Shown one piece after another: positions 1 to 64,000 of a stretch of DNA of 64,000 nt. Below the pieces are notes generated by a model that was not told where the DNA came from, did not search any database, and was given only the letters and a program-made list of their open reading frames with translations. Position 1 is the stretch's first letter. The number at the start of each line of letters is the position of its first letter. Location of the stretch: the sequence record MZ956761.1. One strand, given 5' to 3'. Both the position numbers and the translations under genes were made by a program. This DNA comes from a phage.

Positions 1-1850
1 TCAAATTTTTCAGATGTTAAATTAATTTTAGCGATATTCCAATAAATCATGTCAGCCGGATAATTTATTTCACCGATAACATAGTATTTGTCACGTCCAT
101 CAGAATTTGCTAATTTATTAAAATCATTGCCTGTATACGGCTGAATGTTTTCATTTTCTGTAACATCGCCAGAAGCAAATGGACCAATAATAACTTTACC
201 AATTCCTTTAGAATCTCGGTCTGTTGATACTATACGAACGTCATATAATACATCTTCTTCTAAACCAGTATTAGGATTTACAACCTTTCGTCCAGAATTA
301 AATGAAAACGTATTAGATTCCATAGAACGGTCTTTTATTTGATTATTGTATTTAATACCCGCTTCAGGCGTTTTATAGAAGTTTTGTACTTCACGAACCA
401 TTTGAATAGTCGCTGATGAACCAATGACAGAATGATCTGCATCATCTACATATGTCAACATCTTAGATTTAGCGAAAGACGAGTTAAAAATTTCTACATC
501 TTCGGTATAATAGCGATCAATTTTATCAATTATTTGACCTTCAAGCCACTGTTCGGATTCTTGCAGTTTATTTAAAGCATATGTGACTTTTAAATTAGTC
601 TTAATAAAAAGATAATTAGGAGAAATAATTGATGGCGTAATAGGAGCTAAATTATAGTCTTTGAGATAATTTTTAATATCTTCACGCTGTACGGTAGTTA
701 AATACAGACCTGATTTAGGTTTAGCAGCAATGAATGCATACCCAGGTTTAGTAGAATCAGTGAAAGTTTGAACAGCTTGAATAATAGAACCAAATCTCTC
801 TGAAACGAATGTATCATAGTCAGTTGCAGTTACGCAGCGTTGCTGGGTTTCGCGTTTAATAGTACCCAATTCGCGAATACGCTCAATATCTTCTGGATCA
901 CCGCCGCCATCTGCCCCAACAAAATCTGGGTCATCGTTTGGATTTTCATTAATATTGATGACAGTTATATTTGTTAATGTATCTGCGTATGAAAATCCGA
1001 CTGCTCCGTTCGCGTCAGCACCATTAGTACTGATGTACTCAATGACAATCGTAGAGTTCTGAGTAGGTTTAAGACCTCCGATATAATTAGCGGTCAAAGC
1101 TCCTTCAGAAGCATTAACAGAAATTTCACCTTCACCAAAATAGAATTCAGTGTTTCCATCAATAGTTTCACGCATATAGTAAATCGTTGATGTTGAACCA
1201 GCATGAACCATTGACTTTCTCGTCCAGTTAATCCATTCCGCTCCATCAACATATAATTTAACCTGGTTTCTATCAATATTTTTATCATAAATGATAATAG
1301 GTGTTAATTTATCATAAATGATTTCAGTTCTTACTATACGTCCCTGGGCCAATTTTAAACGCGGAAAATATTGGTTATTTTTATCACGAATAGCAATAAC
1401 GTCTTCGGTAGAAACGAAGTTATATGGATTAACAGAAGTATCTTTTGCATATGCTAAAAAGCGAGTTCCGCGAGGAATAGTAATGTAATTCCTATTCAAT
1501 GCGTCGGTGCATGTTAACATAATTTCGGTCTGCGCAGCGGATTTTGAAGTAGGTAAATATCCGTTATCTTGCGCAGCTTGAACAACTGAACTTCGTAAGT
1601 TAGCAGTACGCATAAAGCTTTCATACACAGCAGCATTACCAAACTGCTGAATGTATAATGTATTATAAGCTAAAAGGTCACACAGAACGTTTAATCTTGA
1701 GCCTTCAAAATCATAATCCAAAAATTCATTTTGGCCATTAAGCCATTCAATGAGGTTTTGTTTTATTTCAGCAAACGTACCCCCGACGAATATCTCGGGA
1801 ATAGCATTTGCTGTTCTTGTTAATTGATAATTTACAGGGGTATTTGCCAT
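1..1850 (-). CDS. 6: Baseplate wedge subunit gp6, N-terminal ~616 codons (3' end lies beyond window start)
   Basis: Minus-strand ORF starting at ATG 1850-1848, N-terminus MANTPVNYQLTRT, frame still open at window edge (...YWNIAKINLTSEKF); follows 5.4 as in T4 baseplate module. Confidence 0.8.
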   Translation of the reverse strand, partial: MANTPVNYQLTRTANAIPEIFVGGTFAEIKQNLIEWLNGQNEFLDYDFEGSRLNVLCDLLAYNTLYIQQFGNAAVYESFMRTANLRSSVVQAAQDNGYLPTSKSAAQTEIMLTCTDALNRNYITIPRGTRFLAYAKDTSVNPYNFVSTEDVIAIRDKNNQYFPRLKLAQGRIVRTEIIYDKLTPIIIYDKNIDRNQVKLYVDGAEWINWTRKSMVHAGSTSTIYYMRETIDGNTEFYFGEGEISVNASEGALTANYIGGLKPTQNSTIVIEYISTNGADANGAVGFSYADTLTNITVININENPNDDPDFVGADGGGDPEDIERIRELGTIKRETQQRCVTATDYDTFVSERFGSIIQAVQTFTDSTKPGYAFIAAKPKSGLYLTTVQREDIKNYLKDYNLAPITPSIISPNYLFIKTNLKVTYALNKLQESEQWLEGQIIDKIDRYYTEDVEIFNSSFAKSKMLTYVDDADHSVIGSSATIQMVREVQNFYKTPEAGIKYNNQIKDRSMESNTFSFNSGRKVVNPNTGLEEDVLYDVRIVSTDRDSKGIGKVIIGPFASGDVTENENIQPYTGNDFNKLANSDGRDKYYVIGEINYPADMIYWNIAKINLTSEKF

Positions 1851-1858
1851 TTTAAATC

Positions 1859-2152
1859 CTATTTAATGAATACTTTAGATGATGCCTGAGCCACAGTATC
1901 ACCGCATGATATTGGATCAGCCATTTGAACAGCTTTCTTTCCAGTGACATATACCTTAGAAGTTCGAGGTTGTGTCACTCCGCCATGTGTTTCATACGGC
2001 TTTTTAATTTCTGTATGTTCTGTAATTGGATCGCCTGCTACGAGAACAGCAATTCCTCCAGTGAATACTTTACTTTGCGTAGCATTCACAACTGTTGGAG
2101 GCCACGCTTCATGGCCAGCAGTAACACACTTATCATAACTTAATCCTGACAT
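1859..2152 (-). CDS. 5.4: PAAR-type spike tip protein gp5.4
   Basis: 97 aa ORF directly downstream of gene 5 block; size and position as T4 gp5.4. Confidence 0.7.
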
Positions 2153-2710
2153 TTATGGCCTCTCATACACATAGCTTCTTAATTTATTAGCCCAACGACT
2201 CCAATTTCCAACTATAGTTTTAGTATAATTTTTAACTAGAGCTTTTCTCACTGGAGCAGGAGGATCTGTCGGTTCAGTAGTATCAGAAGATGACCTAGAA
2301 TTACTGCCAGAACCACCGGATTCACTTTGTTCTTGGTAGTCATATATTAATGTTACTTCGTAAGTGAATGTCTTCTGGAGATTTTGAGGAGCTTTCCACA
2401 AATACAACTGAGTATCAGAATCAGTAGGAAGTTCTTCCCATGAAGCAGCAGTTTTAAATTCATCGCCTAAACGATATTTCAACGCGTCATTTCCGAAACC
2501 AAATACAGATTCATATGTTCCATATAAGCGATTTTCTTCTACTAAAACCCCAGGAGTTTCTTCGTAACTAGTTATATTTATAGATACTAACGTTTCACCT
2601 GTTTCTAATTGAGCGGTAAAGGTGACGTCGATAGAAGAACCTTCCATGGATTCTCCTAAATCAGCGCTCATTGGAAGTATATTAGCCAATGTCAATCCTC
2701 GATCCATCAA
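2153..2710 (-). CDS. Conserved hypothetical protein between gene 5 and 5.4
   Basis: 185 aa ORF overlapping 3' end of gene 5; Ser/Gly-rich N-terminus, no recognisable motif. Confidence 0.55.
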
Positions 2711-4409
2711 TTGTGTATTGACCAGATGAAATAGAATTCATAGATGCCATTTTTTCTGTCCAATCACCACCAACGTCCCAATCAACTGTCCCAGCAACTT
2801 TCCAAGAAAGATTTCCATTTACTGTGTTAGTTTGATTTCCTTCAACTAAAGTGGTAGCATCTCCTTTAACTGTAATGTCAGCATTACCTTCAACTATAAT
2901 AGTAACATTACCTTTAACTAGGATAGTTCCATTACCTTCAACAGTTTTCGTTTCGTCGCCGCGCACAAATATTGTATTGCTTCCATCTATTTGGTGAAGA
3001 CGATTATCCATGTTGTAATAAATTTCTGATCCACCGACGTTAGTCTTTTTATCACCGGCTACCAAAAAATTACCATCAGCATTTGTTATATCATACAAAT
3101 TATCAACAGTTTTTCTTGTTCTTCTTCCTGACGGTGATACTTCTTCATAAGTTCCAGTTGGATGAACTAATCTGTATCGTTCTTGCCCAGGGGTATCATC
3201 AAATTCCTGAATATGTCCGCTTTCAGTTTCCATTGTATGCACATAAGGATATTCGCCTTTATATGAAGAAACTGGTTCTTTGAATAAAATTCTCGAGTCA
3301 TTTGGAATAGGAGGATCAGCAGGGTCAGAAGATTTAGCTACAGTAGCAGCCATTGCAGATAAAGACCTAGCTGGTGTTTTCACTTCAACACCATATGATT
3401 CCAAATTTCCCGTAAGAATAATCATGGTAACACGGGATGCACGACCTTTTGTTTGTTGATACCACAATGAATCACGACCGGCTTTATATGCTTTTTCCCA
3501 ATCTCCTGCTAACATAGCAGTTAACATTGTGTTAAATTTAGCGACACCACCAACACCCATCTGAAATGCCATATTTTCTAATGCCATTTGACGAGAACGG
3601 TTGACAGCTTGCCAGACTGGTCCTACTTTAGAATGTGATTTAATGTCACGTTGCATATCAGCCAAATCACGCTCAAATAAAGCTGTCGCTTCTTCCATTG
3701 TAATAGAACCTGGATTTCCTGTAATTTCACGACCAACTTGTTTTGATAAAACTTTATTAATTTGAGCCATATCACGAACTGGCTGCTTCATGATAAGATG
3801 ACCAATACCAATTGTCGGATATCCTTCGGTATCCCAATAAACTTTTAGTCTTAATCCTTCATCACGGCGAAGCATTTCAGCCATTGACATATTTGGATTA
3901 TCATCGGTTGGAATCTCTGATAGTGGTCTATCATCGGGATTTATTGCGGTGTCTAAGTTACTATCTTGGATAATGTTAGAAGACGAATCATATCCTACTT
4001 CTCCGCCTTGGTTTAGTACGTTCGTATCATTTCCTAAACGTCTAGGATACTGCCCAGTTGGGTCAGAAAATCCTTCAAGTCTATTCGGTTTTTCGCGAAC
4101 TATTCCACCATACGTGCCAAGGACAATTCCGTTAGTTTTCCATTTGTCTAAAAAATGACCATAAACTCTAGTTCCTTCTACTGGCCCTGTAACAGAACCT
4201 CCAATTCCTGACATTGCTGCAGAAGTTATAGGTTGAATAACTGACATCCATGGTAATTTTTCAGTTGGAATACCCATTACATCACCTTGTGCTCTTTGAG
4301 GTGGATGCAAACCAACCACACGAACACGAACACGACCTAATTTTAATGGGTCCATTCTATCTTCAACAACACCAACAAACCAATTAAGGTTATTACTTAT
4401 CATTTCCAT
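2682..4409 (-). CDS. 5: Baseplate hub subunit and tail lysozyme gp5
   Basis: 575 aa; internal lysozyme-like segment (LRLKVYWDTEGYPTIGIGHL) resembling e lysozyme in this window; C-terminal VEGN-type beta-helix repeats. Confidence 0.9.
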   Translation of the reverse strand: MEMISNNLNWFVGVVEDRMDPLKLGRVRVRVVGLHPPQRAQGDVMGIPTEKLPWMSVIQPITSAAMSGIGGSVTGPVEGTRVYGHFLDKWKTNGIVLGTYGGIVREKPNRLEGFSDPTGQYPRRLGNDTNVLNQGGEVGYDSSSNIIQDSNLDTAINPDDRPLSEIPTDDNPNMSMAEMLRRDEGLRLKVYWDTEGYPTIGIGHLIMKQPVRDMAQINKVLSKQVGREITGNPGSITMEEATALFERDLADMQRDIKSHSKVGPVWQAVNRSRQMALENMAFQMGVGGVAKFNTMLTAMLAGDWEKAYKAGRDSLWYQQTKGRASRVTMIILTGNLESYGVEVKTPARSLSAMAATVAKSSDPADPPIPNDSRILFKEPVSSYKGEYPYVHTMETESGHIQEFDDTPGQERYRLVHPTGTYEEVSPSGRRTRKTVDNLYDITNADGNFLVAGDKKTNVGGSEIYYNMDNRLHQIDGSNTIFVRGDETKTVEGNGTILVKGNVTIIVEGNADITVKGDATTLVEGNQTNTVNGNLSWKVAGTVDWDVGGDWTEKMASMNSISSGQYTIDGSRIDIG

Positions 4410-4983
4410 AAGATTTCTCCATTATACGTATAAGGTCGTTCATAAATGAATTGATGTCTGATTTTGCTATTATTTTTATTTGACGAAGTTTTTCATTTTC
4501 AAGAACAGCCGCTTCATACGTATCGACCGCAGCAAGTGCTCCTTCATATTGAGGATATTTTCTAGCTTTATCGCCTTTATCATACCAAACATATGGATTA
4601 TCATCGTATGATATTAAATTATAAAATTTTTCACCGTTCTCATTCACATGATATACTATCTGGTCTCCACCCACATTTTTGTATTTTTGTATAGATGCTT
4701 GATAAGCTGCTTCTTGTGAAGTAATCCATCCATAATATGGATCATAATTATCATTACACATCAATAAAACCCAATACAGCTGTGGATTTCCATATATAGT
4801 ATTTGCTAATTCTTCCGGGCGTGGTGAACCTTTAATATAGTAAGTACGTAAGCGGTATCCCGCAAGAGCGCGTTTAAAATAGTCTTTATAGTTTCTAAAA
4901 ATATCTGTCATAGGAATAGTCGGCGCGTTTTTATTCACCGTTTTGGCCGCATATTCAATCGGATCAAAAAATGTAAAGAGCAT
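4393..4983 (-). CDS. 53: Baseplate wedge subunit gp53
   Basis: 196 aa ORF immediately upstream of gene 5 on same strand; length and order as T4 gp53. Confidence 0.8.
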   Translation of the reverse strand: MLFTFFDPIEYAAKTVNKNAPTIPMTDIFRNYKDYFKRALAGYRLRTYYIKGSPRPEELANTIYGNPQLYWVLLMCNDNYDPYYGWITSQEAAYQASIQKYKNVGGDQIVYHVNENGEKFYNLISYDDNPYVWYDKGDKARKYPQYEGALAAVDTYEAAVLENEKLRQIKIIAKSDINSFMNDLIRIMEKSYGNDK

Positions 4984-4996
4984 GGGCCCTCCTGTT

Positions 4997-5004
4997 TATA
5001 AATA
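4997..5004 (+). promoter_or_regulatory. T4-type late promoter motif TATAAATA upstream of gene 4
   Basis: Exact TATAAATA about 27 nt before ATG 5031. Confidence 0.5.
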
Positions 5005-5011
5005 TATTATC

Positions 5012-5019
5012 TATTTATA
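5012..5019 (-). promoter_or_regulatory. T4-type late promoter motif TATAAATA (minus strand) upstream of gene 53
   Basis: Reverse complement of tatttata at 5012-5019, upstream of minus-strand start at 4983. Confidence 0.5.
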
Positions 5020-5030
5020 AGGAGAATCCA

Positions 5031-5483
5031 ATGGCATATTCTGGAAAATGGGTTCCTAAAAATATATCAAAATATAGAGGTGACCCTAAAAAAATTACGT
5101 ATAGATCAAATTGGGAAAAATTCTTTTTTGAATGGTTAGATAAAAATCCAGAAATTATTGCATGGGGTAGTGAAACAGCAGTAATTCCTTATTTTTGTAA
5201 TGCAGAAGGGAAAAAACGTAGATACTTCATGGATATTTGGATGAAAGATTCTTCTGGACAAGAATTTTTTATTGAAATAAAACCTAAAAAAGAAACACAA
5301 CCACCAGTTAAACCAGCACATCTAACAACTGCAGCGAAGAAAAGATTTATGAATGAAATTTATACCTGGTCTGTGAACACTGACAAATGGAAAGCAGCAC
5401 AATCTTTAGCTGAAAAGCGTGGAATAAAATTTAGAATTTTAACAGAAGATGGATTACGAGCTCTTGGCTTTAAGGGGGCATAA
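5031..5483 (+). CDS. 4: Head completion protein gp4
   Basis: 150 aa; divergent from gene 53, followed by genes 2 and 3 as in T4. Confidence 0.8.
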
Positions 5484-6307
5484 TGGCTATTTTTCAAATA
5501 ATTAATGAAAGCACTCCCAAAGTTCCAAAGGTTAAGCAATCATTAAACGAAAAGAAATGGATTCAGATAGGTCTTGAATATAAAAAGGCCAAAGCAAAAG
5601 GAATGACAGGAAAGCAATTTGCTGAAGAAAGAGGAATCAAATACTCTACGTTTACTTCGGCAATGTCAAAATATGCTTCAGGAATTAAAACGGCTGAAAA
5701 GATTCAAAAGCTTGAATCAAAACCAATGAATAAACTCAATAAGCAAGAAAGACAACTGCTTATGATAAATTCATTCAGACAAACATTGCGCGATAAAATT
5801 CGTAATGAAGGTGCAGCAATTAATAATAAAACCAGAAAGTGGTTTGCTGAAACTATTAAGCAAGTAAAAGGACATAAAGTTGTTCGCCCGCAGCCGGGAC
5901 GAATATATGCTTTTGCTTATGATGCTAAGCACAAGGAAACTCTTCCTTACTGGGATAAATTTCCTTTGATAATTTACCTTGGTTTAGGTAAGCATAATTT
6001 AATGTACGGATTAAACTTGCACTATATTCCACCTAAAGCTCGTCAGCAATTCCTAGAAGAGCTTTTAAAGCAATATGCAAATACACCGACTATTACTAAT
6101 AAAACGAAATTAAAAATTGATTGGAGTCAAGTGAAAGGATTTAGGGGTGCAGACCAAATGATTAAGGCATATATACCTGGTAATATTATGGGTAGCCTTG
6201 TTGAAATCGCCCCGAAAGACTGGGCGAACGTTGTGTTGATGCCACTTCAGCAGTTCGTTTCAAAAGGAAAACGTTTCTCTGCAAACAAAGTCTGGTCAAA
6301 TATCTAA
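5483..6307 (+). CDS. 2: DNA end protector protein gp2
   Basis: 274 aa basic protein, start overlaps gp4 stop; size and order as T4 gp2. Confidence 0.8.
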
Positions 6308-6413
6308 TTCTATTATCTTCCATTCTTTTCTATTGTTTGTTCTAATTGGAATTGAATGGAAGGGACTTAGACCCATTATACCACCAACATTTATGAAGCA
6401 TTATGAGGAATAT

Positions 6414-6944
6414 ATGTCGCAAGCACTACAACAAATTTTTAACCAAGCAAATACAACTAACTTTGTAGTATCAATACCGCATAGTAATACTACATCTGCT
6501 TTTACTTTAAATGCTCAGTCAGTTCCTATTCCGGGAATTAGGATACCTGTTACTGATACCGTGACTGGGCCGTTTGGACTAGGCCGAGCACAACGTCCAG
6601 GTGTTACATTTGAGTACGACCCACTCATCGTGAGATTTATAGTTGATGAAGAGCTTAAGTCATGGATAGGAATGTATGAATGGATGCTAGGAACTAGTAA
6701 CTATCTTACAGGCGAAAATACTGCCCAAAAAACAGGTCCTGAATACATTACGCTTTACATTTTAGATAATAGTAAAACTGAAATTGTGATGTCAATAAAT
6801 TTTTATAAGCCTTGGGTTTCTGACCTCTCTGAAGTAGAATTTAGCTACACGGAAGATTCAGACCCAGCCTTAGTATGCACAGCAACGATTCCTTATACGT
6901 ATTTTCAAGTAGAAAAAGATGGCAAAATTATAGCAGAAGTTTAA
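6414..6944 (+). CDS. 3: Tail completion and sheath stabiliser gp3
   Basis: 176 aa from ATG 6414 (GAGGAA 5 nt upstream); track ORF 6333 is a 5' over-extension. Confidence 0.75.
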   Translation: MSQALQQIFNQANTTNFVVSIPHSNTTSAFTLNAQSVPIPGIRIPVTDTVTGPFGLGRAQRPGVTFEYDPLIVRFIVDEELKSWIGMYEWMLGTSNYLTGENTAQKTGPEYITLYILDNSKTEIVMSINFYKPWVSDLSEVEFSYTEDSDPALVCTATIPYTYFQVEKDGKIIAEV

Positions 6945-6993
6945 TGCTTCAGTTTCATGTGTTATAATCTTAACTAAATTTGAGGAGAAACAT

Positions 6994-7706
6994 ATGAAAC
7001 TAATCTTTTTAAGCGGTGTAAAGCGTAGTGGAAAAGATACTACTGCTGATTTTATCATGAGCAATTATTCTGCAGTTAAATACCAACTTGCTGGTCCTAT
7101 TAAGGATGCATTGGCTTATGCATGGGGAGTATTTGTAGCAAACACTGACTATCCTTGTTTAACTCGTAAAGAGTTTGAAGGAATTGACTATGATCGTGAA
7201 ACTAATTTAAATCTGACTAAATTAGAAGTAATTACGATTATGGAACAAGCATTTTGCTATCTTAATAGTAAAAGCCCAATTAAAGGTGTGTTTGTTTTTG
7301 ATGACGCAGTTAATTTCGTAGCATTTAACAAGATTGCTGACGTTATAAATAATATTGAAGATCAATGGTCAGTCCGTCGTCTGATGCAAGCCCTAGGTAC
7401 GGATTTGATTGTTAATAACTTCGACCGCATGTATTGGGTAAAATTATTTGCTTTAGATTATCTTGATAAATTTAACTCAGGTTATGATTATTATATCGTT
7501 CCTGATACTCGTCAAGATCATGAAATGGATGCGGCTAGGGCGATGGGTGCTACAGTAATTCATGTAGTTCGTCCTGGTCAAAAATCCAATGATACTCATA
7601 TTACAGAAGCTGGATTGCCAATTCGTGATGGCGATTTAGTAATTACAAACGATGGTTCTCTTGAAGAACTTTTTTCTAAAATTAAAAATACACTAAAGGT
7701 ACTATA

Positions 7707-7707
<1 letters not shown>
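6994..7707 (+). CDS. 1: Deoxynucleoside monophosphate kinase gp1
   Basis: 237 aa; P-loop GVKRSGKDT; recognised T4 gp1 sequence. Confidence 0.9.
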
Positions 7708-8404
<697 letters not shown>

Positions 8405-8416
8405 TTTCACAAAGTT

Positions 8417-8446
8417 GTTTACATGCTGATGAGGTAGTGATACTAT
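8417..8446 (+). promoter_or_regulatory. Early promoter (GTTTAC -35, TACTAT -10), copy 1 of repeated cassette
   Basis: GTTTAC 8417-8422, 18-nt spacer, TACTAT 8441-8446; -10 flanked by GAGGTA/TACCTC dyad. Confidence 0.55.
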
Positions 8447-8476
8447 TACCTCATCAAAATTAATTAGGAAAATAAA

Positions 8477-8734
8477 ATGAAAACTTTCAAAGAGTTTGCT
8501 ACAAAAACTATTATCACTGAATCTTCTCATGGTATGGAAGTAAAGCTTGGAATGGCTTTAGCTGAAGCTGAGCGTCTTTTCTCTCGTATTAAAGAACTTG
8601 CTGCTGCAGTCGATCCTTCATCTTTTAAAGGAGACCAAACGAAAGTTAAAGCGCTTTTAGCATTATGCTCTGATGCAGGCGAAATCGCTAAGAACGGTTC
8701 TAAGATGAAGAAACGATTAGAAGATTTAAAATAA
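8477..8734 (+). CDS. Internal-protein-like small protein (CTS-like N-terminus MKTFKEF)
   Basis: 85 aa; RBS AGGAAA; N-terminus resembles capsid targeting sequence with I-x-E site (IITE). Confidence 0.5.
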   Translation: MKTFKEFATKTIITESSHGMEVKLGMALAEAERLFSRIKELAAAVDPSSFKGDQTKVKALLALCSDAGEIAKNGSKMKKRLEDLK

Positions 8735-8746
8735 TTTCACAAAGTT

Positions 8747-8776
8747 GTTTACACGGGGTTTTAGTAGTGATACTAT
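8747..8776 (+). promoter_or_regulatory. Early promoter, copy 2 of repeated cassette
   Basis: Near-identical to 8405-8452: aatttcacaaagttgtttac...gtgatactattacc. Confidence 0.55.
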
Positions 8777-8812
8777 TACCCTATCAAAACAAATGTGAGA
8801 TTGGAGAATAAA

Positions 8813-9046
8813 ATGAAAACTTATCAAGAATTTATTGCTGAAACTGCTGATGTAAAAGTTGAGTTTATTTATACTGACAAGAAAGATAAAATGGGTGAAA
8901 TGCCTCATGGAGTTCTTCGCGATGCATTAGATAATTTCGGTCAACTCGCTGCAGAAGATTACGGTGATAAAATTGTTGTTACTGGTCCTGCTGCAGTTAT
9001 TGAAAAATGGGCAGCAGAAAATAAATCAATTTTTCGTAAAAAATAA
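8813..9046 (+). CDS. Internal protein (IPI-locus type), CTS MKTYQEFIAE
   Basis: 77 aa from ATG 8813 (RBS GGAGAA); exact T4 internal-protein N-terminal decapeptide. Confidence 0.6.
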   Translation: MKTYQEFIAETADVKVEFIYTDKKDKMGEMPHGVLRDALDNFGQLAAEDYGDKIVVTGPAAVIEKWAAENKSIFRKK

Positions 9047-9076
9047 GTTTACTTTTAGATAGGGTAGTGATACTAT
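9047..9076 (+). promoter_or_regulatory. Early promoter, copy 3 of repeated cassette
   Basis: GTTTAC 9047-9052, TACTAT 9071-9076; -10 flanked by 9-bp dyad GATAGGGTA/TACCCTATC. Confidence 0.55.
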
Positions 9077-9104
9077 TACCCTATCAACTACTGAGGAGAA
9101 TAAA

Positions 9105-9290
9105 ATGAAACGTTGTGAATTAATTCGAAATGTTGCTATTGCAATTTCTGCTTCTGCTTTTAGTTTTTCAATGTTTGTTGGATTTATATGCGGATTATTG
9201 ACTACAGCAGAAAATGTTTTTTCACTTGTAGTAGCATTTTTAATTGGTTTAATTGCTATCGTTATGGATAAAATTTCTAAAGGTGAATAG
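9105..9290 (+). CDS. Small membrane protein
   Basis: 61 aa, two hydrophobic segments; RBS GAGGAGAA. Confidence 0.45.
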   Translation: MKRCELIRNVAIAISASAFSFSMFVGFICGLLTTAENVFSLVVAFLIGLIAIVMDKISKGE

Positions 9291-9701
9291 ATGAGTATTA
9301 ACGAATATTATGTTTATGCTGGGGATTATGCAAATCCTTCTCATTTTGAAGGTAATTTAATACCTGATAAAGTTTTTAATACTCCTTTTGAAGCGTGGAG
9401 TTGGATTGAAAGTAAAAATGGATTTTCTTACCGTTATGTTGAAGTAACTGATTGGAGAGGAACTAAATATCCTAAAGACCATTATTACGTAAATCCATCT
9501 AAGGTAAATTTTCTTTTATTCGCAGGTGATAATTATTACCCTTGTGGTGGATATGATGATTTAATTGCGTATGCTGAAACAGAAGATAAACTGCGTGATA
9601 TCATTAAAGAAAATGAAAATAAACCAGATTATGGTTCTAATCGCTTTGACTGGTGGCAAATCGTAAATGCCCATACTCATGCTATTGTTGATAGAGGTTG
9701 A
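9291..9701 (+). CDS. Hypothetical protein
   Basis: 136 aa ORF, start abuts upstream stop; Tyr/Trp-rich. Confidence 0.5.
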   Translation: MSINEYYVYAGDYANPSHFEGNLIPDKVFNTPFEAWSWIESKNGFSYRYVEVTDWRGTKYPKDHYYVNPSKVNFLLFAGDNYYPCGGYDDLIAYAETEDKLRDIIKENENKPDYGSNRFDWWQIVNAHTHAIVDRG

Positions 9702-9991
9702 TAATGATACTTTATGCGAAAGTATCGTCCATTGAAAATGGATATAAATATGATCAAGAAGCAGCTAAAGCCTTGATTGATGATTATGGCATTTTAACAT
9801 GTTTTGAAGTTGAAAAGGTTTACATTGATCGTTCATCTTCTCAAGTTAAATTAGTGAAGGAAGACCGTAAATTTAATACAGTAAATTTTGATTTCTTTAT
9901 TGAAACAGAAAAAGGTCCTCTTGAATATGATATTTTCAAGAATCCTTTGAGTCTTGAATGTATCGTAAATACGTATCATCATAAATGGTAA
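9698..9991 (+). CDS. Hypothetical protein
   Basis: 97 aa ORF with ATGA overlap to upstream gene. Confidence 0.5.
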   Translation: MIMILYAKVSSIENGYKYDQEAAKALIDDYGILTCFEVEKVYIDRSSSQVKLVKEDRKFNTVNFDFFIETEKGPLEYDIFKNPLSLECIVNTYHHKW

Positions 9992-10088
9992 ATATGCTTT
10001 AAGAATTATTTGTTATTATTAACTCATACCACACTGATTAATACCCTCTATCATCAAGGGTTCTTGTTAGAGAGCCTTTGTTAATAAT

Positions 10089-10161
10089 TGGGAATTAGCC
10101 AAGTTGGTAAGGCATAGCACTTTGACTGCTAGATGCAAAGGTTCGAGTCCTTTATTCCCAG
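10089..10161 (+). tRNA. tRNA-Gln (UUG)
   Basis: Acceptor tgggaat/attccca, T-loop ttcgagt, anticodon loop cTTTGAc. Confidence 0.85.
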
Positions 10162-10162
10162 C

Positions 10163-10249
10163 GCGAGAATGGTCAAATTGGTAAAGGCACAGCACTTAAA
10201 ATGCTGCGGAATGATTTCCTTGTGGGTTCGAGTCCCACTTCTCGCACCA
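10163..10249 (+). tRNA. tRNA-Leu (UAA), type II, CCA encoded
   Basis: Acceptor gcgagaa/ttctcgc, anticodon loop cTTAAAa, long variable arm. Confidence 0.85.
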
Positions 10250-10254
10250 AATTT

Positions 10255-10328
<74 letters not shown>

Positions 10329-10338
10329 ATTTAATCTA

Positions 10339-10412
10339 CTCCGTGTAGCTCAGTTTGGTAGAGCGCCTGATTTGGGATCAGGAGGTCCAAGGTTCAAATC
10401 CTTGTATGGAGA
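10339..10412 (+). tRNA. tRNA-Pro (UGG)
   Basis: Acceptor ctccgtg/tatggag (two G-U), anticodon loop tTTGGGa. Confidence 0.8.
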
Positions 10413-10414
10413 CT

Positions 10415-10504
10415 GGAGGCGTGGCAGAGTGGTTTAATGCACCGGTCTTGAAAACCGGCAGTCGCTCCGGCGACTCATAGGTTCAAATCCTATCGCCTCC
10501 GCCA
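10415..10504 (+). tRNA. tRNA-Ser (UGA), type II, CCA encoded
   Basis: Acceptor ggaggcg/cgcctcc, anticodon loop cTTGAAa, long variable arm. Confidence 0.85.
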
Positions 10505-10509
10505 GTTTT

Positions 10510-10585
10510 GCTGATTTAGCTCAGTAGGTAGAGCAACTCACTTGTAATGAGAAGGTCGGCGGTTCGATTCCGTCAATCAGCACCA
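10510..10585 (+). tRNA. tRNA-Thr (UGU), CCA encoded
   Basis: Acceptor gctgatt/aatcagc, anticodon loop cTTGTAa. Confidence 0.85.
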
Positions 10586-10586
10586 A

Positions 10587-10661
10587 GGCCCTGTAGCTGG
10601 AAGGTTCAAGCAAGCGACTCATAATCGCCAGATGGTGGTTCAATTCCACCCAGGGCCACCA
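10587..10661 (+). tRNA. tRNA with CAU anticodon (Ile by analogy with T4; Met not excluded)
   Basis: Acceptor ggccctg/cagggcc, anticodon loop cTCATAa. Confidence 0.8.
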
Positions 10662-10674
10662 AATTAAGAATTAA

Positions 10675-10761
10675 GGGGAGTTATCCCGTAGAGGTAGCGG
10701 TGTGGACTGTAAATCCATTGTCATTGCGACTCGGGTGGTTCGACTCCATCACTCCCCACCA
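10675..10761 (+). tRNA. tRNA-Tyr (GUA), type II, CCA encoded
   Basis: Acceptor ggggagt/actcccc, anticodon loop cTGTAAa, variable arm resembling bacterial tRNA-Tyr. Confidence 0.75.
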
Positions 10762-10765
10762 ATTT

Positions 10766-10840
10766 GGATGTGTAGCTCAATGGCAGAGCGATCGCCTGTT
10801 AAGCGATTGGTTATAGGTTCGAATCCTATCACGTCCGCCA
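10766..10840 (+). tRNA. tRNA-Asn (GUU), CCA encoded
   Basis: Acceptor ggatgtg/cacgtcc, anticodon stem atcgc/gcgat, loop cTGTTAa. Confidence 0.8.
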
Positions 10841-10954
10841 AATTTGTGACAACTGTCACATTAATATCTACTTGACGCGATTATAGGGGTTGAACTGATC
10901 ACTCTTCTCTTAATTTCGTGTGAAGACATCTTGATTGTTGGAGTAGGTATTAAT
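10841..10954 (+). ncRNA. Inter-tRNA spacer, possible small stable RNA
   Basis: 114-nt segment between tRNA-Asn and tRNA-His with hairpin tgtgac-aact-gtcaca at 10845-10860; tRNA processing would release it. Confidence 0.25.
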
Positions 10955-11030
10955 GTGGCCGTAGTTCAGTTGGTAGAACTCGAGATTGTGATTCTCGTAG
11001 TCATGGGTTCGACTCCCATCGGTCACCCCA
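10955..11030 (+). tRNA. tRNA-His (GUG), CCA encoded
   Basis: Acceptor gtggccg/cggtcac, anticodon stem cgaga/tctcg, loop tTGTGAt. Confidence 0.8.
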
Positions 11031-11034
11031 ATTA

Positions 11035-11110
11035 CGGGGCATAGCTCAGAAGGAAGAGCAAGGACCTTCTAAGTCCTAGGTCGTAGGTTCGATCCCTACT
11101 GCCTCGACCA
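11035..11110 (+). tRNA. tRNA-Arg (UCU), CCA encoded
   Basis: Acceptor cggggca/tgcctcg, anticodon loop cTTCTAa. Confidence 0.85.
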
Positions 11111-11126
11111 ATTAAGTGAGGAAAAT

Positions 11127-11477
11127 ATGAAAGGTAATGTTTATTTAGTAGTTCATGATTTAACATTCTATTTTAATCATAATGACACTGTTATTTCTGA
11201 ACGTGTAATTAATTTGCTTTATCAGCACGCAGATTATGTTTATGTCGAAAACGAATATGGTCATTGGCAATTTCTTAAAAATCGTTCATTTGGCTTAGAT
11301 GGTTACGAATACTTTGAACGTAAAGACCTTTTAGATAAAATTCCGTTATCTACACAATATCAAAATCACAAATCTTTATATAAATGCCGACCAATTCGAA
11401 ATGTTGAATCCGCGTATGAAGCAATTGATTTATGGCGTAAACGCCGTGAACAGATTGATGCTTTAAAAGAATATTAA
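11127..11477 (+). CDS. Hypothetical protein
   Basis: 116 aa ORF 17 nt after tRNA-Arg; RBS GAGGAAAA. Confidence 0.5.
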   Translation: MKGNVYLVVHDLTFYFNHNDTVISERVINLLYQHADYVYVENEYGHWQFLKNRSFGLDGYEYFERKDLLDKIPLSTQYQNHKSLYKCRPIRNVESAYEAIDLWRKRREQIDALKEY

Positions 11478-11579
11478 GAAACCGGGTCGCTACCGGTAAG
11501 TCGTCGGACTGATGTTCCCTGAGTAAGGAATTGTGTTAATAAATCTTTATGATTTGTTGATGCCCTCTTACATCACAGC

Positions 11580-11750
11580 AGAAACGGCGCACCGAATTAT
11601 CGATTCGAGGAAATATCTTTGCCATAAGCCGAGTAGCGTTTTTGACGGAACGTTCGGATATGGTCGAGATATGGCCTTTTAAAAATATTGAGTAGCGTCA
11701 ACTACTTAATAACCGGGTTCGAATCCCGGCGTTTCGTACAAACACTTGCC
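11580..11750 (+). ncRNA. Candidate structured RNA with tRNA-like T-arm and acceptor-like pairing
   Basis: ccggg-ttcgaat-cccgg T-arm at 11722-11738; cgtttcg can pair with gaaacg at 11584-11589; several hairpins; no long ORF. Confidence 0.3.
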
Positions 11751-11788
11751 TTAGCAGGTGGAACCCCGACAAGGTTGCCGCAAGGCTT

Positions 11789-11816
11789 AGCCCCGACCGA
11801 AAGGTTGGGGCTTTTT
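11789..11816 (+). terminator. Rho-independent terminator
   Basis: agccccgacc-gaaa-ggttggggct hairpin followed by TTTTT. Confidence 0.7.
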
Positions 11817-11862
11817 AGTATAAATAAGTATATTAAAACCACGAATTAAAACAGGAAATAAG

Positions 11863-12336
11863 ATGAAATCATATGCTCAATTTTTAAATGAAGCGGTGTT
11901 AAATGAAGCATCTAGCACCGAAATTCAAGCTGTTGCAAAAGCTGCCATTGCCGCGGGTAAATATTCCTATAAGGATGCTTCCGATGAATCACGATTCCAA
12001 TTTGCTCGTGATATGAAAGCCGAAGGATTTACAGGGAATGCAGTTAGTATGGCTTGGAAAAGTTTAGTTGCTACTGGAGCTGCTTTTGCAAAGGCTTCAG
12101 GTAAACCTGCTCCTAAGGCTGACCCTAAAGCAGCACAAGAAAAAAATATTGCTAAAGGAATTATCTCTAGGTATGAAGCAATTCTTAAAGAACTTTTGAT
12201 AATTAAGACCGAAGGCCAGAAACTTGCGCGAGCTCATAGTTTCAAAGATAATCCACATGCTCATGACCTAGAGTATGTTGAAGACATCCAAAAAATTATT
12301 AAAGACCGCATTTGGTCTGCTAAACAAATCAAATAA
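11863..12336 (+). CDS. Hypothetical protein with CTS-like N-terminus (MKSYAQFLNE)
   Basis: 157 aa; RBS AGGAAA; Ala/Lys-rich; N-terminal decapeptide resembles capsid targeting sequence. Confidence 0.5.
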   Translation: MKSYAQFLNEAVLNEASSTEIQAVAKAAIAAGKYSYKDASDESRFQFARDMKAEGFTGNAVSMAWKSLVATGAAFAKASGKPAPKADPKAAQEKNIAKGIISRYEAILKELLIIKTEGQKLARAHSFKDNPHAHDLEYVEDIQKIIKDRIWSAKQIK

Positions 12337-12343
12337 CATTCTT

Positions 12344-12371
12344 AGCCCCGACCGAAAGGTTGGGGCTTTTT
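12344..12371 (+). terminator. Rho-independent terminator (same sequence as 11789-11816)
   Basis: Identical hairpin plus T-tract. Confidence 0.7.
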
Positions 12372-12503
12372 GGTATCTAGGCCTTTCCGGGCCTCTCTAG
12401 GCATCATTTAGTTTATACCCTTTATAATATATTATCCTACCTTTTAATTGCCCCTCCTGACCCTAGAATTCCCTAAAAATTTTTAAAATTTTTTCACAAA
12501 ACG

Positions 12504-12533
12504 GTTTACATCCCCGTTCTTCCATGGTACTAT
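12504..12533 (+). promoter_or_regulatory. Early promoter (GTTTAC-N18-TACTAT)
   Basis: Shares tttttcacaaaac...ggtactatacaactatcaact with promoters at 24156, 27913, 29352, 54378. Confidence 0.55.
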
Positions 12534-12576
12534 ACAACTATCAACTACTGATATAGAAAACAACTTGGAGAACGAA

Positions 12577-12840
12577 ATGGATAATTACGGCGAACTGTTC
12601 AACTTCTTTATGAAATGCGTTTCAGAAGATTTCGGTCGTACAGTGAATGATATTAAAGTTATCGGTCCTGATCATCCGATGTTTGAAACTTACGCAGTAA
12701 TGGGTAATGAAGATGGTCAGTGGTATACTGTAAAGGTTGTGATTAATATGTTCACGGCAGAAGGTTATGTTAAACTGTCTTCTAAAGTTTACCATGATAA
12801 CGATGAAATCGCAGAAGAATATTTCAATAATATGAAATAA
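12577..12840 (+). CDS. Hypothetical protein
   Basis: 87 aa from ATG 12577 (RBS GGAGAA); track start 12565 is TTG. Confidence 0.5.
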   Translation: MDNYGELFNFFMKCVSEDFGRTVNDIKVIGPDHPMFETYAVMGNEDGQWYTVKVVINMFTAEGYVKLSSKVYHDNDEIAEEYFNNMK

Positions 12841-12842
12841 TT

Positions 12843-12872
12843 GTGTACAAACACCAAGGACGGTGTTATTAT
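12843..12872 (+). promoter_or_regulatory. Early promoter variant (GTGTAC-N18-TATTAT)
   Basis: Followed by 26-bp element tgttattatagacttatcaaaacaaa also found at 60933. Confidence 0.4.
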
Positions 12873-12908
12873 AGACTTATCAAAACAAATACAGAAACGG
12901 AGAAATAA

Positions 12909-13073
12909 ATGACTACTTTAATTATTTGGTTTGACGAAAATGAAGAAACATACTGCGTGAACATTGGCGAAAGCCCAATGCCAGAATTTGAATCTTCGGA
13001 TAAAAACTCGGTTGTATCTTGGGCTGAAGGTTATAAAGCAGCAAAAGGCGATGTTGAAATAGTTTACAACTAA
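12909..13073 (+). CDS. Small hypothetical protein (54 aa)
   Basis: ATG 12909 after RBS-like GGAGAAATAA; below track length cut-off. Confidence 0.35.
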   Translation: MTTLIIWFDENEETYCVNIGESPMPEFESSDKNSVVSWAEGYKAAKGDVEIVYN

Positions 13074-13091
13074 GTATGAAGGCGTTACTAT
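13062..13091 (+). promoter_or_regulatory. Early promoter (GTTTAC-N18-TACTAT)
   Basis: Overlaps 3' end of preceding small ORF; followed by tagacttatc motif. Confidence 0.45.
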
Positions 13092-13117
13092 AGACTTATC
13101 ATCACAAGGAAAACATT

Positions 13118-13453
13118 ATGAAACGTAACTTTAGTAAAGCTTTTTGTAATAGAAATGATTATCCTGAAGAGCTTTTTGAATCTAAGGAATTTAAAGAGTT
13201 TAACGAACGTTCTCAAAACATGCCTATACAGTGGGTATTGGATTATGCTAACCGTATCTTTGAAGGCGTACGTTTCGTTGGCCCCGATGATGAAGCTCCT
13301 TATTTTAAAAAGGCTTGGGAACTCGCCAACCAAGCATATATCAATGCTTTAGAATCTTCTAAAGGTACTGACGATGATTTTATTTTATTGGCTATCAATG
13401 ATGCCGTTGTCGAGGCCATCGACGCCTTTATCGACGAGCTAGACGAAGAATAA
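13118..13453 (+). CDS. Hypothetical acidic protein
   Basis: 111 aa; acidic C-terminus. Confidence 0.5.
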   Translation: MKRNFSKAFCNRNDYPEELFESKEFKEFNERSQNMPIQWVLDYANRIFEGVRFVGPDDEAPYFKKAWELANQAYINALESSKGTDDDFILLAINDAVVEAIDAFIDELDEE

Positions 13454-13483
13454 GTTTACAATCTATTAGAAACGTGATATTAT
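13454..13483 (+). promoter_or_regulatory. Early promoter (GTTTAC-N18-TATTAT)
   Basis: GTTTAC 13454-13459, TATTAT 13478-13483. Confidence 0.45.
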
Positions 13484-13510
13484 CTAATTATACCAACCTA
13501 AGGAAATACT

Positions 13511-14104
13511 ATGAACACACTGAAGAAAATTGTTGAGTTTATTCGCACTAAACTTGGTTCTGCTATGGCTAAAAATTTATCTGTTGAAGAACAGTATACT
13601 GCTGCGGCAGCAAAACTGCTTGATAAAATTAAAGATCTAAAAACTGCTTCTGTTAAATCTATTAATGAAGAAAAGCGTATTCGTGAACTTATTGTCGAAA
13701 AGAATAAGCAGGCCGAATCAAAAGAGCGTGAAATTCGCAAGCTTCTTTCCGAAGGTCAAGATGTAACAATGCATGCTAAACTCGGCTTGCTATATCGTCG
13801 AACAGCTGAGCAGTTGACTACTAAAGCTGATGGTTATGCTGAAATGCGAATTGAAATCGCTAAGAAAGTAGTTGAATTGGATGATGCACGCCAAGAACTT
13901 GCGGTTAAATTGGAATATATCCGTGAAACTCGTGCAGCAAATGCCCTTGGAATTAGTACTGCTGATGATGTAGTTGAAATTGCAGCACTGACTAAGGTTG
14001 ATATTGAAGATACTCTTGCTCGAGTTGAAACCTTTAACGGTAATATTTCTGGGGTTGAAACTACTTCTGCTGATGTTCAGGAATACATTAATTCTCTGAA
14101 ATAA
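13511..14104 (+). CDS. Coiled-coil protein, possibly PspA/IM30-like
   Basis: 197 aa, predicted largely helical with heptad-like Ala/Leu/Lys/Glu patterning. Confidence 0.45.
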
Positions 14105-14110
14105 TGATAA

Positions 14111-14130
14111 GGGGCTTCGGCCCCTATTAC
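14111..14130 (+). terminator. UUCG-tetraloop hairpin, terminator-like
   Basis: ggggcttcggcccc right after stop; weak T-tract. Confidence 0.45.
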
Positions 14131-14145
14131 TTGGAGTAAATAGGA

Positions 14146-14754
14146 ATGAAAATGCAAAGTGATTTCAATTCAATGTTTGAAGAGTTCCAAAGACAGGTTG
14201 ATGTTCCAGACCAATTACTAAATGCTCTTAAACGTATGGCAGAAGGACGTAATTATTATTGGGGTTCTTCATATGAAACTGATGAAAGTCTTTCTGGAAG
14301 ATTTTCCAGAGGTAAAAAGTCTTTAATACGTCCTGGAATACTTATTAACAGTATTGAATCAATTCATTCATTGACATGTGATTTTGATGTTGAATTTACT
14401 GATTTCATTTCTCCTGAATGGTCAGTTTGTTATTTAAACGACGATTTTGATTATCTCGGTGTTTATAGTTTAAGTGACGCATGGTTTAAACGTAACTTAC
14501 AAAAGTCAAATTTATTTTATATTGATACTACGGTAAAATTTCAGGGCAAGAAATATTTTTTTACTCTTATAGTTGATTCTGAAACGAAGTATGAAAATAA
14601 ACGTATTCTTAGTAAAAAGAATATCTTAACTATTGTTGATGATCTTTTTGATAAATTCGTAGAAAATCCCAATTTTGAAAGCGATTTATTACTAGAAAAA
14701 TTTGTGAAGGAATGTAGAGAATATGTCAAAGCCATCAATGTATCTTCCAAGTAA
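14146..14754 (+). CDS. Hypothetical protein
   Basis: 202 aa; C-terminal F-V-K-E-C-R motif shared with next three genes. Confidence 0.5.
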   Translation: MKMQSDFNSMFEEFQRQVDVPDQLLNALKRMAEGRNYYWGSSYETDESLSGRFSRGKKSLIRPGILINSIESIHSLTCDFDVEFTDFISPEWSVCYLNDDFDYLGVYSLSDAWFKRNLQKSNLFYIDTTVKFQGKKYFFTLIVDSETKYENKRILSKKNILTIVDDLFDKFVENPNFESDLLLEKFVKECREYVKAINVSSK

Positions 14755-15115
14755 ACCGTTGAAGTATGAATTAAAGCGCCAGCTAATTTCTACTGATGTA
14801 TTAATAGGTCCTGTAATAGCTGTATCATTTGTAATTCTACTGGGGGTTGGAATAGTTATAGATGTTATGACTGATATTGAATCTAATATAATATTTGCGT
14901 CAACATTAATTCTTCCAATGATAGTTCCATTTTTATTAGTACCTGTAAATTGGGTAGGATACTGGTATCAAGGAAGGCATTATCGTAAACGCGTACGTGA
15001 TTGGAAAGCACAGTGTAAAAAGATTAAAAAGGAACATCAGCTTAAACTTGCTGCGTATGAATTTGATGAAATTATGAAATTTGTTAAGGAATCACGATGC
15101 AAAAGCCAAAACTAA
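14723..15115 (+). CDS. Membrane protein, tandem paralog family member 1
   Basis: 130 aa, two hydrophobic helices, C-terminal FVKESR. Confidence 0.5.
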   Translation: MSKPSMYLPSKPLKYELKRQLISTDVLIGPVIAVSFVILLGVGIVIDVMTDIESNIIFASTLILPMIVPFLLVPVNWVGYWYQGRHYRKRVRDWKAQCKKIKKEHQLKLAAYEFDEIMKFVKESRCKSQN

Positions 15116-15459
15116 ATAAAGTCAAATATTCGCTTCCTGAGTCATTTTTAATTTTTGCTGTGGCGTTGGCTGCAGCTCTTGCGGGTAGTCTTTTTGGATT
15201 GTTAATTGACTGTCTTATTTTAAACATTGACGGCACAGTAAATATAATAGAAGTTTGGAGTGAACTTCACTATACTAAAATTATTTCATTATTTTCATTC
15301 TTTGGTACCATGTTATATTTTCATTATGATAATTTTAAAATAAATTGGCAAAGAAAAAAAGATTACAAAATACAATTAAAAGAATATAATAGCTACATGT
15401 CTTATATTGAAAAAGAATCAATGGAAGAGTTTGTGAGTGATTGTAGGAAAATTAAATGA
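15097..15459 (+). CDS. Membrane protein, tandem paralog family member 2
   Basis: 120 aa, two hydrophobic helices, C-terminal FVSDCRKIK. Confidence 0.5.
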   Translation: MQKPKLNKVKYSLPESFLIFAVALAAALAGSLFGLLIDCLILNIDGTVNIIEVWSELHYTKIISLFSFFGTMLYFHYDNFKINWQRKKDYKIQLKEYNSYMSYIEKESMEEFVSDCRKIK

Positions 15460-15944
15460 TTTTAAAAACTCGCTGGTATGATTTAGATGATGGGGATGAT
15501 GGCATTTCAGTTGATAGAGTTGACTGGAATGGTTGTTCCGAAGATATGAAAAATTTGTTGATTAGGGAGTTTAGAATGGGATATCAAGCAGCTAAGCCAT
15601 TTACTGTAACAGATGATAAGTTCGTATGTATTCAAAACGGTCGCGCTAAGTTAACGAATGCTGATTGGTTCACAGATAAGAAGGTTCTTCTGTGGTATAT
15701 CATTAGTCTTCCTATATCATCGTTCGTATTTTACTTTTTTATAAAAAATCCAATGGACAGAATAGGAGATTGGGTTCTTTTAACTATACTTGTTAATATT
15801 TTTACAGCAGCAGTATTATCAGGAATATGGTACATGTTCATTGAAATGCCATGGCGGTTACGCAGACAGCAAAAGATTTTTGATGAAAAGAAATATACTC
15901 AAAATTTAAATAACTTTATCACTGAATGCAGGAAATTAAAATGA
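15456..15944 (+). CDS. Membrane protein, tandem paralog family member 3
   Basis: 162 aa, soluble N-part plus two hydrophobic helices, C-terminal FITECRKLK. Confidence 0.5.
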   Translation: MILKTRWYDLDDGDDGISVDRVDWNGCSEDMKNLLIREFRMGYQAAKPFTVTDDKFVCIQNGRAKLTNADWFTDKKVLLWYIISLPISSFVFYFFIKNPMDRIGDWVLLTILVNIFTAAVLSGIWYMFIEMPWRLRRQQKIFDEKKYTQNLNNFITECRKLK

Positions 15945-16381
15945 AAACACTATCAGCTGGTATTATCTTTATGACAGAAGATAAAGATTTATTTATGGGT
16001 CGGGTTACTGGTTCTCGTAAGCCTGGAATGATGGCACACCGCTGGGATATTCCAAAGGGCCGTGTAGAAAATTCTGATTTAAGCGCATTAGATGCAGCAC
16101 GAAGAGAATGTTTAGAAGAGACTGGTTTTAGCAATTATAATCCAGACCTTCTAGAAGACCTAGGTGTATTTAAATATTCTAGTAATAAAGACCTACAGTT
16201 ATTTTATTATACGATTCCAGTAGAGCATGAGATGTTTAGAAATTGCCATTGCGAGTCTTATTTTGAAAATAAAGACGGTGTTATGATTCCAGAGATGGAC
16301 GCTTTTGCTCTTATTCCTCGTACTCAGTGGCAATATGTGATGGGTCCTTCACTTTACCGAATAATGAACAACCTCTTTTAA
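15926..16381 (+). CDS. nudE: Nudix hydrolase NudE
   Basis: 151 aa; Nudix box GRVENSDLSALDAARRECLEETGF; directly upstream of e. Confidence 0.8.
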   Translation: MQEIKMKTLSAGIIFMTEDKDLFMGRVTGSRKPGMMAHRWDIPKGRVENSDLSALDAARRECLEETGFSNYNPDLLEDLGVFKYSSNKDLQLFYYTIPVEHEMFRNCHCESYFENKDGVMIPEMDAFALIPRTQWQYVMGPSLYRIMNNLF

Positions 16382-16912
<531 letters not shown>

Positions 16913-16916
16913 AGTT

Positions 16917-16946
16917 GTTTACTTTCTCCTAGAATTGTGATAGTAT
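16917..16946 (+). promoter_or_regulatory. Early promoter (GTTTAC-N18-TAGTAT)
   Basis: Directly after e stop, upstream of internal-protein gene. Confidence 0.5.
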
Positions 16947-16983
16947 ATTCACAGTTACTAATTAAAATATTTAAAGGAAACAC

Positions 16984-17301
16984 ATGAAAACGTATAAAGA
17001 ATTTATTGCAGAATCTGCTGCAGGACAACGTGTAGAAGGCGGTTATATCTGGATTGAACAAGTTGAGCCGCCGAGTCGCACTTCTACGGGTAAATGGAAA
17101 ATCACTGTTGATGGTCCTGGTGGTAAACGTAGGACTCTTAAAGAAATTAACGGGTACTATGAAGAAGCTCTTTCTGACGCGGGTACTTATATGATGCAAA
17201 TCATGATTAAAAACCCAGAAAATCGTTTTGCGGCTAGAGTTTTCCGCCGTATTGGAAATAAGCTTTATGATGCATATTCTAAAAACTTTCCTAAAGAATA
17301 A
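16984..17301 (+). CDS. Internal protein (CTS MKTYKEFIAE)
   Basis: 105 aa; CTS-type N-terminus with I-A-E site; IPII/IPIII locus position. Confidence 0.6.
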   Translation: MKTYKEFIAESAAGQRVEGGYIWIEQVEPPSRTSTGKWKITVDGPGGKRRTLKEINGYYEEALSDAGTYMMQIMIKNPENRFAARVFRRIGNKLYDAYSKNFPKE

Positions 17302-17317
17302 AAATTAAAGGATACAC

Positions 17318-17791
17318 ATGAAAACATATCAAGAATTTATTACTGAAGCAGCTATTAATTCTCAAATTATTGCTGAATCTTTTACTGATCTTTTGAAATT
17401 TAAAAAAGGTCAAAAAATCACTGCTGTATTGGATGATGGTACAGAAGTTGAGATGGATGTACAGGGATATAATTATGCAGTAGATGGAAAACTGTATAAT
17501 AAATCTCATGCTAAATTTGATTCATTTGACGACTTTGTTAATACAGTTGAAGATGAAAAAACTCGTAGATCCATTGCAACTGGTGATGCTAAGGTTCTTA
17601 TGGCACATGGTCATGAACGCATTCGCGCTAAACAGAATAAAATGGGTGAAGATAATTTTGCATTAGTTGGTTATCAATCTGGTAAACAAACTTATGGCTA
17701 TCAGCGTACTGCTACCATGTATAACAAAAATGGTAAAATCGCTTTCGTGAATAGCAAAGGCTCTATTCAGTACGTCAAATCATTCAAATAA
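17318..17791 (+). CDS. Internal protein (CTS MKTYQEFITE)
   Basis: 157 aa; CTS-type N-terminus. Confidence 0.6.
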   Translation: MKTYQEFITEAAINSQIIAESFTDLLKFKKGQKITAVLDDGTEVEMDVQGYNYAVDGKLYNKSHAKFDSFDDFVNTVEDEKTRRSIATGDAKVLMAHGHERIRAKQNKMGEDNFALVGYQSGKQTYGYQRTATMYNKNGKIAFVNSKGSIQYVKSFK

Positions 17792-17944
17792 GCAAATAAG
17801 AAATATGGGAACAAGCTGGACCTCATGATTCTATGAGGGATTCCCGCCAACCTGTAATAAGGTCGAGCCCAAGCGCGGTAATGGGTAAATACAGAAATGG
17901 ACAATTCATGCGCCATGGAATGGCCCAAATTTAGAGAGAATAAA

Positions 17945-18484
17945 ATGAGAACATTTTTAACTGGTCCTTATCTATCCCTGATGAATGCTTTTACACACCA
18001 TTCTGATGCTAGAGTAGAAGAAATTTGTAAAAACGAATATATCCCGCCATTTGAAGACTTACTCAAACAGTACTGCACACTTCGCATAGATGGTGGACGT
18101 CAATCCGGCAAATCAATTGCTGTGACTAACTTTGCTGCTAATTGGCTGTATGATGGCGGAACAGTTATTGTTCTTTCTAATACTTCAGCTTACGCTAAAA
18201 TTTCTGCAAATAACATCAAAAAGGAATTTTCGCGTTATTCTAATGATGATATACGTTTTCGTTTATTTACTGATTCTGTGCGCAGTTTTATTGGTAATAA
18301 AGGAAGCAAGTTCAGAGGTTTATCGCTTTCGCGAATTTTGTATATAATTGATGAGCCTGTCAAATCTCCTGATATGGATAAGATTTATAGTGTCCATATT
18401 GACACTGTACACTACTGCTGTAATAGTAAATGTTGCATTGGTGGTATTACTCGTCCGCAGTTTTTCGTAATCGGAATGCAATGA
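17945..18484 (+). CDS. Small P-loop NTPase-like protein
   Basis: 179 aa from ATG 17945 (RBS GAGAGAATAAA); Walker A-like DGGRQSGKS and Walker B-like ILYIIDEP; where T4 has denV. Confidence 0.45.
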   Translation: MRTFLTGPYLSLMNAFTHHSDARVEEICKNEYIPPFEDLLKQYCTLRIDGGRQSGKSIAVTNFAANWLYDGGTVIVLSNTSAYAKISANNIKKEFSRYSNDDIRFRLFTDSVRSFIGNKGSKFRGLSLSRILYIIDEPVKSPDMDKIYSVHIDTVHYCCNSKCCIGGITRPQFFVIGMQ

Positions 18485-18810
18485 TGACAGATACACAGCT
18501 TTTCGAATATCTCTATTTTTCGCCAAAAACTATTAAAAATAAATTGGTAAATCATTTTGAAATTTTGGCAAATAACAACATTTTGAGCGAATTTTATCCC
18601 AAGCAATACAAATTACAAAAAGGTGTATTCAAAGGATGCAGAGTTTTGTGCACTGCTCCTAATGCACGGCTAATGAATAAAATTCCATATTTTACCATGG
18701 AATTTATTGATGGACCTTTTAAAGGATTAATTACGCAAAGTTTAATGGCATATGATTCTGAGCCGTTTTTAATTAAAGAACAATCTTGGATAAATTTATT
18801 TTCTAATTGA
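18481..18810 (+). CDS. Hypothetical protein, translationally coupled to upstream NTPase-like gene
   Basis: 109 aa from ATGATG overlapping upstream TGA. Confidence 0.4.
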
Positions 18811-18817
18811 GGTTTAT

Positions 18818-19180
18818 ATGAAAGCATATCAAATTCTTGAAGGCACACATAAAGGTACTATTTATTTTGAAGATGGTATTCAGGCACGAATTATTGTCTC
18901 TAAAACCTTTAAAGAGGACTCTTTTGTAGACCCAGAAATTTTCTATGGTTTGCACGCCCGTGAAATTGAAATTGAAACACAACCTACAGTTAAAATTGAA
19001 GGTGGTCAGCACCTGAACGTTAACGTTCTGCGTCGTGAAACTTTGGAAGATGCAGTTAAGCATCCGGAAAAATATCCGCAGCTGACCATCCGTGTATCCG
19101 GTTATGCAGTTCGCTTTAACTCTCTGACTCCGGAACAGCAGCGCGACGTTATCGCTCGTACCTTTACTGAGAGTCTGTAA
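18818..19180 (+). CDS. Autonomous glycyl radical cofactor (GrcA/YfiD-like)
   Basis: 120 aa; C-terminal [61 protein letters not shown] is the glycyl-radical motif region of enterobacterial GrcA. Confidence 0.8.
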
Positions 19181-19401
19181 TGGCAAAGATAATTATTGAA
19201 GGTTCTAAAGATGTGCTAAATGCTTTCGCAGAATGGTTTAGTAATTCAGGCGAACAGCAATTTAATGAAGCGTGGAATATGGGTGATATTAGTGGAATTT
19301 ATCCTACGACAGAAATTTCTGTTCAGGGATATGGCATTCATGAACCTATTCGTTTAGTTGAATATGATTTATGTACTGGTGAGGAAGTCAAATATGATTG
19401 A
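19180..19401 (+). CDS. Hypothetical protein
   Basis: 73 aa ORF, ATG overlapping upstream stop. Confidence 0.45.
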   Translation: MAKIIIEGSKDVLNAFAEWFSNSGEQQFNEAWNMGDISGIYPTTEISVQGYGIHEPIRLVEYDLCTGEEVKYD

Positions 19402-19660
19402 AGATATTAAAGGTTATAAGCCACATACTGAAGAGAAAATCGGTAAAGTAAATGCTATTAAAGACGCTGAAGTTCGTTTAGGACTTATCTTTGATGCTTT
19501 ATACGATGAATTTTGGGAAGCATTTGATAGCTGTGAAGATGATGAACTCGCGAAGAATTATGCCGAAAGCCTCGATCAGTTAACTATTGCTAAAACGAAA
19601 CTCAAAGAAGCCAGTATGTGGGCTTGTCGTGCAGTGTTCCAACCAGAGGAAAAATACTAA
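19394..19660 (+). CDS. Hypothetical protein
   Basis: 88 aa from ATG 19394 (RBS GAGGAAG); track start 19358 overlaps upstream gene. Confidence 0.45.
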
Positions 19661-19938
19661 TGGCTCAATTAAGTGCAGGGTTTGGTTATGAGTATTATAC
19701 TGCACCTCGTCGTGTATCTGCCGCTCCTAAGAAAATTCAAAGTCTTGATGACTTCCAGGAAGTAGTCCGTAAAGCTTTCCAAGACTATGCACGTTATCTT
19801 AAAGAAGATTCACAGGACTGTCTCGAAGAAGATGAAATTGCTTACTATGAGCAGCGTCTTGAACAGCTTAAAAACTTACATGAGGTTCGTGCAGAAGTTT
19901 CAAAGTCTATGAATAAATTGATTAGATTTAAAGAATAA
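19660..19938 (+). CDS. Hypothetical protein
   Basis: 92 aa from ATG 19660; acidic helical C-terminus. Confidence 0.45.
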
Positions 19939-19940
19939 CT

Positions 19941-19970
19941 GTTTACTTTTCCTCTTGACTGTGGTATAAT
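19941..19970 (+). promoter_or_regulatory. Early promoter (GTTTAC-N18-TATAAT)
   Basis: Perfect TATAAT at 19965-19970 with TG two nt upstream. Confidence 0.55.
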
Positions 19971-19997
19971 TTTTCTATCAGTTAAGAGGAGAATAAC

Positions 19998-20459
19998 ATG
20001 ACTATCAATACAGAAGTTTTTATCCGTCGAAATAAGCTTCGTCGTCACTTTGAGTCGGAGTTTCGTCAAATTAACAATGAGATTCGTGAGGCATCAAAAG
20101 CAGCAGGGGTCTCATCGTTTCATCTAAAATATTCTCAGCATCTTCTTGATCGCGCAATTCAACGGGAGATTGATGAGACATATGTTTTTGAATTATTCCA
20201 TAAAATAAAAGACCATGTTTTAGAAGTTAATGAATTCCTGAGTATGCCTCCGCGTCCTGACATTGACGAGGATTTTATTGATGGGGTTGAATATCGTCCT
20301 GGACGTTTAGAAATCACAGATGGAAATCTTTGGCTTGGATTTACAGTTTGTAAACCTAATGCGAAGTTCAAAGACCCGTCACTTCAATGTAGGATGGCAA
20401 TTATCAACAGTCGTCGTTTACCAGGAAAGGCTTCTAAAGCAGTAATTAAAACTCAATGA
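19998..20459 (+). CDS. regB: Probable RegB endoribonuclease
   Basis: 153 aa basic protein; size and position between e-IP block and tk. Confidence 0.55.
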   Translation: MTINTEVFIRRNKLRRHFESEFRQINNEIREASKAAGVSSFHLKYSQHLLDRAIQREIDETYVFELFHKIKDHVLEVNEFLSMPPRPDIDEDFIDGVEYRPGRLEITDGNLWLGFTVCKPNAKFKDPSLQCRMAIINSRRLPGKASKAVIKTQ

Positions 20460-20466
20460 GGTAAGC

Positions 20467-21012
20467 ATGAGAAAAGCACTACTCGCTGGTCTATTGGCCA
20501 TTTCAATGATGGCACATAGCTCCGAGCATACTTTCAGTAATGTCCAACTCGATAACATGCGTTACGCGTATCAATTCGGGGAACAATTTTCTAAGGATGG
20601 AAAATATAAAACACACAAAAATATCCACAAGAGCGGATTAGGTCATATAATGGCAGCCATTTTATGGCAAGAAAGCTCTGGCGGAGTTAATTTAAAATCT
20701 AAACCAAAGCATCACGCCTACGGAATGTTCCAAAATTATTTGCCTACTATGCGAGCAAGAGTTAAGGAACTTGGTTATAATATGACCGATGCTGAAATAA
20801 AAAGAATGTTGAATAAACGATCCAATTCAGCTTCCTGGGCGTACATTGAACTTTATTATTGGTTAAATATACATAAGGGCGATATAAGAAAGGCGATATC
20901 CTCTTATAATTCGGGATGGAATGTTAAAGCAGGTTCTAAATATGCTTCTGAAGTCCTAGAAAAGGCTAATTACCTTAAAAATAATAAACTTTTGGAAATA
21001 GTAAATGACTAA
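20467..21012 (+). CDS. Secreted lytic transglycosylase-like protein
   Basis: 181 aa; N-terminal signal peptide; ILWQESSGG resembles SLT catalytic E-S motif. Confidence 0.5.
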   Translation: MRKALLAGLLAISMMAHSSEHTFSNVQLDNMRYAYQFGEQFSKDGKYKTHKNIHKSGLGHIMAAILWQESSGGVNLKSKPKHHAYGMFQNYLPTMRARVKELGYNMTDAEIKRMLNKRSNSASWAYIELYYWLNIHKGDIRKAISSYNSGWNVKAGSKYASEVLEKANYLKNNKLLEIVND

Positions 21013-21352
21013 AATTTTGGTTTTATGTATAGGATTAATTTCATTTTCTGCTTCTGCGTCAGCAGATACATCATATACTGAAATTAGAGAATATGTAAAC
21101 CGCACTGCGGCAGATTATTGTGGGAAAAATAAAGCATGCCAAGCTGAATTTGCACAGAAATTAATATATGCATATAAAGACGGAGAAAGAGATAAATCAA
21201 GCAGATACAAAAACGATACATTATTAAAACGATATGCTAAAAAGTGGAATACATTAGAATGTTCAGTTGCGGAGGAGAAAGATAAAGCCGCTTGTCATTC
21301 AATGGTTGACCGTTTGGTAGATTCTTATAATCGAGGATTGAGTACTAGATGA
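21005..21352 (+). CDS. Secreted Cys-containing small protein
   Basis: 115 aa; signal peptide MTKILVLCIGLISFSASASA; four Cys. Confidence 0.5.
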   Translation: MTKILVLCIGLISFSASASADTSYTEIREYVNRTAADYCGKNKACQAEFAQKLIYAYKDGERDKSSRYKNDTLLKRYAKKWNTLECSVAEEKDKAACHSMVDRLVDSYNRGLSTR

Positions 21353-21816
21353 TTGTAAAATATATCAAGGGCGATATTGTCGCCCTTTTCGCTGAAGGTA
21401 AAAATATTGCGCATGGATGCAATTGTTTTCATACTATGGGTTCAGGCGTAGCGGGTCAATTAACCAAAGCTTTCCCTAAAATTTTGGAAGCTGATAAATT
21501 ACAGACTGAATGGGGTGATGTGACTAAACTTGGTTCTTATTCAGTCTATGAAAAATACTTTAGGACTCATAAAGCGTATTGCTTCAACCTTTATACTCAA
21601 TTTCAGCCAGGGCCAAATTTTGAGTATTCCGCTTTAATGAATTGTATGTTAGAATTAAATGAGTTTGGTGAAAATAAACTAATTAAACCTACAATCTATA
21701 TGCCTAGGATTGGTGCAGGCATAGGTAAAGGGAACTGGGATATTATTGAGGGGATTTTAGATGCATATTCCTCTAAATTAGAAATTGTGATTGTTGATTG
21801 GGAACCATTATTATGA
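21349..21816 (+). CDS. Macro-domain protein (ADP-ribose binding/hydrolase fold)
   Basis: 155 aa; motifs GDI...NIAHGCNCFHTMGSGVAGQL and IGAGIGKGNWDIIEGIL match macro-domain signatures. Confidence 0.6.
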   Translation: MIVKYIKGDIVALFAEGKNIAHGCNCFHTMGSGVAGQLTKAFPKILEADKLQTEWGDVTKLGSYSVYEKYFRTHKAYCFNLYTQFQPGPNFEYSALMNCMLELNEFGENKLIKPTIYMPRIGAGIGKGNWDIIEGILDAYSSKLEIVIVDWEPLL

Positions 21817-22025
21817 ATATACATTATCCACATCCGTTTGATCCTAAAAACAAAGCAGTAATTATTCGTCAATGGGAACGCATTTGCCGTACTAAATGTC
21901 CAATTAATAGTCAACATGATGTAAATAAAGACTATATTGGAACATTCGTTGAATATACCTTTATTGATAAGAAAGGTCGTAAACAGCATGTAGAAGAATA
22001 TTGCTTAAAGGTTACATGGTTATGA
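21813..22025 (+). CDS. Hypothetical protein
   Basis: 70 aa from ATG 21813 (ATGA overlap). Confidence 0.4.
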   Translation: MNIHYPHPFDPKNKAVIIRQWERICRTKCPINSQHDVNKDYIGTFVEYTFIDKKGRKQHVEEYCLKVTWL

Positions 22026-22228
22026 GCCAAACTAGTATTCTTAAAAATGCCCATTGTGAAAAGTGTAAATGGCCTGTTGTTTTTGCTTTATGTAATGATG
22101 AAATGGCTTGTGATTTCGATTATTGGTGCTATTGTTCTAATAAAGGATGCATCAATCATAAAGGTGAAGGATTTTATTCGGGATTTTATCCTTATCCTGA
22201 TTTCGTTAAAGAAGGTAAACCAAAATGA
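22022..22228 (+). CDS. Cys-rich small protein (putative zinc-binding)
   Basis: 68 aa; CEKCKW...C...C...CYC...C pattern. Confidence 0.4.
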   Translation: MSQTSILKNAHCEKCKWPVVFALCNDEMACDFDYWCYCSNKGCINHKGEGFYSGFYPYPDFVKEGKPK

Positions 22229-22401
22229 ATGATGATTTAAAATATCAATTATTACGTGAACTTGATGTTTTGATTGAACTTTCTGCACAAAAAGGATTTA
22301 TAATTGGATCGGGTCAAAAAGACCCTAACGGTCATTCAATCGTAGCGGTTATGAATCAGAAACGAGTCATTTTAAAACTTTTGGGGATTGACATACTGTG
22401 A
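22225..22401 (+). CDS. Small hypothetical protein (58 aa)
   Basis: ATGA overlap with upstream gene; not in track. Confidence 0.35.
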   Translation: MNDDLKYQLLRELDVLIELSAQKGFIIGSGQKDPNGHSIVAVMNQKRVILKLLGIDIL

Positions 22402-22583
22402 GTCTAAGCAAAGAACAAAAAGATAAATTGTTTGAGCTTATCCATGAACTTCTAGATGAGCATACAGAAGCAAACACCTTTTATGATGAATACGGCCCGC
22501 TATCTCCCGAACAGCAGGAAGAATTTGCTGATCGGTTTGATAAGAAAGAAAATGAATTAATAGCTTATGTGAATACGCTTTAA
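22398..22583 (+). CDS. Small acidic hypothetical protein
   Basis: 61 aa, GTG start overlapping upstream stop. Confidence 0.4.
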   Translation: MSLSKEQKDKLFELIHELLDEHTEANTFYDEYGPLSPEQQEEFADRFDKKENELIAYVNTL

Positions 22584-22592
22584 GAAGGTGAT

Positions 22593-23174
22593 ATGGCGAG
22601 TTTAATTTTTACTTATGCAGCAATGAATGCTGGAAAATCTGCTTCTCTTTTGACTGCTGCACATAATTATAAAGAACGTGGAATGAGTGTATTAGTTCTT
22701 AAGCCTGCTATTGATACTCGCGATTCTGTCTGTGAAGTCGTTTCTCGCATTGGAATTAAGCAGGAAGCGAATATTATTACAGATGATATGGATATTTTCG
22801 AGTTCTATAAATGGGCTGAAGCACAAAAAGATATTCATTGCGTATTTGTAGATGAAGCTCAGTTTTTAAAAACTGAACAGGTGCATCAATTGAGCCGAAT
22901 TGTTGATACATATAATGTTCCTGTTATGGCTTATGGGCTAAGGACTGATTTCGCTGGAAAATTATTTGAAGGTTCTAAAGAACTTTTAGCGATTGCAGAT
23001 AAACTTATTGAACTAAAGGCAGTTTGTCATTGTGGTAAAAAAGCGATTATGACAGCTCGATTAATGGAAGATGGAACACCAGTTAAAGAAGGTAATCAAA
23101 TCTGTATTGGTGATGAAATTTATGTTTCTTTGTGTAGAAAACATTGGAATGAATTAACTAAAAAGCTCGGTTAG
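22593..23174 (+). CDS. tk: Thymidine kinase
   Basis: 193 aa; P-loop AAMNAGKSASLL, C-terminal CHCGKKA...C zinc motif. Confidence 0.9.
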   Translation: MASLIFTYAAMNAGKSASLLTAAHNYKERGMSVLVLKPAIDTRDSVCEVVSRIGIKQEANIITDDMDIFEFYKWAEAQKDIHCVFVDEAQFLKTEQVHQLSRIVDTYNVPVMAYGLRTDFAGKLFEGSKELLAIADKLIELKAVCHCGKKAIMTARLMEDGTPVKEGNQICIGDEIYVSLCRKHWNELTKKLG

Positions 23175-23216
23175 TGCAAAAGTTATAAATAGGTTTATCT
23201 AACTAAAGGGGTATAT

Positions 23217-23429
23217 ATGCTACAATTAACTGAAAAGCAACTTCGCAATCTTACTGTGCTTCAATTAGATGAAATTCGTAGGGAAGTTGGAAATATCATT
23301 TCAGCTTTGCGTCGAGAAGTATCACTCAACCAATCTCCGGCAGACTATACTAGATTGCGAAATTTTGAAAAATACCTTGATAAAGTTAAGGCCGTGCATC
23401 GGCATAAAGTAAATACAGGACAAAAATGA
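23217..23429 (+). CDS. Hypothetical protein (rI.1 position)
   Basis: 70 aa between tk and rI. Confidence 0.5.
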
Positions 23430-23441
23430 TAGGAGGCCTTT

Positions 23442-23735
23442 ATGGCCTTAAAAGCAACGGCACTATTTGCCATGCTAGGATTGTCATTTGTTTTATCTCC
23501 ACCGATTGAAGCGAATGTCGATCCTCATTTTGATAAATTTATGGAATCTGGTATTAGGCACGTTTATATGCTTTTTGAAAATAAAAGCGTAGAATCGTCT
23601 GAACAATTCTATAGTTTTATGAGAACGACCTATAAAAATGACCCGTGCTCTTCTGATTTTGAATGTATAGAGCGAGGCGCGGAGATGGCACAATCATACG
23701 CTAGAATTATGAACATTAAATTGGAGACTGAATGA
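23442..23735 (+). CDS. rI: Lysis inhibition regulator RI
   Basis: 97 aa MALKATALFAMLGLSFVLSP...; recognised T4 RI. Confidence 0.85.
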   Translation: MALKATALFAMLGLSFVLSPPIEANVDPHFDKFMESGIRHVYMLFENKSVESSEQFYSFMRTTYKNDPCSSDFECIERGAEMAQSYARIMNIKLETE

Positions 23736-24118
23736 AATTCAGCGACTTTTCACAAAGTGGAAAACCTTCAAAGGCAGATGAATACTTAGGTTTATTAATG
23801 GCTGCACAAGCTTATTTTCATTCTGCACATTTTGAAACTAAAAGTTATGCTAGACACAAAGCATACGATTTTATTTTCTCTGAGTTACCAGATTTGATTG
23901 ATAAATTTGGTGAGCAATATTTGGGGTATTCTGGTAGAAAATACACACCTTCAATTCCAGATGCCAGTAAACTTCCTACCGACACAATTAAAATGATTGA
24001 TCGCATACTAGACCAATCTAACAGCATTTATAAAGAAATGCCTCCAGCCATCCAAAGCACGATAGATGATATTACTGGAATGTTTTACCAAAGTAAGTAT
24101 CTTCTTTCCCTCGAATAA
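23732..24118 (+). CDS. Hypothetical protein (rI.-1 position)
   Basis: 128 aa, ATGA overlap with rI. Confidence 0.5.
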
Positions 24119-24122
24119 CATT

Positions 24123-24146
24123 AGTCTCCTTCGGGAGACTTTTTTC
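24123..24146 (+). terminator. Rho-independent terminator (UUCG tetraloop)
   Basis: agtctcc-ttcg-ggagact plus TTTTT. Confidence 0.7.
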
Positions 24147-24155
24147 ATTTTACCG

Positions 24156-24185
24156 GTTTACTTTCCGTTTGAGCTGTGGTACTAT
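24156..24185 (+). promoter_or_regulatory. Early promoter (GTTTAC-N18-TACTAT)
   Basis: GTTTAC 24156-24161, TACTAT 24180-24185. Confidence 0.55.
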
Positions 24186-24213
24186 ACAACCATCGGATAA
24201 AGAGGAGAACATC

Positions 24214-24402
24214 ATGAAAATTGAAGCACTTAATCAAGAAGGAAATATCTACGTCATCATTAATGGTGATTTTTTCGTCGACATGGATGAAGTTACTAGT
24301 GAAGAACTTGTAGAACTTCTTAAGAAACGCTATAATATGTGTGATGAAGTTGCAACTCGCATGGCATGTGCAATATTCTCTCTTTCATATGTGGTGGAAT
24401 AA
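24214..24402 (+). CDS. Hypothetical protein
   Basis: 62 aa from ATG 24214 (RBS AGAGGAGAA). Confidence 0.4.
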
Positions 24403-24605
24403 TGATTAGTATCGAACAAGCGGATAAAATTAAGGAATTGGTAGCTTTAATTCGTAAAGCAGATGAGGAACTTAGTGACTTTGCTTGGTTTTCATCAGGC
24501 ATTGCAAATAAAGGTATTGAAGAATTTGAAGCTAAAGTTGATAATGCTTTAGAAGCGTTAGATATGTTTCTTGATGAAATTATCGATCATAATACGAGAG
24601 TTTAA
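24402..24605 (+). CDS. Hypothetical protein
   Basis: 67 aa from ATG 24402, coupled to upstream stop. Confidence 0.4.
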   Translation: MISIEQADKIKELVALIRKADEELSDFAWFSSGIANKGIEEFEAKVDNALEALDMFLDEIIDHNTRV

Positions 24606-24607
24606 GT

Positions 24608-24802
24608 ATGCTAACACGTGAACAGTTTGAAAAAATCATTAAATTAGCACGTGATATTGAAATAGATTCATATCAATTAGCAGTTGAGCATTGTGAAGGA
24701 TATTCATACGACGGTATAGAAGCAGCTAAAAGAGATTTGGATAAATCCAAAGCTAAGTTAGTTCAATATCTTGAAATGATTAGGTGGAATAATGAAAACT
24801 GA
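24608..24802 (+). CDS. Hypothetical protein
   Basis: 64 aa. Confidence 0.45.
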   Translation: MLTREQFEKIIKLARDIEIDSYQLAVEHCEGYSYDGIEAAKRDLDKSKAKLVQYLEMIRWNNEN

Positions 24803-24965
24803 AAAGCAGATGTTTTTAATGAAGCTAATTGAAGAATATGCTAATGCAGTTTCTGACTATGAGTATTCTGCTCGGGAAAGAGGTACGGCTTTCGCTAAAG
24901 AAGAATTGAAAATCATGGTTGATGCTCATACAAAGCTTCAGAATTTTATCGAAAATGTCATTTAA
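24792..24965 (+). CDS. Small hypothetical protein (57 aa)
   Basis: ATG 24792 overlaps upstream gene end; not in track. Confidence 0.35.
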   Translation: MKTEKQMFLMKLIEEYANAVSDYEYSARERGTAFAKEELKIMVDAHTKLQNFIENVI

Positions 24966-24967
24966 TG

Positions 24968-25010
24968 GTTTACAAGTTGACAAGGTTATGGTATAGTAAT
25001 CTTGTCAACT
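24968..25010 (+). promoter_or_regulatory. Early promoter with 10-bp dyad embracing the -10 region
   Basis: GTTTAC 24968-24973, TATAGT 24992-24997; AGTTGACAAG 24975-24984 complementary to CTTGTCAACT 25001-25010. Confidence 0.5.
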
Positions 25011-25129
25011 GCCAAGGAGAAGAGAATGAAAGTTTTGTTTGTTGTGTATGTGATGATTCAATATAATTACCCAATGTTTACTTATAATTTGGTAAACAAC
25101 ATTATTGATATGATTCAGAGGAGTATGTA

Positions 25130-25315
25130 ATGACAAGTGAGCAGGCTTTTAAATTAAGAGAATTAATTGAGACGTATAGTAAAGCTGTTCATACATCAAC
25201 AATTATTGATGAATCAGCTTTCTCCGGACATGCTAACAAGATTAAATACAAAACTCTTATGGAAGAAGCTAAAGTAAATCTTGATTCTTATATTGAAACT
25301 TTAATTGGTAAATAA
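25130..25315 (+). CDS. Hypothetical protein
   Basis: 61 aa; RBS GAGGAG. Confidence 0.4.
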   Translation: MTSEQAFKLRELIETYSKAVHTSTIIDESAFSGHANKIKYKTLMEEAKVNLDSYIETLIGK

Positions 25316-25316
25316 T

Positions 25317-25859
25317 ATGAAAGCTGTAATTGAAACAACTGATTTGTTCGGTGACCTGGTTATCGAAAAACGTGATAATGTATACGTTCTGACGCAGGAA
25401 GACGATAGTATTACTATTCTTCCTATGGAATTGCCTGCGATTTTATCTTATGCTCCCTCAGGAGTTACCGGTGTAACTAATATTACAGACGACCTCCAAG
25501 TTCGTTTTTATCGTGGCACTCACGGTGGTAATATTGAAACTGAACTTGCGTGTCTTTCTATCAACAATTGGGCAACATTCGTTGCCAAGGTGAAAGAATT
25601 CTTGGAATCTGAAACAGTCGAAACACCCGAAAAGGCTAAACTTCAATGGGCTAAAGATCGCGGTGCTAGCATTATTAATCCAGTAGCTGCAAATTATACT
25701 ACGACTTTGGATGTCAAGACTTCTTATGAAGATGGCGATGTCGTACTTGTTCGCCAAATTGATGATTCTCGAGCACATATTGTCACATTTACCAAAGACG
25801 AAGCTATTGCACTAAAGACTTATCTTGATTCTGTTATTCCAACTATGATTTCAAAGTGA
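25317..25859 (+). CDS. Hypothetical protein, tandem paralog A
   Basis: 180 aa from ATG 25317; C-terminus DEAIALKTYLDSVIPTM resembles next gene. Confidence 0.5.
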   Translation: MKAVIETTDLFGDLVIEKRDNVYVLTQEDDSITILPMELPAILSYAPSGVTGVTNITDDLQVRFYRGTHGGNIETELACLSINNWATFVAKVKEFLESETVETPEKAKLQWAKDRGASIINPVAANYTTTLDVKTSYEDGDVVLVRQIDDSRAHIVTFTKDEAIALKTYLDSVIPTMISK

Positions 25860-25865
25860 GGAAAT

Positions 25866-26387
25866 ATGTTTATTTCAAGTGGAAGTGGTTTAATTCGTGT
25901 TGAATTTAAAAATGACATCTTCCTTAGTCAAGGAGATGATATTATTAAAATGAGTTATGACGAAATCAAGAAAATTTGTCATGCTCTTGAAAGTCATGGA
26001 AAAGTGAACGCTGTTATTGATATTGGCGATTTATGGGTGACACTTTATGAAGTATCCGAAGGATTTAACATTGAAGATGAAAATAACATTTTAGCTATTG
26101 ATAAAAGAAGTGATTTGTTTGATGTATTAAAAGTTTATGAACAGTCAAATGGCGGAAGAAAAGCTGCATTGATTTATCAAAAACCGCATTCATGTGGAAC
26201 TGCTTCAATCATTTCAAATATTGAAGATGAAGTTGATACTTATATGTGTGTTTTAAAAGCTGGTGGTGACCGTCATCCGGATTTTATTTCTATTCGTCAA
26301 AACAATGGAGAAATTTCATTATCAAAATCAGAAGCTGAAGCTATGATTAAGTATTTAACAACTGTTACGCCTTCAATGAAAGGATAA
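25866..26387 (+). CDS. Hypothetical protein, tandem paralog B
   Basis: 173 aa; C-terminus SEAEAMIKYLTTVTPSM. Confidence 0.5.
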   Translation: MFISSGSGLIRVEFKNDIFLSQGDDIIKMSYDEIKKICHALESHGKVNAVIDIGDLWVTLYEVSEGFNIEDENNILAIDKRSDLFDVLKVYEQSNGGRKAALIYQKPHSCGTASIISNIEDEVDTYMCVLKAGGDRHPDFISIRQNNGEISLSKSEAEAMIKYLTTVTPSMKG

Positions 26388-26389
26388 TT

Positions 26390-26851
26390 ATGATTATTAA
26401 TGAAAACTCTTGGCATTATAAATTATTCAAATTGTTTAACGATGAATGGCAACGACCTAAGACACTATGCGCATATTTTTGGTCTATTGTCATTCCTACA
26501 TTTTTCGTTTCTATTTTTGGGTGTGCTATACTCGTAGGGCTAACAATTATTTGTGCAGAAAGCCTACAACGTTGGCTTATTTTCGGTAGTTTATGGACTC
26601 TTCTTCCATCGGCATTTATACTTGCGCTTTTGGTTGTTTTACTTATTATCGGTTCATTTGTTATTCCTGCACATTTGCGTGAAAAATATAAAGATTATAA
26701 ATGGAAAAAGGATTATGCTTTACACGTAGAAAATATTGATAGAGCGTATAAAGGTTTACCTCCTATTCAACCCAAGAAATCGGTTATCGTTGAATTTTTA
26801 AAAGCTCGTAAAGCTAAAGTATGTCCTGTTATTGAATATAAGGCTGAATGA
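26390..26851 (+). CDS. Membrane protein
   Basis: 153 aa, at least two hydrophobic helices. Confidence 0.5.
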   Translation: MIINENSWHYKLFKLFNDEWQRPKTLCAYFWSIVIPTFFVSIFGCAILVGLTIICAESLQRWLIFGSLWTLLPSAFILALLVVLLIIGSFVIPAHLREKYKDYKWKKDYALHVENIDRAYKGLPPIQPKKSVIVEFLKARKAKVCPVIEYKAE

Positions 26852-27861
26852 TGAAAACAGTAATGAAAAGCTATTTTGGTAGTCATCTTTATGGAACTTC
26901 TACCCCAGAATCTGATGTAGATTTTAAAGAAATTTTTGTTCCTCCTGCTCGCGATATTCTTATCGGAAATGTTAAAGAGCACATGAGTAAAAACACCAAC
27001 AACACATCATCTAAAAACACTAAAGATGATATTGACCATGAACTATACAGTCTTAAGTATTTCTTTAAATTAGCAGCAGATGGTGAAACTGTAGCATTGG
27101 ATATGCTCCACACTCCACCTGAACTAGTGGTTAAATCTGATTTACCTGATGTATGGAAATTTATCCAAGACAATCGTTCACGGTTTTATACAACTAACAT
27201 GAAATCCTATTTAGGATATGTCCGCAAGCAAGCTTCTAAATACGGTGTCAAGGGTTCTCGTTTGGCCGCATTACGTGATGTATTGAAAGTAGTTAATCAA
27301 ATCCCTGACCAGTGGGTTGATTATCAAGAAGACGGTTCTATTAAGCAGCGTCGCACTAAAGTTGAAGATATTAAGCATCGTCTTCCAGAGAACGAATTCT
27401 GTGAATGGGTATTCCATAATCATGAGAAAACCGGTCCACAAACGTTCTACACTGTGTTGGGTCGTAAATATCAGACAACACTTTCTCTTATTGAGCTTAA
27501 GCAGTCACTGAACAAATTAGATGCTGAATACGGCGAACGTGCTCGTAAGGCTGAAGCGAATGAGGGCATTGACTGGAAAGCTCTGAGTCATGCTTGTCGT
27601 GGTGGACTCCAACTATTGGAAATTTACAAAACTGGTGACTTAGTCTATCCACTTCAAGACGCTCCATTTATTCTCGACGTGAAGCTGGGTAAACACCCAT
27701 TTAAAACTGTTCAAGAGTTTTTGGAAGATGTGGTCGATCAAGTAGAAGCAGCATCCATTGAAGCTTCTAAGAACGGTATGCAGCAAAAAGTAGACATGGG
27801 TTTTTGGGATGACTTCCTTGAGAGGGTTTATCTTGAAAACCACCGAAGTTATTATAAATGA
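26848..27861 (+). CDS. Nucleotidyltransferase-fold protein (Pol-beta superfamily-like)
   Basis: 337 aa; N-terminal FGSHLYGTSTPESDVDF matches G-S ... D-x-D nucleotidyltransferase motif. Confidence 0.5.
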   Translation: MMKTVMKSYFGSHLYGTSTPESDVDFKEIFVPPARDILIGNVKEHMSKNTNNTSSKNTKDDIDHELYSLKYFFKLAADGETVALDMLHTPPELVVKSDLPDVWKFIQDNRSRFYTTNMKSYLGYVRKQASKYGVKGSRLAALRDVLKVVNQIPDQWVDYQEDGSIKQRRTKVEDIKHRLPENEFCEWVFHNHEKTGPQTFYTVLGRKYQTTLSLIELKQSLNKLDAEYGERARKAEANEGIDWKALSHACRGGLQLLEIYKTGDLVYPLQDAPFILDVKLGKHPFKTVQEFLEDVVDQVEAASIEASKNGMQQKVDMGFWDDFLERVYLENHRSYYK

Positions 27862-27864
27862 TAA

Positions 27865-27888
27865 GGGAGCCTTCGGGCTCCCTTTTTT
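27865..27888 (+). terminator. Rho-independent terminator (UUCG tetraloop)
   Basis: gggagcc-ttcg-ggctccc plus TTTTTT. Confidence 0.75.
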
Positions 27889-27912
27889 ATTTCAAAAATT
27901 TTTCACAAAACT

Positions 27913-27942
27913 GTTTACAAGCATAAAGCTTTATGGTACTAT
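27913..27942 (+). promoter_or_regulatory. Early promoter (GTTTAC-N18-TACTAT)
   Basis: Spacer holds 14-bp palindrome cataaagctttatg at 27922-27935. Confidence 0.55.
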
Positions 27943-27976
27943 ACAACTATCAACTGATACGGATTTGGAGAATAAA

Positions 27977-28945
27977 ATGAAAACTGTAACTATCAATAAG
28001 GGTATCTACTTCGGTAAAGAAATCTCTGGAACTTTTGAGCTCTTAGGTGAATGGTTCCCAGATAATGCTCCGGTAGATGCACAAGGAGATGGTAAAGTTT
28101 TTGTTGAAATTGACGGTAAACGTCGCGGTGTTTGGGTTTACAAATCAGACATTTCATATGATGGTGTAAAAGTTGAAGAAGTTAAAGAATCATATGAAGA
28201 TATGAAAACCCGCATTAATAAAAGATTTAATGTTATGGGAATGATGACGAATGGTATTATTAACGGAAACATTCGTTCATTAATTATCTCTGGTGCGGCA
28301 GGTATTGGTAAAACGTATTCTTTAGATAAAGCTTTAAATAAAGCAAATGATATTGGATACATTGAGTATAAAAGCATTAATGGTAAAATCTCTGGTATCG
28401 GTCTTTATGAACAGCTCTGGAATAATCGTGAAGAGAATTCTGTCCTTTTGATTGATGATGTGGATGTTTTCTCTGATATGGACATTCTTAATCTTCTGAA
28501 AGCTGCTTTGGACACTGGAGAGACCCGTAAAGTCTGCTGGAGCACTGCATCTTCTTACTTAGAAGAAAAAGGCATTGAGCGTGAGTTTGAATTTAAAGGA
28601 ACGATTGTTTTTATCACAAACGTTGATATTGACCGCGAATTAGACCGTGGTACTAAACTTGCTCCACATTTACAAGCATTAGTGTCCCGCTCAGTTTATT
28701 TAGATTTGGGTGTTCACACTAATGAAGAAATTATGGTCAGGGTTGAAGATGTTATTCTTTCAACCGACATGATGCAAAAGCGCGGTCTTTCTGATGAAGA
28801 AACTTATAAAGCATTATCATGGATGAAAGTCAATGTTAACCGTTTACGCAATGTTTCACTGCGTACTGCTCTTTATCTTGCTGACTTTATTATGACCGAC
28901 AAAAATGGTTGGGAAGAAATCGCTGAGGTTACTCTTCTGAAATAA
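27977..28945 (+). CDS. ATPase with Walker A and B motifs (AAA-like)
   Basis: 322 aa from ATG 27977 (RBS GGAGAATAAA); GAAGIGKT and VLLIDDVD; track start 27809 runs through terminator and promoter. Confidence 0.5.
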   Translation: MKTVTINKGIYFGKEISGTFELLGEWFPDNAPVDAQGDGKVFVEIDGKRRGVWVYKSDISYDGVKVEEVKESYEDMKTRINKRFNVMGMMTNGIINGNIRSLIISGAAGIGKTYSLDKALNKANDIGYIEYKSINGKISGIGLYEQLWNNREENSVLLIDDVDVFSDMDILNLLKAALDTGETRKVCWSTASSYLEEKGIEREFEFKGTIVFITNVDIDRELDRGTKLAPHLQALVSRSVYLDLGVHTNEEIMVRVEDVILSTDMMQKRGLSDEETYKALSWMKVNVNRLRNVSLRTALYLADFIMTDKNGWEEIAEVTLLK

Positions 28946-29046
28946 TTCATAAGAGGACTTCTATGACAAAAAGGCAGTTCAGAAATAGATTATATGGACT
29001 GCCATCAAAAAGATGACTAGAATTAAACTGGTAAATGGAGGTAGTG

Positions 29047-29349
29047 ATGTTATACTCAAAGGCTCGTGAAATTTACGAAACTAAAATTAAAGAAGCTGTA
29101 CTTCAATTCGCAACAACGATGCGATGGACAAATGATTGGGAGTATTCAAAAAATCATAAGAAGCCCATGGTGACAAGAAAGGCTCATATGTTAGTGTTAA
29201 TAGACCGTGAGCAGATTAAAGCCCGAGAAGCCCTCCAGAATCATAAAAAGGCTGCTTTTGAATGGTTTATGGATAACACTGCTCCTGAGACTAAGAAAGC
29301 GGTGAGCGCGTGGTTCAGTGGAAAAAATTGTGAAAGAAGTTTCTTTTAG
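29047..29349 (+). CDS. Hypothetical protein
   Basis: 100 aa from ATG 29047 (RBS GGAGG). Confidence 0.4.
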   Translation: MLYSKAREIYETKIKEAVLQFATTMRWTNDWEYSKNHKKPMVTRKAHMLVLIDREQIKAREALQNHKKAAFEWFMDNTAPETKKAVSAWFSGKNCERSFF

Positions 29350-29351
29350 TG

Positions 29352-29381
29352 GTTTACAAGACTGTTCCTTTGTGGTACTAT
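29352..29381 (+). promoter_or_regulatory. Early promoter (GTTTAC-N18-TACTAT)
   Basis: GTTTAC 29352-29357, TACTAT 29376-29381. Confidence 0.55.
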
Positions 29382-29409
29382 ACAACTATCAACTACGGAG
29401 GAACACAAA

Positions 29410-29937
29410 ATGAACGCTAAAGATATTTTCAACCTGGTAAATTACAATGATGGTAAATTTAAATCTGAAGCACAAAGCAAGTTCTTTAACGACATCTCAA
29501 TCGGAGGTGAAATCACAGTTGATGGAGGACAAATTTACAAATCCCGCTGGAATTGGATCGTTATTATTGATGAGATTGGTATTGTAGAAATTTACAAAAA
29601 TACGAATAAAAATCGTACATTACACTGGTCTCGTGATACTAACGAACAGTACAAAAAGGATAAAGCATCTAAATTATCTCGTGTAACTCAAGAAGATATT
29701 GAGTTCATCAAGAAAGATATTTTAATGTATGATAACTTAATTGCTGAAGAGCAAGCTGTTATTGATAAATTTGATGAGATTAAAGCTTCTCGTGAAATTC
29801 CTGATTTTATGAAAGAATCAGTAAATGAACGATACTCTCTCATTTCAGAGCGTATTGAAACTTACAAAAAGCAAAGAGCTGAACGCCAAAATACTCTTCG
29901 GAAGTTTGAAGAACGGTTAAAGACGGTACTCGCATAA
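29410..29937 (+). CDS. Hypothetical protein
   Basis: 175 aa; helical, charged C-terminal half. Confidence 0.5.
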   Translation: MNAKDIFNLVNYNDGKFKSEAQSKFFNDISIGGEITVDGGQIYKSRWNWIVIIDEIGIVEIYKNTNKNRTLHWSRDTNEQYKKDKASKLSRVTQEDIEFIKKDILMYDNLIAEEQAVIDKFDEIKASREIPDFMKESVNERYSLISERIETYKKQRAERQNTLRKFEERLKTVLA

Positions 29938-29992
29938 CCGCTTTATACCAAGGATGGTATAATGGTTCTAAGCCCTTTTAATTGAGATTATT

Positions 29993-30400
29993 ATGAAACA
30001 GTTGATAATTAAAAGATTGAATTTATTGATATGTTGTTTATGTGTAGTAGTTGCATATGGTTATTACGCAATTAATGATTATATGCATTATAAAGATTAT
30101 GATGTTACTGTAGTTAATACTATTACAGGAACACAAGGAAAGGGGTCTAGTTTATCGTTTATTGCCGTATATGAACTCAAAGACGGTTATAGATTTAGTG
30201 AATATATTTCCCCAGAGATGTATTCTTCAATAGAAAAAGGTGATAATATTACTGTAAGTTTACGTCCTTTCGACGTAAAACAGACATTGTTTGATAATAT
30301 TGTTTGGTTCTTTGGAATGGTATTAGTTCAATCTGTATGCGGTGCTTATATAGTCTGTTCCATCTTATTCTGTATATTTAGTAAAATTGAAATTGAGTGA
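29993..30400 (+). CDS. Membrane protein
   Basis: 135 aa; N- and C-terminal hydrophobic helices. Confidence 0.5.
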   Translation: MKQLIIKRLNLLICCLCVVVAYGYYAINDYMHYKDYDVTVVNTITGTQGKGSSLSFIAVYELKDGYRFSEYISPEMYSSIEKGDNITVSLRPFDVKQTLFDNIVWFFGMVLVQSVCGAYIVCSILFCIFSKIEIE

Positions 30401-30407
30401 GGAAAAT

Positions 30408-31295
30408 ATGTCAGTCGTAATTAATAATGTCAATGCAGTAATTAAATCTTTAGTTAATAAAAAATTGAATGAATGGACTGTACTTCGTCGTGGAGAGCCA
30501 GATAAATTTTTTCATAGATTTAACCCAGTACTAAATTTAAATGTTATTGACAGAGATGTTCATGCAGAAATTTTAGATAAGTTTAAAGTTGATATTGGAT
30601 TTGGATTAGAAAAACATTTACAGCGAACAAATGGGTCTGGAATGGGTTTATCTAATCGCATCATGAAAGCCCTTAATAAAATTGGAGCATTGTCTCATAT
30701 TAATGCAAGTGAAATTCTTCGCAATTATAATAAAGGCTATGATCTTTACGGTCGACTAATGCCGAAATTATCATTCGACCAAATGATTACGGATTTGTGG
30801 GAAAATCAACGACGATTATTAGCATTAGGCGCTCGATTGGCTAAAGGTCTAGATAAACAAATGATTTTTAAAACTAATAATACAGAAGACCTTAAATGCT
30901 TTAAATTTAGTACACGCGGAATTGATTATTATATCAGAGCTCACTCTACAGATTATGTTAATATGGGGCATCATCTCTGTTTAGCTTTTGAAATTTTAAA
31001 AGAAGCTGGAACATTAGAATATGTGTCTGGTGCTAAATGCCCGATTGGTTCAAATTGCATTTTAATTTATCGCCCGGATGAATCCAGTTCAACTAAATTG
31101 CCTACAAAACCTGTACCAGTTCGTAGTAACGAAAAACATTCTGAACAAATTGATTATTTTAATAAACAGATTGAAGAGCTGAATATTTCTATTCAACAAT
31201 ATGATGATGAAATTTTCAGACTATCTGGACTGAGTAGTAAAGCTAAATCTGAGCGTGAAAAGTTAATTAAAATTGTCGATTTACTTAAATCTTAA
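30408..31295 (+). CDS. Hypothetical protein with C-terminal coiled coil (paralog set member 1)
   Basis: 295 aa from ATG 30408 (RBS GAGGAAAA); C-terminal ~40 aa heptad segment. Confidence 0.5.
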   Translation: MSVVINNVNAVIKSLVNKKLNEWTVLRRGEPDKFFHRFNPVLNLNVIDRDVHAEILDKFKVDIGFGLEKHLQRTNGSGMGLSNRIMKALNKIGALSHINASEILRNYNKGYDLYGRLMPKLSFDQMITDLWENQRRLLALGARLAKGLDKQMIFKTNNTEDLKCFKFSTRGIDYYIRAHSTDYVNMGHHLCLAFEILKEAGTLEYVSGAKCPIGSNCILIYRPDESSSTKLPTKPVPVRSNEKHSEQIDYFNKQIEELNISIQQYDDEIFRLSGLSSKAKSEREKLIKIVDLLKS

Positions 31296-31303
31296 GGAAC
31301 ACC

Positions 31304-32308
31304 ATGAAAACTCGTTCTCAAATTGAAGATATGGTTCGTAATGCCAGCTATACTCGTGATGTTATGACATTTTTGTGCCAAAATAATTTAGACCCTGATA
31401 AAGTTAATCGTGATATTCACTTTAAATATATGAATAGCAGTGAATGGTTACGTCATTTTAGTAAAGCGGGGTATATTACACAAATGACGGCTCGTGAGCA
31501 GCTCACCGATTTCTGTAAAACTATTGATTATAAAAATCCTCTATTTGTTCAAGGCGTTGGTCAGAGTAAGGTTGATTTATCATCTGGATTTTTTAATCCA
31601 AATCATTATCGTATTGAATGGAGATTTATTGCTCTATTCCGTAAACAATTAAAGCAAATTTTGTCGACGGCTAGTCGATTAAAAGGTTCTGACATTAACT
31701 TAAAGAACCTGAAATTTGATGGTTATACTCTTCAGATGGAAGTAAGACCATTAAAAGAAAATAACAGAACTGCACGAATTAGCTTTAAACCTAATACAAA
31801 AAATTCTCTTTCAATTTGCGAATGCCTTAAATCGCAGTTGACAGAAGCATTTAAGTATATGGATGTTGTTGCCGCTGTTCAGTCTAAGATTTTACCTCGT
31901 TTTGAGCGATTTAAATTAGACACAACAACATATGAACTTGATATGATCGTTTCATTTAAATACGATTTTTTGAGAAAGGACGAAGTCCCGCAAGAGAAAA
32001 AGCATGAAGTGCAAGATAACTACTCATCAAACGATTCTAAATTTTGGATGTATAGTTCAAGTAACATAGATGCATGTAAACTTAATAAAGTGAGTTTTCT
32101 TCCTACTGAAAATTCAAATTTTAAACCTGTAGAAAAATGGCACGCTGACGCGATTGAGAAGTCTATCAAGGCAGTAGATGATGAATTAGTTAAAGCAACC
32201 AATGAAATGCTAGAAGCTGAAAAGGTGTTAGAACAAGCTCAGTCAAGGGTTCAAAATCTGACAAAGCAACGTTCTAAACTGAACAATGCATTAAATGCAC
32301 TGAATTAG
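31304..32308 (+). CDS. Hypothetical protein with C-terminal coiled coil (paralog set member 2)
   Basis: 334 aa; N-terminus MKTRSQIED; C-terminal heptad segment. Confidence 0.5.
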   Translation: MKTRSQIEDMVRNASYTRDVMTFLCQNNLDPDKVNRDIHFKYMNSSEWLRHFSKAGYITQMTAREQLTDFCKTIDYKNPLFVQGVGQSKVDLSSGFFNPNHYRIEWRFIALFRKQLKQILSTASRLKGSDINLKNLKFDGYTLQMEVRPLKENNRTARISFKPNTKNSLSICECLKSQLTEAFKYMDVVAAVQSKILPRFERFKLDTTTYELDMIVSFKYDFLRKDEVPQEKKHEVQDNYSSNDSKFWMYSSSNIDACKLNKVSFLPTENSNFKPVEKWHADAIEKSIKAVDDELVKATNEMLEAEKVLEQAQSRVQNLTKQRSKLNNALNALN

Positions 32309-32337
32309 TTTACTTTGCCACAAGGATGTGGTATAAT
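32308..32337 (+). promoter_or_regulatory. Early promoter (GTTTAC-N18-TATAAT)
   Basis: Perfect TATAAT at 32332-32337 with TG upstream. Confidence 0.55.
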
Positions 32338-32365
32338 GTTCTTACTTTCTACTGAGGAGATTATT

Positions 32366-33367
32366 ATGACTCGCAACGAATATATCAAATCATTCAATAG
32401 CGTTATTGATGATAAAGCTATACCGATGTTTGGCCAAAATAGCGTTCTTTCTATTATCAATCAGTGGCTCAATAGTGTTGATGCAGGTATTGTTTCTTCT
32501 GCTAAATTTATTCATGAAATTCGTAAAATTTCTAGCCGTGTAGATAAAGATGTTATCAAGAAAACCTTTAAAGAGTCTCGTCTTCTTTCATATTTGGTTA
32601 ATCGGGATATTCTTGGTAATTTTGGGAAAGAAATTAAACGAACCAAAGATGTAGTAGGATATAATTGGTTCGGTGATGTTAATTCTTATCATCTTAATGT
32701 CAAAGAAGACCCTGAGAATATTTTTACTCGTCGTTGGATTAGTAATTTCAGACTTTTCAGAGGACAAATTCTAAAATCAGCTTCTAAATTATGTTATGGC
32801 GATTATCGTCAAATTCATCCTTTGGCTTCTGATATGATTATCATAAAAGAATATGAACTTGATAAAAATAAAGTATCTATTTTTGTGAATTATGGATTTT
32901 TTACACCAGAAACTAACCAAAAGAATATTAATAAATTTTTCTCAATTGCTAGCACTATAACTCGTCAATTAGAGACTGCATTACTTTGTATGGAAACAGT
33001 AGAAAATATTCATACATATCCTTTTAAGAATATATGCGGTTGGGAAGGATATAAAATTGTAGTTAGTCTTCGTGAAGTAAAGTGTGCGTACTCACCGACT
33101 GATAAAGAAATTTACCAACAAAAATGTGATGAAATTGTGAATACTCCTAAAGAAGAAACTACCCTTGAGGAACTAATGGAATGTCTTGACGATTCACCTG
33201 AACCGGTAGAAATTCGTCCAGAAGTTATTGCACTAGAAAAAGCTTATAAAGAAGTTCTAGAAATTTCTAATAAAGCACAGAAAGAATATGAGCAGGCTAA
33301 AAGGATTTGGGAAGAATCTGTTAATCGCTTGGATCGTCTTGAACAAGCTTTACAGTTAATTAAGTAA
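32366..33367 (+). CDS. Hypothetical protein with C-terminal coiled coil (paralog set member 3)
   Basis: 333 aa from ATG 32366 (RBS GAGGAGA); C-terminal heptad segment. Confidence 0.5.
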   Translation: MTRNEYIKSFNSVIDDKAIPMFGQNSVLSIINQWLNSVDAGIVSSAKFIHEIRKISSRVDKDVIKKTFKESRLLSYLVNRDILGNFGKEIKRTKDVVGYNWFGDVNSYHLNVKEDPENIFTRRWISNFRLFRGQILKSASKLCYGDYRQIHPLASDMIIIKEYELDKNKVSIFVNYGFFTPETNQKNINKFFSIASTITRQLETALLCMETVENIHTYPFKNICGWEGYKIVVSLREVKCAYSPTDKEIYQQKCDEIVNTPKEETTLEELMECLDDSPEPVEIRPEVIALEKAYKEVLEISNKAQKEYEQAKRIWEESVNRLDRLEQALQLIK

Positions 33368-33419
33368 TTTAAAGCCAAGGATGGCTCGGAGTATAAATCA
33401 TTAACCAAGTGAGAAGAAC

Positions 33420-34349
33420 ATGAAAACTCGTAAACATTATATTGATTATTTTGATAGTCTTATTACTAAACACCGTAATTATCAGATAGGACACAGAGCA
33501 GTAATCAATAATATTCTTCGTGATTTCCTTCAATATGTTGGCCAGGAAAATCATATCTGTAAAGATACTCAGAACGCCTATTCTCATTCATTGGGCAATT
33601 TGCTTGAATGGTTTAAACGTTCTCGCATGTTATCTTCTACTGTAGCTCACGATAACATTAAAAACTTTATGAAGCCAAGCTTCATTAAATCTGCGACATC
33701 TATAACCGATTTGGTTGAATTTACTATTGTTAACGATGTTAAAAAGACCCATTTAGCTGATTGGTTATCTACCATTCCTGAAACTAAATTTGCTGATAAA
33801 TTTGCTTGTCAGTTCAATGACCAAGTGAATATGCTTTTTAAGCATGCTCGCAAACTATTTACCGCAGGCGATGACCGTACAAATACAGTTCATGTTAAGG
33901 ATTGGGTTATTGCTGATGAAGTAACACACAAGCCAGGTGGTTCATCAGTGTTAATTAATATCCAAGTTCCTTATTATTACTCACGTAATCTCGGCACCAT
34001 GAACTCTAGAGAAATTAATAAGCACAACAAAACTATTCGTTCGTTGTCTTATAAACTCCGCATGATGTTAAAAATCATGGACGTAGTAGAAATGTATGAC
34101 GAAATCGAAGATAATGGTTCAATGTTATACAGTTCACGTATTCTAATTAAACTGAAGAATCCTAATACATATAAGACAGTTGTAAAAGAGCCTAAAGTAG
34201 AAAAGATTGATAATATGAGTGAAGAACGCGAATACCTCAAATCTCGACTGGTTGAAGTTGAAGCCCAGATTGCCGAACACACCAAATTGTTAAAAGCTCT
34301 TAATGCAAAAGCAAGTGGTTTACGTAATGCTATTGAGGTATTGAAATGA
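33420..34349 (+). CDS. Hypothetical protein with C-terminal coiled coil (paralog set member 4)
   Basis: 309 aa; N-terminus MKTRKHYIDYF; C-terminal heptad segment. Confidence 0.5.
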   Translation: MKTRKHYIDYFDSLITKHRNYQIGHRAVINNILRDFLQYVGQENHICKDTQNAYSHSLGNLLEWFKRSRMLSSTVAHDNIKNFMKPSFIKSATSITDLVEFTIVNDVKKTHLADWLSTIPETKFADKFACQFNDQVNMLFKHARKLFTAGDDRTNTVHVKDWVIADEVTHKPGGSSVLINIQVPYYYSRNLGTMNSREINKHNKTIRSLSYKLRMMLKIMDVVEMYDEIEDNGSMLYSSRILIKLKNPNTYKTVVKEPKVEKIDNMSEEREYLKSRLVEVEAQIAEHTKLLKALNAKASGLRNAIEVLK

Positions 34350-34735
34350 AAAAGCGCTTATTAGAAGATATTGCAGCTTCAAGTAATTCCAGTCTAATTA
34401 AAATTATTATGGCTGGTGAAGAAGACGATCTGGAAATGCGTGGAAAGATTCACGGCTGCGACGATTTAGATTTTAAACCTCCAGCATGGGATGCTATTAT
34501 GGCTATGGTTGAACGACGTGAAAGAGCTTCTAAAAACGTTCCTAATTGCCCTGAATGCGGTACTGAACAGGTTCAATTGATTAACTGGCGTAAACCGGAA
34601 CTTGAATATAAATGCCGTCATTGTAAACACAAATTTAGCAAGCATGCTCCGGAAATGGTTAAATTACCTGACTCTACTGAGTTCTTTAAAGAACTTGCGA
34701 GTGTTCAACCAATGCCTAATAATATTTTGGATTAA
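34346..34735 (+). CDS. Zinc-ribbon protein
   Basis: 129 aa; CPECGTEQ ... CRHCKHKF. Confidence 0.5.
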
Positions 34736-34737
34736 AA

Positions 34738-34980
34738 ATGACCAAGCGTAAAGAATATATGGAGACTGCTGAAAAGGCAGTCCGTGAATTAGCAATAGCG
34801 TATTATAATGAACATGGTAAATTTCCTGATAGATACAGCGTGCTTAAATCTGCTATAACTCGTTCATATAAAAATATGCTATCAGAAGTAAGTGATATTA
34901 TATACAAACATAAAGAGCAAACGGGCCAAAGTCTTGATTACGATGAGACTTTTAAACAAGTACTAGGAATTAAGGAATAA
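34738..34980 (+). CDS. Hypothetical protein
   Basis: 80 aa. Confidence 0.5.
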
Positions 34981-34981
34981 T

Positions 34982-35245
34982 ATGTTTAAAGTATATGGTT
35001 ATGATAGCAACATCCATAAATGTGTGTATTGCGATAATGCAAAACGTCTTTTGACTGTAAAGAAACAGCCGTTTGAATTTATCAACATTATGCCGGAAAA
35101 AGGTGTTTTTGATGATGAGAAAATCGCTGAGCTTCTGACGAAACTAGGTCGTGATACTCAAATTGGTTTGACGATGCCACAAGTATTTGCTCCTGATGGA
35201 AGTCATATTGGTGGATTTGACCAATTGCGGGAATACTTTAAATGA
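34982..35245 (+). CDS. nrdC: Glutaredoxin/thioredoxin NrdC
   Basis: 87 aa MFKVYGYDSNIHKCVYCDNAKRLL; CVYC active site. Confidence 0.85.
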   Translation: MFKVYGYDSNIHKCVYCDNAKRLLTVKKQPFEFINIMPEKGVFDDEKIAELLTKLGRDTQIGLTMPQVFAPDGSHIGGFDQLREYFK

Positions 35246-35457
35246 TGCTCGAAGGAACTGATTATATCCATGACTACCGCGGAAGCGCGGTATATGTAGG
35301 TGATGAAGTCGCAGTTTACTATGGGTATGGAACTTTGATGACAGCCAAGGTTATTCAAATTAAAAATAATCGTGCTAAACTCGAAGTTTATTATTCTAAT
35401 GGTGAAAAGTCTATTTCTAAATGGAAATACGGCGATTGTATGGTCAAAATGGGGTAA
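35242..35457 (+). CDS. Hypothetical protein
   Basis: 71 aa, ATGA overlap with nrdC. Confidence 0.45.
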   Translation: MMLEGTDYIHDYRGSAVYVGDEVAVYYGYGTLMTAKVIQIKNNRAKLEVYYSNGEKSISKWKYGDCMVKMG

Positions 35458-35459
35458 AT

Positions 35460-35630
35460 ATGATTTACGATATTAGTGTATCAAGAACTCCGTCAATGGT
35501 TACTATTCCAGCTGAAGAACTAGATCGTCTTCAGAAAATTGAAGAACTTCTTTGGGAAATTGAATCTGATTTGCCATCAGGACTAGAATCCTGGATTGAT
35601 TATGAAGAACTTAATAAATTGCGAAATTAA
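35460..35630 (+). CDS. Small hypothetical protein (56 aa)
   Basis: ATG 35460; track start 35421 overlaps upstream gene. Confidence 0.35.
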   Translation: MIYDISVSRTPSMVTIPAEELDRLQKIEELLWEIESDLPSGLESWIDYEELNKLRN

Positions 35631-35640
35631 TTGGTGAAAA

Positions 35641-35961
35641 ATGACTATTGAAAATAAATTAGATGTTGATGCAATTCTGAGCGAAATCATCGAAGACCAT
35701 GATGCATTTTCAGAAAATTATGATTTCGATTTTTCGGATTATCTTAAACCTGTCGAAATAGAAGATTGGGTACAAGATGGCAAATGCCAATATCGGCAGT
35801 GCGTTTATTTTAGTCCAAAACATAACGTTTATGTGTCTGTAAATGAATCTCGCTCAGGTTCTTACCATTCTGACTGGTATTATGCAGTTCCTACAGTTGA
35901 ACTGGTTGAGCTTCGAGAACGTGTAGTAACTCAGACAGTACGAGAATGGATTACGCTATAA
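35641..35961 (+). CDS. Hypothetical protein
   Basis: 106 aa acidic. Confidence 0.45.
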   Translation: MTIENKLDVDAILSEIIEDHDAFSENYDFDFSDYLKPVEIEDWVQDGKCQYRQCVYFSPKHNVYVSVNESRSGSYHSDWYYAVPTVELVELRERVVTQTVREWITL

Positions 35962-36084
35962 AACCTTGGTGGGCGGCTAGATGGGAAACTGTAGAGCCAG
36001 AGCCGGAAGAACCGGTTTACACTGATGAAGAAACAGTATATAATGAACCAACGATAAATGACTTAATTGATATGGAGATGGGAC

Positions 36085-36489
36085 ATGATTACAGTAGATA
36101 AGTGGTTTAGAATTAATCGTGCTGATACAGGGCTGTGTAATTACTGGCCGGAACTTAGTGCAGGTGCTGTCTTTAAAGTTCGTGAACTTGCAAAAGAATG
36201 TGAAGATGATATAGAACCTGATACTGGAATTATTGAAATTGAACTTTCTGATGGAAAGATTATTAACATCTACGATAAGCCAATTACGTATTGGTGCTTA
36301 TGGAATACTGAATCAGTAGAAAATGGCGAAATTGAAGAAGTTGTAGAGAGAACTAATCAAGTTGTTCAGAAGCCTAAAGCCGATTTTCAAGGTGAACGCA
36401 TTTCATACGCATTAGCTAAATTAGCTGCACAAGAAAATAACGATGGTTATGAAGGAAATTTAATGCAAGCTTGCCGCAGAGTACATTGA
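36085..36489 (+). CDS. Hypothetical protein
   Basis: 134 aa from ATG 36085 (RBS GGAGATGGG). Confidence 0.45.
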   Translation: MITVDKWFRINRADTGLCNYWPELSAGAVFKVRELAKECEDDIEPDTGIIEIELSDGKIINIYDKPITYWCLWNTESVENGEIEEVVERTNQVVQKPKADFQGERISYALAKLAAQENNDGYEGNLMQACRRVH

Positions 36490-36612
36490 ATGGCTTGAAA
36501 CTCAAATTTCTTTTTCTGACCGAATGATTCAGCAATATAAGCGATTGCATCAAATGTTTTACAATACTTGAAAATAATAAATACCCTTATCTATTTAAGG
36601 TAAGGGTTTATT

Positions 36613-37086
36613 ATGTTATTGACTGGCAAATTATATAAAGAAGAAAAACAGAAATTTTATGATGCACAAAACGGTAAATGTTTAATTTGCCAACGAGAAC
36701 TAAATCCTGATGTTCAAGCTAATCACCTTGACCATGACCATGAATTAAATGGACCAAAAGCAGGAAAGGTACGTGGATTGCTTTGTAATCTCTGCAATGC
36801 TGCAGAAGGTCAAATGAAGCATAAATTTAATCGTTCTGGCTTAAAGGGACAAGGTGTTGATTATCTTGAATGGTTAGAAAATTTACTCACTTATTTAAAA
36901 TCCGATTACACCCAAAATAATATTCACCCTAACTTTGTTGGAGATAAATCAAAGGAATTTTCTCGTTTAGGAAAAGAGGAAATGATGGCTGAGATGCTTC
37001 AAAGAGGATTTGAATATAATGAATCTGACACTAAAACACAATTAATAGCTTCATTTAAGAAGCAACTTAGAAAGAGTTTAAAATGA
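36613..37086 (+). CDS. 49: Endonuclease VII (Holliday junction resolvase) gp49
   Basis: 157 aa; recognised T4 endo VII zinc motif CLICQRELNPD...HLDHDH...CNLCN. Confidence 0.9.
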   Translation: MLLTGKLYKEEKQKFYDAQNGKCLICQRELNPDVQANHLDHDHELNGPKAGKVRGLLCNLCNAAEGQMKHKFNRSGLKGQGVDYLEWLENLLTYLKSDYTQNNIHPNFVGDKSKEFSRLGKEEMMAEMLQRGFEYNESDTKTQLIASFKKQLRKSLK

Positions 37087-38900
37087 CAATTGAAAAAGAA
37101 ATTGAAGGATTGATTCATAAAACTAATAAAGACCTTTTGAACGAGAATGCTAATAAAGATTCTCGTGTTTTTCCAACTCAACGGGACCTTATGGCTGGTA
37201 TTGTGTCTAAACACATTGCCAAAAATATGGTCCCGTCTTTTATTATGAAAGCGCATGAAAGCGGAATTATCCATTTCCATGATATTGATTATTCCCCTGC
37301 TCTTCCATTTACTAATTGCTGTTTAGTAGATTTAAAAGGAATGCTTGAAAACGGATTTAAGCTCGGTAATGCGCAGATTGAAACTCCTAAATCAATTGGC
37401 GTTGCTACTGCAATTATGGCACAAATTACTGCGCAGGTTGCTTCCCATCAATATGGCGGAACAACTTTTGCGAATGTAGATAAAGTACTTTCTCCTTATG
37501 TTAAACGCACCTATGCAAAACATATTGAGGATGCAGAAAAATGGCAAATCGCTGATGTGTTGAATTATGCCCAATCTAAAACAGAAAAAGACGTATACGA
37601 TGCATTCCAAGCTTATGAATATGAAGTAAATACTCTCTTTAGTTCAAACGGACAAACGCCTTTTGTAACAATTACATTTGGTACGGGAACTGACTGGACT
37701 GAACGAATGATTCAGAAAGCAATTCTGAAAAATCGTATTAAAGGTCTTGGTCGTGATGGGATAACTCCTATTTTCCCTAAGCTTGTTATGTTCGTTGAAG
37801 AAGGTGTTAATCTTTATAAAGACGATCCGAACTATGATATTAAGCAGCTTGCTCTAGAGTGTGCAAGCAAAAGGATGTATCCTGATATTATTTCAGTTAA
37901 GAACAATAAAGCTATCACTGGTTCATCTGTTCCTGTTTCTCCAATGGGTTGCCGTAGTTTCTTGAGCGTATGGAAAGATTCGACTGGTAATGAAATTCTT
38001 GATGGGCGTAATAATCTTGGTGTTGTAACACTGAATCTTCCTCGTATTGCGTTAGATTCTTATATTGGAACACAGTTTAATGAACAGAAATTTGCCGAAT
38101 TGTTCAATGAACGAATGGATTTGTGTTTTGAAGCTTTGATGTGTAGAATTAGTTCCTTAAAAGGAGTTAAAGCGACTGTTGCTCCTATTCTTTACCAAGA
38201 AGGTGCATTCGGGGTTCGTCTTAAACCTGATGACGACATAATTGAGTTATTTAAAAACGGTAGAAGTTCAGTGTCCTTAGGATACATTGGTATTCACGAA
38301 TTGAATATTCTTGTCGGTCGTGATATTGGACAGGAAATTTTGACTAAAATGAATGCTCGTCTTAAGCAGTGGACTGAAAGAACCGGTTTTGCTTTTAGCT
38401 TGTATTCTACTCCTGCTGAAAACCTGTGCTATCGCTTCTGTAAACTTGATACTGAGAAATATGGAAGTGTAAAGGATGTTACTGATAAAGGCTGGTACAC
38501 TAACAGTTTCCATGTTTCAGTAGAAGAAAATATTACTCCGTTTGAAAAGATTTCTCGCGAAGCCCCATATCATTTCATTGCGACAGGCGGTCACATTTCT
38601 TATGTTGAACTTCCTGATATGAAAAATAACTTAAAAGGTCTTGAGGCTGTATGGGATTATGCTGCACAACATTTAGATTATTTTGGTGTTAACATGCCAG
38701 TAGATAAATGTTTTACATGTGGAAGTACACATGAAATGACTCCTACTGAAAACGGATTTGTTTGTTCTATTTGTGGAGAAACTGATCCTAAAAAGATGAA
38801 CACAATAAGAAGAACTTGTGGTTATTTGGGAAATCCGAACGAACGCGGATTTAATCTCGGCAAAAATAAAGAAATCATGCATAGGGTTAAACACCAATGA
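37083..38900 (+). CDS. nrdD: Anaerobic ribonucleotide reductase NrdD
   Basis: 605 aa continuous ORF; C-terminal CxxC...CxxC and glycyl-radical region; followed by nrdG. Confidence 0.9.
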   Translation: MTIEKEIEGLIHKTNKDLLNENANKDSRVFPTQRDLMAGIVSKHIAKNMVPSFIMKAHESGIIHFHDIDYSPALPFTNCCLVDLKGMLENGFKLGNAQIETPKSIGVATAIMAQITAQVASHQYGGTTFANVDKVLSPYVKRTYAKHIEDAEKWQIADVLNYAQSKTEKDVYDAFQAYEYEVNTLFSSNGQTPFVTITFGTGTDWTERMIQKAILKNRIKGLGRDGITPIFPKLVMFVEEGVNLYKDDPNYDIKQLALECASKRMYPDIISVKNNKAITGSSVPVSPMGCRSFLSVWKDSTGNEILDGRNNLGVVTLNLPRIALDSYIGTQFNEQKFAELFNERMDLCFEALMCRISSLKGVKATVAPILYQEGAFGVRLKPDDDIIELFKNGRSSVSLGYIGIHELNILVGRDIGQEILTKMNARLKQWTERTGFAFSLYSTPAENLCYRFCKLDTEKYGSVKDVTDKGWYTNSFHVSVEENITPFEKISREAPYHFIATGGHISYVELPDMKNNLKGLEAVWDYAAQHLDYFGVNMPVDKCFTCGSTHEMTPTENGFVCSICGETDPKKMNTIRRTCGYLGNPNERGFNLGKNKEIMHRVKHQ

Positions 38901-39367
38901 ATTATGATAGATTTTATCCTTGCGATTTTGTGAATGGCCCTGGATGCAGGGTCGTTCTTTTCGTTACAGGTTGTTTGCATAAATGCGAAGGGTGTTATAA
39001 TAAATCAACATGGAATGCTAGAAACGGTGTTCCATTCACTGGTGAAACGCTGGAACAATTAATTGAATGTTTGAATAATGATTATATAGAAGGATTAACT
39101 ATAACTGGAGGAGACCCTCTCTATCCTGATAACCGAGATGTTGTTCATTGCATTGTTCAAACAGTAAAAAATCTTTATCCCAATAAAAGCATTTGGTTGT
39201 GGACAGGATATAAGTTTGAAGATATTAAACAACTAGAAATGCTTAAATATGTTGATGTTATTATTGATGGGAAGTATGAGAAAAATCTTCCGACTAAAAA
39301 GCTGTGGCGAGGATCAGATAATCAGCGACTTTGGTCAAATACCGATGGGGTGTGGAAACATGATTAA
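38897..39367 (+). CDS. nrdG: Anaerobic RNR activating enzyme NrdG
   Basis: 156 aa; radical-SAM cysteine cluster CLHKCEGC. Confidence 0.9.
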   Translation: MNYDRFYPCDFVNGPGCRVVLFVTGCLHKCEGCYNKSTWNARNGVPFTGETLEQLIECLNNDYIEGLTITGGDPLYPDNRDVVHCIVQTVKNLYPNKSIWLWTGYKFEDIKQLEMLKYVDVIIDGKYEKNLPTKKLWRGSDNQRLWSNTDGVWKHD

Positions 39368-39482
39368 ATTGAATTATATTATGGACACTATAAATGATAT
39401 GATTTTTCATTTTGGTCCAGAATTTTATTCGCAATATAGTTTAGTGCTTATCAATGCTTGGTTAATCAATTAAGGGTAAAAT

Positions 39483-39695
39483 ATGTATAAATTTCGCAAA
39501 GGTTTAGCTGATTTTCTTACAACTGTAACATTCTTTCTGTTTATGGCAGTTGGAGCTATTTTCCTTATTCCTTTTATTGCTATATTTTTCGTGATTAGTT
39601 TGATTTCTCCAGAAAAAGGACTGTCTTCTAGCGAGTTCAATGAGCGTCTGGATAAAATTACTAATAAGCTGAATGCTGCTCTTAGTAAGGAATAG
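39483..39695 (+). CDS. Small membrane protein
   Basis: 70 aa with one long hydrophobic helix. Confidence 0.45.
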   Translation: MYKFRKGLADFLTTVTFFLFMAVGAIFLIPFIAIFFVISLISPEKGLSSSEFNERLDKITNKLNAALSKE

Positions 39696-39697
39696 TT

Positions 39698-40006
39698 GTG
39701 AAACAAAACAAGATTGAAGTCTATGGAATTCCAGATGAAGTAGGTCGTTGTCCTGGATGTCAATCAGTTACAAAACTTCTAAAGGAGCTCAATGCTCCTT
39801 TTACTTTCTATAAAGTTCTTACAAATAATGGTAAGATTGAGTATGATCGTCCACTGATTGTATCTCTTGCTAAACGCGCTGGATTCACATCTCTTAACAT
39901 TCGTTATCCAGTCATTTTCATTAATGATTCTAGACAAAAGAACATTAAACACTTCAAAGAAACTCTCATTTCACTCGGATATGATAGAGATATCATAGAA
40001 GACTAA
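39698..40006 (+). CDS. nrdH: Glutaredoxin-like protein (NrdH-like)
   Basis: 102 aa, GTG start; CPGC redox motif. Confidence 0.6.
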   Translation: MKQNKIEVYGIPDEVGRCPGCQSVTKLLKELNAPFTFYKVLTNNGKIEYDRPLIVSLAKRAGFTSLNIRYPVIFINDSRQKNIKHFKETLISLGYDRDIIED

Positions 40007-40010
40007 GACG

Positions 40011-40030
40011 GGCCCTCTGGGCCTTTCTTT
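40011..40030 (+). terminator. Rho-independent terminator
   Basis: ggccc-tct-gggcc hairpin plus tttcttt. Confidence 0.55.
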
Positions 40031-40104
40031 CTCACATTCTGTATATTACCATTCTAAGCTATCGTTCCCTTCTTATCGTTCCCTAAAATAATTTTCACAA
40101 AGTT

Positions 40105-40134
40105 GTTTACAAGAAGTTCAAACTGTGGTATTAT
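40105..40134 (+). promoter_or_regulatory. Early promoter (GTTTAC-N18-TATTAT)
   Basis: GTTTAC 40105-40110, TATTAT 40129-40134. Confidence 0.5.
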
Positions 40135-40164
40135 TAACATATGAATTGCCTTTGAGGATTTGAT

Positions 40165-40341
40165 ATGGTTGATAAAGAGATTAAAAGGGATCAGTATTAT
40201 CGTGTTAACGGACATATTGTTATTGTTACAGCAGTAGATGATCTAGATGTTCATTATACTGTACTTAAATGGAATAAACAGATGATTTGCGATCGTGCTG
40301 TATTTAGTTCAGCTGCTAAGGAAATTAAACTCCATGGGTAA
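40165..40341 (+). CDS. Small hypothetical protein (58 aa)
   Basis: ATG 40165 after RBS-like GAGGA; not in track. Confidence 0.3.
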   Translation: MVDKEIKRDQYYRVNGHIVIVTAVDDLDVHYTVLKWNKQMICDRAVFSSAAKEIKLHG

Positions 40342-40627
40342 AACGTATCGTCGTAAAGACTTGAAAGTTCGTGATTATGACTATTTCGGAAAGCGTAAAG
40401 CTCCTGATGGTGTAAGTCATAAAGATATGGTTGAAAACATTTTTCGCTCAGATAAATGGCGTAGAATGAAAGGCATTGATTCAGAAGTTAAAGATGAGCT
40501 AAATCGCCAATTACGTGGTGAAGTAAGAAAGTTGAAAAAATCAGTTTACATTGACGATGATTTTGATTACAATACTTCTCAACGAGTTGCTAAGCGTAAA
40601 TCAAACGAGTGCTATCGTTACAGCTGA
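40334..40627 (+). CDS. Highly basic small protein
   Basis: 97 aa from ATG 40334; Lys/Arg-rich. Confidence 0.4.
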   Translation: MGKTYRRKDLKVRDYDYFGKRKAPDGVSHKDMVENIFRSDKWRRMKGIDSEVKDELNRQLRGEVRKLKKSVYIDDDFDYNTSQRVAKRKSNECYRYS

Positions 40628-40634
40628 GGAAAAT

Positions 40635-40766
40635 ATGAATATCAAACGCATGCTTTTTAAACAAGGATTATACACTTTAAATGTTGCTCCAAAAGGCGAT
40701 ACGACTAAGTGGTCAGTAAATGACTGGATTAAATTTATTGATGAAAATGGTAACTGGAAAATTTAA
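40635..40766 (+). CDS. Small hypothetical protein (43 aa)
   Basis: ATG 40635 with RBS GAGGAAAA. Confidence 0.3.
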   Translation: MNIKRMLFKQGLYTLNVAPKGDTTKWSVNDWIKFIDENGNWKI

Positions 40767-40967
40767 ATGAATCCTGAATCTAAATTATCGCAACGAATTG
40801 CTGAAGCTCGTCGTCAGTTCTTTGAAAATATGATAGCCCAAGGTATTGATGACGAAGTTTTTCTAAACTGGTTTTGGAATCACAAATATTCAAGTTGCTC
40901 AGGAGCAATATTAATATCAGCTGCAATGATGTACGAAGGCTGGAAGGGTGCCAAACAGTTTAGCTAA
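40767..40967 (+). CDS. Hypothetical protein
   Basis: 66 aa. Confidence 0.45.
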   Translation: MNPESKLSQRIAEARRQFFENMIAQGIDDEVFLNWFWNHKYSSCSGAILISAAMMYEGWKGAKQFS

Positions 40968-40984
40968 GGGCTTCGGCCCTTTTT
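40968..40984 (+). terminator. Rho-independent terminator (UUCG tetraloop)
   Basis: gggc-ttcg-gccc plus TTTTT. Confidence 0.7.
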
Positions 40985-41019
40985 GGATAATAAAATTTTA
41001 ACGCAATTGAGGATAATGT

Positions 41020-41346
41020 ATGACTATTCAAATTAAAAACGCCATCAATTCTTATGCATATGATAAAGTAGTCTCTTTGCTAGAAAAAGGCAATATTGTA
41101 ACTCCTCAAATTTTGGATAAATGGGAAAAAGAGCTTCATCAGACGATGAAACAGAATGATCAGAAAATTGGGCGCAATACTGTCCGCGAATTGTTAGTTC
41201 AATATATCTTGTCAGAATTTGATGTTAAAGCTTTTGGTGTAGAATCTAAAGCTTATCAAAAGCATGAAATTTCCGATAAAACTATTCGTCGCATGAAAAA
41301 TCAACGCAAGAAAAAATTTGCTGACCTGAAAATTGCTAAGGTATGA
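41020..41346 (+). CDS. Hypothetical protein
   Basis: 108 aa, basic C-terminus. Confidence 0.5.
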   Translation: MTIQIKNAINSYAYDKVVSLLEKGNIVTPQILDKWEKELHQTMKQNDQKIGRNTVRELLVQYILSEFDVKAFGVESKAYQKHEISDKTIRRMKNQRKKKFADLKIAKV

Positions 41347-41564
41347 ATATGAACGAAGCTCTTATTAACGATTTACGTCTTGCCGGATATGAAGTAAATA
41401 CAAATAGCATTGGTTTAACTCAAATTGAAGGAAATGGATTCATCCTTGAGTATGAATTTAGCCAATGGTGGTTATACGCTAATTATGGCGAATTGATTGA
41501 ATACGTTGACCAGTTTGATTCACTAGATGCAGCTCTTGAAGCGGCTAAGTTGATGAATGCATGA
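41343..41564 (+). CDS. Hypothetical protein
   Basis: 73 aa, ATGA overlap. Confidence 0.45.
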   Translation: MNMNEALINDLRLAGYEVNTNSIGLTQIEGNGFILEYEFSQWWLYANYGELIEYVDQFDSLDAALEAAKLMNA

Positions 41565-41830
41565 AATTTATTAATATTTCTATTACTATTGAAAATTATG
41601 GCATTTTCTATGTTGATCAATACATGAAAATTTCATTTTTCCCAAATAAGACTGGTGTTGGATATTGGGAAAGCCATGTTTCTGAATTAAATGAAAGTGA
41701 ATATGCTAGCACACATGAAAAGTTTTTAGACTTTTTATATCATGCTGATTTAACTAGTCATTATATAGATATTCATGAATTTAAAAAGATGATGGAGAAA
41801 GTGTTCCAAGCATACTGCTTACTTAGATAA
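41561..41830 (+). CDS. Hypothetical protein
   Basis: 89 aa, ATGA overlap. Confidence 0.45.
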   Translation: MKFINISITIENYGIFYVDQYMKISFFPNKTGVGYWESHVSELNESEYASTHEKFLDFLYHADLTSHYIDIHEFKKMMEKVFQAYCLLR

Positions 41831-41908
41831 CTAATATCCTCTATGCTTTAAGATAGATCTTCAAATATTATGATATAATAGATCTATGAATTGAGCTAAG
41901 AGGTGAAA

Positions 41909-42466
41909 ATGTCAGAAACTAAGCCTAAATATAATTACGTAAACAATAAAGAGCTTTTACAAGCTATTATTGATTGGAAAACAGAATTAGCAAATAATAA
42001 AGACCCAAATAAAGTAGTTCGTCAGAATGATACTATCGGATTAGCCATTATGCTTATTGCAGAAGGCTTATCTAAACGTTTCAACTTTTCAGGATACACC
42101 CAATCCTGGAAACAAGAAATGATTGCAGATGGTATAGAAGCTTCTATTAAGGGGCTTCATAATTTTGATGAAACGAAATATAAAAACCCACATGCATATA
42201 TAACTCAAGCTTGTTTTAATGCATTCGTCCAACGTATTAAAAAAGAACGTAAGGAAGTTGCAAAGAAATACAGTTACTTCGTTCACAATGTCTATGACAG
42301 TCGTGACGACGATATGGTTGCGTTAGTAGATGAAACTTTTATTCAAGACATCTACGATAAAATGACGCATTACGAAGAATCAACCTATAGAACACCGGGG
42401 GCTGAAAAGAAAAGTGTTGTAGACGATTCTCCTAGTTTGGATTTTTTATATGAGGCTAACGATTAA
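41909..42466 (+). CDS. 55: Late sigma factor gp55
   Basis: 185 aa from ATG 41909, [20 protein letters not shown]; recognised T4 gp55. Confidence 0.9.
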
Positions 42467-42668
42467 CCTCTCCGGATTCTTGGAAGAAATACCTGAAGTT
42501 GAAGCTATTCCCTATTTACTTAAAATGTATCTCAGGGAAGTTTTAGCTCTTGACATTGATATTGATCCAGAAAATCCGTATGATACCGCTTTTAAATCTA
42601 ATGGTGTAGAATTAAACTATCGGTATCATTTAACAGATGATGATTTTTATTTTATATTAGAGAAATAA
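42450..42668 (+). CDS. Hypothetical protein
   Basis: 72 aa overlapping 3' end of gene 55. Confidence 0.4.
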
Positions 42669-42669
42669 T

Positions 42670-42987
42670 ATGACTGATAAACCCGAAATTAATGATGAAG
42701 TGGAAAAGCTTATTTCTTCTATTGAAGAAAAGAACCGTCTTGAAGCAGAAAGAAAAGCAAATAAGTTATTGTCTAAAAACAAACGCGAACTGAACCGTCT
42801 TTATAAGCACGCTCAGATTGCAGCTGAAAACAATAATTTTGCTCAATACGAATATGCTATCAAGAAAAGTCGGGATATTCTAAAACAGCCATATAACGAT
42901 GAACTCATTAGTATTCTTTGGAAGACTACTAGATCGCAGATTGAGGATATGATTGATGCTTACACATGTAAAATTCAAGCGTCTTAA
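42670..42987 (+). CDS. Hypothetical protein
   Basis: 105 aa helical charged. Confidence 0.5.
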   Translation: MTDKPEINDEVEKLISSIEEKNRLEAERKANKLLSKNKRELNRLYKHAQIAAENNNFAQYEYAIKKSRDILKQPYNDELISILWKTTRSQIEDMIDAYTCKIQAS

Positions 42988-43159
42988 AATTAATGCAGGA
43001 TTTACTGAATCTTTGAATGGTCATCTTTGTGTGAAAATTTCTGAAAAAGAATACCATGATAGTTCAATTAAAGAAGTTAATCCTCCTATTGTAAGAGCAG
43101 ACCCTAATATGAAAGTGTGGGTTGATTCTTATCAAGTCAAAAAATGGTGGCAACTGTGA
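42953..43159 (+). CDS. Hypothetical protein
   Basis: 68 aa. Confidence 0.4.
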   Translation: MMLTHVKFKRLKINAGFTESLNGHLCVKISEKEYHDSSIKEVNPPIVRADPNMKVWVDSYQVKKWWQL

Positions 43160-43162
43160 AAG

Positions 43163-43363
43163 ATGAACGCCCAGACTTGTGAAATAGATTATAATAAAAT
43201 TCGTTCCTCTAAAGTAGAAATGATGAGGCGCTTTAAAGAGTCTCATGATAAAGCTAAAGCAGAAGGAACTATAACATATAAGCGCATAAAATTTAGAAGC
43301 TCTAATGAGCCTCTGTATGGTGTATTATGCGGATAGGAGCTTCGGCTCCTATATTGCTTTATA
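43163..43363 (+). CDS. Small hypothetical protein (66 aa)
   Basis: ATG 43163 in same frame right after upstream stop; 3' end includes ggagcttcggctcc hairpin; absent from track. Confidence 0.35.
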
Positions 43364-43402
43364 AATTTTTGGTAAAATAAACCAAAACAATGAGGATATT
43401 AA

Positions 43403-44605
43403 ATGAAAGTATGCATTTTTATGGCTCGAGGTCTTGAAGGTTGTGGTGTAACTAAATTTTCTCTTGAGCAACGTGATTGGTTTATTAAAAATGGTCATGA
43501 AGTAACTTTGGTTTATGCTAAAGATAAATCATTTACTCGTAACTGCGCGCACGATTATAAATCATTTTCAATTCCGGTTTTATTGGCAAAAGAATACGAT
43601 AAAACACTTAAGCTGGTAAATGATTGTGATATTCTAATTATCAATTCAGTTCCTGCTACTTCAGTTGAAGAAGACACTATTAATAACTATAAAAAAATTA
43701 TTGATAACATTAAACCTTCGGTTCGTGTTGTAGTTTATCAACATGACCATTCTTCTCTTTCTTTGCGACGAAATTTGGGATTAGAAGAAACTGTTCGTCG
43801 AGCTGATGTTATTTTTAGCCATTCTGATAATGGTGATTTTAATAAAGTTCTGATGAAAGAATGGTATCCAGAAACTGTTTCTCTGTTTGATGATATTGAA
43901 GAAGCGCCGACAGTATATAACTTTCAGCCTCCTATGGATATTGCGAAGGTTCGGTCAACCTACTGGAAAGATGTTTCTGAAATTAACATGAATGTCAACC
44001 GTTGGATTGGTCGTACGACTACATGGAAGGGTTTTTATCAGATGTTTGATTTTCACGAAAAACATCTTAAACCTGCAGGACTAAGTACTATTATGGAAGG
44101 TCTGGAACGTTCTCCAGCATTCATTCCTATTAAAGAAAAAGGAATTCCATACGAGTATTATCGTCTTCATCAAGTAGACCAAATTAAAATTGCTCCTAAT
44201 TTGCCAACGCAAATTCTTGACCGTTATGTAAATAGCGAAATGCTTGAGCGTATGAGTAAATCCGGATTTGGTTATCAGTTGAGTAAGTTGGATAAAAAAT
44301 ATCTACAACGTTCTTTAGAATATACTCATCTCGAGCTTGGTGCATGTGGAACAATTCCGGTATTTTGGAAATCTACTGGCGAAAATTTAAAATTCCGTGT
44401 TGATAATACTCCTTTGACCTCACATGATAGCGGTATCATTTGGTTTGATGAAAATGATATGGAATCAACATTCGAGCGTATTAAAGAACTGTCATCTGAC
44501 CGAGCTCTTTATGACCGTGAGCGAGAAAAAGCGTATGAATTTTTGTATCAGCATCAAGATTCAAGCTTCTGCTTTAAAGAACAGTTTGACATTATTACAA
44601 AATAA
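43403..44605 (+). CDS. agt: DNA alpha-glucosyltransferase
   Basis: 400 aa MKVCIFMARGLEGCGVTKFSLEQRDWF; between 55 and 47. Confidence 0.9.
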   Translation: MKVCIFMARGLEGCGVTKFSLEQRDWFIKNGHEVTLVYAKDKSFTRNCAHDYKSFSIPVLLAKEYDKTLKLVNDCDILIINSVPATSVEEDTINNYKKIIDNIKPSVRVVVYQHDHSSLSLRRNLGLEETVRRADVIFSHSDNGDFNKVLMKEWYPETVSLFDDIEEAPTVYNFQPPMDIAKVRSTYWKDVSEINMNVNRWIGRTTTWKGFYQMFDFHEKHLKPAGLSTIMEGLERSPAFIPIKEKGIPYEYYRLHQVDQIKIAPNLPTQILDRYVNSEMLERMSKSGFGYQLSKLDKKYLQRSLEYTHLELGACGTIPVFWKSTGENLKFRVDNTPLTSHDSGIIWFDENDMESTFERIKELSSDRALYDREREKAYEFLYQHQDSSFCFKEQFDIITK

Positions 44606-44607
44606 AG

Positions 44608-44625
44608 GGCTTCGGCCCTTTAGCT
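44608..44625 (+). terminator. UUCG-tetraloop hairpin terminator
   Basis: gggc-ttcg-gccc after agt stop. Confidence 0.55.
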
Positions 44626-44644
44626 TTATACGGAGTTTGATATA

Positions 44645-44785
44645 ATGATATTTCTTGGATATGTGATACTTTTTCTAGCGTTTTATCTATTCGCCAGAGC
44701 ATGTTGGATTGGGTTCTTTAGCACTCCAGATGGATTTATTTCAATAATTTTATTTTGCATTTCAATGACGGTTCTTGATATATGA
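44645..44785 (+). CDS. Small membrane protein (46 aa)
   Basis: Hydrophobic ORF MIFLGYVILFLAFYLFARA; stop overlaps gene 47 ATG. Confidence 0.3.
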   Translation: MIFLGYVILFLAFYLFARACWIGFFSTPDGFISIILFCISMTVLDI

Positions 44786-45801
44786 AAATTTTAAATTTAG
44801 GTGATTGGCATTTAGGTGTTAAAGCCGATGATGAGTGGGTTCAATCTATTCAGCTGGATGGAATTAAACAAGCAATAGAATATTCTAAGAAAAACGGAAT
44901 TACTACATGGATTCAATACGGCGATATTTTTGATGTGCGAAAAGCAATCACGCATAAAACTATGGAGTTCGCTCGTGAAATAGTTCAAATGCTTGATGAT
45001 GCTGGTATTACCCTACATACTGTTGTAGGAAACCATGATATGCACTTTAAAAATACTTTAACTCCAAATGCTTCTACTGAGCTTTTGGCTAAATATCCTA
45101 ATGTTAAAGTATATGATAAGCCTACTACAGTAGATTTTGACGGATGTTTAATTGATTTAATTCCTTGGATGTGTGAAGAAAATACTGGTGAAATTCTTGA
45201 ACACATCAAAACTTCATCTGCTTCTTTTTGCGTTGGTCACTGGGAACTGAATGGATTTTATTTTTATAAAGGAATGAAATCTCACGGTCTTGAACCTGAT
45301 TTCCTTAAGACTTATAAGGAAGTGTGGTCTGGTCACTTCCATACTATCTCTGAGGCTGCTAACGTCAGATATATTGGGACACCATGGACACTAACTGCAG
45401 GTGACGAGAATGACCCTCGTGGGTTCTGGATGTTTGATACAGAAACAGAACGAATGGAATTTATTCCAAACAACACCACCTGGCATCGTCGAATTCAATA
45501 TCCATTTAAGGGAAAAATTGACTATAAAGATTTTACAAATCTATCAGTACGTGTTATAGTAACTGAGGTAGACAAAAATCTAACGAAGTTCGAATCTGAA
45601 CTAGAAAAAGTTGTGCATTCATTACGAGTTGTGTCAAAGATTGATAACTCTGTCGAGTCAGATGATAGTGAAGAAGTTGAAGTTCAATCTCTTCAGACAT
45701 TGATGGAAGAATACATTAATGCAATTCCAGACATCACTGATTCTGATCGCGAAGCACTTATTCAATATGCAAATCAGTTATATGTAGAGGCAACACAATG
45801 A
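44782..45801 (+). CDS. 47: Recombination nuclease subunit gp47 (Mre11-like)
   Basis: 339 aa; phosphoesterase motifs LGDWHLG, GDIFD, GNHD. Confidence 0.9.
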   Translation: MKILNLGDWHLGVKADDEWVQSIQLDGIKQAIEYSKKNGITTWIQYGDIFDVRKAITHKTMEFAREIVQMLDDAGITLHTVVGNHDMHFKNTLTPNASTELLAKYPNVKVYDKPTTVDFDGCLIDLIPWMCEENTGEILEHIKTSSASFCVGHWELNGFYFYKGMKSHGLEPDFLKTYKEVWSGHFHTISEAANVRYIGTPWTLTAGDENDPRGFWMFDTETERMEFIPNNTTWHRRIQYPFKGKIDYKDFTNLSVRVIVTEVDKNLTKFESELEKVVHSLRVVSKIDNSVESDDSEEVEVQSLQTLMEEYINAIPDITDSDREALIQYANQLYVEATQ

Positions 45802-46061
45802 CTTTTGATGAATTTAAAAATGTTATGATGAGTCAGCATTTTGAATGCGAAGTAAAAGATGATATTGGGCATAAAGAAATTATTGAATATTGGTTTGAAC
45901 CGCTAGAGGTTGAAGATAATTGTATTAAAAAGGTTACGGTCTGCACTGACTGGGCTGTATCTTTTAACTTCAACATTTTAGATAATGATACACCTAAATC
46001 ATTACAAGATATGGCTGTATCTTGTATTAAGGATGCATACTGTGAAGTTTTCGACATTTGA
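45798..46061 (+). CDS. Hypothetical protein
   Basis: 87 aa, ATGA overlap with gene 47. Confidence 0.45.
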   Translation: MTFDEFKNVMMSQHFECEVKDDIGHKEIIEYWFEPLEVEDNCIKKVTVCTDWAVSFNFNILDNDTPKSLQDMAVSCIKDAYCEVFDI

Positions 46062-46248
46062 CATTAATGATGAATTCATAGCAAATATTGATTACACCGA
46101 AGAAGATTCTAGATATGTTGGAATAATTTATATCACATCAAAAGCAGCACAAGGCGTTGTTTGCATGGCTGAATTTGATGAATACTTTTTAGATTATGAT
46201 GATATGATAGAATGGTCTAAAAGATACATTAAAAGGAATCTTTTGTGA
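46042..46248 (+). CDS. Hypothetical protein
   Basis: 68 aa from GTG 46042; stop overlaps gene 46 start. Confidence 0.4.
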   Translation: MKFSTFDINDEFIANIDYTEEDSRYVGIIYITSKAAQGVVCMAEFDEYFLDYDDMIEWSKRYIKRNLL

Positions 46249-47933
46249 AGAATTTTAAACTAAACCGAGTTAGGTATCAAAATATAATGTCAGTAGGTGG
46301 AAATCCTATTGACATTCAACTAGATAAGGTTCAAAAAACTCTTATTACTGGACGAAATGGCGGTGGTAAGTCTACTATGTTAGAAGCCATCACATTTGGG
46401 CTTTTTGGCAAGCCATTTCGTGATGTAAAGAAAGGTCAATTAATAAACAGCACAAATAAGAAAGAACTTTTAGTTGAACTGTGGATGGAATATGATGAGA
46501 AAAAGTACTATATCAAAAGAGGACAAAAACCAAACGTTTTCGAAATCACCGTTAACGGTACACGTCTTAATGAATCTGCCAGCAGTAAAGATTTCCAAGC
46601 AGAATTTGAACAGCTTATCGGAATGTCATATGCCAGTTTCAAGCAGATTGTTGTCCTTGGTACAGCAGGGTATACCCCTTTCATGGGTTTGTCGACCCCT
46701 GCACGAAGAAAGCTTGTGGAAGACCTGCTCGAGGTAGGAACATTAGCTGAAATGGATAAGCTTAATAAAGCACTAATACGTGAATTAAATTCACAAAACC
46801 AAGTGCTTGATGTTAAAAAAGATAGTATTATCCAACAAATTAAAATATATAATGATAACGTTGAACGCCAGAAAAAATTAACTGGTGATAACCTTACTCG
46901 TCTACAGAATATGTATGATGATTTGGCAAAAGAAGCTAGAACGTTAAAATCGGAAATAGAAGAAGCTAATGAAAGATTAGTTAATATTGTTTTGGATGAA
47001 GACCCGACTGATGCATTTAATAAAATCGGTCAAGAAGCATTTTTAATTAAATCAAAAATTGACTCGTATAATAAAGTCATTAATATGTATCACGAAGGTG
47101 GATTATGTCCAACCTGTTTGTCACAATTAAGTTCCGGTGATAAAGTTGTTTCTAAAATTAAAGATAAAGTTTCTGAATGCACGCATTCGTTTGAACAGCT
47201 TTCAACNCNNCNNGNNNNNNNNNNAGTATNTCGTTNNTNANTNNNGNGATNNTNNNAANNNCNANNNGTNNGTTGCTTGCNNNTNNTNTGTNNCNNTNNA
47301 AANCANTNNNTNNNCACGACTGTAGATAAAGCTAAAANAGTTAAAGCAGCTATAGAANAAGCATCATCTGAGTTTATTGNCCATGCTGATNAAATNGCNC
47401 TGCTTNAAGANGAACTTGATAAAATTGTTAAGNCAAANACTAATTTNNTAATGGAAAAATNCCACNGAGGAATTTTGACTGATATGCTCAAAGATTCTGG
47501 TATTAANGGTGCTATTATTAAAAAGTACATTCCATTATTTAATAAGCAGATTAACCATTATCTTAAAATAATGGAAGCGGATTATGTGTTTACATTAGAT
47601 GAAGAATTTAATGAGACAATTAAATCCCGTGGTCGTGAAGATTTTAGTTATGCTTCATTCAGTCAAGGCGAAAAAGCACGAATTGATATTGCTCTTCTAT
47701 TTACTTGGCGTGATATTGCTGAAAAAGTTTCAGGTGTTAAAATAAACACACTAATTCTCGATGAAGTTTTTGATTCAGCAACTGATGTTGAAGGTGTAAA
47801 AGCTATTTCAACTATTTTAGATAGTTTAAAAAATACTAATGTTTTTGTTATTTCACATAGAGACCACGACCCGCAAGCATATGGTCAGCATCTTCAAATG
47901 AAGAAAGTTGGTCGATTTACTGTAATGGTTTAA
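46245..47933 (+). CDS. 46: Recombination ATPase subunit gp46 (Rad50/SbcC-like)
   Basis: 562 aa; Walker A GRNGGGKST, central coiled coil, C-terminal signature region; interior partly masked by n. Confidence 0.9.
   Translation: MKNFKLNRVRYQNIMSVGGNPIDIQLDKVQKTLITGRNGGGKSTMLEAITFGLFGKPFRDVKKGQLINSTNKKELLVELWMEYDEKKYYIKRGQKPNVFEITVNGTRLNESASSKDFQAEFEQLIGMSYASFKQIVVLGTAGYTPFMGLSTPARRKLVEDLLEVGTLAEMDKLNKALIRELNSQNQVLDVKKDSIIQQIKIYNDNVERQKKLTGDNLTRLQNMYDDLAKEARTLKSEIEEANERLVNIVLDEDPTDAFNKIGQEAFLIKSKIDSYNKVINMYHEGGLCPTCLSQLSSGDKVVSKIKDKVSECTHSFEQLSXXXXXXXVXRXXXXXXXXXXXXXCLXXXCXXXXXXXXTTVDKAKXVKAAIEXASSEFIXHADXXXLLXXELDKIVKXXTNXXMEKXHXGILTDMLKDSGIXGAIIKKYIPLFNKQINHYLKIMEADYVFTLDEEFNETIKSRGREDFSYASFSQGEKARIDIALLFTWRDIAEKVSGVKINTLILDEVFDSATDVEGVKAISTILDSLKNTNVFVISHRDHDPQAYGQHLQMKKVGRFTVMV
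47207..47466. other. Stretch of partly ambiguous bases (n) inside gene 46
   Basis: n interleaved with called bases; translation gives X runs. Confidence 0.9.
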
Positions 47934-47988
47934 TTTATAAGAGATTATGCTTTAATTTATTAGAGTATAATCTCTATGGAGGAAAAAC

Positions 47989-48177
47989 ATGGAATATTCA
48001 ACTGGACAGCATCTATTAACTATTCCTGAAATAAAACGATATATTCTGAGAAATAATTTTTCTAATGAAGAGCATATAGTTACTGAATCTATGCTTAAGA
48101 ATGCATTTAAAGCAGAATATACAAAAATAATGTCCAATAGAAATGAAGCTTGGACTGTTACTGATTATTATGACTAA
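47989..48177 (+). CDS. Hypothetical protein
   Basis: 62 aa; RBS GGAGGAAAA. Confidence 0.4.
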   Translation: MEYSTGQHLLTIPEIKRYILRNNFSNEEHIVTESMLKNAFKAEYTKIMSNRNEAWTVTDYYD

Positions 48178-48186
48178 AGGTGTATT

Positions 48187-48576
48187 ATGACTAAAATTAC
48201 TGTGAATTATACTGTTGATGTAAAAGATATTCAGCCAAAACACGTGCGTTCTGAATCAAATCCACAAAACCAAAATAAAATTCGTCGAGCATGGGTTTTG
48301 TCTCTTTCTGATAACGCGATGGAAGTTATTCAGAGCAAAATTAAATCTGCACCTGCTCGTCATGCGTATTATGAAGCTATCGATCGTGAAGTAAGTAATA
48401 AATGGATTGAACTAATGCGCAAACATACGACAGAATCTTTAAATGCTGGTGCTAAATTTATTATGACTTCATGCGGTGAACGCCTTGAAGACGATTATTG
48501 TGGTAATGCAGATGAACGCCTAATTGTTGCTGCTCAAATTGTTGCGGAAACAATTGCTGCCGATTTTAATCGTTAA
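48187..48576 (+). CDS. rpbA: RNA polymerase binding protein RpbA
   Basis: 129 aa between genes 46 and 45. Confidence 0.7.
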
Positions 48577-48631
48577 TTGCTTTATTAAATTAGTTATAAA
48601 ATTAAATCTCATTTGAATTGAAGGAAATTAC

Positions 48632-49318
48632 ATGAAACTGTCTAAAGATACTACTGCTCTGCTCAAAAATTTCGCTACTATTAACTCTGGCATTATGCTT
48701 AAATCCGGTCAATTTATTATGACTCGTGCAGTTAATGGTACAACTTACGCGGAAGCAAATATTTCTGACGTTATTGATTTTGATGTAGCAATTTACGATT
48801 TGAACGGTTTTCTCGGTATTCTGTCCCTAGTTAATGACGATGCAGAAATTTCCCAGTCAGAAGATGGAAATATTAAAATTGCTGATGCTCGTTCAACAAT
48901 TTTTTGGCCAGCAGCCGATCCGAGTACAGTAGTTGCTCCTAATAAACCAATTCCATTCCCGGTAGCATCTGTTGTTACTGAAATTAAAGCTGAAGACCTT
49001 CAACAGCTGTTGCGTGTATCTCGCGGTCTGCAGATTGATACAATTGCTATCACAGTAAAAGAAGGTAAAATCATAATTAACGGTTTTAATAAAGTAGAAG
49101 ATTCTGCTTTGACCCGCGTTAAATATTCTTTGACTCTTGGTGATTATGATGGTGAAAATACATTTAATTTCATTATCAATATGGCAAATATGAAAATGCA
49201 ACCAGGAAATTATAAACTTCTGCTCTGGGCAAAAGGTAAACAAGGTGCTGCTAAATTTGAAGGTGAACACGCAAATTATGTAGTAGCTCTTGAAGCTGAT
49301 TCTACCCACGATTTTTAA
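48632..49318 (+). CDS. 45: Sliding clamp gp45
   Basis: 228 aa MKLSKDTTALLKNFATINSGIMLK; recognised T4 gp45. Confidence 0.9.
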   Translation: MKLSKDTTALLKNFATINSGIMLKSGQFIMTRAVNGTTYAEANISDVIDFDVAIYDLNGFLGILSLVNDDAEISQSEDGNIKIADARSTIFWPAADPSTVVAPNKPIPFPVASVVTEIKAEDLQQLLRVSRGLQIDTIAITVKEGKIIINGFNKVEDSALTRVKYSLTLGDYDGENTFNFIINMANMKMQPGNYKLLLWAKGKQGAAKFEGEHANYVVALEADSTHDF

Positions 49319-49322
49319 TAGA

Positions 49323-49340
49323 GGGCTTCGGCCCTTTATA
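49323..49340 (+). terminator. UUCG-tetraloop hairpin terminator
   Basis: gggc-ttcg-gccc after gene 45 stop. Confidence 0.55.
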
Positions 49341-49369
49341 ATTTACACTAAAACTTGAATGAGGAAATT

Positions 49370-50329
49370 ATGATTACCGTAAATGAAAAAGAACACATTC
49401 TTGAACAGAAATATCGTCCATCTACTATCGATGAATGTATTCTTCCCGCCTTTGATAAAGAAACCTTTAAATCTATTACAAGTAAAGGTAAGATTCCACA
49501 TATTATTCTTCATTCTCCTTCTCCAGGAACAGGTAAAACAACTGTAGCAAAAGCATTGTGTCATGATGTAAATGCTGATATGATGTTTGTGAATGGATCA
49601 GATTGTAAAATTGATTTTGTTCGTGGTCCTTTGACTAATTTTGCCAGCGCCGCTTCATTTGATGGTCGTCAAAAAGTAATCGTTATTGATGAATTTGACC
49701 GTTCAGGGCTAGCAGAGTCTCAGCGACATCTTCGTTCCTTTATGGAAGCTTATAGTTCAAACTGTAGTATTATTATTACTGCTAACAATATTGATGGTAT
49801 TATTAAACCGCTTCAGTCGCGCTGTCGAGTTATTACATTCGGTCAACCGACTGATGAAGATAAAATTGAAATGATGAAGCAGATGATTCGTCGATTGACT
49901 GAAATCTGCAAGCATGAAGGAATTGCTATAGCTGATATGAAAGTTGTAGCAGCTTTGGTTAAAAAGAATTTTCCTGATTTTCGTAAAACTATTGGTGAGC
50001 TCGATAGTTATTCATCTAAAGGTGTTTTGGATGCTGGTATTTTATCACTGGTTACTAACGATCGTGGTGCTATTGATGATGTTCTTGAGTCTCTCAAAAA
50101 TAAAGATGTTAAACAGCTCAGAGCTTTAGCGCCAAAATATGCAGCTGATTATTCGTGGTTCGTAGGTAAACTTGCCGAAGAAATTTATACACGCGTAACT
50201 CCGCAAAGTATTATTCGTATGTATGAAATTGTTGGTGAAAATAACCAGTATCATGGAATTGCGGCTAATACGGAATTACATTTAGCATATCTTTTCATTC
50301 AATTAGCATGCGAAATGCAGTGGAAGTGA
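49370..50329 (+). CDS. 44: Clamp loader large subunit gp44
   Basis: 319 aa from ATG 49370; AAA+ Walker [11 protein letters not shown], Walker B VIVIDEFD. Confidence 0.9.
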
Positions 50330-50330
50330 T

Positions 50331-50894
50331 ATGAGCTTATTTGAAGATGATATTCAATTAAACGAGCATCAAGTTGCTTGGTATTCAAAAGATTGGACAG
50401 CTGTCCAATCTGCTGCTGATTCTTTTAAGGAAAAAGCTGAAAATGAATTTTTTGAAATAATTGGAGCTATTAATAATAAAACTAAATGCTCTATTGCTCA
50501 AAAAGATTATTCAAAATACATGGTTGAGAATGCATTATCACAATTTCCTGAATGCATGCCAGCTGTATATGCTATGAATTTAATTGGATCAGGTTTAAGC
50601 GATGAAGCACATTTTAATTATCTGATGGCTGCTGTTCCTCGGGGTAAAAGATATGGTAAATGGGCAAAACTGGTCGAAGATTCTACCGAAGTATTGATTA
50701 TTAAGTTACTTGCTAAGCGGTATCAAGTTAATACAAATGATGCAATTAACTATAAATCAATTCTTACTAAAAATGGAAAACTTCCTTTAGTATTAAAAGA
50801 ACTAAAAGGTTTAGTCACGGATGATTTTTTAAAAGAAGTGACTAAGAACGTAAAAGAACAGAAACAACTCAAAAAACTAGCATTGGAATGGTAA
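50331..50894 (+). CDS. 62: Clamp loader small subunit gp62
   Basis: 187 aa directly after gene 44. Confidence 0.85.
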
Positions 50895-50895
50895 A

Positions 50896-51264
50896 ATGAT
50901 TGAAATTACTCTTAAAAAACCTGAAGATTTTCTGAAAGTAAAAGAAACTTTGACTCGTATGGGAATTGCTAATAATAAAGATAAAGTTCTGTATCAGTCC
51001 TGCCACATTCTTCAGAAAAAAGGACTATACTATATCGTTCATTTTAAAGAAATGCTTCGTATGGATGGCCGTCAGGTTGAAATGACAGAAGAAGATGAAG
51101 TTCGTCGTGATTCGATTGCGTGGCTGTTAGAAGATTGGGGACTGATTGAAATCGTTCCTGGTCAAAGAACTTTTATGAAAGATTTAACCAATAACTTCCG
51201 AGTTATTTCTTTTAAACAAAAACATGAGTGGAAACTCGTTCCTAAATATACGATTGGTAATTAA
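50896..51264 (+). CDS. regA: Translational repressor RegA
   Basis: 122 aa between 62 and 43. Confidence 0.85.
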   Translation: MIEITLKKPEDFLKVKETLTRMGIANNKDKVLYQSCHILQKKGLYYIVHFKEMLRMDGRQVEMTEEDEVRRDSIAWLLEDWGLIEIVPGQRTFMKDLTNNFRVISFKQKHEWKLVPKYTIGN

Positions 51265-51265
51265 T

Positions 51266-51487
51266 ATGACTGCTATAACTCCACAAGAATACATGGCGTC
51301 TCTTAAAGAAAAATATAATCTTTCTGCAACAGAAACACTTTTTGATTTACCAGAAAACCTCCAACTAAAATTTCAGGTAGAATTTCAAAAATTAGTTCAC
51401 CCAGAACAAAAACACTTTACCGCAGTGGTTAAGTCAATTAATGCAGATGGATTAACAATTTTTCACCGACAACTGGTATTAATTTAA
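51266..51487 (+). CDS. Hypothetical protein
   Basis: 73 aa from ATG 51266. Confidence 0.45.
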   Translation: MTAITPQEYMASLKEKYNLSATETLFDLPENLQLKFQVEFQKLVHPEQKHFTAVVKSINADGLTIFHRQLVLI

Positions 51488-51491
51488 GCAA

Positions 51492-51511
51492 GGGGCTTCG
51501 GCCCCTTATTT
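51492..51511 (+). terminator. UUCG-tetraloop hairpin terminator
   Basis: ggggc-ttcg-gcccc plus ttattt. Confidence 0.6.
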
Positions 51512-51565
51512 GGAGTATAATATATCAAGAGCCTAATAACTCGGGCTATAAACTAAGGAATATCT

Positions 51566-54262
51566 ATGAAAGAATTTTATATCTCTATCGAAACAGTCGG
51601 AAATAACATTGTTGAGCGTTATATTGATGAAAATGGAAAGGAACGTACTCGTGAAGTAGAATATCTTCCGACTATGTTTAGGCATTGTAAGGAAGAGTCA
51701 AAATACAAAGACATTTATGGTAAAAACTGTGCTCCTCAAAAATTTCCATCAATGAAAGATGCACGAGACTGGATGAAGCGAATGGAAGACATCGGTCTCG
51801 AAGCTCTCGGTATGAACGATTTTAAACTCGCTTATATCAGTGATACATATGGTTCAGAAATTGTTTATGACCGAAAATTTGTTCGTGTAGCTAACTGTGA
51901 CATTGAGGTTACTGGTGATAAATTTCCTGACCCAATGAAAGCAGAATATGAAATTGATGCTATCACTCATTATGATTCAATTGACGACCGTTTTTACGTC
52001 TTTGATTTGTTGAATTCAATGTACGGTTCAGTATCAAAATGGGACGCAAAGTTAGCTGCTAAGCTTGACTGTGAAGGTGGTGATGAAGTTCCTCAAGAAA
52101 TTCTTGACCGAGTAATTTATATGCCATTTGATAATGAGCGTGATATGCTCATGGAATATATTAATCTCTGGGAACAGAAACGACCTGCTATTTTTACTGG
52201 TTGGAATATTGAGGGATTTGACGTTCCGTATATCATGAATCGCGTTAAAATGGTTCTCGGCGAACGTAGTATGAAACGCTTCTCTCCAATCGGTCGAGTA
52301 AAATCTAAACTAATTCAAAATATGTACGGTAGCAAAGAAATTTATTCTATTGATGGCGTATCTATTCTTGATTATTTAGATTTATACAAGAAGTTTGCAT
52401 TTACTAATTTGCCATCGTTCTCTTTGGAATCAGTTGCTCAACATGAAACCAAAAAAGGTAAATTGCCGTACGATGGTCCTATTAATAAACTTCGTGAGAC
52501 TAATCATCAACGATACATTAGTTATAACATCATTGACGTAGAATCAGTTCAAGCAATTGATAAAATTCGTGGGTTTATCGATCTAGTTTTAAGTATGTCT
52601 TATTACGCTAAAATGCCTTTTTCTGGTGTAATGAGTCCTATTAAAACTTGGGATGCTATTATTTTTAACTCACTGAAAGGTGAACATAAGGTTATTCCTC
52701 AACAAGGTTCGCACGTTAAACAGAGTTTTCCAGGTGCATTTGTGTTTGAACCTAAACCGATTGCTCGTCGATACATTATGAGTTTTGACTTGACGTCTCT
52801 GTATCCTAGCATTATTCGTCAGGTTAACATTAGTCCTGAGACTATTCGCGGGCAGTTTAAAGTTCATCCAATTCATGAATATATCGCAGGAACAGCTCCT
52901 AAGCCAAGTGATGAATATTCTTGCTCTCCGAATGGATGGATGTATGATAAGCACCAAGAAGGTATCATTCCAAAGGAAATCGCTAAAGTATTTTTCCAGC
53001 GTAAAGATTGGAAAAAGAAAATGTTCGCGGAAGAAATGAATGCCGAAGCTATTAAAAAGATTATTATGAAAGGTGCAGGGTCTTGCTCAACTAAACCAGA
53101 AGTTGAACGATATGTTAAGTTCAGTGATGATTTCTTAAACGAATTATCGAATTACACCGAATCTGTTCTTAACAGTCTGATTGAAGAATGTGAAAAAGCG
53201 GCTACACTTGCTAACACAAATCAGCTGAACCGTAAAATTCTTATTAACAGTCTTTATGGTGCTCTTGGTAATATTCATTTCCGCTACTATGATTTGCGAA
53301 ATGCTACTGCTATCACAATTTTCGGTCAAGTTGGTATTCAGTGGATTGCTCGTAAAATTAATGAATATCTGAATAAAGTATGTGGAACTAATGGTGAAGA
53401 TTTCATCGCAGCAGGTGATACTGATTCGGTATATGTTTGTGTAGATAAAGTAATTGAAAAAGTAGGTCTTGACCGCTTTAAAGAACAAAATGATTTAGTT
53501 GAATTCATGAATCAGTTTGGTAAGAAAAAGATGGAACCTATGATTGATGTTGCATATCGTGAGTTATGTGATTATATGAATAACCGCGAGCATCTGATGC
53601 ATATGGACCGTGAAGCTATTTCTTGCCCTCCGCTTGGTTCAAAGGGTGTTGGTGGATTTTGGAAAGCGAAAAAACGTTATGCTCTGAACGTTTATGATAT
53701 GGAAGATAAGCGATTTGCTGAACCGCATCTAAAAATCATGGGTATGGAAACTCAGCAGAGTTCAACACCAAAAGCAGTACAAGAAGCTCTCGAAGAAAGT
53801 ATTCGTCGTATTCTTCAGGAAGGTGAAGAGTCTGTCCAAGAATACTACAAGAACTTTGAGAAAGAATATCGTCAACTTGATTATAAAGTTATTGCTGAAG
53901 TAAAAACTGCGAACGATATAGCGAAATATGATGATAAAGGTTGGCCAGGATTTAAATGTCCGTTCCATATTCGTGGGGTGCTAACTTATCGTCGAGCTGT
54001 TAGTGGTTTAGGTGTAGCTCCAATTTTGGATGGAAATAAAGTAATGGTTCTTCCATTACGTGAAGGAAATCCATTTGGTGACAAGTGCATTGCTTGGCCG
54101 TCGGGCACAGAACTTCCAAAAGAAATTCGTTCTGACGTACTGTCTTGGATTGACTACTCAACTTTGTTCCAAAAATCGTTTGTTAAACCGCTTGCGGGCA
54201 TGTGTGAATCGGCTGGTATGGACTATGAAGAAAAAGCTTCGTTAGACTTCCTGTTTGGCTGA
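51566..54262 (+). CDS. 43: DNA polymerase gp43 (family B)
   Basis: 898 aa; exonuclease and polymerase motifs incl. YGDTDS. Confidence 0.95.
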   Translation: MKEFYISIETVGNNIVERYIDENGKERTREVEYLPTMFRHCKEESKYKDIYGKNCAPQKFPSMKDARDWMKRMEDIGLEALGMNDFKLAYISDTYGSEIVYDRKFVRVANCDIEVTGDKFPDPMKAEYEIDAITHYDSIDDRFYVFDLLNSMYGSVSKWDAKLAAKLDCEGGDEVPQEILDRVIYMPFDNERDMLMEYINLWEQKRPAIFTGWNIEGFDVPYIMNRVKMVLGERSMKRFSPIGRVKSKLIQNMYGSKEIYSIDGVSILDYLDLYKKFAFTNLPSFSLESVAQHETKKGKLPYDGPINKLRETNHQRYISYNIIDVESVQAIDKIRGFIDLVLSMSYYAKMPFSGVMSPIKTWDAIIFNSLKGEHKVIPQQGSHVKQSFPGAFVFEPKPIARRYIMSFDLTSLYPSIIRQVNISPETIRGQFKVHPIHEYIAGTAPKPSDEYSCSPNGWMYDKHQEGIIPKEIAKVFFQRKDWKKKMFAEEMNAEAIKKIIMKGAGSCSTKPEVERYVKFSDDFLNELSNYTESVLNSLIEECEKAATLANTNQLNRKILINSLYGALGNIHFRYYDLRNATAITIFGQVGIQWIARKINEYLNKVCGTNGEDFIAAGDTDSVYVCVDKVIEKVGLDRFKEQNDLVEFMNQFGKKKMEPMIDVAYRELCDYMNNREHLMHMDREAISCPPLGSKGVGGFWKAKKRYALNVYDMEDKRFAEPHLKIMGMETQQSSTPKAVQEALEESIRRILQEGEESVQEYYKNFEKEYRQLDYKVIAEVKTANDIAKYDDKGWPGFKCPFHIRGVLTYRRAVSGLGVAPILDGNKVMVLPLREGNPFGDKCIAWPSGTELPKEIRSDVLSWIDYSTLFQKSFVKPLAGMCESAGMDYEEKASLDFLFG

Positions 54263-54275
54263 TAGAATAAATCTA

Positions 54276-54296
54276 GGGACCTCCGGGTCCCTTTTT
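54276..54296 (+). terminator. Rho-independent terminator
   Basis: gggacc-tccg-ggtccc plus TTTTT. Confidence 0.75.
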
Positions 54297-54377
54297 CATA
54301 CAAGTAATATAAATCTATACTTATGAAAAACAGATGATTCTGGACCTTTAGAATTCCCCAAAAAATTTTCACAAAAC

Positions 54378-54407
54378 TGTTTACAAGACTGTTCTTCCAT
54401 GGTACTA
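54378..54407 (+). promoter_or_regulatory. Early promoter (GTTTAC-N18-TACTAT)
   Basis: GTTTAC 54378-54383, TACTAT 54402-54407. Confidence 0.55.
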
Positions 54408-54442
54408 TACAACTATCAACTAATACGGATTTGGAGAATAAA

Positions 54443-54679
54443 ATGAAAATTGTTATGGGATGCTTAGCAGTTTGTTTAGTTGCATTAGCAGCTGTTCCAT
54501 TTATTGATATTGAAAATGATACTCAGAATGTGATTGAATCTAATACTGTTATTCACATGAATGGTAAAGTATCAACAAAAATTGATGATAATCTTCATAT
54601 GAATACTAATGGAACGCTGGGTGTTCAATTAGGTAATACCTGTGTAAGCACTACTGGAGTAATTACTACTTGTATTTGA
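54443..54679 (+). CDS. Small secreted or membrane-anchored protein
   Basis: 78 aa from ATG 54443 (RBS GGAGAATAAA); hydrophobic N-terminus. Confidence 0.45.
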   Translation: MKIVMGCLAVCLVALAAVPFIDIENDTQNVIESNTVIHMNGKVSTKIDDNLHMNTNGTLGVQLGNTCVSTTGVITTCI

Positions 54680-54689
54680 GGAAATTATT

Positions 54690-55070
54690 ATGAAAATCGC
54701 TATTTTGGTTATTGCATTAGGTCTTACTGGTTGTGTAGCTCAAGGACCGGTAGTAAATCAGTCTGATGTAGGAAAAATTGTAAACTGTTCAAGCAAATTT
54801 TATAATCCTAATGTCAAGTGTTATAAAGAAGCTCCAAAACAGACAGTAGAACAAATGCAGGCGAATTTTGACGAAGCTATTCGTCCAGATGAATCTGCTC
54901 AAGCATATCGTAATTCGGATGTAATTACACGCGAAGAAAAAATTGAAAACTACTGCGCTGAACTTTGGGCTAATTGGGCTAATAATTACCAATGGCGTAC
55001 TGGTAAAAATGCTCCGATGGAGTATGTAGTGAATTCTTATAATTCATGTGTAAAAAATTTGACTAAGTGA
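54690..55070 (+). CDS. Putative lipoprotein
   Basis: 126 aa; signal peptide with lipobox LTGC. Confidence 0.5.
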   Translation: MKIAILVIALGLTGCVAQGPVVNQSDVGKIVNCSSKFYNPNVKCYKEAPKQTVEQMQANFDEAIRPDESAQAYRNSDVITREEKIENYCAELWANWANNYQWRTGKNAPMEYVVNSYNSCVKNLTK

Positions 55071-55077
55071 GGAAAAC

Positions 55078-55329
55078 ATGGAAACTTTAGTAGCAGGTTC
55101 AATTTTTATGGTTTTAGTTTCAGGTGTGTTGGCTATTATTATATACATGCTTCCATGGTTTATCGCCTTGATGCGTGGGTCAAAATCGACAGTAGGAATC
55201 TTTTTCACATCTTTACTGTTTAACTGGTCAATTATTGGTTGGTTTATTACATTTATTTGGTCAATTGCGGGTGAAACTAAAAAGTCTGCACAACCAAATC
55301 AGGTAATTATCATCAGAGAGAAGGAATGA
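55078..55329 (+). CDS. imm: Superinfection immunity protein Imm
   Basis: 83 aa two-helix membrane protein between 43 and 42. Confidence 0.7.
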   Translation: METLVAGSIFMVLVSGVLAIIIYMLPWFIALMRGSKSTVGIFFTSLLFNWSIIGWFITFIWSIAGETKKSAQPNQVIIIREKE

Positions 55330-55475
55330 AAAGCAAAATTATAGCAGTGTTGCTTTTAATCTTGATGATTATAATAAGTATATACTATAGTGTAACGGTT
55401 CCTCTTATGATTCCAACTATTATTTTAGGTTGGGGTTTATTACTGTTACAAGTTAAATATGAATGTATCAATTGA
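55326..55475 (+). CDS. Small membrane protein (49 aa)
   Basis: ATGA overlap with imm; not in track. Confidence 0.3.
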   Translation: MKSKIIAVLLLILMIIISIYYSVTVPLMIPTIILGWGLLLLQVKYECIN

Positions 55476-55482
55476 GGTTTAA

Positions 55483-56223
55483 ATGATTAGTGACTCTATG
55501 ACAGTTGAAGAAATCCGTCTTCATTTGGGGCTTGCATTAAAAGAAAAAGATTTCGTAGTTGATAAAACCGGTGTTAAAACTATTGAAATTATTGGTGCAT
55601 CATTTGTAGCAGATGAACCGTTTATTTTTGGCGCTCTTAATGATGAATACATTCAACGTGAACTTGAATGGTATAAATCTAAAAGTTTGTTTGTTAAAGA
55701 TATTCCGGGTGAAACACCGAAGATTTGGCAGCAGGTAGCATCTTCTAAAGGCGAAATTAACTCGAATTATGGTTGGGCCATCTGGTCAGAAGATAACTAT
55801 GCCCAGTATGATATGTGTTTAGCTGAACTTGGTCAAAATCCTGATTCTCGGCGTGGTATCATGATTTATACTCGTCCATCCATGCAATTTGACTATAATA
55901 AAGATGGTATGTCAGATTTCATGTGCACGAATACAGTACAGTACCTGATTCGTGATAAGAAAGTTAATGCAGTAGTAAGCATGCGTTCAAATGACGTGGT
56001 CTTCGGATTCCGTAATGATTATGCATGGCAAAAATACGTACTAGATAAATTAGTATCTGATTTGAATGCAGGTGATTCAACTCGTCAGTATAAAGCAGGT
56101 TCTATTATATGGAATGTTGGAAGTCTTCATGTATATTCTCGTCATTTTTACTTGGTTGATCATTGGTGGAATACTGGCGAAACTCATATTGTGAAAAAAG
56201 ATTATAAAGGTGAGTGGAAATGA
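55483..56223 (+). CDS. 42: dCMP hydroxymethylase gp42
   Basis: 246 aa thymidylate-synthase-like fold; position before the glucosyltransferase locus. Confidence 0.9.
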   Translation: MISDSMTVEEIRLHLGLALKEKDFVVDKTGVKTIEIIGASFVADEPFIFGALNDEYIQRELEWYKSKSLFVKDIPGETPKIWQQVASSKGEINSNYGWAIWSEDNYAQYDMCLAELGQNPDSRRGIMIYTRPSMQFDYNKDGMSDFMCTNTVQYLIRDKKVNAVVSMRSNDVVFGFRNDYAWQKYVLDKLVSDLNAGDSTRQYKAGSIIWNVGSLHVYSRHFYLVDHWWNTGETHIVKKDYKGEWK

Positions 56224-57062
56224 TTCAATTCGTAATTCCAAGCTATCAACGCGTAGGGGCAGTTTCTGCCCTTGATATGTTTCCGACTGATTATGAACCT
56301 CATATTGTAGTACGTGAACACGAAGAAAAAGCTTATTATGACGCTTACGGGTCTAGAGCTAAAATTATAACTATTCCTGATGATGTTAACGGAATTGCTG
56401 GTACTCGTAAAGCAATTACTGATATGTATGCAGGTCAACGAATTTGGATGATTGATGATGATACTACTATTCGTATGAGTTCAATGCGAAAGAAAGATGA
56501 TCGTCGCTGCGTAGATAAAATTAATCAATTAACTCGTGAACAGTTCTATGAATTGATTCAATACGTTGAAGATGCCATGGATTGCGGGTATTATCATGGT
56601 CATGCTCGTTTACCAATTTTTAAAATTACTTCATCTTGGGGTAATTATCGTGAAAATTCATATGGATTCACGAATACTTGGTATGACCTCGGGAAACTTA
56701 CAACAGAACAAATTGGGTATGGAAAAATTGATTTATGCGAAGATATGTATGCATTTCTCAATTTAATTAATCAAGGTTATCCGCATTTGGCCTTGTTCAA
56801 ATATCTGGTTGTATCTGGAAAAGCACAGGCTCCAGGCGGATGTAGTTCAATTCGTAGTAATTCAAAACATAATAGAGCTCTTGAGCAAATCAATAGAGAG
56901 TTTCCAGAGCAAGCTCGTTGGAAAACATCGAATATCGAAAAGAGAAAATCGTTGGGTGAAGAAGACGAGCCATTAAAAGTTCTTCGCATGTGTGTTTCGC
57001 GCAAAGAAAAATCAGAAGCATTTCATAAGTTTAATGCTATTCATCCAATAGCAGTTGATTAA
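56214..57062 (+). CDS. Glycosyltransferase at the beta-gt locus (possibly T2/T6-type beta-glucosyl-HMC-alpha-glucosyltransferase)
   Basis: 282 aa; DxD-type motif IWMIDDDTTI; occupies the slot where T4 has beta-gt but does not look like T4 beta-gt. Confidence 0.5.
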   Translation: MEMIQFVIPSYQRVGAVSALDMFPTDYEPHIVVREHEEKAYYDAYGSRAKIITIPDDVNGIAGTRKAITDMYAGQRIWMIDDDTTIRMSSMRKKDDRRCVDKINQLTREQFYELIQYVEDAMDCGYYHGHARLPIFKITSSWGNYRENSYGFTNTWYDLGKLTTEQIGYGKIDLCEDMYAFLNLINQGYPHLALFKYLVVSGKAQAPGGCSSIRSNSKHNRALEQINREFPEQARWKTSNIEKRKSLGEEDEPLKVLRMCVSRKEKSEAFHKFNAIHPIAVD

Positions 57063-57139
57063 TGCCTAAATTTATTGTGTTATAATTACTCTATCTTTAA
57101 CCAGTGAGGAAAATATAATGTTGCCTATGGAAAAAATGA

Positions 57140-58321
57140 ATGTCTATTGCAGATTTAAAATCCCGTTTGATTAAAGCTTCCACTTCTAAAATGACTGCTG
57201 AACTGACTACATCTAAATTCTTTAATGAAAAGGATGTAATCCGTACAAAAATCCCAATGCTTAATATCGCTATTTCTGGTGCGATTGATGGTGGTATGCA
57301 GTCTGGTTTAACCATTTTTGCAGGTCCTTCTAAACACTTTAAATCAAATATGTCTTTGACTATGGTTGCAGCGTATTTGAACAAATATCCTGACGCGGTA
57401 TGTCTATTCTATGATAGCGAATTTGGTATTACTCCTGCTTATTTGCGATCCATGGGAGTTGACCCGGAACGAGTAATTCATACGCCAATTCAGTCAGTTG
57501 AACAGCTGAAAATTGATATGGTGAATCAGCTTGAAGCTATTGAGCGTGGTGAAAAAGTTATTGTATTCATCGACTCAATTGGTAATATGGCTTCTAAGAA
57601 AGAAACGGAAGATGCCTTGAATGAAAAATCTGTGGCAGATATGACTCGTGCTAAATCACTGAAGTCATTATTCCGTATTGTTACTCCTTATTTTAGTATT
57701 AAAAACATTCCGTGCGTTGCGGTTAACCATACAATTGAAACAATTGAAATGTTTAGTAAAACCGTGATGACAGGTGGTACAGGCGTAATGTATTCGGCTG
57801 ATACTGTATTCATTATCGGTAAGCGCCAGATTAAAGATGGTTCTGATCTTCAGGGGTATCAATTTGTTCTAAATGTAGAAAAATCTCGTACCGTTAAAGA
57901 AAAAAGTAAATTCTTTATTGATGTTAAATTTGACGGTGGCATCGATCCTTATTCTGGATTGTTAGATATGGCTCTAGAATTAGGATTTGTGGTAAAACCT
58001 AAAAATGGCTGGTATGCTCGTGAATTTCTTGATGAAGAAACCGGCGAGATGATTCGCGAAGAAAAATCTTGGCGTGCAAAAGATACCAACTGTACTACAT
58101 TCTGGGGTCCTTTATTTAAGCATCAACCATTCCGAGATGCTATTAAACGTGCTTATCAGTTAGGTGCTATTGATAGTAATGAAATTGTTGAAGCTGAGGT
58201 TGATGAATTGATTAACTCAAAGGTTGAAAAATTTAAATCTCCAGAAAGTAAAAGTAAATCAGCAGCTGATTTAGAAACTGACCTAGATCAGTTAAGTGAT
58301 ATGGAAGAATTTAATGAATAA
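57140..58321 (+). CDS. uvsX: Recombinase UvsX (RecA-like)
   Basis: 393 aa; Walker A GPSKHFKS; recognised UvsX sequence. Confidence 0.95.
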   Translation: MSIADLKSRLIKASTSKMTAELTTSKFFNEKDVIRTKIPMLNIAISGAIDGGMQSGLTIFAGPSKHFKSNMSLTMVAAYLNKYPDAVCLFYDSEFGITPAYLRSMGVDPERVIHTPIQSVEQLKIDMVNQLEAIERGEKVIVFIDSIGNMASKKETEDALNEKSVADMTRAKSLKSLFRIVTPYFSIKNIPCVAVNHTIETIEMFSKTVMTGGTGVMYSADTVFIIGKRQIKDGSDLQGYQFVLNVEKSRTVKEKSKFFIDVKFDGGIDPYSGLLDMALELGFVVKPKNGWYAREFLDEETGEMIREEKSWRAKDTNCTTFWGPLFKHQPFRDAIKRAYQLGAIDSNEIVEAEVDELINSKVEKFKSPESKSKSAADLETDLDQLSDMEEFNE

Positions 58322-58658
58322 AGATGATTTAGATTTAGATCTAGAAATTATCGATGAATCCCCCTCTTCGGAGGGGGAAGAAGAAAGAAAAGAACGTCTT
58401 TTTAATGAATCTCTTAAGATAATTAAATCTGCTATGGAAAATGTTATCCAGGAGATTGTCATTAAACTAGAAGACGGTTCTACACACATTGTGTATGTGA
58501 CAAAATTAGATTGGGTTGATGGAAAAGTCGTAATGGACTTTGCTGTTCTTGACCAAGAAAGAAAAGCTGAGTTAGCTCCTCATGTAGAAAAATGTATTAC
58601 AATGCAACTGCAAGATGCATTTAATAAAAGGTCAAAGAAAAAATTTAAATTCTTTTAA
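58314..58658 (+). CDS. 40: Probable gp40 head vertex assembly protein
   Basis: 114 aa from ATG 58314; acidic N-part; between uvsX and 41. Confidence 0.5.
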   Translation: MNKDDLDLDLEIIDESPSSEGEEERKERLFNESLKIIKSAMENVIQEIVIKLEDGSTHIVYVTKLDWVDGKVVMDFAVLDQERKAELAPHVEKCITMQLQDAFNKRSKKKFKFF

Positions 58659-58667
58659 GGAGTAAGT

Positions 58668-60095
58668 GTGGTAGAAATTATTCTTTCTCATCTCATATTT
58701 GATCAAGCTTATTTTTCAAAAGTTTGGCCATATATGGATTCAGAATATTTTGAAAGTGGTCCAGCTAAAAATACATTCAAATTAATTAAATCTCATGTTA
58801 ATGAGTACCATAGCGTTCCATCTATTAATGCGTTAAATGTTGCATTAGAAAATAGTTCATTTACTGAAACAGAATATTCTGGTGTAAAAACACTTATTTC
58901 AAAACTAGCTGATTCTCCGGAAGACCACAGTTGGTTAATAAAAGAAACAGAAAAATATGTTCAGCAAAGGGCGATGTTTAATGCTACGTCTAAAATAATC
59001 GAAATTCAAACTAATGCTGAGCTTCCTCCGGAAAAACGAAATAAGAAAATGCCGGACGTTGGTGCTATTCCTGACATCATGCGTCAAGCATTATCTATTT
59101 CATTTGATAGCTACGTTGGTCATGATTGGATGGATGACTACGAAGCACGCTGGCTATCTTATATGAATAAAGCTCGTAAAGTTCCATTTAAACTTCGTAT
59201 TTTGAATAAAATTACAAAAGGCGGAGCTGAAACAGGAACACTGAACGTTTTAATGGCTGGTGTTAACGTTGGTAAGTCATTAGGATTGTGTTCATTAGCA
59301 GCAGATTATTTGCAGCTCGGACATAATGTTCTTTACATTTCCATGGAAATGGCAGAAGAAGTTTGTGCTAAGCGTATTGACGCTAATATGCTTGATGTTT
59401 CTCTTGATGACATTGATGATGGGCATATTTCTTACGCTGAGTATAAAGGAAAAATGGAAAAATGGCGTGAGAAATCTACTCTCGGTCGTTTAATCGTTAA
59501 GCAATATCCCACTGGTGGAGCAGACGCTAATACATTTCGATCGCTTTTAAACGAATTGAAGCTCAAGAAGAATTTTGTTCCAACAATCATTATTGTTGAC
59601 TATCTAGGTATTTGTAAATCTTGCCGCATCAGAGTTTATTCAGAAAATAGTTACACAACTGTTAAAGCTATCGCAGAGGAATTGCGTGCTCTGGCTGTTG
59701 AAACCGAAACTGTTCTTTGGACTGCAGCGCAGGTTGGTAAGCAAGCTTGGGATTCTTCTGATGTTAACATGAGCGATATTGCAGAATCTGCCGGTCTTCC
59801 AGCAACAGCCGATTTTATGCTTGCGGTCATTGAAACCGAGGAGCTAGCAGCTGCTGAACAACAACTCATTAAGCAAATCAAATCACGATATGGTGATAAG
59901 AATAAATGGAATAAGTTTTTGATGGGTGTTCAAAAAGGAAATCAGAAATGGGTAGAAATTGAACAAGATTCTACTCCAACTGAAGTAAGTGAAGTAGCAG
60001 GTTCACAGCAGATTCAGGCTGAACAGAATCGCTATCAAAGAAACGAATCTGCTCGAGCCCAGTTAGATGCTTTAGCGAATGAATTAAAATTTTAG
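58668..60095 (+). CDS. 41: Replicative DNA helicase gp41
   Basis: 475 aa, GTG start after AAGGAG; MVEIILSHLIFDQAYF; Walker A GVNVGKS. Confidence 0.95.
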   Translation: MVEIILSHLIFDQAYFSKVWPYMDSEYFESGPAKNTFKLIKSHVNEYHSVPSINALNVALENSSFTETEYSGVKTLISKLADSPEDHSWLIKETEKYVQQRAMFNATSKIIEIQTNAELPPEKRNKKMPDVGAIPDIMRQALSISFDSYVGHDWMDDYEARWLSYMNKARKVPFKLRILNKITKGGAETGTLNVLMAGVNVGKSLGLCSLAADYLQLGHNVLYISMEMAEEVCAKRIDANMLDVSLDDIDDGHISYAEYKGKMEKWREKSTLGRLIVKQYPTGGADANTFRSLLNELKLKKNFVPTIIIVDYLGICKSCRIRVYSENSYTTVKAIAEELRALAVETETVLWTAAQVGKQAWDSSDVNMSDIAESAGLPATADFMLAVIETEELAAAEQQLIKQIKSRYGDKNKWNKFLMGVQKGNQKWVEIEQDSTPTEVSEVAGSQQIQAEQNRYQRNESARAQLDALANELKF

Positions 60096-60131
60096 TTTAC
60101 AAGCCGACAAGACTATGGTATAGTAGTCTTG
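60094..60131 (+). promoter_or_regulatory. Early promoter with 9-bp dyad embracing the -10 region
   Basis: GTTTAC 60094-60099, TATAGT 60118-60123; ACAAGACTA 60106-60114 complementary to TAGTCTTGT 60123-60131. Confidence 0.5.
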
Positions 60132-60153
60132 TTGGTTAAATGAGGAGATTGTT

Positions 60154-60336
60154 ATGGAATTGGTAAAGGTAGTTTTTATGGGGTGGTTTAAGAACGAAAG
60201 CATGTTTACTAAAGAAATCACAATGATGAAAGATGACGTTCAATGGGCTACTAATCAATATGCTGAAGTTAATAAAGCACTAGTTAAAGCTTTCATTGAT
60301 GACAAGAAAGTATGCGAAGTGGATTGCCGAGGATAA
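60154..60336 (+). CDS. dmd: Dmd, discriminator of mRNA degradation (antitoxin against RnlA/LsoA)
   Basis: 60 aa MELVKVVFMGWFKNESMFTKEI; directly after gene 41. Confidence 0.7.
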   Translation: MELVKVVFMGWFKNESMFTKEITMMKDDVQWATNQYAEVNKALVKAFIDDKKVCEVDCRG

Positions 60337-60337
60337 T

Positions 60338-60595
60338 ATGCATATCGTTTTATTTAAACCTACTCCGTATAACGTCAGGAAAAATACTCAATTCAAAGCA
60401 CTTATCGCAGATACGTGGGAATTGGTATTAGATATTCCAGCAGAAGAAAGCCCTCCATTTGGTCGAGTGGAATTTATTAAGTTTGCTGTGCGCCCTACAA
60501 AGCGGCAGATTCGCCAATGCAAAAGATACTTTCGTAAAATCGTCAAGTTAGAGAAACAGTTTGTAACATGTGATTATACAGAAGTTTTAAAATAG
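60338..60595 (+). CDS. Hypothetical basic protein (61.4 position)
   Basis: 85 aa from ATG 60338 (RBS GAGGATAA). Confidence 0.4.
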   Translation: MHIVLFKPTPYNVRKNTQFKALIADTWELVLDIPAEESPPFGRVEFIKFAVRPTKRQIRQCKRYFRKIVKLEKQFVTCDYTEVLK

Positions 60596-60597
60596 CT

Positions 60598-60639
60598 GTT
60601 TACAAGCTGATAGAGTTGTGTTATAGTAATTCTATCAGC
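60598..60639 (+). promoter_or_regulatory. Early promoter with 9-bp dyad embracing the -10 region
   Basis: GTTTAC 60598-60603, TATAGT 60622-60627; GCTGATAGA 60606-60614 complementary to TCTATCAGC 60631-60639. Confidence 0.5.
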
Positions 60640-60658
60640 TAATCGCGGAGAAAAGAAA

Positions 60659-60913
60659 ATGATGCTAGTTAATAGAGAATATCAGTTTAAATCAGAAGAA
60701 GATTTGGAAAAATTCGCGAGTGGTTGTGAACTGAATAGACGCACAGCTAAAGTCATAGGATTAAAACCCTTTACAGTTCTAGATTGTGAAGTTTCTAAAT
60801 TCCGCAGAGGGTGTTCTATTAGCGGTCATGCTCTGGTTGATGGGAACACATTTTTCTTTGTTTTTAGCGTCAGAGAACTTTTATTGATTAACGAACTTGA
60901 GGAAATAAAATAG
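60659..60913 (+). CDS. Hypothetical protein
   Basis: 84 aa. Confidence 0.45.
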   Translation: MMLVNREYQFKSEEDLEKFASGCELNRRTAKVIGLKPFTVLDCEVSKFRRGCSISGHALVDGNTFFFVFSVRELLLINELEEIK

Positions 60914-60941
60914 TTTACTTTTGTTTTAAACATGTTATTAT
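60913..60941 (+). promoter_or_regulatory. Early promoter (GTTTAC-N17-TATTAT)
   Basis: Contains 26-bp element identical to 12864-12889. Confidence 0.45.
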
Positions 60942-60977
60942 AGACTTATCAAAACAAACGAGTAAATGGAGAACAAA

Positions 60978-61160
60978 ATGTCTAAAGTATCAGGTTATCA
61001 ATTATTAACACAAGAACAACGTTCAGAGATGGATTCTTTACAAGAACGGTGTCAGCATAGAAATAACGCACTTGATTCATTTTTATTAGTTGAATATGAA
61101 AACTTGTGCTCTAGACTTGAAAAAGAATATGTTCATCAACATGAAGGAGGAGAAGAATGA
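60978..61160 (+). CDS. Hypothetical protein
   Basis: 60 aa from ATG 60978 (RBS GGAGAA). Confidence 0.4.
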   Translation: MSKVSGYQLLTQEQRSEMDSLQERCQHRNNALDSFLLVEYENLCSRLEKEYVHQHEGGEE

Positions 61161-61263
61161 AACTGAAATCACCAATTATTGCAATTTGTCTGTTTGCTTC
61201 TACTAGTGTTTACTTTTGTTGAAAATTGAGATACTATAAATATAAACTACTGAGGAGATTATC

Positions 61264-61557
61264 ATGAAAAAATTTGTTTTTGCTGCAATTTTTGCTTTGG
61301 CTTCTTGTACTGCTCAGCCTGCTATGGCGGGTTATGATAAAGATTTGTGTGAATGGTCTATGACTGCAGATCAGACTGAGGTTGAAACTCAAATTGAAGC
61401 AGATATTATGAATATCGTTGAGCGTGATCGTCCTGAAATGAAAGCTGAAGTGCAAAAACAGCTTAAGTCTGGTGGTGTAATGCAGTATAATTATGTTCTG
61501 TATTGCGATAAAAACTTTAATAATAAAAATATCATCGCTGAAGTGGTAGGTGAGTAA
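61264..61557 (+). CDS. sp: Spackle periplasmic protein
   Basis: 97 aa; signal peptide MKKFVFAAIFALASCTAQPAMA; position between dmd and 61. Confidence 0.65.
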   Translation: MKKFVFAAIFALASCTAQPAMAGYDKDLCEWSMTADQTEVETQIEADIMNIVERDRPEMKAEVQKQLKSGGVMQYNYVLYCDKNFNNKNIIAEVVGE

Positions 61558-61569
61558 TTAGAGGTTAGT

Positions 61570-61926
61570 ATGTATAGTTCTGAATTTTCATATTTAAAAA
61601 TGGAAAAAATTTCATACGATTTTATAGATGAAAAGGTTTATTACAGCTTCCATGAACCACGTTTTAATAGTGAGGTTGGGTTTATTGTAGTAAAAGACAA
61701 TTTCATTTTAAAAATATATTCGGCATTAAAGGATTTTCACTACGAAAATATTAACCTAAAATTTGATAAAGAAAACGTTCGTAATTGTGCAGTAACAATT
61801 ACAGGAAATAAAGGTACATGCGTTATGCTATCTGATGAAATTAATGATTTGCTAAATGATGCCGAAAAGGTTGTTGTTCCATCGATTGATGACCAAATTT
61901 TTAATGCTTTTATGAATAGAGGTTAA
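61570..61926 (+). CDS. Hypothetical protein (61.2 position, AdfA-like by position)
   Basis: 118 aa between sp and gene 61. Confidence 0.45.
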   Translation: MYSSEFSYLKMEKISYDFIDEKVYYSFHEPRFNSEVGFIVVKDNFILKIYSALKDFHYENINLKFDKENVRNCAVTITGNKGTCVMLSDEINDLLNDAEKVVVPSIDDQIFNAFMNRG

Positions 61927-61927
61927 T

Positions 61928-62092
61928 ATGAAAACATATAAAGAATTTATTAAAGAAGATATGGTCGCTGGAGATTCAGGTGGTAATCCTGAAAATATCT
62001 CCACTGGAACAACGTCAGGCGCTGTAGTAAATAAAGGTCCTGAACAGATTCCTAAAAAGAAAAAAGAGGAATCTAAAGAAAAAGAAGAGTAA
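61928..62092 (+). CDS. Small protein with CTS-like N-terminus (MKTYKEFIKE)
   Basis: 54 aa; after I-K-E the rest is Gly/Lys/Glu-rich. Confidence 0.4.
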   Translation: MKTYKEFIKEDMVAGDSGGNPENISTGTTSGAVVNKGPEQIPKKKKEESKEKEE

Positions 62093-62094
62093 AA

Positions 62095-63123
62095 ATGTCA
62101 TCAATACCTTGGATTGATAATGAGTTTGCATACCGTGCATTAGCTCATTTACCTAAATTCGCACAAGTAAATAATAGTTCAACTTTTAAATTACGGTTTA
62201 GATGTCCTGTTTGTGGAGATTCAAAAACCGATCAAAATAAAGCCCGTGGATGGTATTATGGTGATAATAATGAAGGAAATATTCATTGTTATAACTGTAA
62301 CTATCATGCACCAATCGGAATATATTTAAAGGAGTTTGAACCTGATTTATATCGTGAGTATATCTTTGAAATAAGAAAAGAAAAAGGTAAAAGTCGTCCA
62401 GTAGAAAAACCTAAAGAACTTCCTAAACAACCTGAGAAGAAAATAATTAAATCTCTTCCGTCATGCATTAGATTAGATAAACTGGCGGAAGACCATCCAA
62501 TTATAAAATATGTAAAAGCTCGTTGTATTCCAAAGGATAAATGGAAATATCTTTGGTTTACAACTGAATGGCCTAAATTAGTTAATAGCATAGCACCCGG
62601 AACATATAAAAAGGAAATACCTGAGCCTCGTCTTGTTATTCCAATTTATAATGCTAATGGAAAAGCTGAGTCTTTTCAAGGACGTGCATTAAAGAAAGAT
62701 GCTCCTCAAAAATATATCACCATCAAAGCTTATCCCGAGGCAACAAAAATCTATGGAGTCGAACGAGTCAAAGATGGTGATGTATATGTTCTAGAAGGAC
62801 CTATAGATTCACTTTTTATTGAAAATGGTATAGCTATTACGGGTGGTCAATTAGACCTAGAAGTTGTTCCATTTAAAGATAGACGTGTGTGGGTCTTAGA
62901 TAATGAACCTCGTCACCCTGACACTATTAAACGAATGACTAAATTAGTTGATGCAGGAGAAAGGGTTATGTTTTGGGATAAATCTCCCTGGAAATCAAAA
63001 GATGTTAATGATATGATTAGAAAGGAAGGTGCAACCCCTGAACAAATTATGGAATATATGAAAAATAATATTGCCCAAGGGTTGATGGCTAAAATGCGGC
63101 TATCTAAATATGCTAAGATTTAA
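62095..63123 (+). CDS. 61: DNA primase gp61
   Basis: 342 aa; zinc ribbon CPVCGDS...CYNC; TOPRIM-like region. Confidence 0.9.
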   Translation: MSSIPWIDNEFAYRALAHLPKFAQVNNSSTFKLRFRCPVCGDSKTDQNKARGWYYGDNNEGNIHCYNCNYHAPIGIYLKEFEPDLYREYIFEIRKEKGKSRPVEKPKELPKQPEKKIIKSLPSCIRLDKLAEDHPIIKYVKARCIPKDKWKYLWFTTEWPKLVNSIAPGTYKKEIPEPRLVIPIYNANGKAESFQGRALKKDAPQKYITIKAYPEATKIYGVERVKDGDVYVLEGPIDSLFIENGIAITGGQLDLEVVPFKDRRVWVLDNEPRHPDTIKRMTKLVDAGERVMFWDKSPWKSKDVNDMIRKEGATPEQIMEYMKNNIAQGLMAKMRLSKYAKI

Positions 63124-63320
63124 ATTAACCCAACCAAAGCAAATGCTAAATCTACGAATGTATCAAGAGTAATTACTGGAATATTAACACCATGAGCAAT
63201 AGCAATTGGTGATAAAACAAAATTCCAGAGTAAAATTCCTACCGTAGCAGAAATAGTAAAAGCTATACGCTTTTTATTACCTTTGATGGCATTAACAAGT
63301 GCCATTAATTTTTGTACCAT
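63120..63320 (-). CDS. Small membrane protein on the minus strand
   Basis: 66 aa; RBS AAGGAGG 4 nt before ATG; near-consensus late motif AATAAATA upstream; hydrophobic helices. Confidence 0.45.
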   Translation of the reverse strand: MVQKLMALVNAIKGNKKRIAFTISATVGILLWNFVLSPIAIAHGVNIPVITLDTFVDLAFALVGLI

Positions 63321-63391
63321 ATGTCCTCCTTATTGCTTTATATATTTATTGTATAATTAATCTACTAACCCATGAATTGAAAGGAAAAATA

Positions 63392-63910
63392 ATGGCTCAC
63401 TTTAATGAATGTGCTCATTTGATCGAAGGTGTTGATAAAGCAAATCGTGCATATGCTGAGTATATTATGCACAGTATTGACCCATTGCAGGTTATGCTTG
63501 ACATGCAGCGGCATTTACAGATTCGTTTGGCTAATGATAAACCAGAAACAAATCGTCATCCTGATTCACTTGAAACTGCAGGAGAAGTTCTTGCTTGGTT
63601 GCGAAACCAAGACGATTATATCGCAGACGAAACTCGCGAGCTATATACTTCTCTTGGTGGTATGAGTAATGGTGAAAAAGAAGCTTCTGCTGTATGGAAA
63701 CCTTGGAAGAAACGTTATTCTGAAATGCAATCCAAGAAAATTCAAGATTTATCTCCTGAAGATCAACTTGAAATTAAATTTGAACTAATTGACCAATTTC
63801 ACTTTTTCATGAATAAATTTATTGCTCTTGGAATGTCAGCTGAAGAAATCTTTAAACTTTATTATCTGAAAAATGCTGAAAACTTCGCTCGTCAAGACCG
63901 AGGCTATTAA
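63392..63910 (+). CDS. 56: Probable dCTP pyrophosphatase gp56
   Basis: 172 aa helical protein from ATG 63392 (RBS AAGGAAAAA); size and position as T4 gp56. Confidence 0.65.
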   Translation: MAHFNECAHLIEGVDKANRAYAEYIMHSIDPLQVMLDMQRHLQIRLANDKPETNRHPDSLETAGEVLAWLRNQDDYIADETRELYTSLGGMSNGEKEASAVWKPWKKRYSEMQSKKIQDLSPEDQLEIKFELIDQFHFFMNKFIALGMSAEEIFKLYYLKNAENFARQDRGY

Positions 63911-64000
63911 TGGCTCGTTTAAATAAACGTCAGCTTAAGAAAGCCCACAAGAAACGTATTGACCAGCTATTTAAAAATTATGACAAGGAGCTCACATACG
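63910..64000 (+). CDS. Hypothetical protein, 5' portion (continues beyond window end)
   Basis: ATG 63910 overlapping gp56 stop; open to window edge. Confidence 0.3.
   Translation, partial: MARLNKRQLKKAHKKRIDQLFKNYDKELTY

Follow-up and report, generated by a model that had tools for sequence, protein, structure and literature searches.

The T-even phages serve as the principal model of counter-defence in phages. The closest described system, the dmd-tifA-sp-adfA region of T4, was termed an "anti-TA island" by Srikant et al. (2022, eLife; PMC9391042), who named its other genes as candidates. Dmd is a protein that inhibits the toxins RnlA/LsoA directly (PMC9391042), TifA is an RNA-binding inhibitor of ToxN, the endoribonuclease of ToxIN (PMC9391042, PMC10853763), and AdfA (T4 gp61.2 or RB69 ORF034) acts against DarT1, binding of which is permitted by R164H in RB69 or by the His of T4 (PMC11825919). 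Two other systems are relevant, namely the promoter-early stem-loop (PeSL) cassettes of T4-type phages (Arbiol et al. 2010; Comeau et al. 2014; PMC2839356, PMC4122927) and the GoF/Frd.2/MotB.1 family with an "LSm-like fold" (Kim et al. 2025; PMC12152347). The latter has been proposed to be RNA-related, its sole phenotype being the effect of GoF(D25Y) on the gene 41 mRNA (PMC12152347).

The window considered here is the whole 64,000-nucleotide stretch of phage DNA that was analysed. Positions 60000-62200 match the Tequatrovirus Escherichia phage ADUt with 100% identity and carry seven ORFs, all on the + strand, flanked by gene 41 (58668-60095) and gene 61 (62095-63123); the record OQ466432, identical in sequence, annotates the same seven genes. 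This interval is the known counter-defence ("anti-toxin-antitoxin") gene island of T4-like phages, largely ordinary in content and with a few small candidate genes. The gene identities, architecture, junctions, distribution and purifying selection described below are held with high confidence.

Gene content of the 41-61 interval

The original prediction had placed seven ORFs between helicase 41 and primase 61, and all of them are present where it placed them, with the lengths that it gave:

60154..60336, + strand: dmd (gene 61.5), 60 aa; 59/60 identical to T4 Dmd; Pfam Dmd PF17587, 1.3e-45
60338..60595, + strand: tifA (gene 61.4), 85 aa; 83/85 identical to T4 gp61.4; Pfam DUF7279
60659..60913, + strand: 84-aa ORF, a lone GoF N-terminal-like domain; phrog_2980 and BLASTP to T4 GoF
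60978..61160, + strand: 60-aa acidic orphan ORF (cassette 2); ATG with GGAG 6 nt upstream; pI 4.9
61157..61222, + strand: 21-codon remnant (MKLKSPIIAICLFASTSVYFC*); joined to the 60-aa ORF's stop codon by an ATGA overlap; GGAGG-type Shine-Dalgarno upstream
61264..61557, + strand: sp (spackle), 97 aa, periplasmic, with signal peptide; 93/97 identical to T4 Sp; Pfam T4_Spackle 9e-45
61558..61569, + strand: putative scar of a deleted adfA, TTAGAGGTTAGT, resembling the last codons of adfA (..AATAGAGGTTAAT)
61570..61926, + strand: 118-aa ORF, a one-domain AdfA paralogue with the invariant tail SIDDQIFNAFMNRG; Pfam AdfA
61928..62092, + strand: gene 61.1, 54 aa; 52/54 identical to T4 gp61.1
62095..63123, + strand: gene 61 (primase), right border of the island, given as context

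The homology search that had been suggested as a check divides these ORFs: four of the seven match T4 dmd, tifA, sp and 61.1 (96-98% identity to the T4 counterparts), while the 84-aa, 60-aa and 118-aa ORFs diverge from T4. Like the T4 region, the island is bordered by genes 41 and 61, has the same orientation and is expressed early. It differs in that two additional cassettes bounded by promoters, those of the 84-aa and 60-aa ORFs, lie between tifA and sp, and in that full-length adfA is lacking, the 118-aa paralogue standing alone. Across the gene orders of T4, T2, RB69 and others, every combination of presence and absence of the 84-aa, 60-aa, adfA and 118-aa genes is encountered.

The 85-aa ORF is a TifA orthologue by its sequence. 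It had been described as basic, which its pI of 9.83 bears out, and it scores 72.8 bits against PF23945 (DUF7279; cut-off 24.5). Residues 55, 56 and 59 are K, R and R, i.e. the basic RNA-binding residues defined by the K55A R56A R59A mutant (RB69 numbering; PMC10853763) are intact. Strong inhibition by TifA goes with Ser or His at position 41, not Phe (PMC10853763); here, as in wild-type T4, that position is occupied by Phe, the weak F41 allele, with which wild-type T4 is restricted by ToxIN at single copy (PMC10853763).

Early promoters and cassette junctions

Early promoters were sought with the T4-type pattern GTTTAC-N16-18-TAnnnT, which occurs 23 times in the window against an expectation of 2.35 +/- 1.5, with 22 of the 23 on the + strand. 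A generic sigma-70 scan by itself gave 16 sites against 9.5 +/- 3.4, which is not significant. Four matches to the pattern (starting at 60095, 60598, 60913 and 61208) lie in the island, preceding dmd, the 84-aa ORF, the 60-aa ORF and sp, respectively:

60095..60135, + strand: early promoter 1 (GTTTAC ... TATAGT), driving dmd-tifA; pattern match, sigma-70 10/12 with TG
60598..60640, + strand: early promoter 2, PeSL-like, at the left junction of cassette 1; pattern, sigma-70 scan, and a 13-nt inverted repeat enclosing it
60913..60958, + strand: early promoter 3, at the junction of cassettes 1 and 2; pattern, sigma-70 scan, 8-nt inverted repeat
61208..61237, + strand: early promoter 4 (GTTTAC ... 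TACTAT); pattern match, kept in T4 and T2

The island therefore contains four transcription units, and the three separate early promoters originally counted must be raised to four; the initial observation thus stands for its ORFs and fails on its promoter number. Promoter 1, found unchanged in T2, has an inverted repeat (60104-60115 and 60124-60135) around its -10 box, and the tifA promoter had been located upstream of dmd by Srikant et al. (PMC9391042), where a promoter downstream of tifA is also mentioned. The genes from sp through the 118-aa ORF and 61.1 to gene 61 are driven by promoter 4, which forms the right junction of the cassettes. As a late promoter ahead of sp, TATAAATA at 61235 was rejected, since its frequency in the window is no higher than chance.

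The two extra ORFs are promoter-bounded cassettes joined exactly at GTTTAC -35 boxes, and inverted repeats cover the -10 boxes. In T4 and T2, GTTTAC is followed directly by TTTTGTTGGAAATTGAG and the sequence runs on to the sp promoter; the window departs from them right after GTTTAC. As in the described PeSL cassettes, single small ORFs are each accompanied by an early promoter set in an inverted repeat (stem-loop), with the indel junctions falling inside the conserved promoter motif. No essential difference from those cassettes was found, and the island is one more instance of the pattern. It consists of a T2-like backbone (dmd-tifA and sp-118aa-61.1) and two single-gene cassettes, each with its own early promoter and stem-loop, that are spliced in at the -35 boxes, in the manner of PeSL-mediated modular shuffling.

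The candidate products and their possible roles

The explanation favoured here, which we regard as probable when taken as a whole, combines the anti-TA island, the PeSL cassettes and inhibitor roles for the unnamed products. The region would be a hyperplastic "anti-TA island" of T-even phages between replication genes 41 and 61, a string of early-expressed small genes in what are predicted to be four early-promoter units. Its characterised products each act as a stoichiometric protein inhibitor: Dmd by binding the RnlA/LsoA RNase toxins, AdfA-type proteins by binding DarT, TifA by binding ToxN together with RNA and so trapping it, and Sp by countering, in the periplasm, the tail lysozyme that a superinfecting phage brings. 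The original prediction could legitimately regard the unnamed ORFs as candidates by association, an idea already published by Srikant et al. (PMC9391042); that they are indeed counter-defence inhibitors is a tentative proposal, to which we give somewhat less than even weight. What is said here of the function of the 84-aa, 60-aa, 118-aa and 54-aa products, we infer. These four proteins matched nothing in PADLOC, NCBIfam or the PDB, with the one exception of the match between the gp61.1 profile and gp23 described below; an Rfam search likewise found nothing.

The 84-aa ORF is missing from T4 and T2 at the corresponding site. Its similarity is to the N-terminal domain (residues 1-91) of T4 GoF: phrog_2980 matches both the ORF (3e-20) and GoF residues 11-91, BLASTP gives 37% identity over only 41 aa (E 2e-8), and the family alignment (VN..YQFK ... 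G..PF.ilD ... E.E) spans the whole of that beta-barrel domain. The protein stops at residue 84, the end of the domain; it shares this unit with the GoF family and differs from its members in lacking the C-terminal domain and in its locus, T4 goF lying near gene 39. The RefSeq label "goF mRNA metabolism modulator" was accordingly rejected as a statement of orthology, given that T4 goF encodes 141 aa at another locus and is similar in its N-terminal domain alone. When 1.84 billion representatives were scanned in full with HMMER, the 84-aa ORF had three matches, one of them a true homologue and the others a repeat protein with a similar unit of ~45 residues and a zinc-finger false positive. Profile searches of the PDB with the GoF-like alignment and with an AdfA-like alignment gave nothing meaningful, and AlphaFold2 models from shallow alignments were of low confidence (pLDDT 60.6 and 65.6), with uninformative fold searches. 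A word-indexed search of 5.8 billion proteins with the 84-aa, 60-aa and 118-aa ORFs recovered close relatives only.

The 84-aa ORF is present in 84 phage records and is under purifying selection (pN 0.13 and pS 0.74-0.81 against metagenomic homologues). Diverged homologues are located in the 41-61 island of three lineages (phage SP18 and the contigs L017 and L019), where they still adjoin tifA, dmd and sp despite a shuffled gene order. The cassette would encode a stand-alone beta-barrel of the GoF N-terminal type that may bind RNA or an RNA-targeting host factor.

These facts also bear on the alternative that the 84-aa, 60-aa, 118-aa and 54-aa ORFs are modulators of host takeover or gene expression, placed here since the interval tolerates insertions. 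Under it the GoF-like protein, for instance, may adjust the stability of phage mRNA, as GoF(D25Y) acts on that of the gene 41 transcript, in keeping with the proposed RNA-related character of its family. PeSL cassettes carry any small early gene, and the slot is a hot spot for insertions in general, holding in RB69 imm and imm.1, which have superinfection functions and are not anti-TA factors; island linkage may reflect only where non-essential DNA is tolerated. Against this stand the three neighbouring families (Dmd, TifA and AdfA) that are demonstrated anti-TA factors, the homology of the 118-aa protein to the toxin-binding AdfA, and the persistence of the 84-aa homologues beside tifA, dmd and sp in the diverged lineages just mentioned. 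We consider the modulator alternative unlikely, though it deserves weight.

The predicted product of the 60-aa cassette is an acidic orphan protein. The ORF (phrog_37915, function unknown) is found in only 21 phage records and in one protein cluster, and has no match in Pfam, the PDB or PADLOC; the ATG used here lies 4 codons after the start in the mechanical ORF list. The 21-codon remnant that it overlaps in the same cassette is a signal peptide cut short at the sp promoter, from a gene for a secreted protein; at its 5' end the remnant matches MVRL037, a 117-aa protein of Klebsiella phage KLB31 that has a signal peptide and starts MKLRSLIIAIGMFAST. The presence of this truncated gene is one reason to ask whether the 60-aa ORF is a gene at all or a mere open frame in a recombination-derived spacer, as are the near-identity of the 21 records, the uninformative substitution pattern and the restriction of homologues to one cluster among 5.8 billion clustered proteins. 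The ORF nevertheless has its own early promoter and a GGAG ribosome-binding site at correct spacing, its stop codon overlaps the following start as ATGA, as is typical in operons of T4, and its length variation among relatives consists of in-frame codon indels within the terminal Gly/Glu run only. A spurious frame is therefore judged improbable.

The 118-aa ORF scores 34.6 bits against Pfam AdfA PF23813 (gathering cut-off 27), covering only profile positions 113-211 of 211, and shares 36% identity with residues 109-208 of T4 gp61.2, the C-terminal half of that protein. It resembles AdfA in its ~95-residue domain (with the VKDN motif), in the invariant C-terminal tail DDQIFNAFMNRG and in its place directly after sp and before 61.1. 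It differs in having one domain instead of two: the AdfA architecture of about 208-212 aa is reduced to 118 aa, the AdfA N-terminal half, found in 487 other phage records, being absent. The specificity determinant R164H falls in the half common to both proteins; here an Asn aligns with the RB69 R164 position and the DarT1-neutralising His is absent. The N-terminal half of AdfA is itself related to the 118-aa family (hhalign probability 80%, E 1.4e-5); the 118-aa ORF corresponds to one copy of the domain that AdfA has twice, with the invariant tail kept.

In phages GEP001 and Ozark a full-length adfA and the 118-aa gene occur in tandem; they are therefore paralogues, and the reading of the 118-aa ORF as a truncated adfA allele was rejected. 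The original prediction had correctly linked T4 61.4 to ToxIN and 61.2 to DarTG (61.4 is tifA, PMC9391042 and PMC10853763; 61.2 is adfA, PMC11825919, also cited in PMC9391042). The 85-aa ORF is the orthologue of TifA; the 118-aa ORF, which stands at the 61.2 position, is not that of AdfA.

At 90% identity or more the 118-aa gene is found in about 295 records, including T2, whose copy is 94% identical. T2 was treated by the LeRoux lab as "lacking an adfA homolog" (PMC11825919), and it turns DarTG1-sensitive upon deletion of adfN. Since T2 carries the 118-aa gene, its protein probably does not neutralise the one DarT1 tested, which would be a further difference from AdfA. The 118-aa protein is predicted to be a module that binds a toxin, with its specificity directed elsewhere than at the E. 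coli DarT1 examined to date. Comparison of the junction with those of GEP001, T4 and T2 suggests that 61558-61569 is what remains of a deleted adfA. That the 118-aa gene is itself a decaying, non-functional remnant of that deletion might be read from its coverage of the C-terminal half of the profile only, from the adfA 3' end preceding it and from the sensitivity of T2 lacking adfN, but is highly improbable and largely refuted by conservation, as the gene has its own start codon and 20 N-terminal residues not derived from AdfA, is intact in those about 295 records and beside full-length adfA, and evolves with a dN/dS of 0.09-0.19, also when compared with a 47%-identical homologue from a different genus.

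The 54-aa gp61.1 is laid out as a CTS-like decapeptide, a core resembling the gp23 N-arm and a Lys/Glu-rich tail. Its start, MKTYKEFIKE, shares the pattern MKT[YF].EF[IL].[ED] with only three other ORF starts in the 64 kb, so that the "CTS-like" description given to it initially reflects a real N-terminal likeness; two of these three match PHROG "internal virion protein" families and the third (16984-17301) an unnamed family. Like the T4 internal proteins IPI, IPII and IPIII, it keeps the CTS positions 4, 7, 8 and 10 (Y4 and F7 for targeting, I8 and E10 for processing). It differs from them in being only 54 aa long and in lying in an early operon before the primase gene. In the RB69 homologue the N-terminal MKT motif is missing and LFE|D is kept.

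As a separate observation, the gp61.1 family profile has a sole match in the PDB, to residues 58-94 of T4 gp23 (E 2.6e-5), with the core aligning across the gp21 cleavage site, i.e. the maturation-cleavage region, of this capsid protein.

Implications for T-even counter-defence

A broader joint reading, which we regard as doubtful, is that the island encodes undescribed inhibitors in addition to Dmd and TifA, namely a member of an AdfA-domain family and gp61.1 as a mimic of a capsid site. If it were true, the AdfA-domain family would consist of one to two copies of a variable ~95-residue domain with the invariant C-terminal tail, and the single-domain member (in about 300 Tequatroviruses, including T2) would neutralise another DarT variant or toxin. 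Likewise, gp61.1 would mimic the maturation site and N-arm of the major capsid protein, and would be either packaged and processed like an internal protein or a decoy for a gp23-recognising host factor or the gp21 protease.

The 41-61 interval has so far given three anti-toxin factors. Sorting its ORFs into orthologues of known factors (Dmd, TifA, Sp and gp61.1) and candidates reduces the number of experiments worth doing, the candidates being the stand-alone GoF-type domain, the orphan 60-aa protein and the one-domain AdfA paralogue. Two database labels are corrected, "goF" for the 84-aa ORF and "gp61.2" for the 118-aa ORF, and the one-domain AdfA paralogue is what studies of T2 counted as absence of adfA. 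The internal duplication of AdfA and its invariant tail offer an entry point for mapping the binding of DarT by AdfA.

Helicase-primase island: gene content and early units

Across 60000-62200 the sequence matches Escherichia phage ADUt (OQ466432, Tequatrovirus) at 100% identity, and many other T4-like coliphages match it at 93-98% (510 matching records). The phage is a known one, and the locus is of an established type. Every gene of the island is on the plus strand, flanked by genes 41 and 61:

58668-60095, +, gene 41, replicative helicase
60154-60336, +, dmd; 59/60 identical to T4 Dmd; Pfam Dmd
60338-60595, +, tifA, the 85-aa basic ORF (pI 9.8); 83/85 identical to T4 gp61.4; Pfam DUF7279
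60659-60913, +, 84-aa ORF; similarity to the GoF N-terminal domain
60978-61160, +, 60-aa ORF; own promoter, GGAG ribosome-binding site
61157-61222, +, 21-codon remnant MKLKSPIIAICLFASTSVYFC*, end of cassette 2
61264-61557, +, sp; 93/97 identical to T4 Sp
61570-61926, +, 118-aa ORF; Pfam AdfA, profile positions 113-211 only
61928-62092, +, gp61.1, the 54-aa ORF; 52/54 identical to T4 gp61.1
62095-63123, +, gene 61, primase

All ORFs of the original prediction were found at the lengths it gave, and its observations are essentially right apart from the count of early promoters. A generic sigma-70 scan gave no significant enrichment (16 sites vs 9.5 ± 3.4 expected). The T4-type early pattern GTTTAC-N16-18-TAnnnT has 23 matches in the 64 kb, where 2.35 ± 1.5 would be expected, and 22/23 are on the plus strand. 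Four matches fall within 1.15 kb of the island (60095, 60598, 60913 and 61208), and thus there are four early units, rather than three:

promoter 60095, +, early unit 1: dmd-tifA
promoter 60598, +, early unit 2: 84-aa ORF
promoter 60913, +, early unit 3: 60-aa ORF
promoter 61208, +, early unit 4: sp, 118-aa ORF, 61.1 and gene 61

The first three promoters sit in inverted repeats bracketing the -10 box. At 61235-61242, 22 nt ahead of the ATG of sp, lies a perfect match to the T4 late-promoter consensus, TATAAATA, which overlaps the sp early promoter in its -10 region; T4 and T2 have TATATAAACA at this place, and the late motif is no commoner in the window than chance (11 vs 10 expected).

Gene 61.4 is now named tifA, and its product inhibits ToxN, the endoribonuclease of ToxIN (PMC9391042), which it binds together with RNA and traps (PMC10853763). 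Gene 61.2 is adfA, a toxin-binding anti-DarT1 factor (PMC11825919). The links of 61.4 to ToxIN and 61.2 to DarTG in the original prediction are therefore correct (PMC9391042, PMC10853763, PMC11825919). As to homology, the 85-aa ORF is the gp61.4 orthologue (83/85) and the 118-aa ORF is not AdfA. Srikant et al. termed this stretch an 'anti-TA island' and named its remaining genes as attractive antitoxin candidates (PMC9391042); hence candidacy by association was already published, and the earlier interpretation holds for 61.4, is incorrect in detail at the '61.2 position' and for the rest restates that hypothesis. In the TifA of the window, residue 41 is Phe, which is the weak allele of the T4 type; inhibition is stronger with F41S or F41H, and single-copy ToxIN restricts wild-type T4 (PMC9391042, PMC10853763). 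It retains K55, R56 and R59, the residues changed in the RB69 TifA mutant K55A R56A R59A named in the methods of that work (PMC10853763).

Cassettes between tifA and sp

Downstream of the tifA stop, T4 and T2 read ...CTGTTTAC|TTTTGTTGGAAATTGAGATACTAT..., which is the sp promoter. The window departs from them right after the shared GTTTAC, and T4 sequence resumes at the fourth GTTTAC; the 84-aa and 60-aa ORFs are absent from T4 and T2 here. With divergence and return both at GTTTAC boxes, the insert comprises two units, each of promoter, stem-loop and one ORF, joined at their -35 boxes, the same pattern as in modular shuffling mediated by promoter-early stem-loops, or PeSLs (PMC2839356, PMC4122927). 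Other phages show all combinations of the 84-aa, 60-aa, adfA and 118-aa genes:

Gene content of the tifA-sp and sp-61.1 intervals
T4: tifA-sp, nothing; sp-61.1, adfA
T2, ZCEC15: tifA-sp, nothing; sp-61.1, 118-aa gene
SH7: tifA-sp, 84-aa gene; sp-61.1, 118-aa gene
Ozark: tifA-sp, 84-aa gene; sp-61.1, adfA + 118-aa gene
KFS-EC3: tifA-sp, 84-aa + 60-aa genes; sp-61.1, adfA
GEP001: tifA-sp, 84-aa + 60-aa genes; sp-61.1, adfA + 118-aa gene
Window, ADUt, PP01: tifA-sp, 84-aa + 60-aa genes; sp-61.1, 118-aa gene
RB69: tifA-sp, imm.1 + imm; sp-61.1, adfA + two further ORFs

The 21-codon remnant shares an ATGA overlap with the stop of the 60-aa ORF and breaks off at the sp promoter, in its GTTTAC box, which again points to recombination at the promoter motif. 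What remains is a truncated signal peptide from the gene of a secreted protein; in Klebsiella phage KLB31 the intact counterpart, also in the helicase-primase island, encodes a signal-peptide protein of 117 aa. Adjoining that homologue in the island of this Kanagawavirus is a 96-aa ORF annotated 'ADP-ribosyl transferase' (L016:1388-1678). Cargo of this interval is quite different across lineages: imm and imm.1 occupy the tifA-sp gap in RB69 (L005:4012-4690), SP18 has three ORFs ahead of dmd and lacks tifA (L013:2501-3516), and in metagenomic contigs gene 41 is followed by a 253-aa ORF, with no dmd detectable by Pfam (L017:2679-3440).

The 84-aa ORF is not goF itself, despite RefSeq relatives labeled 'goF mRNA metabolism modulator': T4 goF encodes 141 aa and lies near gene 39. 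It matches the N-terminal domain of T4 GoF (37% identity over 41 residues, E 2e-8) in an alignment reaching the end of the domain, and phrog_2980 covers its residues 7-82 and residues 11-91 of T4 GoF. This domain defines the GoF/Frd.2/MotB.1 family of predicted SH3/LSm-like beta-barrels, for which the sole functional effect comes from the mutant GoF(D25Y), stabilizing RNA with the gene 41 leader (PMC12152347). The gene, present in 84 phage records, is real, as indicated by near-saturated pS (0.74-0.81) with pN of 0.13 against metagenomic homologues of 78-81% identity. Diverged homologues remain in the 41-61 island in other slots, directly after gene 41 in Shigella phage SP18 (Gaprivervirus) and immediately upstream of tifA in two metagenomic T4-like contigs. 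A 395-aa protein from the representative search (P0013) has about five tandem ~85-residue repeats, whose second half, GMEPYVGK..V.EF.G.DSKGCRMARLS.NGNRL.FVFRVRDLE, resembles residues 34-80 of the 84-aa ORF (E 8e-7).

The 60-aa product is acidic (pI 4.9) and had no match in Pfam, PDB or PADLOC. Its ORF, a probable though unproven gene, occurs in only 21 near-identical phage records and one protein cluster, and varies among relatives only by in-frame indels in a terminal Gly/Glu run.

The 118-aa protein and the AdfA family

The 118-aa ORF scores 34.6 bits against Pfam AdfA (threshold 27), the match being confined to profile positions 113-211, and shares 36% identity with T4 gp61.2 residues 109-208, including an identical last 14 residues. 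Full-length adfA (210 aa) is followed at once by the 118-aa gene in GEP001 and Ozark, and the two are thus tandem paralogues; with only the C-terminal half of the profile covered, equating the 118-aa ORF with AdfA was rejected. Their 3' ends share a ~46-bp repeat encoding SIDDQIFNAFMN(R/K)G, the stop codon and the next ATG, between whose copies recombination would yield the T4 arrangement; the window has a 12-nt scar after the sp stop resembling the adfA 3' end. At >=90% identity the 118-aa gene is found in about 295 records, T2 included. The AdfA N-terminal half is present in 487 records. We read the second matching place in 83 records of the 118-aa gene search as about 80 records carrying both genes. 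The 118-aa gene is under purifying selection (dN/dS 0.09-0.19).

The N-terminal half of AdfA, taken as a profile, aligns with the family of 118-aa and AdfA C-terminal-half sequences (hhalign probability 80%, E 1.4e-5, 73 columns). On this basis AdfA appears to contain a single ~95-residue domain duplicated internally in tandem, with the 118-aa protein as the single-domain form. The invariant tail DDQIFNAFM.R recurs in other proteins of the island, namely the SP18 146-aa and 119-aa proteins and a 144-aa metagenomic protein (loci compared: T4 gp61.2 L003:2133-2759, GEP001 L010:1657-2647, SP18 L013:4074-4875 and metagenomic L017:4484-4918). Proteins following sp in various T4-like genera (118/119, 144/146 and 208-212 aa) all end in DDQIFNAFM(N/K)R(G/D).

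DarT1 binding is decided by RB69 R164H, the T4 residue being His (PMC11825919); this position falls in the shared half and is Asn in the 118-aa protein. T2 has been reported to have no adfA homologue by nature, and once its adfN is deleted it drops by four logs on DarTG1; hence the 118-aa protein does not neutralize that DarT1 at native level. T4 AdfA likewise does not do so (PMC11825919), and the T2 result therefore bears on that DarT1, not on other toxin targets.

gp61.1 and the island members without an assigned role

The 'CTS-like' start proposed for the 54-aa ORF holds up: MKTYKEFIKE keeps the four key positions of the capsid targeting sequence of IPIII, where targeting depends on 4 and 7 and processing on 8 and 10 (PMC9026906). 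Only three other ORFs of the window start similarly, with MKTY[QK]EFI[AT]E (8813-9046, 16984-17301 and 17318-17791). Two of these match PHROG 'internal virion protein' families, placing the phage's CTS-bearing internal-protein set within the window; 16984-17301 matches an unnamed family.

Unexpectedly, a gp61.1 profile built from Tequatrovirus, Mosigvirus and Kanagawavirus homologues had as its sole PDB match residues 58-94 of the T4 major capsid protein gp23 (E 2.6e-5). During T4 head maturation gp23 is cleaved by the gp21 protease after Glu65, and the matched segment thus runs across this site and through the initial 29 residues of mature gp23*, aligning FLTE|AEIGG of gp23 with FIKE|DMVAG of gp61.1. 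The RB69 homologue (92 aa) lacks the MKT start and keeps LFE|DMVAG internally. KLB31 has an unannotated 52-aa homologue ahead of its primase gene (L016, about 3012-3170). The literature searched yielded no paper discussing gp61.1 function; the protein may be packaged, processed or a mimic.

Four island members have no assigned role: the GoF-type domain standing alone, the 60-aa orphan, the AdfA paralogue with one domain, and gp61.1. By analogy, stoichiometric inhibition would be the best-supported mechanism for these four products, and we propose with moderate to low confidence that they may act by binding and inhibiting host toxins or RNA-targeting factors.

Follow-up and report, generated by a model that had tools for sequence, protein, structure and literature searches.

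Gene 61.1 of T4-type phages encodes a likely disordered mimic of the gp23 maturation-site segment

Gene 61.1 of phage T4 and its relatives encodes a small protein that is homologous to the gp23 (major capsid protein) segment surrounding the cleavage site of the prohead protease gp21, with the two cleavage motifs in register. We characterized the gene in a 64,000-nucleotide stretch of phage DNA (record MZ956761.1, hereafter the window), where it spans 54 codons (Table 1). The reading that we rank first, at a probability of roughly 0.4, is that gp61.1 would be a disordered paralogous copy of the gp23 maturation-site segment that is delivered to the prohead and processed by gp21. The viable readings share a core that appears likely from the comparisons presented here: gp61.1 imitates, in disordered form, the maturation site of gp23, and would for that reason be cut by gp21. 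The gene itself has been annotated before, whereas the homology that its product shows to gp23 at the cleavage site and N-fist, the architecture of the family, and a conserved late promoter appear not to have been described. Indeed, we found no paper that links gp61.1 to the capsid targeting sequence (CTS) or to gp23, and the literature matches for 'gp61.1' or '61.1' together with CTS proved to be annotation tables or a DOI artefact.

Sequence comparison identifies the source of the window as a Tequatrovirus: over bases 61400-62400, Escherichia phage ADUt shows 100% identity, and some 500 further T-even records show 95-99%. The original prediction had placed a 54-residue ORF directly 5' of primase gene 61, and its coordinates and its ATG start codon were verified; a gap of 2 nt separates it from the primase gene. 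On the basis of the ORF structure and of the gene order around the primase (41, dmd, two small ORFs, sp, 61.2, 61.1, 61, 56), we assign the ORF as the ortholog of T4 gene 61.1 (T4p034, 165 bp, annotated as 'hypothetical'). The stop codon of 61.2 falls within the spacer between the Shine-Dalgarno sequence and the ATG of 61.1; with so close a junction, translation of the two genes may be coupled. The product has a computed mass of 5.9 kDa and a computed pI of 5.5, is 96-100% identical to its T-even homologs, and is annotated as a hypothetical protein in ADUt. It matches phrog_1823 over its full length (E = 7e-34, residues 1-54 of 54), and phrog_2086 matches its C-terminal module (E = 2.6e-16). 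Searches of Pfam and NCBIfam with the 54-residue protein gave no match, in the case of Pfam not even at E = 10, and none of Pfam, NCBIfam, and PHROGs placed it in a functional family or revealed similarity to a family of replication proteins.

Table 1. Features of the window discussed in the text, in order of position.
Feature	Position	Strand	Remarks
CTS/CTS-like ORF	8477-8734	+	85 aa
CTS/CTS-like ORF	8813-9046	+	77 aa
Late-promoter consensus TATAAATA	11819-11826		Directly precedes the ORF at 11863-12336
ORF with looser CTS-like leader	11863-12336	+	157 aa; phrog_2280 (unknown function); begins MKSYAQFLNE
CTS/CTS-like ORF	16984-17301	+	105 aa; matches a PHROG of unknown function
CTS/CTS-like ORF	17318-17791	+	157 aa
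Helicase gene 41	58668-60095		From the ORF table
T4 late-promoter consensus TATAAATA	61235-61242	+	Just upstream of sp; nearest on the + strand, 693 nt upstream of 61.1
Gene 61.2	61570-61926	+	118 aa; phrog_4122
Shine-Dalgarno sequence GAGG	61919-61922	+	5 nt before the 61.1 ATG; read from the sequence
Gene 61.2 stop codon	61924-61926	+	1 nt before the 61.1 ATG, inside the Shine-Dalgarno-ATG spacer
Gene 61.1 ORF	61928-62092	+	ATG start; 54 codons; product MKTYKEFIKEDMVAGDSGGNPENISTGTTSGAVVNKGPEQIPKKKKEESKEKEE
Leader, MKTYKEFIKE	61928-61957	+	Codons 1-10; of the internal-protein CTS type
(I/L)-x-E motif, Ile8-Lys9-Glu10	61949-61957	+	gp21 prohead protease consensus
gp21 cut (predicted)	between 61957 and 61958	+	After Glu10
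Core, DMVAGDSGGNPENISTGTTSGAVVNKGP	61958-62041	+	Codons 11-38; conserved; its homologous stretch is residues 66-93, at the start of mature gp23*
Charged tail, EQIPKKKKEESKEKEE	62042-62089	+	Codons 39-54; Lys-rich tail behind the module in essentially all members
A-rich run	62054-62068		Contains A6 at 62060-62065
Purine-rich 3' end of tail	62075-62089		Doubles as the gene 61 ribosome-binding region
Gene 61.1 stop codon TAA	62090-62092	+	2 nt before the gene 61 ATG at 62095
Primase gene 61	62095-63123		From the ORF table
Hydrophobic ORF	63120-63320	-	66 aa; between primase gene 61 and dCTPase gene 56
Terminator-like hairpin	63283-63308	+	Overlaps the 5' end of the 66-aa ORF

Two neighbors of the 61.1-61 pair differ from their T4 counterparts. 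The match of the 61.2 product in the window to the Pfam family AdfA, anti-DarT factor A, is confined to positions 113-211 of the 211 in the profile, its C-terminal half, while 61.2 of T4 measures 627 bp and belongs to phrog_3781; given its short 61.2 and the partial match, this phage may carry a truncated or alternative AdfA-type gene. Downstream of the primase, where T4 has dam, lies a minus-strand ORF that is annotated as hypothetical in ADUt.

The homology to gp23 changes the view of what gp61.1 most probably is. In a BLASTP comparison, residues 2-38 align without gaps to residues 57-93 of ADUt gp23 with 16/37 identities (E = 1e-8), and the long-form orthologs described below match gp23 as well (E = 9e-9). 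When a profile of the family was searched against the 177,635 distinct sequences of the PDB with hmmsearch, the T4 gp23 chains were the sole matches, both as the precursor (residues 58-95, E = 1.4e-5) and as mature gp23* (residues 4-30 of the mature chain, E = 5.6e-4). Comparison of 35 family members with six gp23 N-termini by hhalign returned a probability of 98.1% with E = 6.8e-14 over 40 columns, equivalent to gp23 residues 62-101. The leader thereby aligns with the end of the gp23 propeptide (residues 57-65, QAFGSFLTE), and residues 11-36 correspond to gp23* 66-91, which constitute the N-fist (PMC7136217). This element is internal and disordered in the unexpanded head and moves outside upon expansion, after which it touches four subunits and helps to form the Soc binding site (PMC9546572, PMC9958956). 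AlphaFold2 yields no fold for gp61.1 (pLDDT 61, pTM 0.19), and the module is predicted to be disordered, as is the N-terminal region of gp23 until the capsid expands (PMC9546572). The original prediction had described the body of the protein as rich in Gly, Ser, and Thr. As a statement of composition this holds (37.5% of residues 11-42), but the body is not low-complexity filler, being the most conserved and gp23-homologous part of the protein: positions E10, M12, A14, G15, D16, G19, I24, G27, T28, G31, and N35-E39 are invariant in an alignment of 16 homologs.

The likeness to gp23 extends over some 40 residues, keeps the register of the cleavage site, and concerns a segment that is disordered when free. 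The Pfam Gp23 model (PF07068) misses it, without a match at E = 10, because the model begins at gp23 residue 88, and the segment equivalent to gp23 57-93 is the only part of gp23 that is matched. Unlike gp23, gp61.1 thus has neither an HK97-fold body nor most of the 65-residue propeptide, which rules it out as a capsid subunit. The label 'major capsid (domain-containing) protein' that some family members carry in databases is therefore misleading, although it does reflect the similarity to gp23. In phages PMBT1 and PX29, whose own gp23 N-fists are divergent, the 61.1 module is closest to the gp23 of the same phage, with which it shares the lineage-specific features KIASG/TNIGP and SGS.T. This pattern, seen in the only two informative lineages, suggests co-evolution of 61.1 with gp23 or gene conversion between them.

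Behind the module, the tail is rich in Lys and Glu, as had been predicted, with KKKKEESKEKEE comprising six Lys, five Glu, and one Ser. The A-rich run within its coding sequence is a hotspot for indels, or slippage may occur there. The T6-type homologs P0002 and P0004 (62 residues) have the tail PKKKKRNLKKKKSKNVINTLD, which by a hand-derived comparison is exactly what the loss of one A in this run would give; the shifted frame remains Lys-rich and extends 27 nt into gene 61.

The end of the leader conforms to the specificity of gp21, which is I/LxE (PMC12991175, PMC5694885). Glu10 aligns with Glu65 of gp23, the residue that precedes the gp21 cut, and gp21 is accordingly placed, by prediction, to cleave gp61.1 after Glu10, in register with the Glu65-Ala66 bond of gp23. 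Such a cut would convert the peptide EDMVAGDSGGNPENISTGTTSGAVVNK into a product reading DMVAGDSGG...NK. In 90 distinct sequence contexts, Glu occurs at the gp23 spacing to the G-D motif 77 times, one residue closer nine times, and one residue further once, and is replaced by Asp in the other three; Asp at P1 has been reported to block the processing of IPIII (PMC9026906). The P3 residue, two positions before the Glu, is hydrophobic in 83 of the 87 Glu contexts (48 Leu, 17 Ile, eight Met, eight Phe, and two Val), and hence is one of the consensus residues Leu or Ile in 65/87.

Other head proteins display related sites. With a slash marking the cleavage junction, AFGSFLTE/A of gp23 and MAKINELLRE/S of gp24 show the same pattern as the CTS, in which positions 4, 7, and 8 are hydrophobic and position 10 is Glu; the gp24 propeptide is, like the leader of gp61.1, exactly 10 residues long. 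We nevertheless rejected gp24 as a homolog, as it shares just this 10-residue pattern and lacks the module. Both the gp24 propeptide and the small prohead core proteins gp67 and gp68 are short gp21-processed sequences, with the latter two yielding small acidic peptides as precursors of the internal peptides. In contrast to 61.1, they are encoded in the late head operon, by genes that are essential or nearly so, and the proteins have no homology to gp61.1 beyond the motif. A stretch of ADUt gp68 (L002:9615-10040, - strand), SINE/DMPLNE, resembles the [IL]-N-E/D-M junction of many 61.1 proteins, probably by coincidence.

The original prediction had allowed that the leader motif might be a chance resemblance. 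This can now be set aside, given the positions at which the motif occurs, the residues that it retains, and its identity at the DNA level. MKTYKEFIKE is identical to MKTYQEFIAE, the CTS of IPII and IPIII, at 8/10 residues. According to mutagenesis, targeting depends mainly on CTS positions 4 and 7, and processing on positions 8 and 10 (PMC9026906); at all four, gp61.1 (Tyr4, Phe7, Ile8, Glu10) has the same residue as IPIII. In the six frames of the window there are four instances of the strict pattern MK.[YF].[ED]F[ILV].E, each beginning with the first codon of a + strand ORF, as against an expectation of ~4e-8 per ORF start by our own estimate from rough residue frequencies. The other three ORFs, starting at 8813, 16984, and 17318, fall into the two clusters of internal-protein genes, and all but the one at 16984 match PHROGs for internal virion proteins. 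The first 30 nt of 61.1 are identical to those of these three ORFs at 25-27 positions, while the preceding 30 nt are at background level. This degree of identity is also expected from the shared residues and AT-rich codon usage, and we therefore make no claim that the leader arose by recent recombination.

The three strict-pattern ORFs belong to two pairs of adjacent CTS or CTS-like ORFs (Table 1), of whose four members all but the 105-residue one match PHROGs for internal head or virion proteins; the pairs constitute this phage's polymorphic loci of the ipI and ipII/ipIII types. The ORF beginning MKSYAQFLNE, a looser CTS-like leader ending in L-N-E, is a candidate for an additional packaged internal protein. 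Outside the window, UvsW.1 of phage JS98 (75 residues; L013:17309-17536) begins with MKSFKEVIYE, nearly identical to the leader of JS98 gp61.1. As UvsW.1 has no known link to the head, any inference made from the leader alone is weakened.

The leader is not a constant feature of the family. In JS98 gp61.1 it is degraded to MKSFKEVMNE, in which CTS positions 7 and 8 are Val and Met, and the internal proteins of the same phage retain the canonical CTS. An HMM search of 1.84 billion representative sequences recovered 51 family members at E ≤ 1e-3 (50% clustering), with no capsid protein among them, and three architectures can be distinguished: short forms of 50-70 residues, long forms of about 125-165 residues (phrog_2086), and a few longer fusions. 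The ancestral-looking long forms (~155 residues) have no N-terminal CTS and carry instead an N-domain of ~105 residues, which is conserved and partly helical (AlphaFold2 pLDDT 77-89 for residues 10-70) and is followed by the C-terminal module, again predicted to be disordered. Leaders of the aromatic-x-x-aromatic type occur in 17/31 short forms and 3/60 long forms from diverse lineages (Fisher p = 1.4e-7), and it looks as if the CTS-type leader stands in for the missing N-domain in the short forms.

Neither BLASTP nor hhalign detected similarity between the N-domain and the gp23 propeptide, and a Foldseek search of the PDB with the AlphaFold2 model, which is partly confident overall (pLDDT 65), gave no match, so that it remains an orphan domain. 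The domain, which has the motif F..W.A.K.GIID..G, also matches the Sinorhizobium phage phiN3 record H66 (NC_028945.1:184625-184828), in an alignment covering only query residues 9-73, within the N-domain, and a separate PHROG of 197 positions, phrog_18642. From these matches, the N-domain seems to be independent of the gp23-like part. The metagenomic proteins P0037, P0053, and P0058 (149-251 residues) carry, behind the module, a second segment of CTS-like type (M.EV..FK.F.E) and then one more conserved domain, as if read-through had fused 61.1 to a CTS-bearing gene located downstream.

Gene 61.1 is real and under strong purifying selection at the amino-acid level. Across lineages, its conserved 19-codon core shows pN values of 0.07-0.28 against pS values of 0.5-0.86, that is, with synonymous sites near saturation. 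Together with the lack of an Rfam match for the region and its weak RNA folding (z-score -2.1), this indicates that selection acts on the protein, and we rejected an RNA element as the main explanation on the same grounds. It is also very improbable that 61.1 has no protein function and serves merely as a coupling or leader ORF for translation of the primase, or is a decaying fragment that arose when the 5' end of an ip gene recombined with gene 23. This reading would fit the overlap of its 3' end with the ribosome-binding region of gene 61, the tolerance of a frameshift in the tail of the T6-type variant, the dispensability of the gene in the laboratory, and the slight tendency towards RNA structure. 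The selection data contradict it, however, and the lack of an Rfam match, the 51 representatives at 50% clustering, and the conservation of the protein in distant genera where 26-64 nt separate 61.1 from 61 also count against it.

The position of the gene leads one to consider a role in replication. In six of seven lineages, and in short and long forms alike, 61.1 is located directly 5' of the primase gene (ADUt, JS98, and TG1 of the Tevenvirinae, fHyAci03, D484, and PX29), an arrangement found in Tevenvirinae, Lazarusvirus, Angelvirus, and a KVP40-like vibriophage; in the Slopekvirus PMBT1, two small ORFs intervene, and in the Angelvirus PX29, 61.1 is the sole gene between 41 and 61. The gene sits in the early/middle replication cluster, and the T4 61.1 RNA has been classed as early (PMC9697503, Table S2). 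A replication accessory factor acting with gp61 and gp41, for example through binding of DNA by the conserved Lys-rich tail, with the likeness to gp23 being an evolutionary leftover, would account for this synteny and timing. We consider such a primosome role, for which synteny is the argument, improbable, as the conserved part of the protein is the gp23-like module rather than the tail alone and there is no resemblance to replication protein families. Nor did CRISPRi-ART knockdown of T4 61.1 carry a fitness cost (score -0.84, 'Not Fit'), although the same was true for the T4 primase (PMC11879866 supplement).

The promoters likewise speak against a primosome factor, for which late promoters directly upstream would be unexpected. 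The T4 late-promoter consensus TATAAATA is located 21-35 nt upstream of the 61.1 ATG in 10/20 related loci, where these are the sole + strand copies in the 70 kb that the loci comprise, and five further loci have NATAAATA at -20 to -42. These motifs make it very probable that, in many lineages, 61.1 is expressed late and at the same time as the head genes. The phage of the window and T4 both lack a late-promoter motif close to the gene. The nearest copy in the window, just upstream of sp, is not followed by any terminator-like site before 61.1, and is a possible source of late read-through transcripts covering sp-61.2-61.1-61.

In the model that we favor, gp61.1 consists of a leader resembling the end of a propeptide (here in its CTS form), an (I/L)-x-E site, an N-fist, and a Lys-rich tail. 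The leader, the gp23-like module, or both would direct gp61.1 to the prohead's scaffolding core, as happens for the internal proteins and gp23. There, gp21 would cut after Glu10, in register with Glu65 of gp23, to release a 44-residue, 4.6-kDa N-fist-like peptide with a charged tail, which might stay with the DNA or the capsid lattice or diffuse out. We rank this prohead model first because the leader looks functional and is of a type enriched among short forms, because the cleavage motif is in register with that of gp23, and because of the late promoters; the homology to gp23, the predicted disorder, and the similarity of the PMBT1 and PX29 modules to their own gp23 favor it further. Several observations count against it. 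gp61.1 was not found among the entries covered of the T4 infection proteome tables or in a T4 virion mass-spectrometry study, although small peptides are easily missed, and near-atomic maps of the T4 capsid have no extra N-fist-like peptide assigned (PMC9546572, PMC7136217). The early T4 RNA, the place of the gene in the replication cluster, the lack of a proximal late promoter here and in T4, the altered JS98 leader, the long forms without a CTS, and the three cases of Asp at P1 point in the same direction.

Comparison with the known internal proteins illustrates both sides. Like gp61.1, IPI, IPII, IPIII, and the other CTS-bearing internal proteins are encoded by small genes, begin with a leader of the form MKTY.EFI.E that ends in an (I/L)-x-E site for gp21, and vary in sequence beyond it. 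However, they have a folded basic body, whereas gp61.1 has a 28-residue copy of the gp23 N-fist and a charged tail; they are encoded in the ip loci rather than in the replication cluster; and they do not, as the 61.1 orthologs of other genera do, exchange the leader for a domain of ~105 residues. For gp61.1, packaging is what we propose.

The same features would also suit a mimic or decoy that stays in the cytoplasm and, as a pseudo-substrate or competitor, ties up free gp21 activity, or imitates nascent or unassembled gp23, and thereby either blunts an immune response sensing gp21 proteolysis or the major capsid protein, or tunes gp23/gp22 assembly. We regard this as the main alternative, possible but on the unlikely side. 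Its attraction lies in the finding that cleavage of a disordered I/LxE loop by T4 gp21 activates the CD-NTases of CBASS (PMC12991175), which implies that gp21 activity is accessible to soluble proteins. Those activation loops resemble gp61.1 in presenting the motif within a disordered segment, but they are host-encoded, form part of an enzyme, and are not homologous to gp61.1, which would be their viral counterpart under the decoy hypothesis only. Likewise, gp23 triggers CmdTAC and Lit. A decoy would be well served by a disordered protein in which, to either side of the cut, the sequence is the best natural match to the context of a gp21 site, which often has a late promoter, and which co-varies with the gp23 of its own phage. 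It is also in keeping with the T-even neighborhood, where the counter-defence genes dmd, sp, and the AdfA-like 61.2 adjoin 61.1, and with the dispensability of the gene in the CRISPRi-ART host, a laboratory strain without defence systems. On the other hand, a decoy would have no need of the CTS-type leader, which is nonetheless enriched in the short forms. The gol region by which gp23 activates Lit, which we take to span approximately residues 93-122, lies in the first quarter of gp23 and mostly downstream of the copied segment, and we found nothing in the literature on gp61.1 as an anti-defence protein. The probability that is left over goes to an explanation outside the four readings considered here.

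A bolder proposal, which we put forward as a doubtful one, is that gp61.1 might be a free-standing copy of the N-fist released by a protease, that is, a viral self-mimic peptide with one of two roles. Inside proheads, it could occupy or regulate the binding sites for the N-fist or the scaffold on the gp23 lattice, for example where there is no neighboring N-fist; alternatively, it could act as a decoy substrate or ligand and so shield the phage from immune systems that detect the major capsid protein or cleavage by gp21. If true, this would mean that the CTS of the internal proteins itself mimics the end of the gp23 propeptide, which would explain how 10 residues can target a protein to the prohead core.

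T4 is the reference system for head assembly, and yet its gene 61.1 lacks an assigned function. The analysis corrects the misleading 'major capsid protein' labels in the family, and makes for a surprising case that is directly testable in the best-studied phage. It opens the questions of what gp21 recognizes beyond L/I-x-E, of why a CTS of 10 residues suffices, given the pattern common to the propeptide ends of gp23 and gp24, and of whether phages mimic segments of their own capsid to control assembly or to evade immunity that senses the capsid or the protease. As a natural minimal CTS cargo, gp61.1 is also a candidate that could serve in T4 packaging vectors.

Follow-up and report, generated by a model that had tools for sequence, protein, structure and literature searches.

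A small, already catalogued gene for a probable late membrane microprotein lies beside primase gene 61, on the opposite strand, in T4-like phages

Gene content of the locus

The window, a 64,000-nucleotide stretch of phage DNA (sequence record MZ956761.1), includes a plus-strand block of ~59 kb. Within this block, in the gap between genes 61 and 56, one minus-strand ORF is preceded by a strong Shine-Dalgarno (SD) sequence; no other minus-strand ORF of the block both occupies a gap and has a strong SD sequence before it. The features of the locus are listed below with the evidence for each.

62095..63123, plus strand: gene 61, DNA primase, 342 aa, convergent neighbour of the ORF (PHROG 47, E 7.8e-107)
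63120..63123, both strands: TTAA, in which the stop of gene 61 (plus strand, TAA 63121-63123) and the stop of the ORF (minus strand, 63122-63120) overlap tail to tail (sequence)
63120..63320, minus strand: ORF of 66 aa, ATG to TAA, predicted small bitopic membrane protein of PHROG 2024 (ORF listing, profile match, conservation)
63283..63318, plus strand: hairpin resembling an intrinsic terminator on the sense strand of gene 61, with an 11-bp stem and a UUUUUGU tail (dG -12.4 kcal/mol, z -3.6)
63325..63331, minus strand: SD sequence AAGGAGG, with the ATG 4 nt further on (sequence)
63331..63357, plus strand: middle-promoter-like site for gene 56, with MotA box TATTGCTTTA at 63331-63340, an 11-nt spacer and a -10 element TATAAT at 63352-63357 (pattern match only)
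63343..63350, minus strand: AATAAATA, a variant of the T4 late-promoter box (consensus TATAAATA), 22 nt before the ATG (sequence, conserved position)
63392..63910, plus strand: gene 56, dCTPase/dUTPase, 172 aa, divergent neighbour of the ORF (PHROG 173, E 2.7e-44)

The original prediction had placed a hydrophobic 66-aa ORF with a strong ribosome binding site on the minus strand between primase gene 61 and gene 56. The ORF and the AAGGAGG were found exactly there. Read from its ATG, the ORF encodes MVQKLMALVNAIKGNKKRIAFTISATVGILLWNFVLSPIAIAHGVNIPVITLDTFVDLAFALVGLI, and the maximum of its 19-residue Kyte-Doolittle means is 1.87.

Distribution and conservation of the ORF

The window segment is 100% identical to Escherichia phage ADUt (Tequatrovirus), in which the ORF is entered as hypothetical protein WFG41893.1. 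The product matched PHROG 2024 along its whole length (E 7.5e-31), residues 2-66 aligning with profile positions 1-65 of 65. This family, which has no assigned function, includes RB69ORF029w, the RB69 orthologue of the window ORF. The same ORF occurs in reference T4 at NC_000866 17738-17938, between dam and 61, where it is unannotated. It is annotated in RB69 and in most automatically annotated relatives, and lacks annotation in T4 NC_000866, MT984581 and several other records. Because it is already entered as a hypothetical protein in the source genome and in hundreds of related ones, the ORF is not a new gene. No published work on the ORF or on RB69ORF029w was found in the literature searched.

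Conservation in related phages had been proposed as a check on the original prediction. Using tblastn, the ORF was detected in 694 phage records, with amino acid identities of 90-100% in Tequatrovirus, ~50% in Mosigvirus and Gaprivervirus, and 33% in Karamvirus. Profile searches added T4-like phages of Klebsiella, Enterobacter and Salmonella. In at least five T4-like groups, homologues at 20-50% amino acid identity occupy the same position and strand. Throughout the T4-like lineages examined, the ORF lies on the opposite strand and shares the TTAA stop overlap with gene 61; the 4-nt overlap was seen in T4, JS09, VR25, CkP1, L014, L025, L026 and L028. An AGGAGG-type SD sequence is preserved at all homologous loci compared. 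The other neighbour varies, being dam in T4, gene 56 in the window and an HNH endonuclease in L014. Tandem paralogue pairs occur in VR25 (gp031-gp032) and L028.

Word-indexed homology searches together with an exhaustive profile search, the latter over 1.84 billion representatives, delineated a narrow family of 19 clusters. Its distant member P0122 matched PHROG 2024 at E 1.3e-9. The same searches provided no bridge to any annotated family. Compared with the other PHROG 2024 genes beside gene 61 in Tevenvirinae (ADUt WFG41893.1, VR25 gp031-gp032, CkP1_0028), with which it shares size (57-69 aa), strand, TTAA overlap and late-type box, the window copy differs in nothing of kind and is an ordinary member.

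Selection on the coding sequence was estimated from homologue comparisons. dN/dS ranged from 0.10 to 0.39, and the second codon position was substituted least. Between JS09 and VR25, dS exceeded 1.3 and dN was 0.49. The dN/dS values indicate purifying selection, and the ORF is therefore a real coding gene.

Late-type promoter box and timing of expression

T4 late promoters consist of a TATAAATA box about one helical turn upstream of the start site and lack a -35 element. The near-consensus late-type motif noted upstream of the ORF in the original prediction, AATAAATA, matches this box at 7/8 positions, with A at -13 and A/T-rich sequence downstream. Its position is kept across the T4-like lineages. 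A late-promoter-like octamer, mostly NATAAATA, lies 17-22 nt before the ATG in every T4-like lineage examined. The N-ATAAATA form is preserved in these lineages, and one of them, L028, has the perfect TATAAATA. The L028 box refutes the notion that T never occurs at -13.

NATAAATA occurs only 15 times in the 64-kb window, counting both strands, so ~0.2% would be expected within a 15-nt interval. Four variants other than TATAAATA are present in the window, and only the one at 63343-63350 is followed by an SD sequence and an ATG ORF. Conservation of the ORF together with the late-type motif across genera goes beyond chance. A promoter scan of the minus strand upstream of the ORF yielded no sigma-70 promoter.

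Among natural variants of the T4 late promoter, A at -13 is the most frequent, occurring at 9/50 listed sites (PMC2988020). The box departs from consensus at -13 in most lineages, and the same source cautions on the in vivo strength of variants. The orientation of the ORF is also informative. Its strand polarity is used in T4 by late transcripts only, early and middle RNA having the opposite polarity (PMC2988020). Because all early and middle transcription of T4 runs the other way, late expression of the ORF, which the original prediction had read from its orientation, is a well-supported inference. Judged from the DNA sequence, the ORF is probably expressed late.

The following route to the protein is proposed. 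Late in infection, gp55-RNA polymerase would probably initiate at AATAAATA (63350-63343). Transcription would start ~6-7 nt past the late box and give an mRNA with a short leader of ~15 nt, which would lie on the strand opposite to the early and middle block. The strong SD sequence would then drive translation of the 66-aa protein, whose coding status, as judged by evolutionary constraint, is close to certain.

A comparable arrangement is found ~0.9 kb further on in the 39-56-61 region, where T4 soc is likewise a small gene with a late-promoter box among early and middle genes; it belongs with the late genes that are nested in the early region or lie where both strands are transcribed. In both cases a TATAAATA-type box is located ~20-30 nt from the ATG and the leader is short. 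soc differs in sharing the strand of the early genes and in specifying a soluble protein that decorates the capsid, whereas the ORF runs on the other strand towards gene 61 and its predicted product is a membrane protein. The ORF box, unlike that of soc, is a 7/8 variant in most lineages.

Overlapping plus-strand elements

The ORF and its upstream region overlap plus-strand elements. The terminator-like hairpin sits within codons 1-13 of the ORF and is likely the 3' end of gene 61 transcripts, in which case the 5' coding region of the ORF would double as the gene 61 terminator. The hairpin is also found in T4 and L009; in other genera it is weaker or displaced. Upstream of the ORF, the spacer of the middle-promoter-like site for gene 56 holds the opposite-strand late box, and the ORF promoter would overlap this MotA-type promoter. 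The consensus for middle promoters is wwwTGCTTtA located 12+/-1 bp from TAtaaT (PMC2988021).

The gene 61 3' UTR is fully complementary to the ORF. Scanning and folding found no minus-strand terminator behind the ORF, so a late transcript may simply run antisense into gene 61. This raises the question of whether the important product is the RNA, with late antisense transcription helping to shut off primase synthesis or the region mattering solely for its part in the gene 61 3' UTR and terminator, and the ORF being secondary. In its favour are the missing terminator, the gene 61 hairpin inside the ORF and a linkage to gene 61 that is invariably tight while the other neighbour changes. We consider it very improbable. 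Protein conservation persists where synonymous divergence is saturated, with dN/dS <0.4. Changes in length are in-frame (57-82 aa) and the SD sequence is conserved. Homologues occur in unrelated phages with no primase neighbour, and the hairpin is strong only in Tequatrovirus. No dedicated antisense RNA of the type I toxin-antitoxin kind was found at the ORF locus. An antisense role could nevertheless be additional to that of the protein.

Predicted structure and topology of the protein

The original prediction described the product as a small membrane protein, and the hydrophobicity profile and AlphaFold model agree, with one predicted transmembrane (TM) helix at residues ~16-42. The AlphaFold model (mean pLDDT 74.5) has helices at residues 2-13, 16-42 and 52-63. 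The net charge is +5 over residues 1-18 and -2 over residues 43-66, which contain no basic residue. The combination of a basic N-terminus, a single TM helix and a short helix at the C-terminus that is acidic and amphipathic suggests an N-in/C-out orientation. The protein is predicted, with somewhat better than even confidence, to insert in the inner membrane N-in/C-out, leaving the basic amphipathic helix 2-13 in the cytoplasm, spanning the membrane with residues ~16-42 and exposing the acidic amphipathic helix 52-63 to the periplasm. The C-terminus of the window protein reads ...LAFALVGLI.

Family alignments A1-A3 revealed that W32, N33, P38, A40, G44, P48 and D52 are invariant or nearly so. 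The window protein contains the core motif [WY]-N-x4-P-x-A-x3-G-x3-P, with an acidic residue after it. The TM helix would carry the family-invariant face W32-N33...P38.A40...G44.

The same region was considered as a long cleavable Sec signal peptide. Under this reading the N-terminal 42 residues would be removed, leaving HGVNIPVITLDTFVDLAFALVGLI, an amphipathic peptide of 24 residues, in the periplasm. The sequence follows n-h-c grammar, with a basic N-terminal region, then a hydrophobic core, P38 at -5 and an A-x-A at 40-42, and the family alignment has Ala at -3 almost throughout and often a small residue at -1. The hydrophobic stretch of 19-24 residues, however, has the length of a TM anchor rather than that of a signal core (7-15), and the most conserved residues of the family, W32 and N33, would be unusual within a signal core. 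At -1, several members, P0116 and P0118 among them, carry F or W, residues that leader peptidase would not accept. Cleavage is considered unlikely, and a TM anchor is the preferred interpretation.

Neither Pfam nor NCBIfam gave a significant match to the window protein, and a scan of 21 family members returned only PHROG 2024. Below threshold, the window protein and the 21 members gave Pfam-type noise from PF11351, MASE7 and P13. When the AlphaFold model was compared with BFVD using Foldseek, no structural relatives were found beyond the protein's own family; other matches had E >3.

Distant homologues and candidate functions

Distant members of the family in non-T4 contigs are co-directional with their neighbours and lie inside tail or late operons. 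In the L017/L018 contig group, the only one with a lysozyme in the operon, the member heads a tightly packed run of four genes, the last of them a T4-type lysozyme gene. Tail genes or Endonuclease VII, and no lysis genes, are the neighbours in four other groups of non-T4 contigs. Homologues in siphovirus-like contigs are located in the tail-tip region. A lysis cassette, as suggested by L017, was considered and then downgraded, five further contexts showing tail and Endonuclease VII neighbours.

These contexts bear on two candidate functions. The first is a holin/antiholin-type factor in lysis timing that would form oligomers in the inner membrane late in infection, there opening small lesions or else modulating the T holin. 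Holins and antiholins (T4 T, RI, the phage 21 pinholin S21, PF11351) are also small late membrane proteins, and the ORF encodes a small TM protein behind a late-promoter box. T4 T has an N-in/C-out single-TM topology, which the predicted topology of the ORF product resembles. In UniProt the OE5505 orthologue has been named 'Holin' automatically. The lysozyme operon of L017/L018 would suit this function, and the paralogues paired in tandem in VR25 and L028 are reminiscent of holins with their antiholins. Similarity to PF11351 (GTA_holin_3TM) is weak, sub-threshold and directed to the last TM of that family: it appeared in 3/21 family members at E 0.03-0.1, and two of these scored 13.6-15.3 bits against a gathering score of 24.8. 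Profile searching brought in no Pfam-annotated relatives. Compared with known holins, the product has no significant sequence or fold match, no large periplasmic domain and no highly charged C-terminal tail, its charge being N-terminal. In no T4-like phage is the gene adjacent to lysozyme gene e or to t; its neighbours are primase and 56, dam or HNH, and in the four other non-T4 contig groups they are tail genes or Endonuclease VII. T4-like phages have holin T already, and gene e is elsewhere in the genome. T4 t-amber mutants do not lyse. T is thus required, and the ORF product is not a stand-alone holin. A role in lysis timing is on balance doubtful.

The second candidate is a factor for envelope protection or superinfection exclusion, or a modulator of a host membrane protein, that binds a host or phage protein of the inner membrane through its TM face, much as small bitopic regulators do. 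The predicted N-in/C-out bitopic form, the conserved polar TM face and the conserved acidic periplasmic helix are consistent with such a factor. The tail-tip region, where the siphovirus-like contigs carry their homologues, is the site of receptor-blocking and exclusion genes such as cor and llp. In the T4-like phages, the neighbouring 41-61 cluster carries sp (at 61264-61557 in the window), and in L028 the same cluster also includes imm, a gene with an Imm_superinfect domain. T4 Imm and Sp are small envelope-targeted proteins encoded in the neighbourhood of the ORF. Against this, imm and sp are expressed early and from the other strand whereas the ORF is probably late, Sp is secreted to the periplasm, sequence comparison revealed no similarity to Imm, Sp, Cor or Llp, and the argument from gene neighbourhood is purely positional. 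We regard this function, too, as unlikely; it and lysis timing are about equally likely.

Discussion

The interval at 63120..63320 is very likely a genuine conserved phage gene, with the four-step mechanism proposed for it taken as a whole. It is best described as an ordinary, already catalogued, uncharacterised gene for a late membrane microprotein.

Our best guess is that the protein has an envelope or lysis-stage role. The Asn/Pro/Gly face in the TM helix would most likely let TM helices associate, whether between copies of the protein or with a different membrane protein, although this step is speculative. We further speculate that the protein would act on the cell envelope in the late stage of assembly and lysis, and that it is probably an accessory, non-essential modulator. 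MgrB, SafA and AcrZ of E. coli are bitopic small membrane regulators that act by binding a larger membrane protein. The ORF product appears similar to these in size (~50-65 aa), in its single TM with polar residues and in its short extramembrane helix. There is no homology, and the comparison is an analogy for how the protein may work rather than a family assignment.

Tentatively, the T4 gene at NC_000866 17738-17938 may encode a Tevenvirinae-conserved late inner-membrane microprotein, with remote siphovirus-like homologues, that is a new player in T-even envelope biology by way of its Asn/Pro/Gly TM face, for example by modulating lysis inhibition or the triggering of the holin, or as a late exclusion factor.

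The locus is an example of genome compaction, with overlapping convergent stops, a probable terminator inside an opposite-strand coding sequence, and putative late and middle promoters that overlap back to back. The finding carries modest weight in that T4, the best-studied phage genome, still omits a conserved and probably expressed small gene. A probable late membrane microprotein joins the short list of T-even envelope proteins. Should a lysis-timing or exclusion phenotype be found, it would be a useful addition to the T4 model of lysis and lysis inhibition.

A conserved gene opposite primase gene 61

The original prediction of a 66-aa minus-strand ORF between primase gene 61 and gene 56 was exact, and the strong ribosome binding site and near-consensus late-type motif that it described were both located. 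The elements of the locus are listed here.

63120-63320, minus strand: small ORF, ATG start, 66 codons, product MVQKLMALVNAIKGNKKRIAFTISATVGILLWNFVLSPIAIAHGVNIPVITLDTFVDLAFALVGLI
63325-63331, minus strand: Shine-Dalgarno sequence AAGGAGG of the small ORF, 4 nt from the ATG
63343-63350, minus strand: late-type box AATAAATA, 22 nt from the ATG
62095-63123, plus strand: primase gene 61, flanking the small ORF
63392-63910, plus strand: gene 56 (dCTPase), flanking the small ORF
63120-63123: TTAA, common to the convergent stop codons of gene 61 and the small ORF
63283-63318, plus strand: terminator-like hairpin, 11-bp stem followed by UUUUUGU, within codons 1-13 of the small ORF
63331-63340, plus strand: perfect MotA box TATTGCTTTA, in the 71-nt gap that separates the small ORF from gene 56
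63352-63357, plus strand: TATAAT, 11 nt from the MotA box

The expected conservation in relatives was borne out. The small ORF was identified by tblastn in 694 phage records, with 90-100% identity in 497, 80-90% in 6 and <60% in 191. Profile searches widened the family to T4-like phages of Klebsiella, Enterobacter, Salmonella, Citrobacter and Yersinia. It is a narrow family: 1.84 billion representatives yielded 19 clusters of it at 50% identity. The T4-like loci inspected were T4, JS09 (Mosigvirus), VR25 (Gaprivervirus), CkP1 (Karamvirus), the Klebsiella-type loci L014-L016 and the metagenomic loci L024-L026 and L028. In all of them the small gene lies opposite the early-gene strand and its stop overlaps the gene 61 stop by 4 nt, while the far-side neighbor varies (dam, 56, an HNH endonuclease or other small ORFs). 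Pairwise Nei-Gojobori dN/dS was 0.10-0.39, with most substitutions falling on the third and first positions of codons. For the JS09-VR25 pair, synonymous sites were saturated (dS > 1.3) and dN was 0.49. Length changes, from 57 to 82 aa, are in-frame. Distribution, synteny, dN/dS and in-frame lengths together establish that the small ORF codes for protein and evolves under purifying selection.

The family contains at least three sequence types, T4/RB69-like, Klebsiella-like and Karamvirus/Gelderlandvirus-like. Two types occur in tandem beside gene 61 in VR25 (A then B, L004 2495-2901) and in the contig L028 (B then A, 5001-5414), and these tandem paralogues are divergent, about 20-25% identical.

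Prior annotation and comparison with T4

Escherichia phage ADUt (OQ466432, Tequatrovirus) matches the window segment at 100% identity. Its record lists the small ORF as hypothetical protein WFG41893.1, flanked by 'DNA primase' and 'dCTP pyrophosphatase'. The RB69-lineage orthologue is named RB69ORF029w, and PHROG 2024, a family of unknown function, matches the protein full-length (E 7.5e-31). Source names of cluster members are 'hypothetical', 'uncharacterized' and 'putative membrane protein', plus a single automatic UniProt 'Holin'.

T4 (NC_000866) has the small ORF at 92% amino-acid identity (T4 comparison locus L002 3239-3439, equal to NC_000866.4 17738-17938, + strand of the record). It occupies the 309-nt dam-61 gap, with AAGGAGG and GATAAATA upstream. 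NC_000866, MT984581 and K03113 all leave it unannotated, and no NCBI accession in the protein collection corresponds to the exact T4 version. In T4, dam separates the small ORF from gene 56 and segF follows 56. The window phage and most relatives lack dam there (323/514 records have coverage of at least 80% for the 61-ORF-56 query), and in place of segF after gene 56 they have two small ORFs, of which one is labelled soc.1. The breakpoints lie just upstream of the late-type box, so gene 61 is accompanied by both the small ORF and the box.

The nearby 41-61 intergenic cluster includes spackle (97 aa, signal peptide; 61264-61557, plus strand) and dmd (60154-60336, plus strand), as in T4. Small-ORF order in this cluster is unlike that of T4, the 61.2 homologue is shorter (118 aa vs 208 aa in T4), and two extra small ORFs of 84 and 64 aa are present. 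Elsewhere in the window, 47207-47507 holds about 40 short N runs of 1-10 bases each over 300 bases, which is masked or ambiguous sequence.

Probable late expression

The original prediction read the opposite-strand orientation as fitting late expression. The small ORF does sit on the non-early strand, and its box matches a natural promoter variant: the consensus TATAAATA is perfect in 32/50 listed T4 late promoters, and 9/50 have A at -13, which gives exactly AATAAATA (PMC2988020). Every T4-like lineage retains the late box, 17-22 nt before the ATG, despite diverged or replaced flanking intergenic sequence, in these forms.

AATAAATA: ADUt, JS09, L014-L016
GATAAATA: T4, L009, L010
CATAAATA: VR25, L011-L013, L024-L026
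ATTAAATA: CkP1
TATAAATA (perfect): L028, a Mosigvirus-like contig, preceding the paralogue pair

The two strands of the window together hold just 15 copies of N-ATAAATA, or about 0.2% for any 15-nt interval, and the small-ORF box is the sole non-consensus copy followed by a Shine-Dalgarno sequence and an ORF. No sigma-70-like promoter was found upstream of the small ORF on the minus strand. From strand, promoter variant and box conservation, gp55-dependent late transcription is likely.

Overlapping predicted transcription signals

The MotA box and TATAAT before gene 56 agree with the middle-promoter consensus (PMC2988021). The minus-strand late box falls in the spacer between them, so that it overlaps the gene 56 middle-promoter pattern back-to-back.

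The hairpin lies 160 nt past the gene 61 stop and has a free energy of -12.4 kcal/mol (z = -3.6 against shuffles). It is found in T4 and other Tequatroviruses, and is displaced or weaker elsewhere. Lys-rich codons of the small ORF supply the U-tract of a comparable hairpin in several other lineages. Because the hairpin is inside codons 1-13, gene 61 transcripts probably cross the entire small ORF antisense before terminating. No terminator was found on the minus strand 3' of the small ORF, so a late transcript may extend antisense into gene 61.

Protein features and possible function

An AlphaFold model built with a 20-sequence alignment (mean pLDDT 74.5) places helices at residues 2-13, 16-42 and 52-63, with residues 43-51 forming a loop. 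Net charge is +5 over residues 1-18 and -2 over 43-66, which has no basic residue. By the positive-inside rule, this distribution predicts an N-in/C-out protein with one TM helix and, facing the periplasm, a short acidic amphipathic helix (muH 0.40), in line with the hydrophobic membrane protein originally proposed. W32, N33, P38, A40, G44, P48 and an acidic residue at 52 are conserved throughout the subfamilies. From general knowledge of membrane proteins, a conserved Asn with Pro and Gly in a TM helix points to helix-helix association. P-x-A-x-A before the loop would fit a leader-peptidase cleavage site, but an uncleaved anchor is favored by the length of the hydrophobic core, by the invariance of W-N and, in some members, by F or W occupying -1.

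No Pfam or NCBIfam family matches the protein, Foldseek with the model retrieved its own family only, and a literature search found nothing on this ORF. The hints of a link to holins, namely the automatic UniProt name and sub-threshold PF11351 matches in 3/21 members, are weak. Holins have a charged C-terminal tail that is absent from this protein, and the gene never adjoins lysis genes in T4-like phages.

Credible remote homologues were found in non-T4, siphovirus-like metagenomic contigs (L017 4001-5610; L020, L023 and L029 4001-5100; L027 4001-4159); the phage collection has no cultured representative of this group. All share a W/Y-N...P.A...G..P..E motif, and one, P0122, matches PHROG 2024 at E 1.3e-9. 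Upstream are a tail-tip gene, a gene for a 94-aa protein with TM and coiled-coil segments, and a gene for Endonuclease VII. Downstream, except in L027, is a conserved gene pair whose products are a very basic protein of 180 aa and a second protein of 106 aa. A T4-type lysozyme ends the operon in one group only. These gene orders support membership of late operons without pointing to a specific function. On a short contig (L022 129-1383), another remote member, P0120 (59 aa), lies directly upstream of a gene whose 352-aa product has a RelA_SpoT domain.

As a best guess, the protein would sit in the inner membrane as a non-essential modulator during assembly and lysis. A role in lysis timing is rather unlikely, and exclusion or partner modulation is similarly doubtful.

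Both the observation and its interpretation in the original prediction are sound. The small ORF is a hypothetical gene already catalogued, and it would belong to a known general kind of gene, that for small membrane proteins made late in phage infection. What is worth retaining is that the gene is missing from the reference T4 annotation and that the surrounding sequence is put to very compact use.
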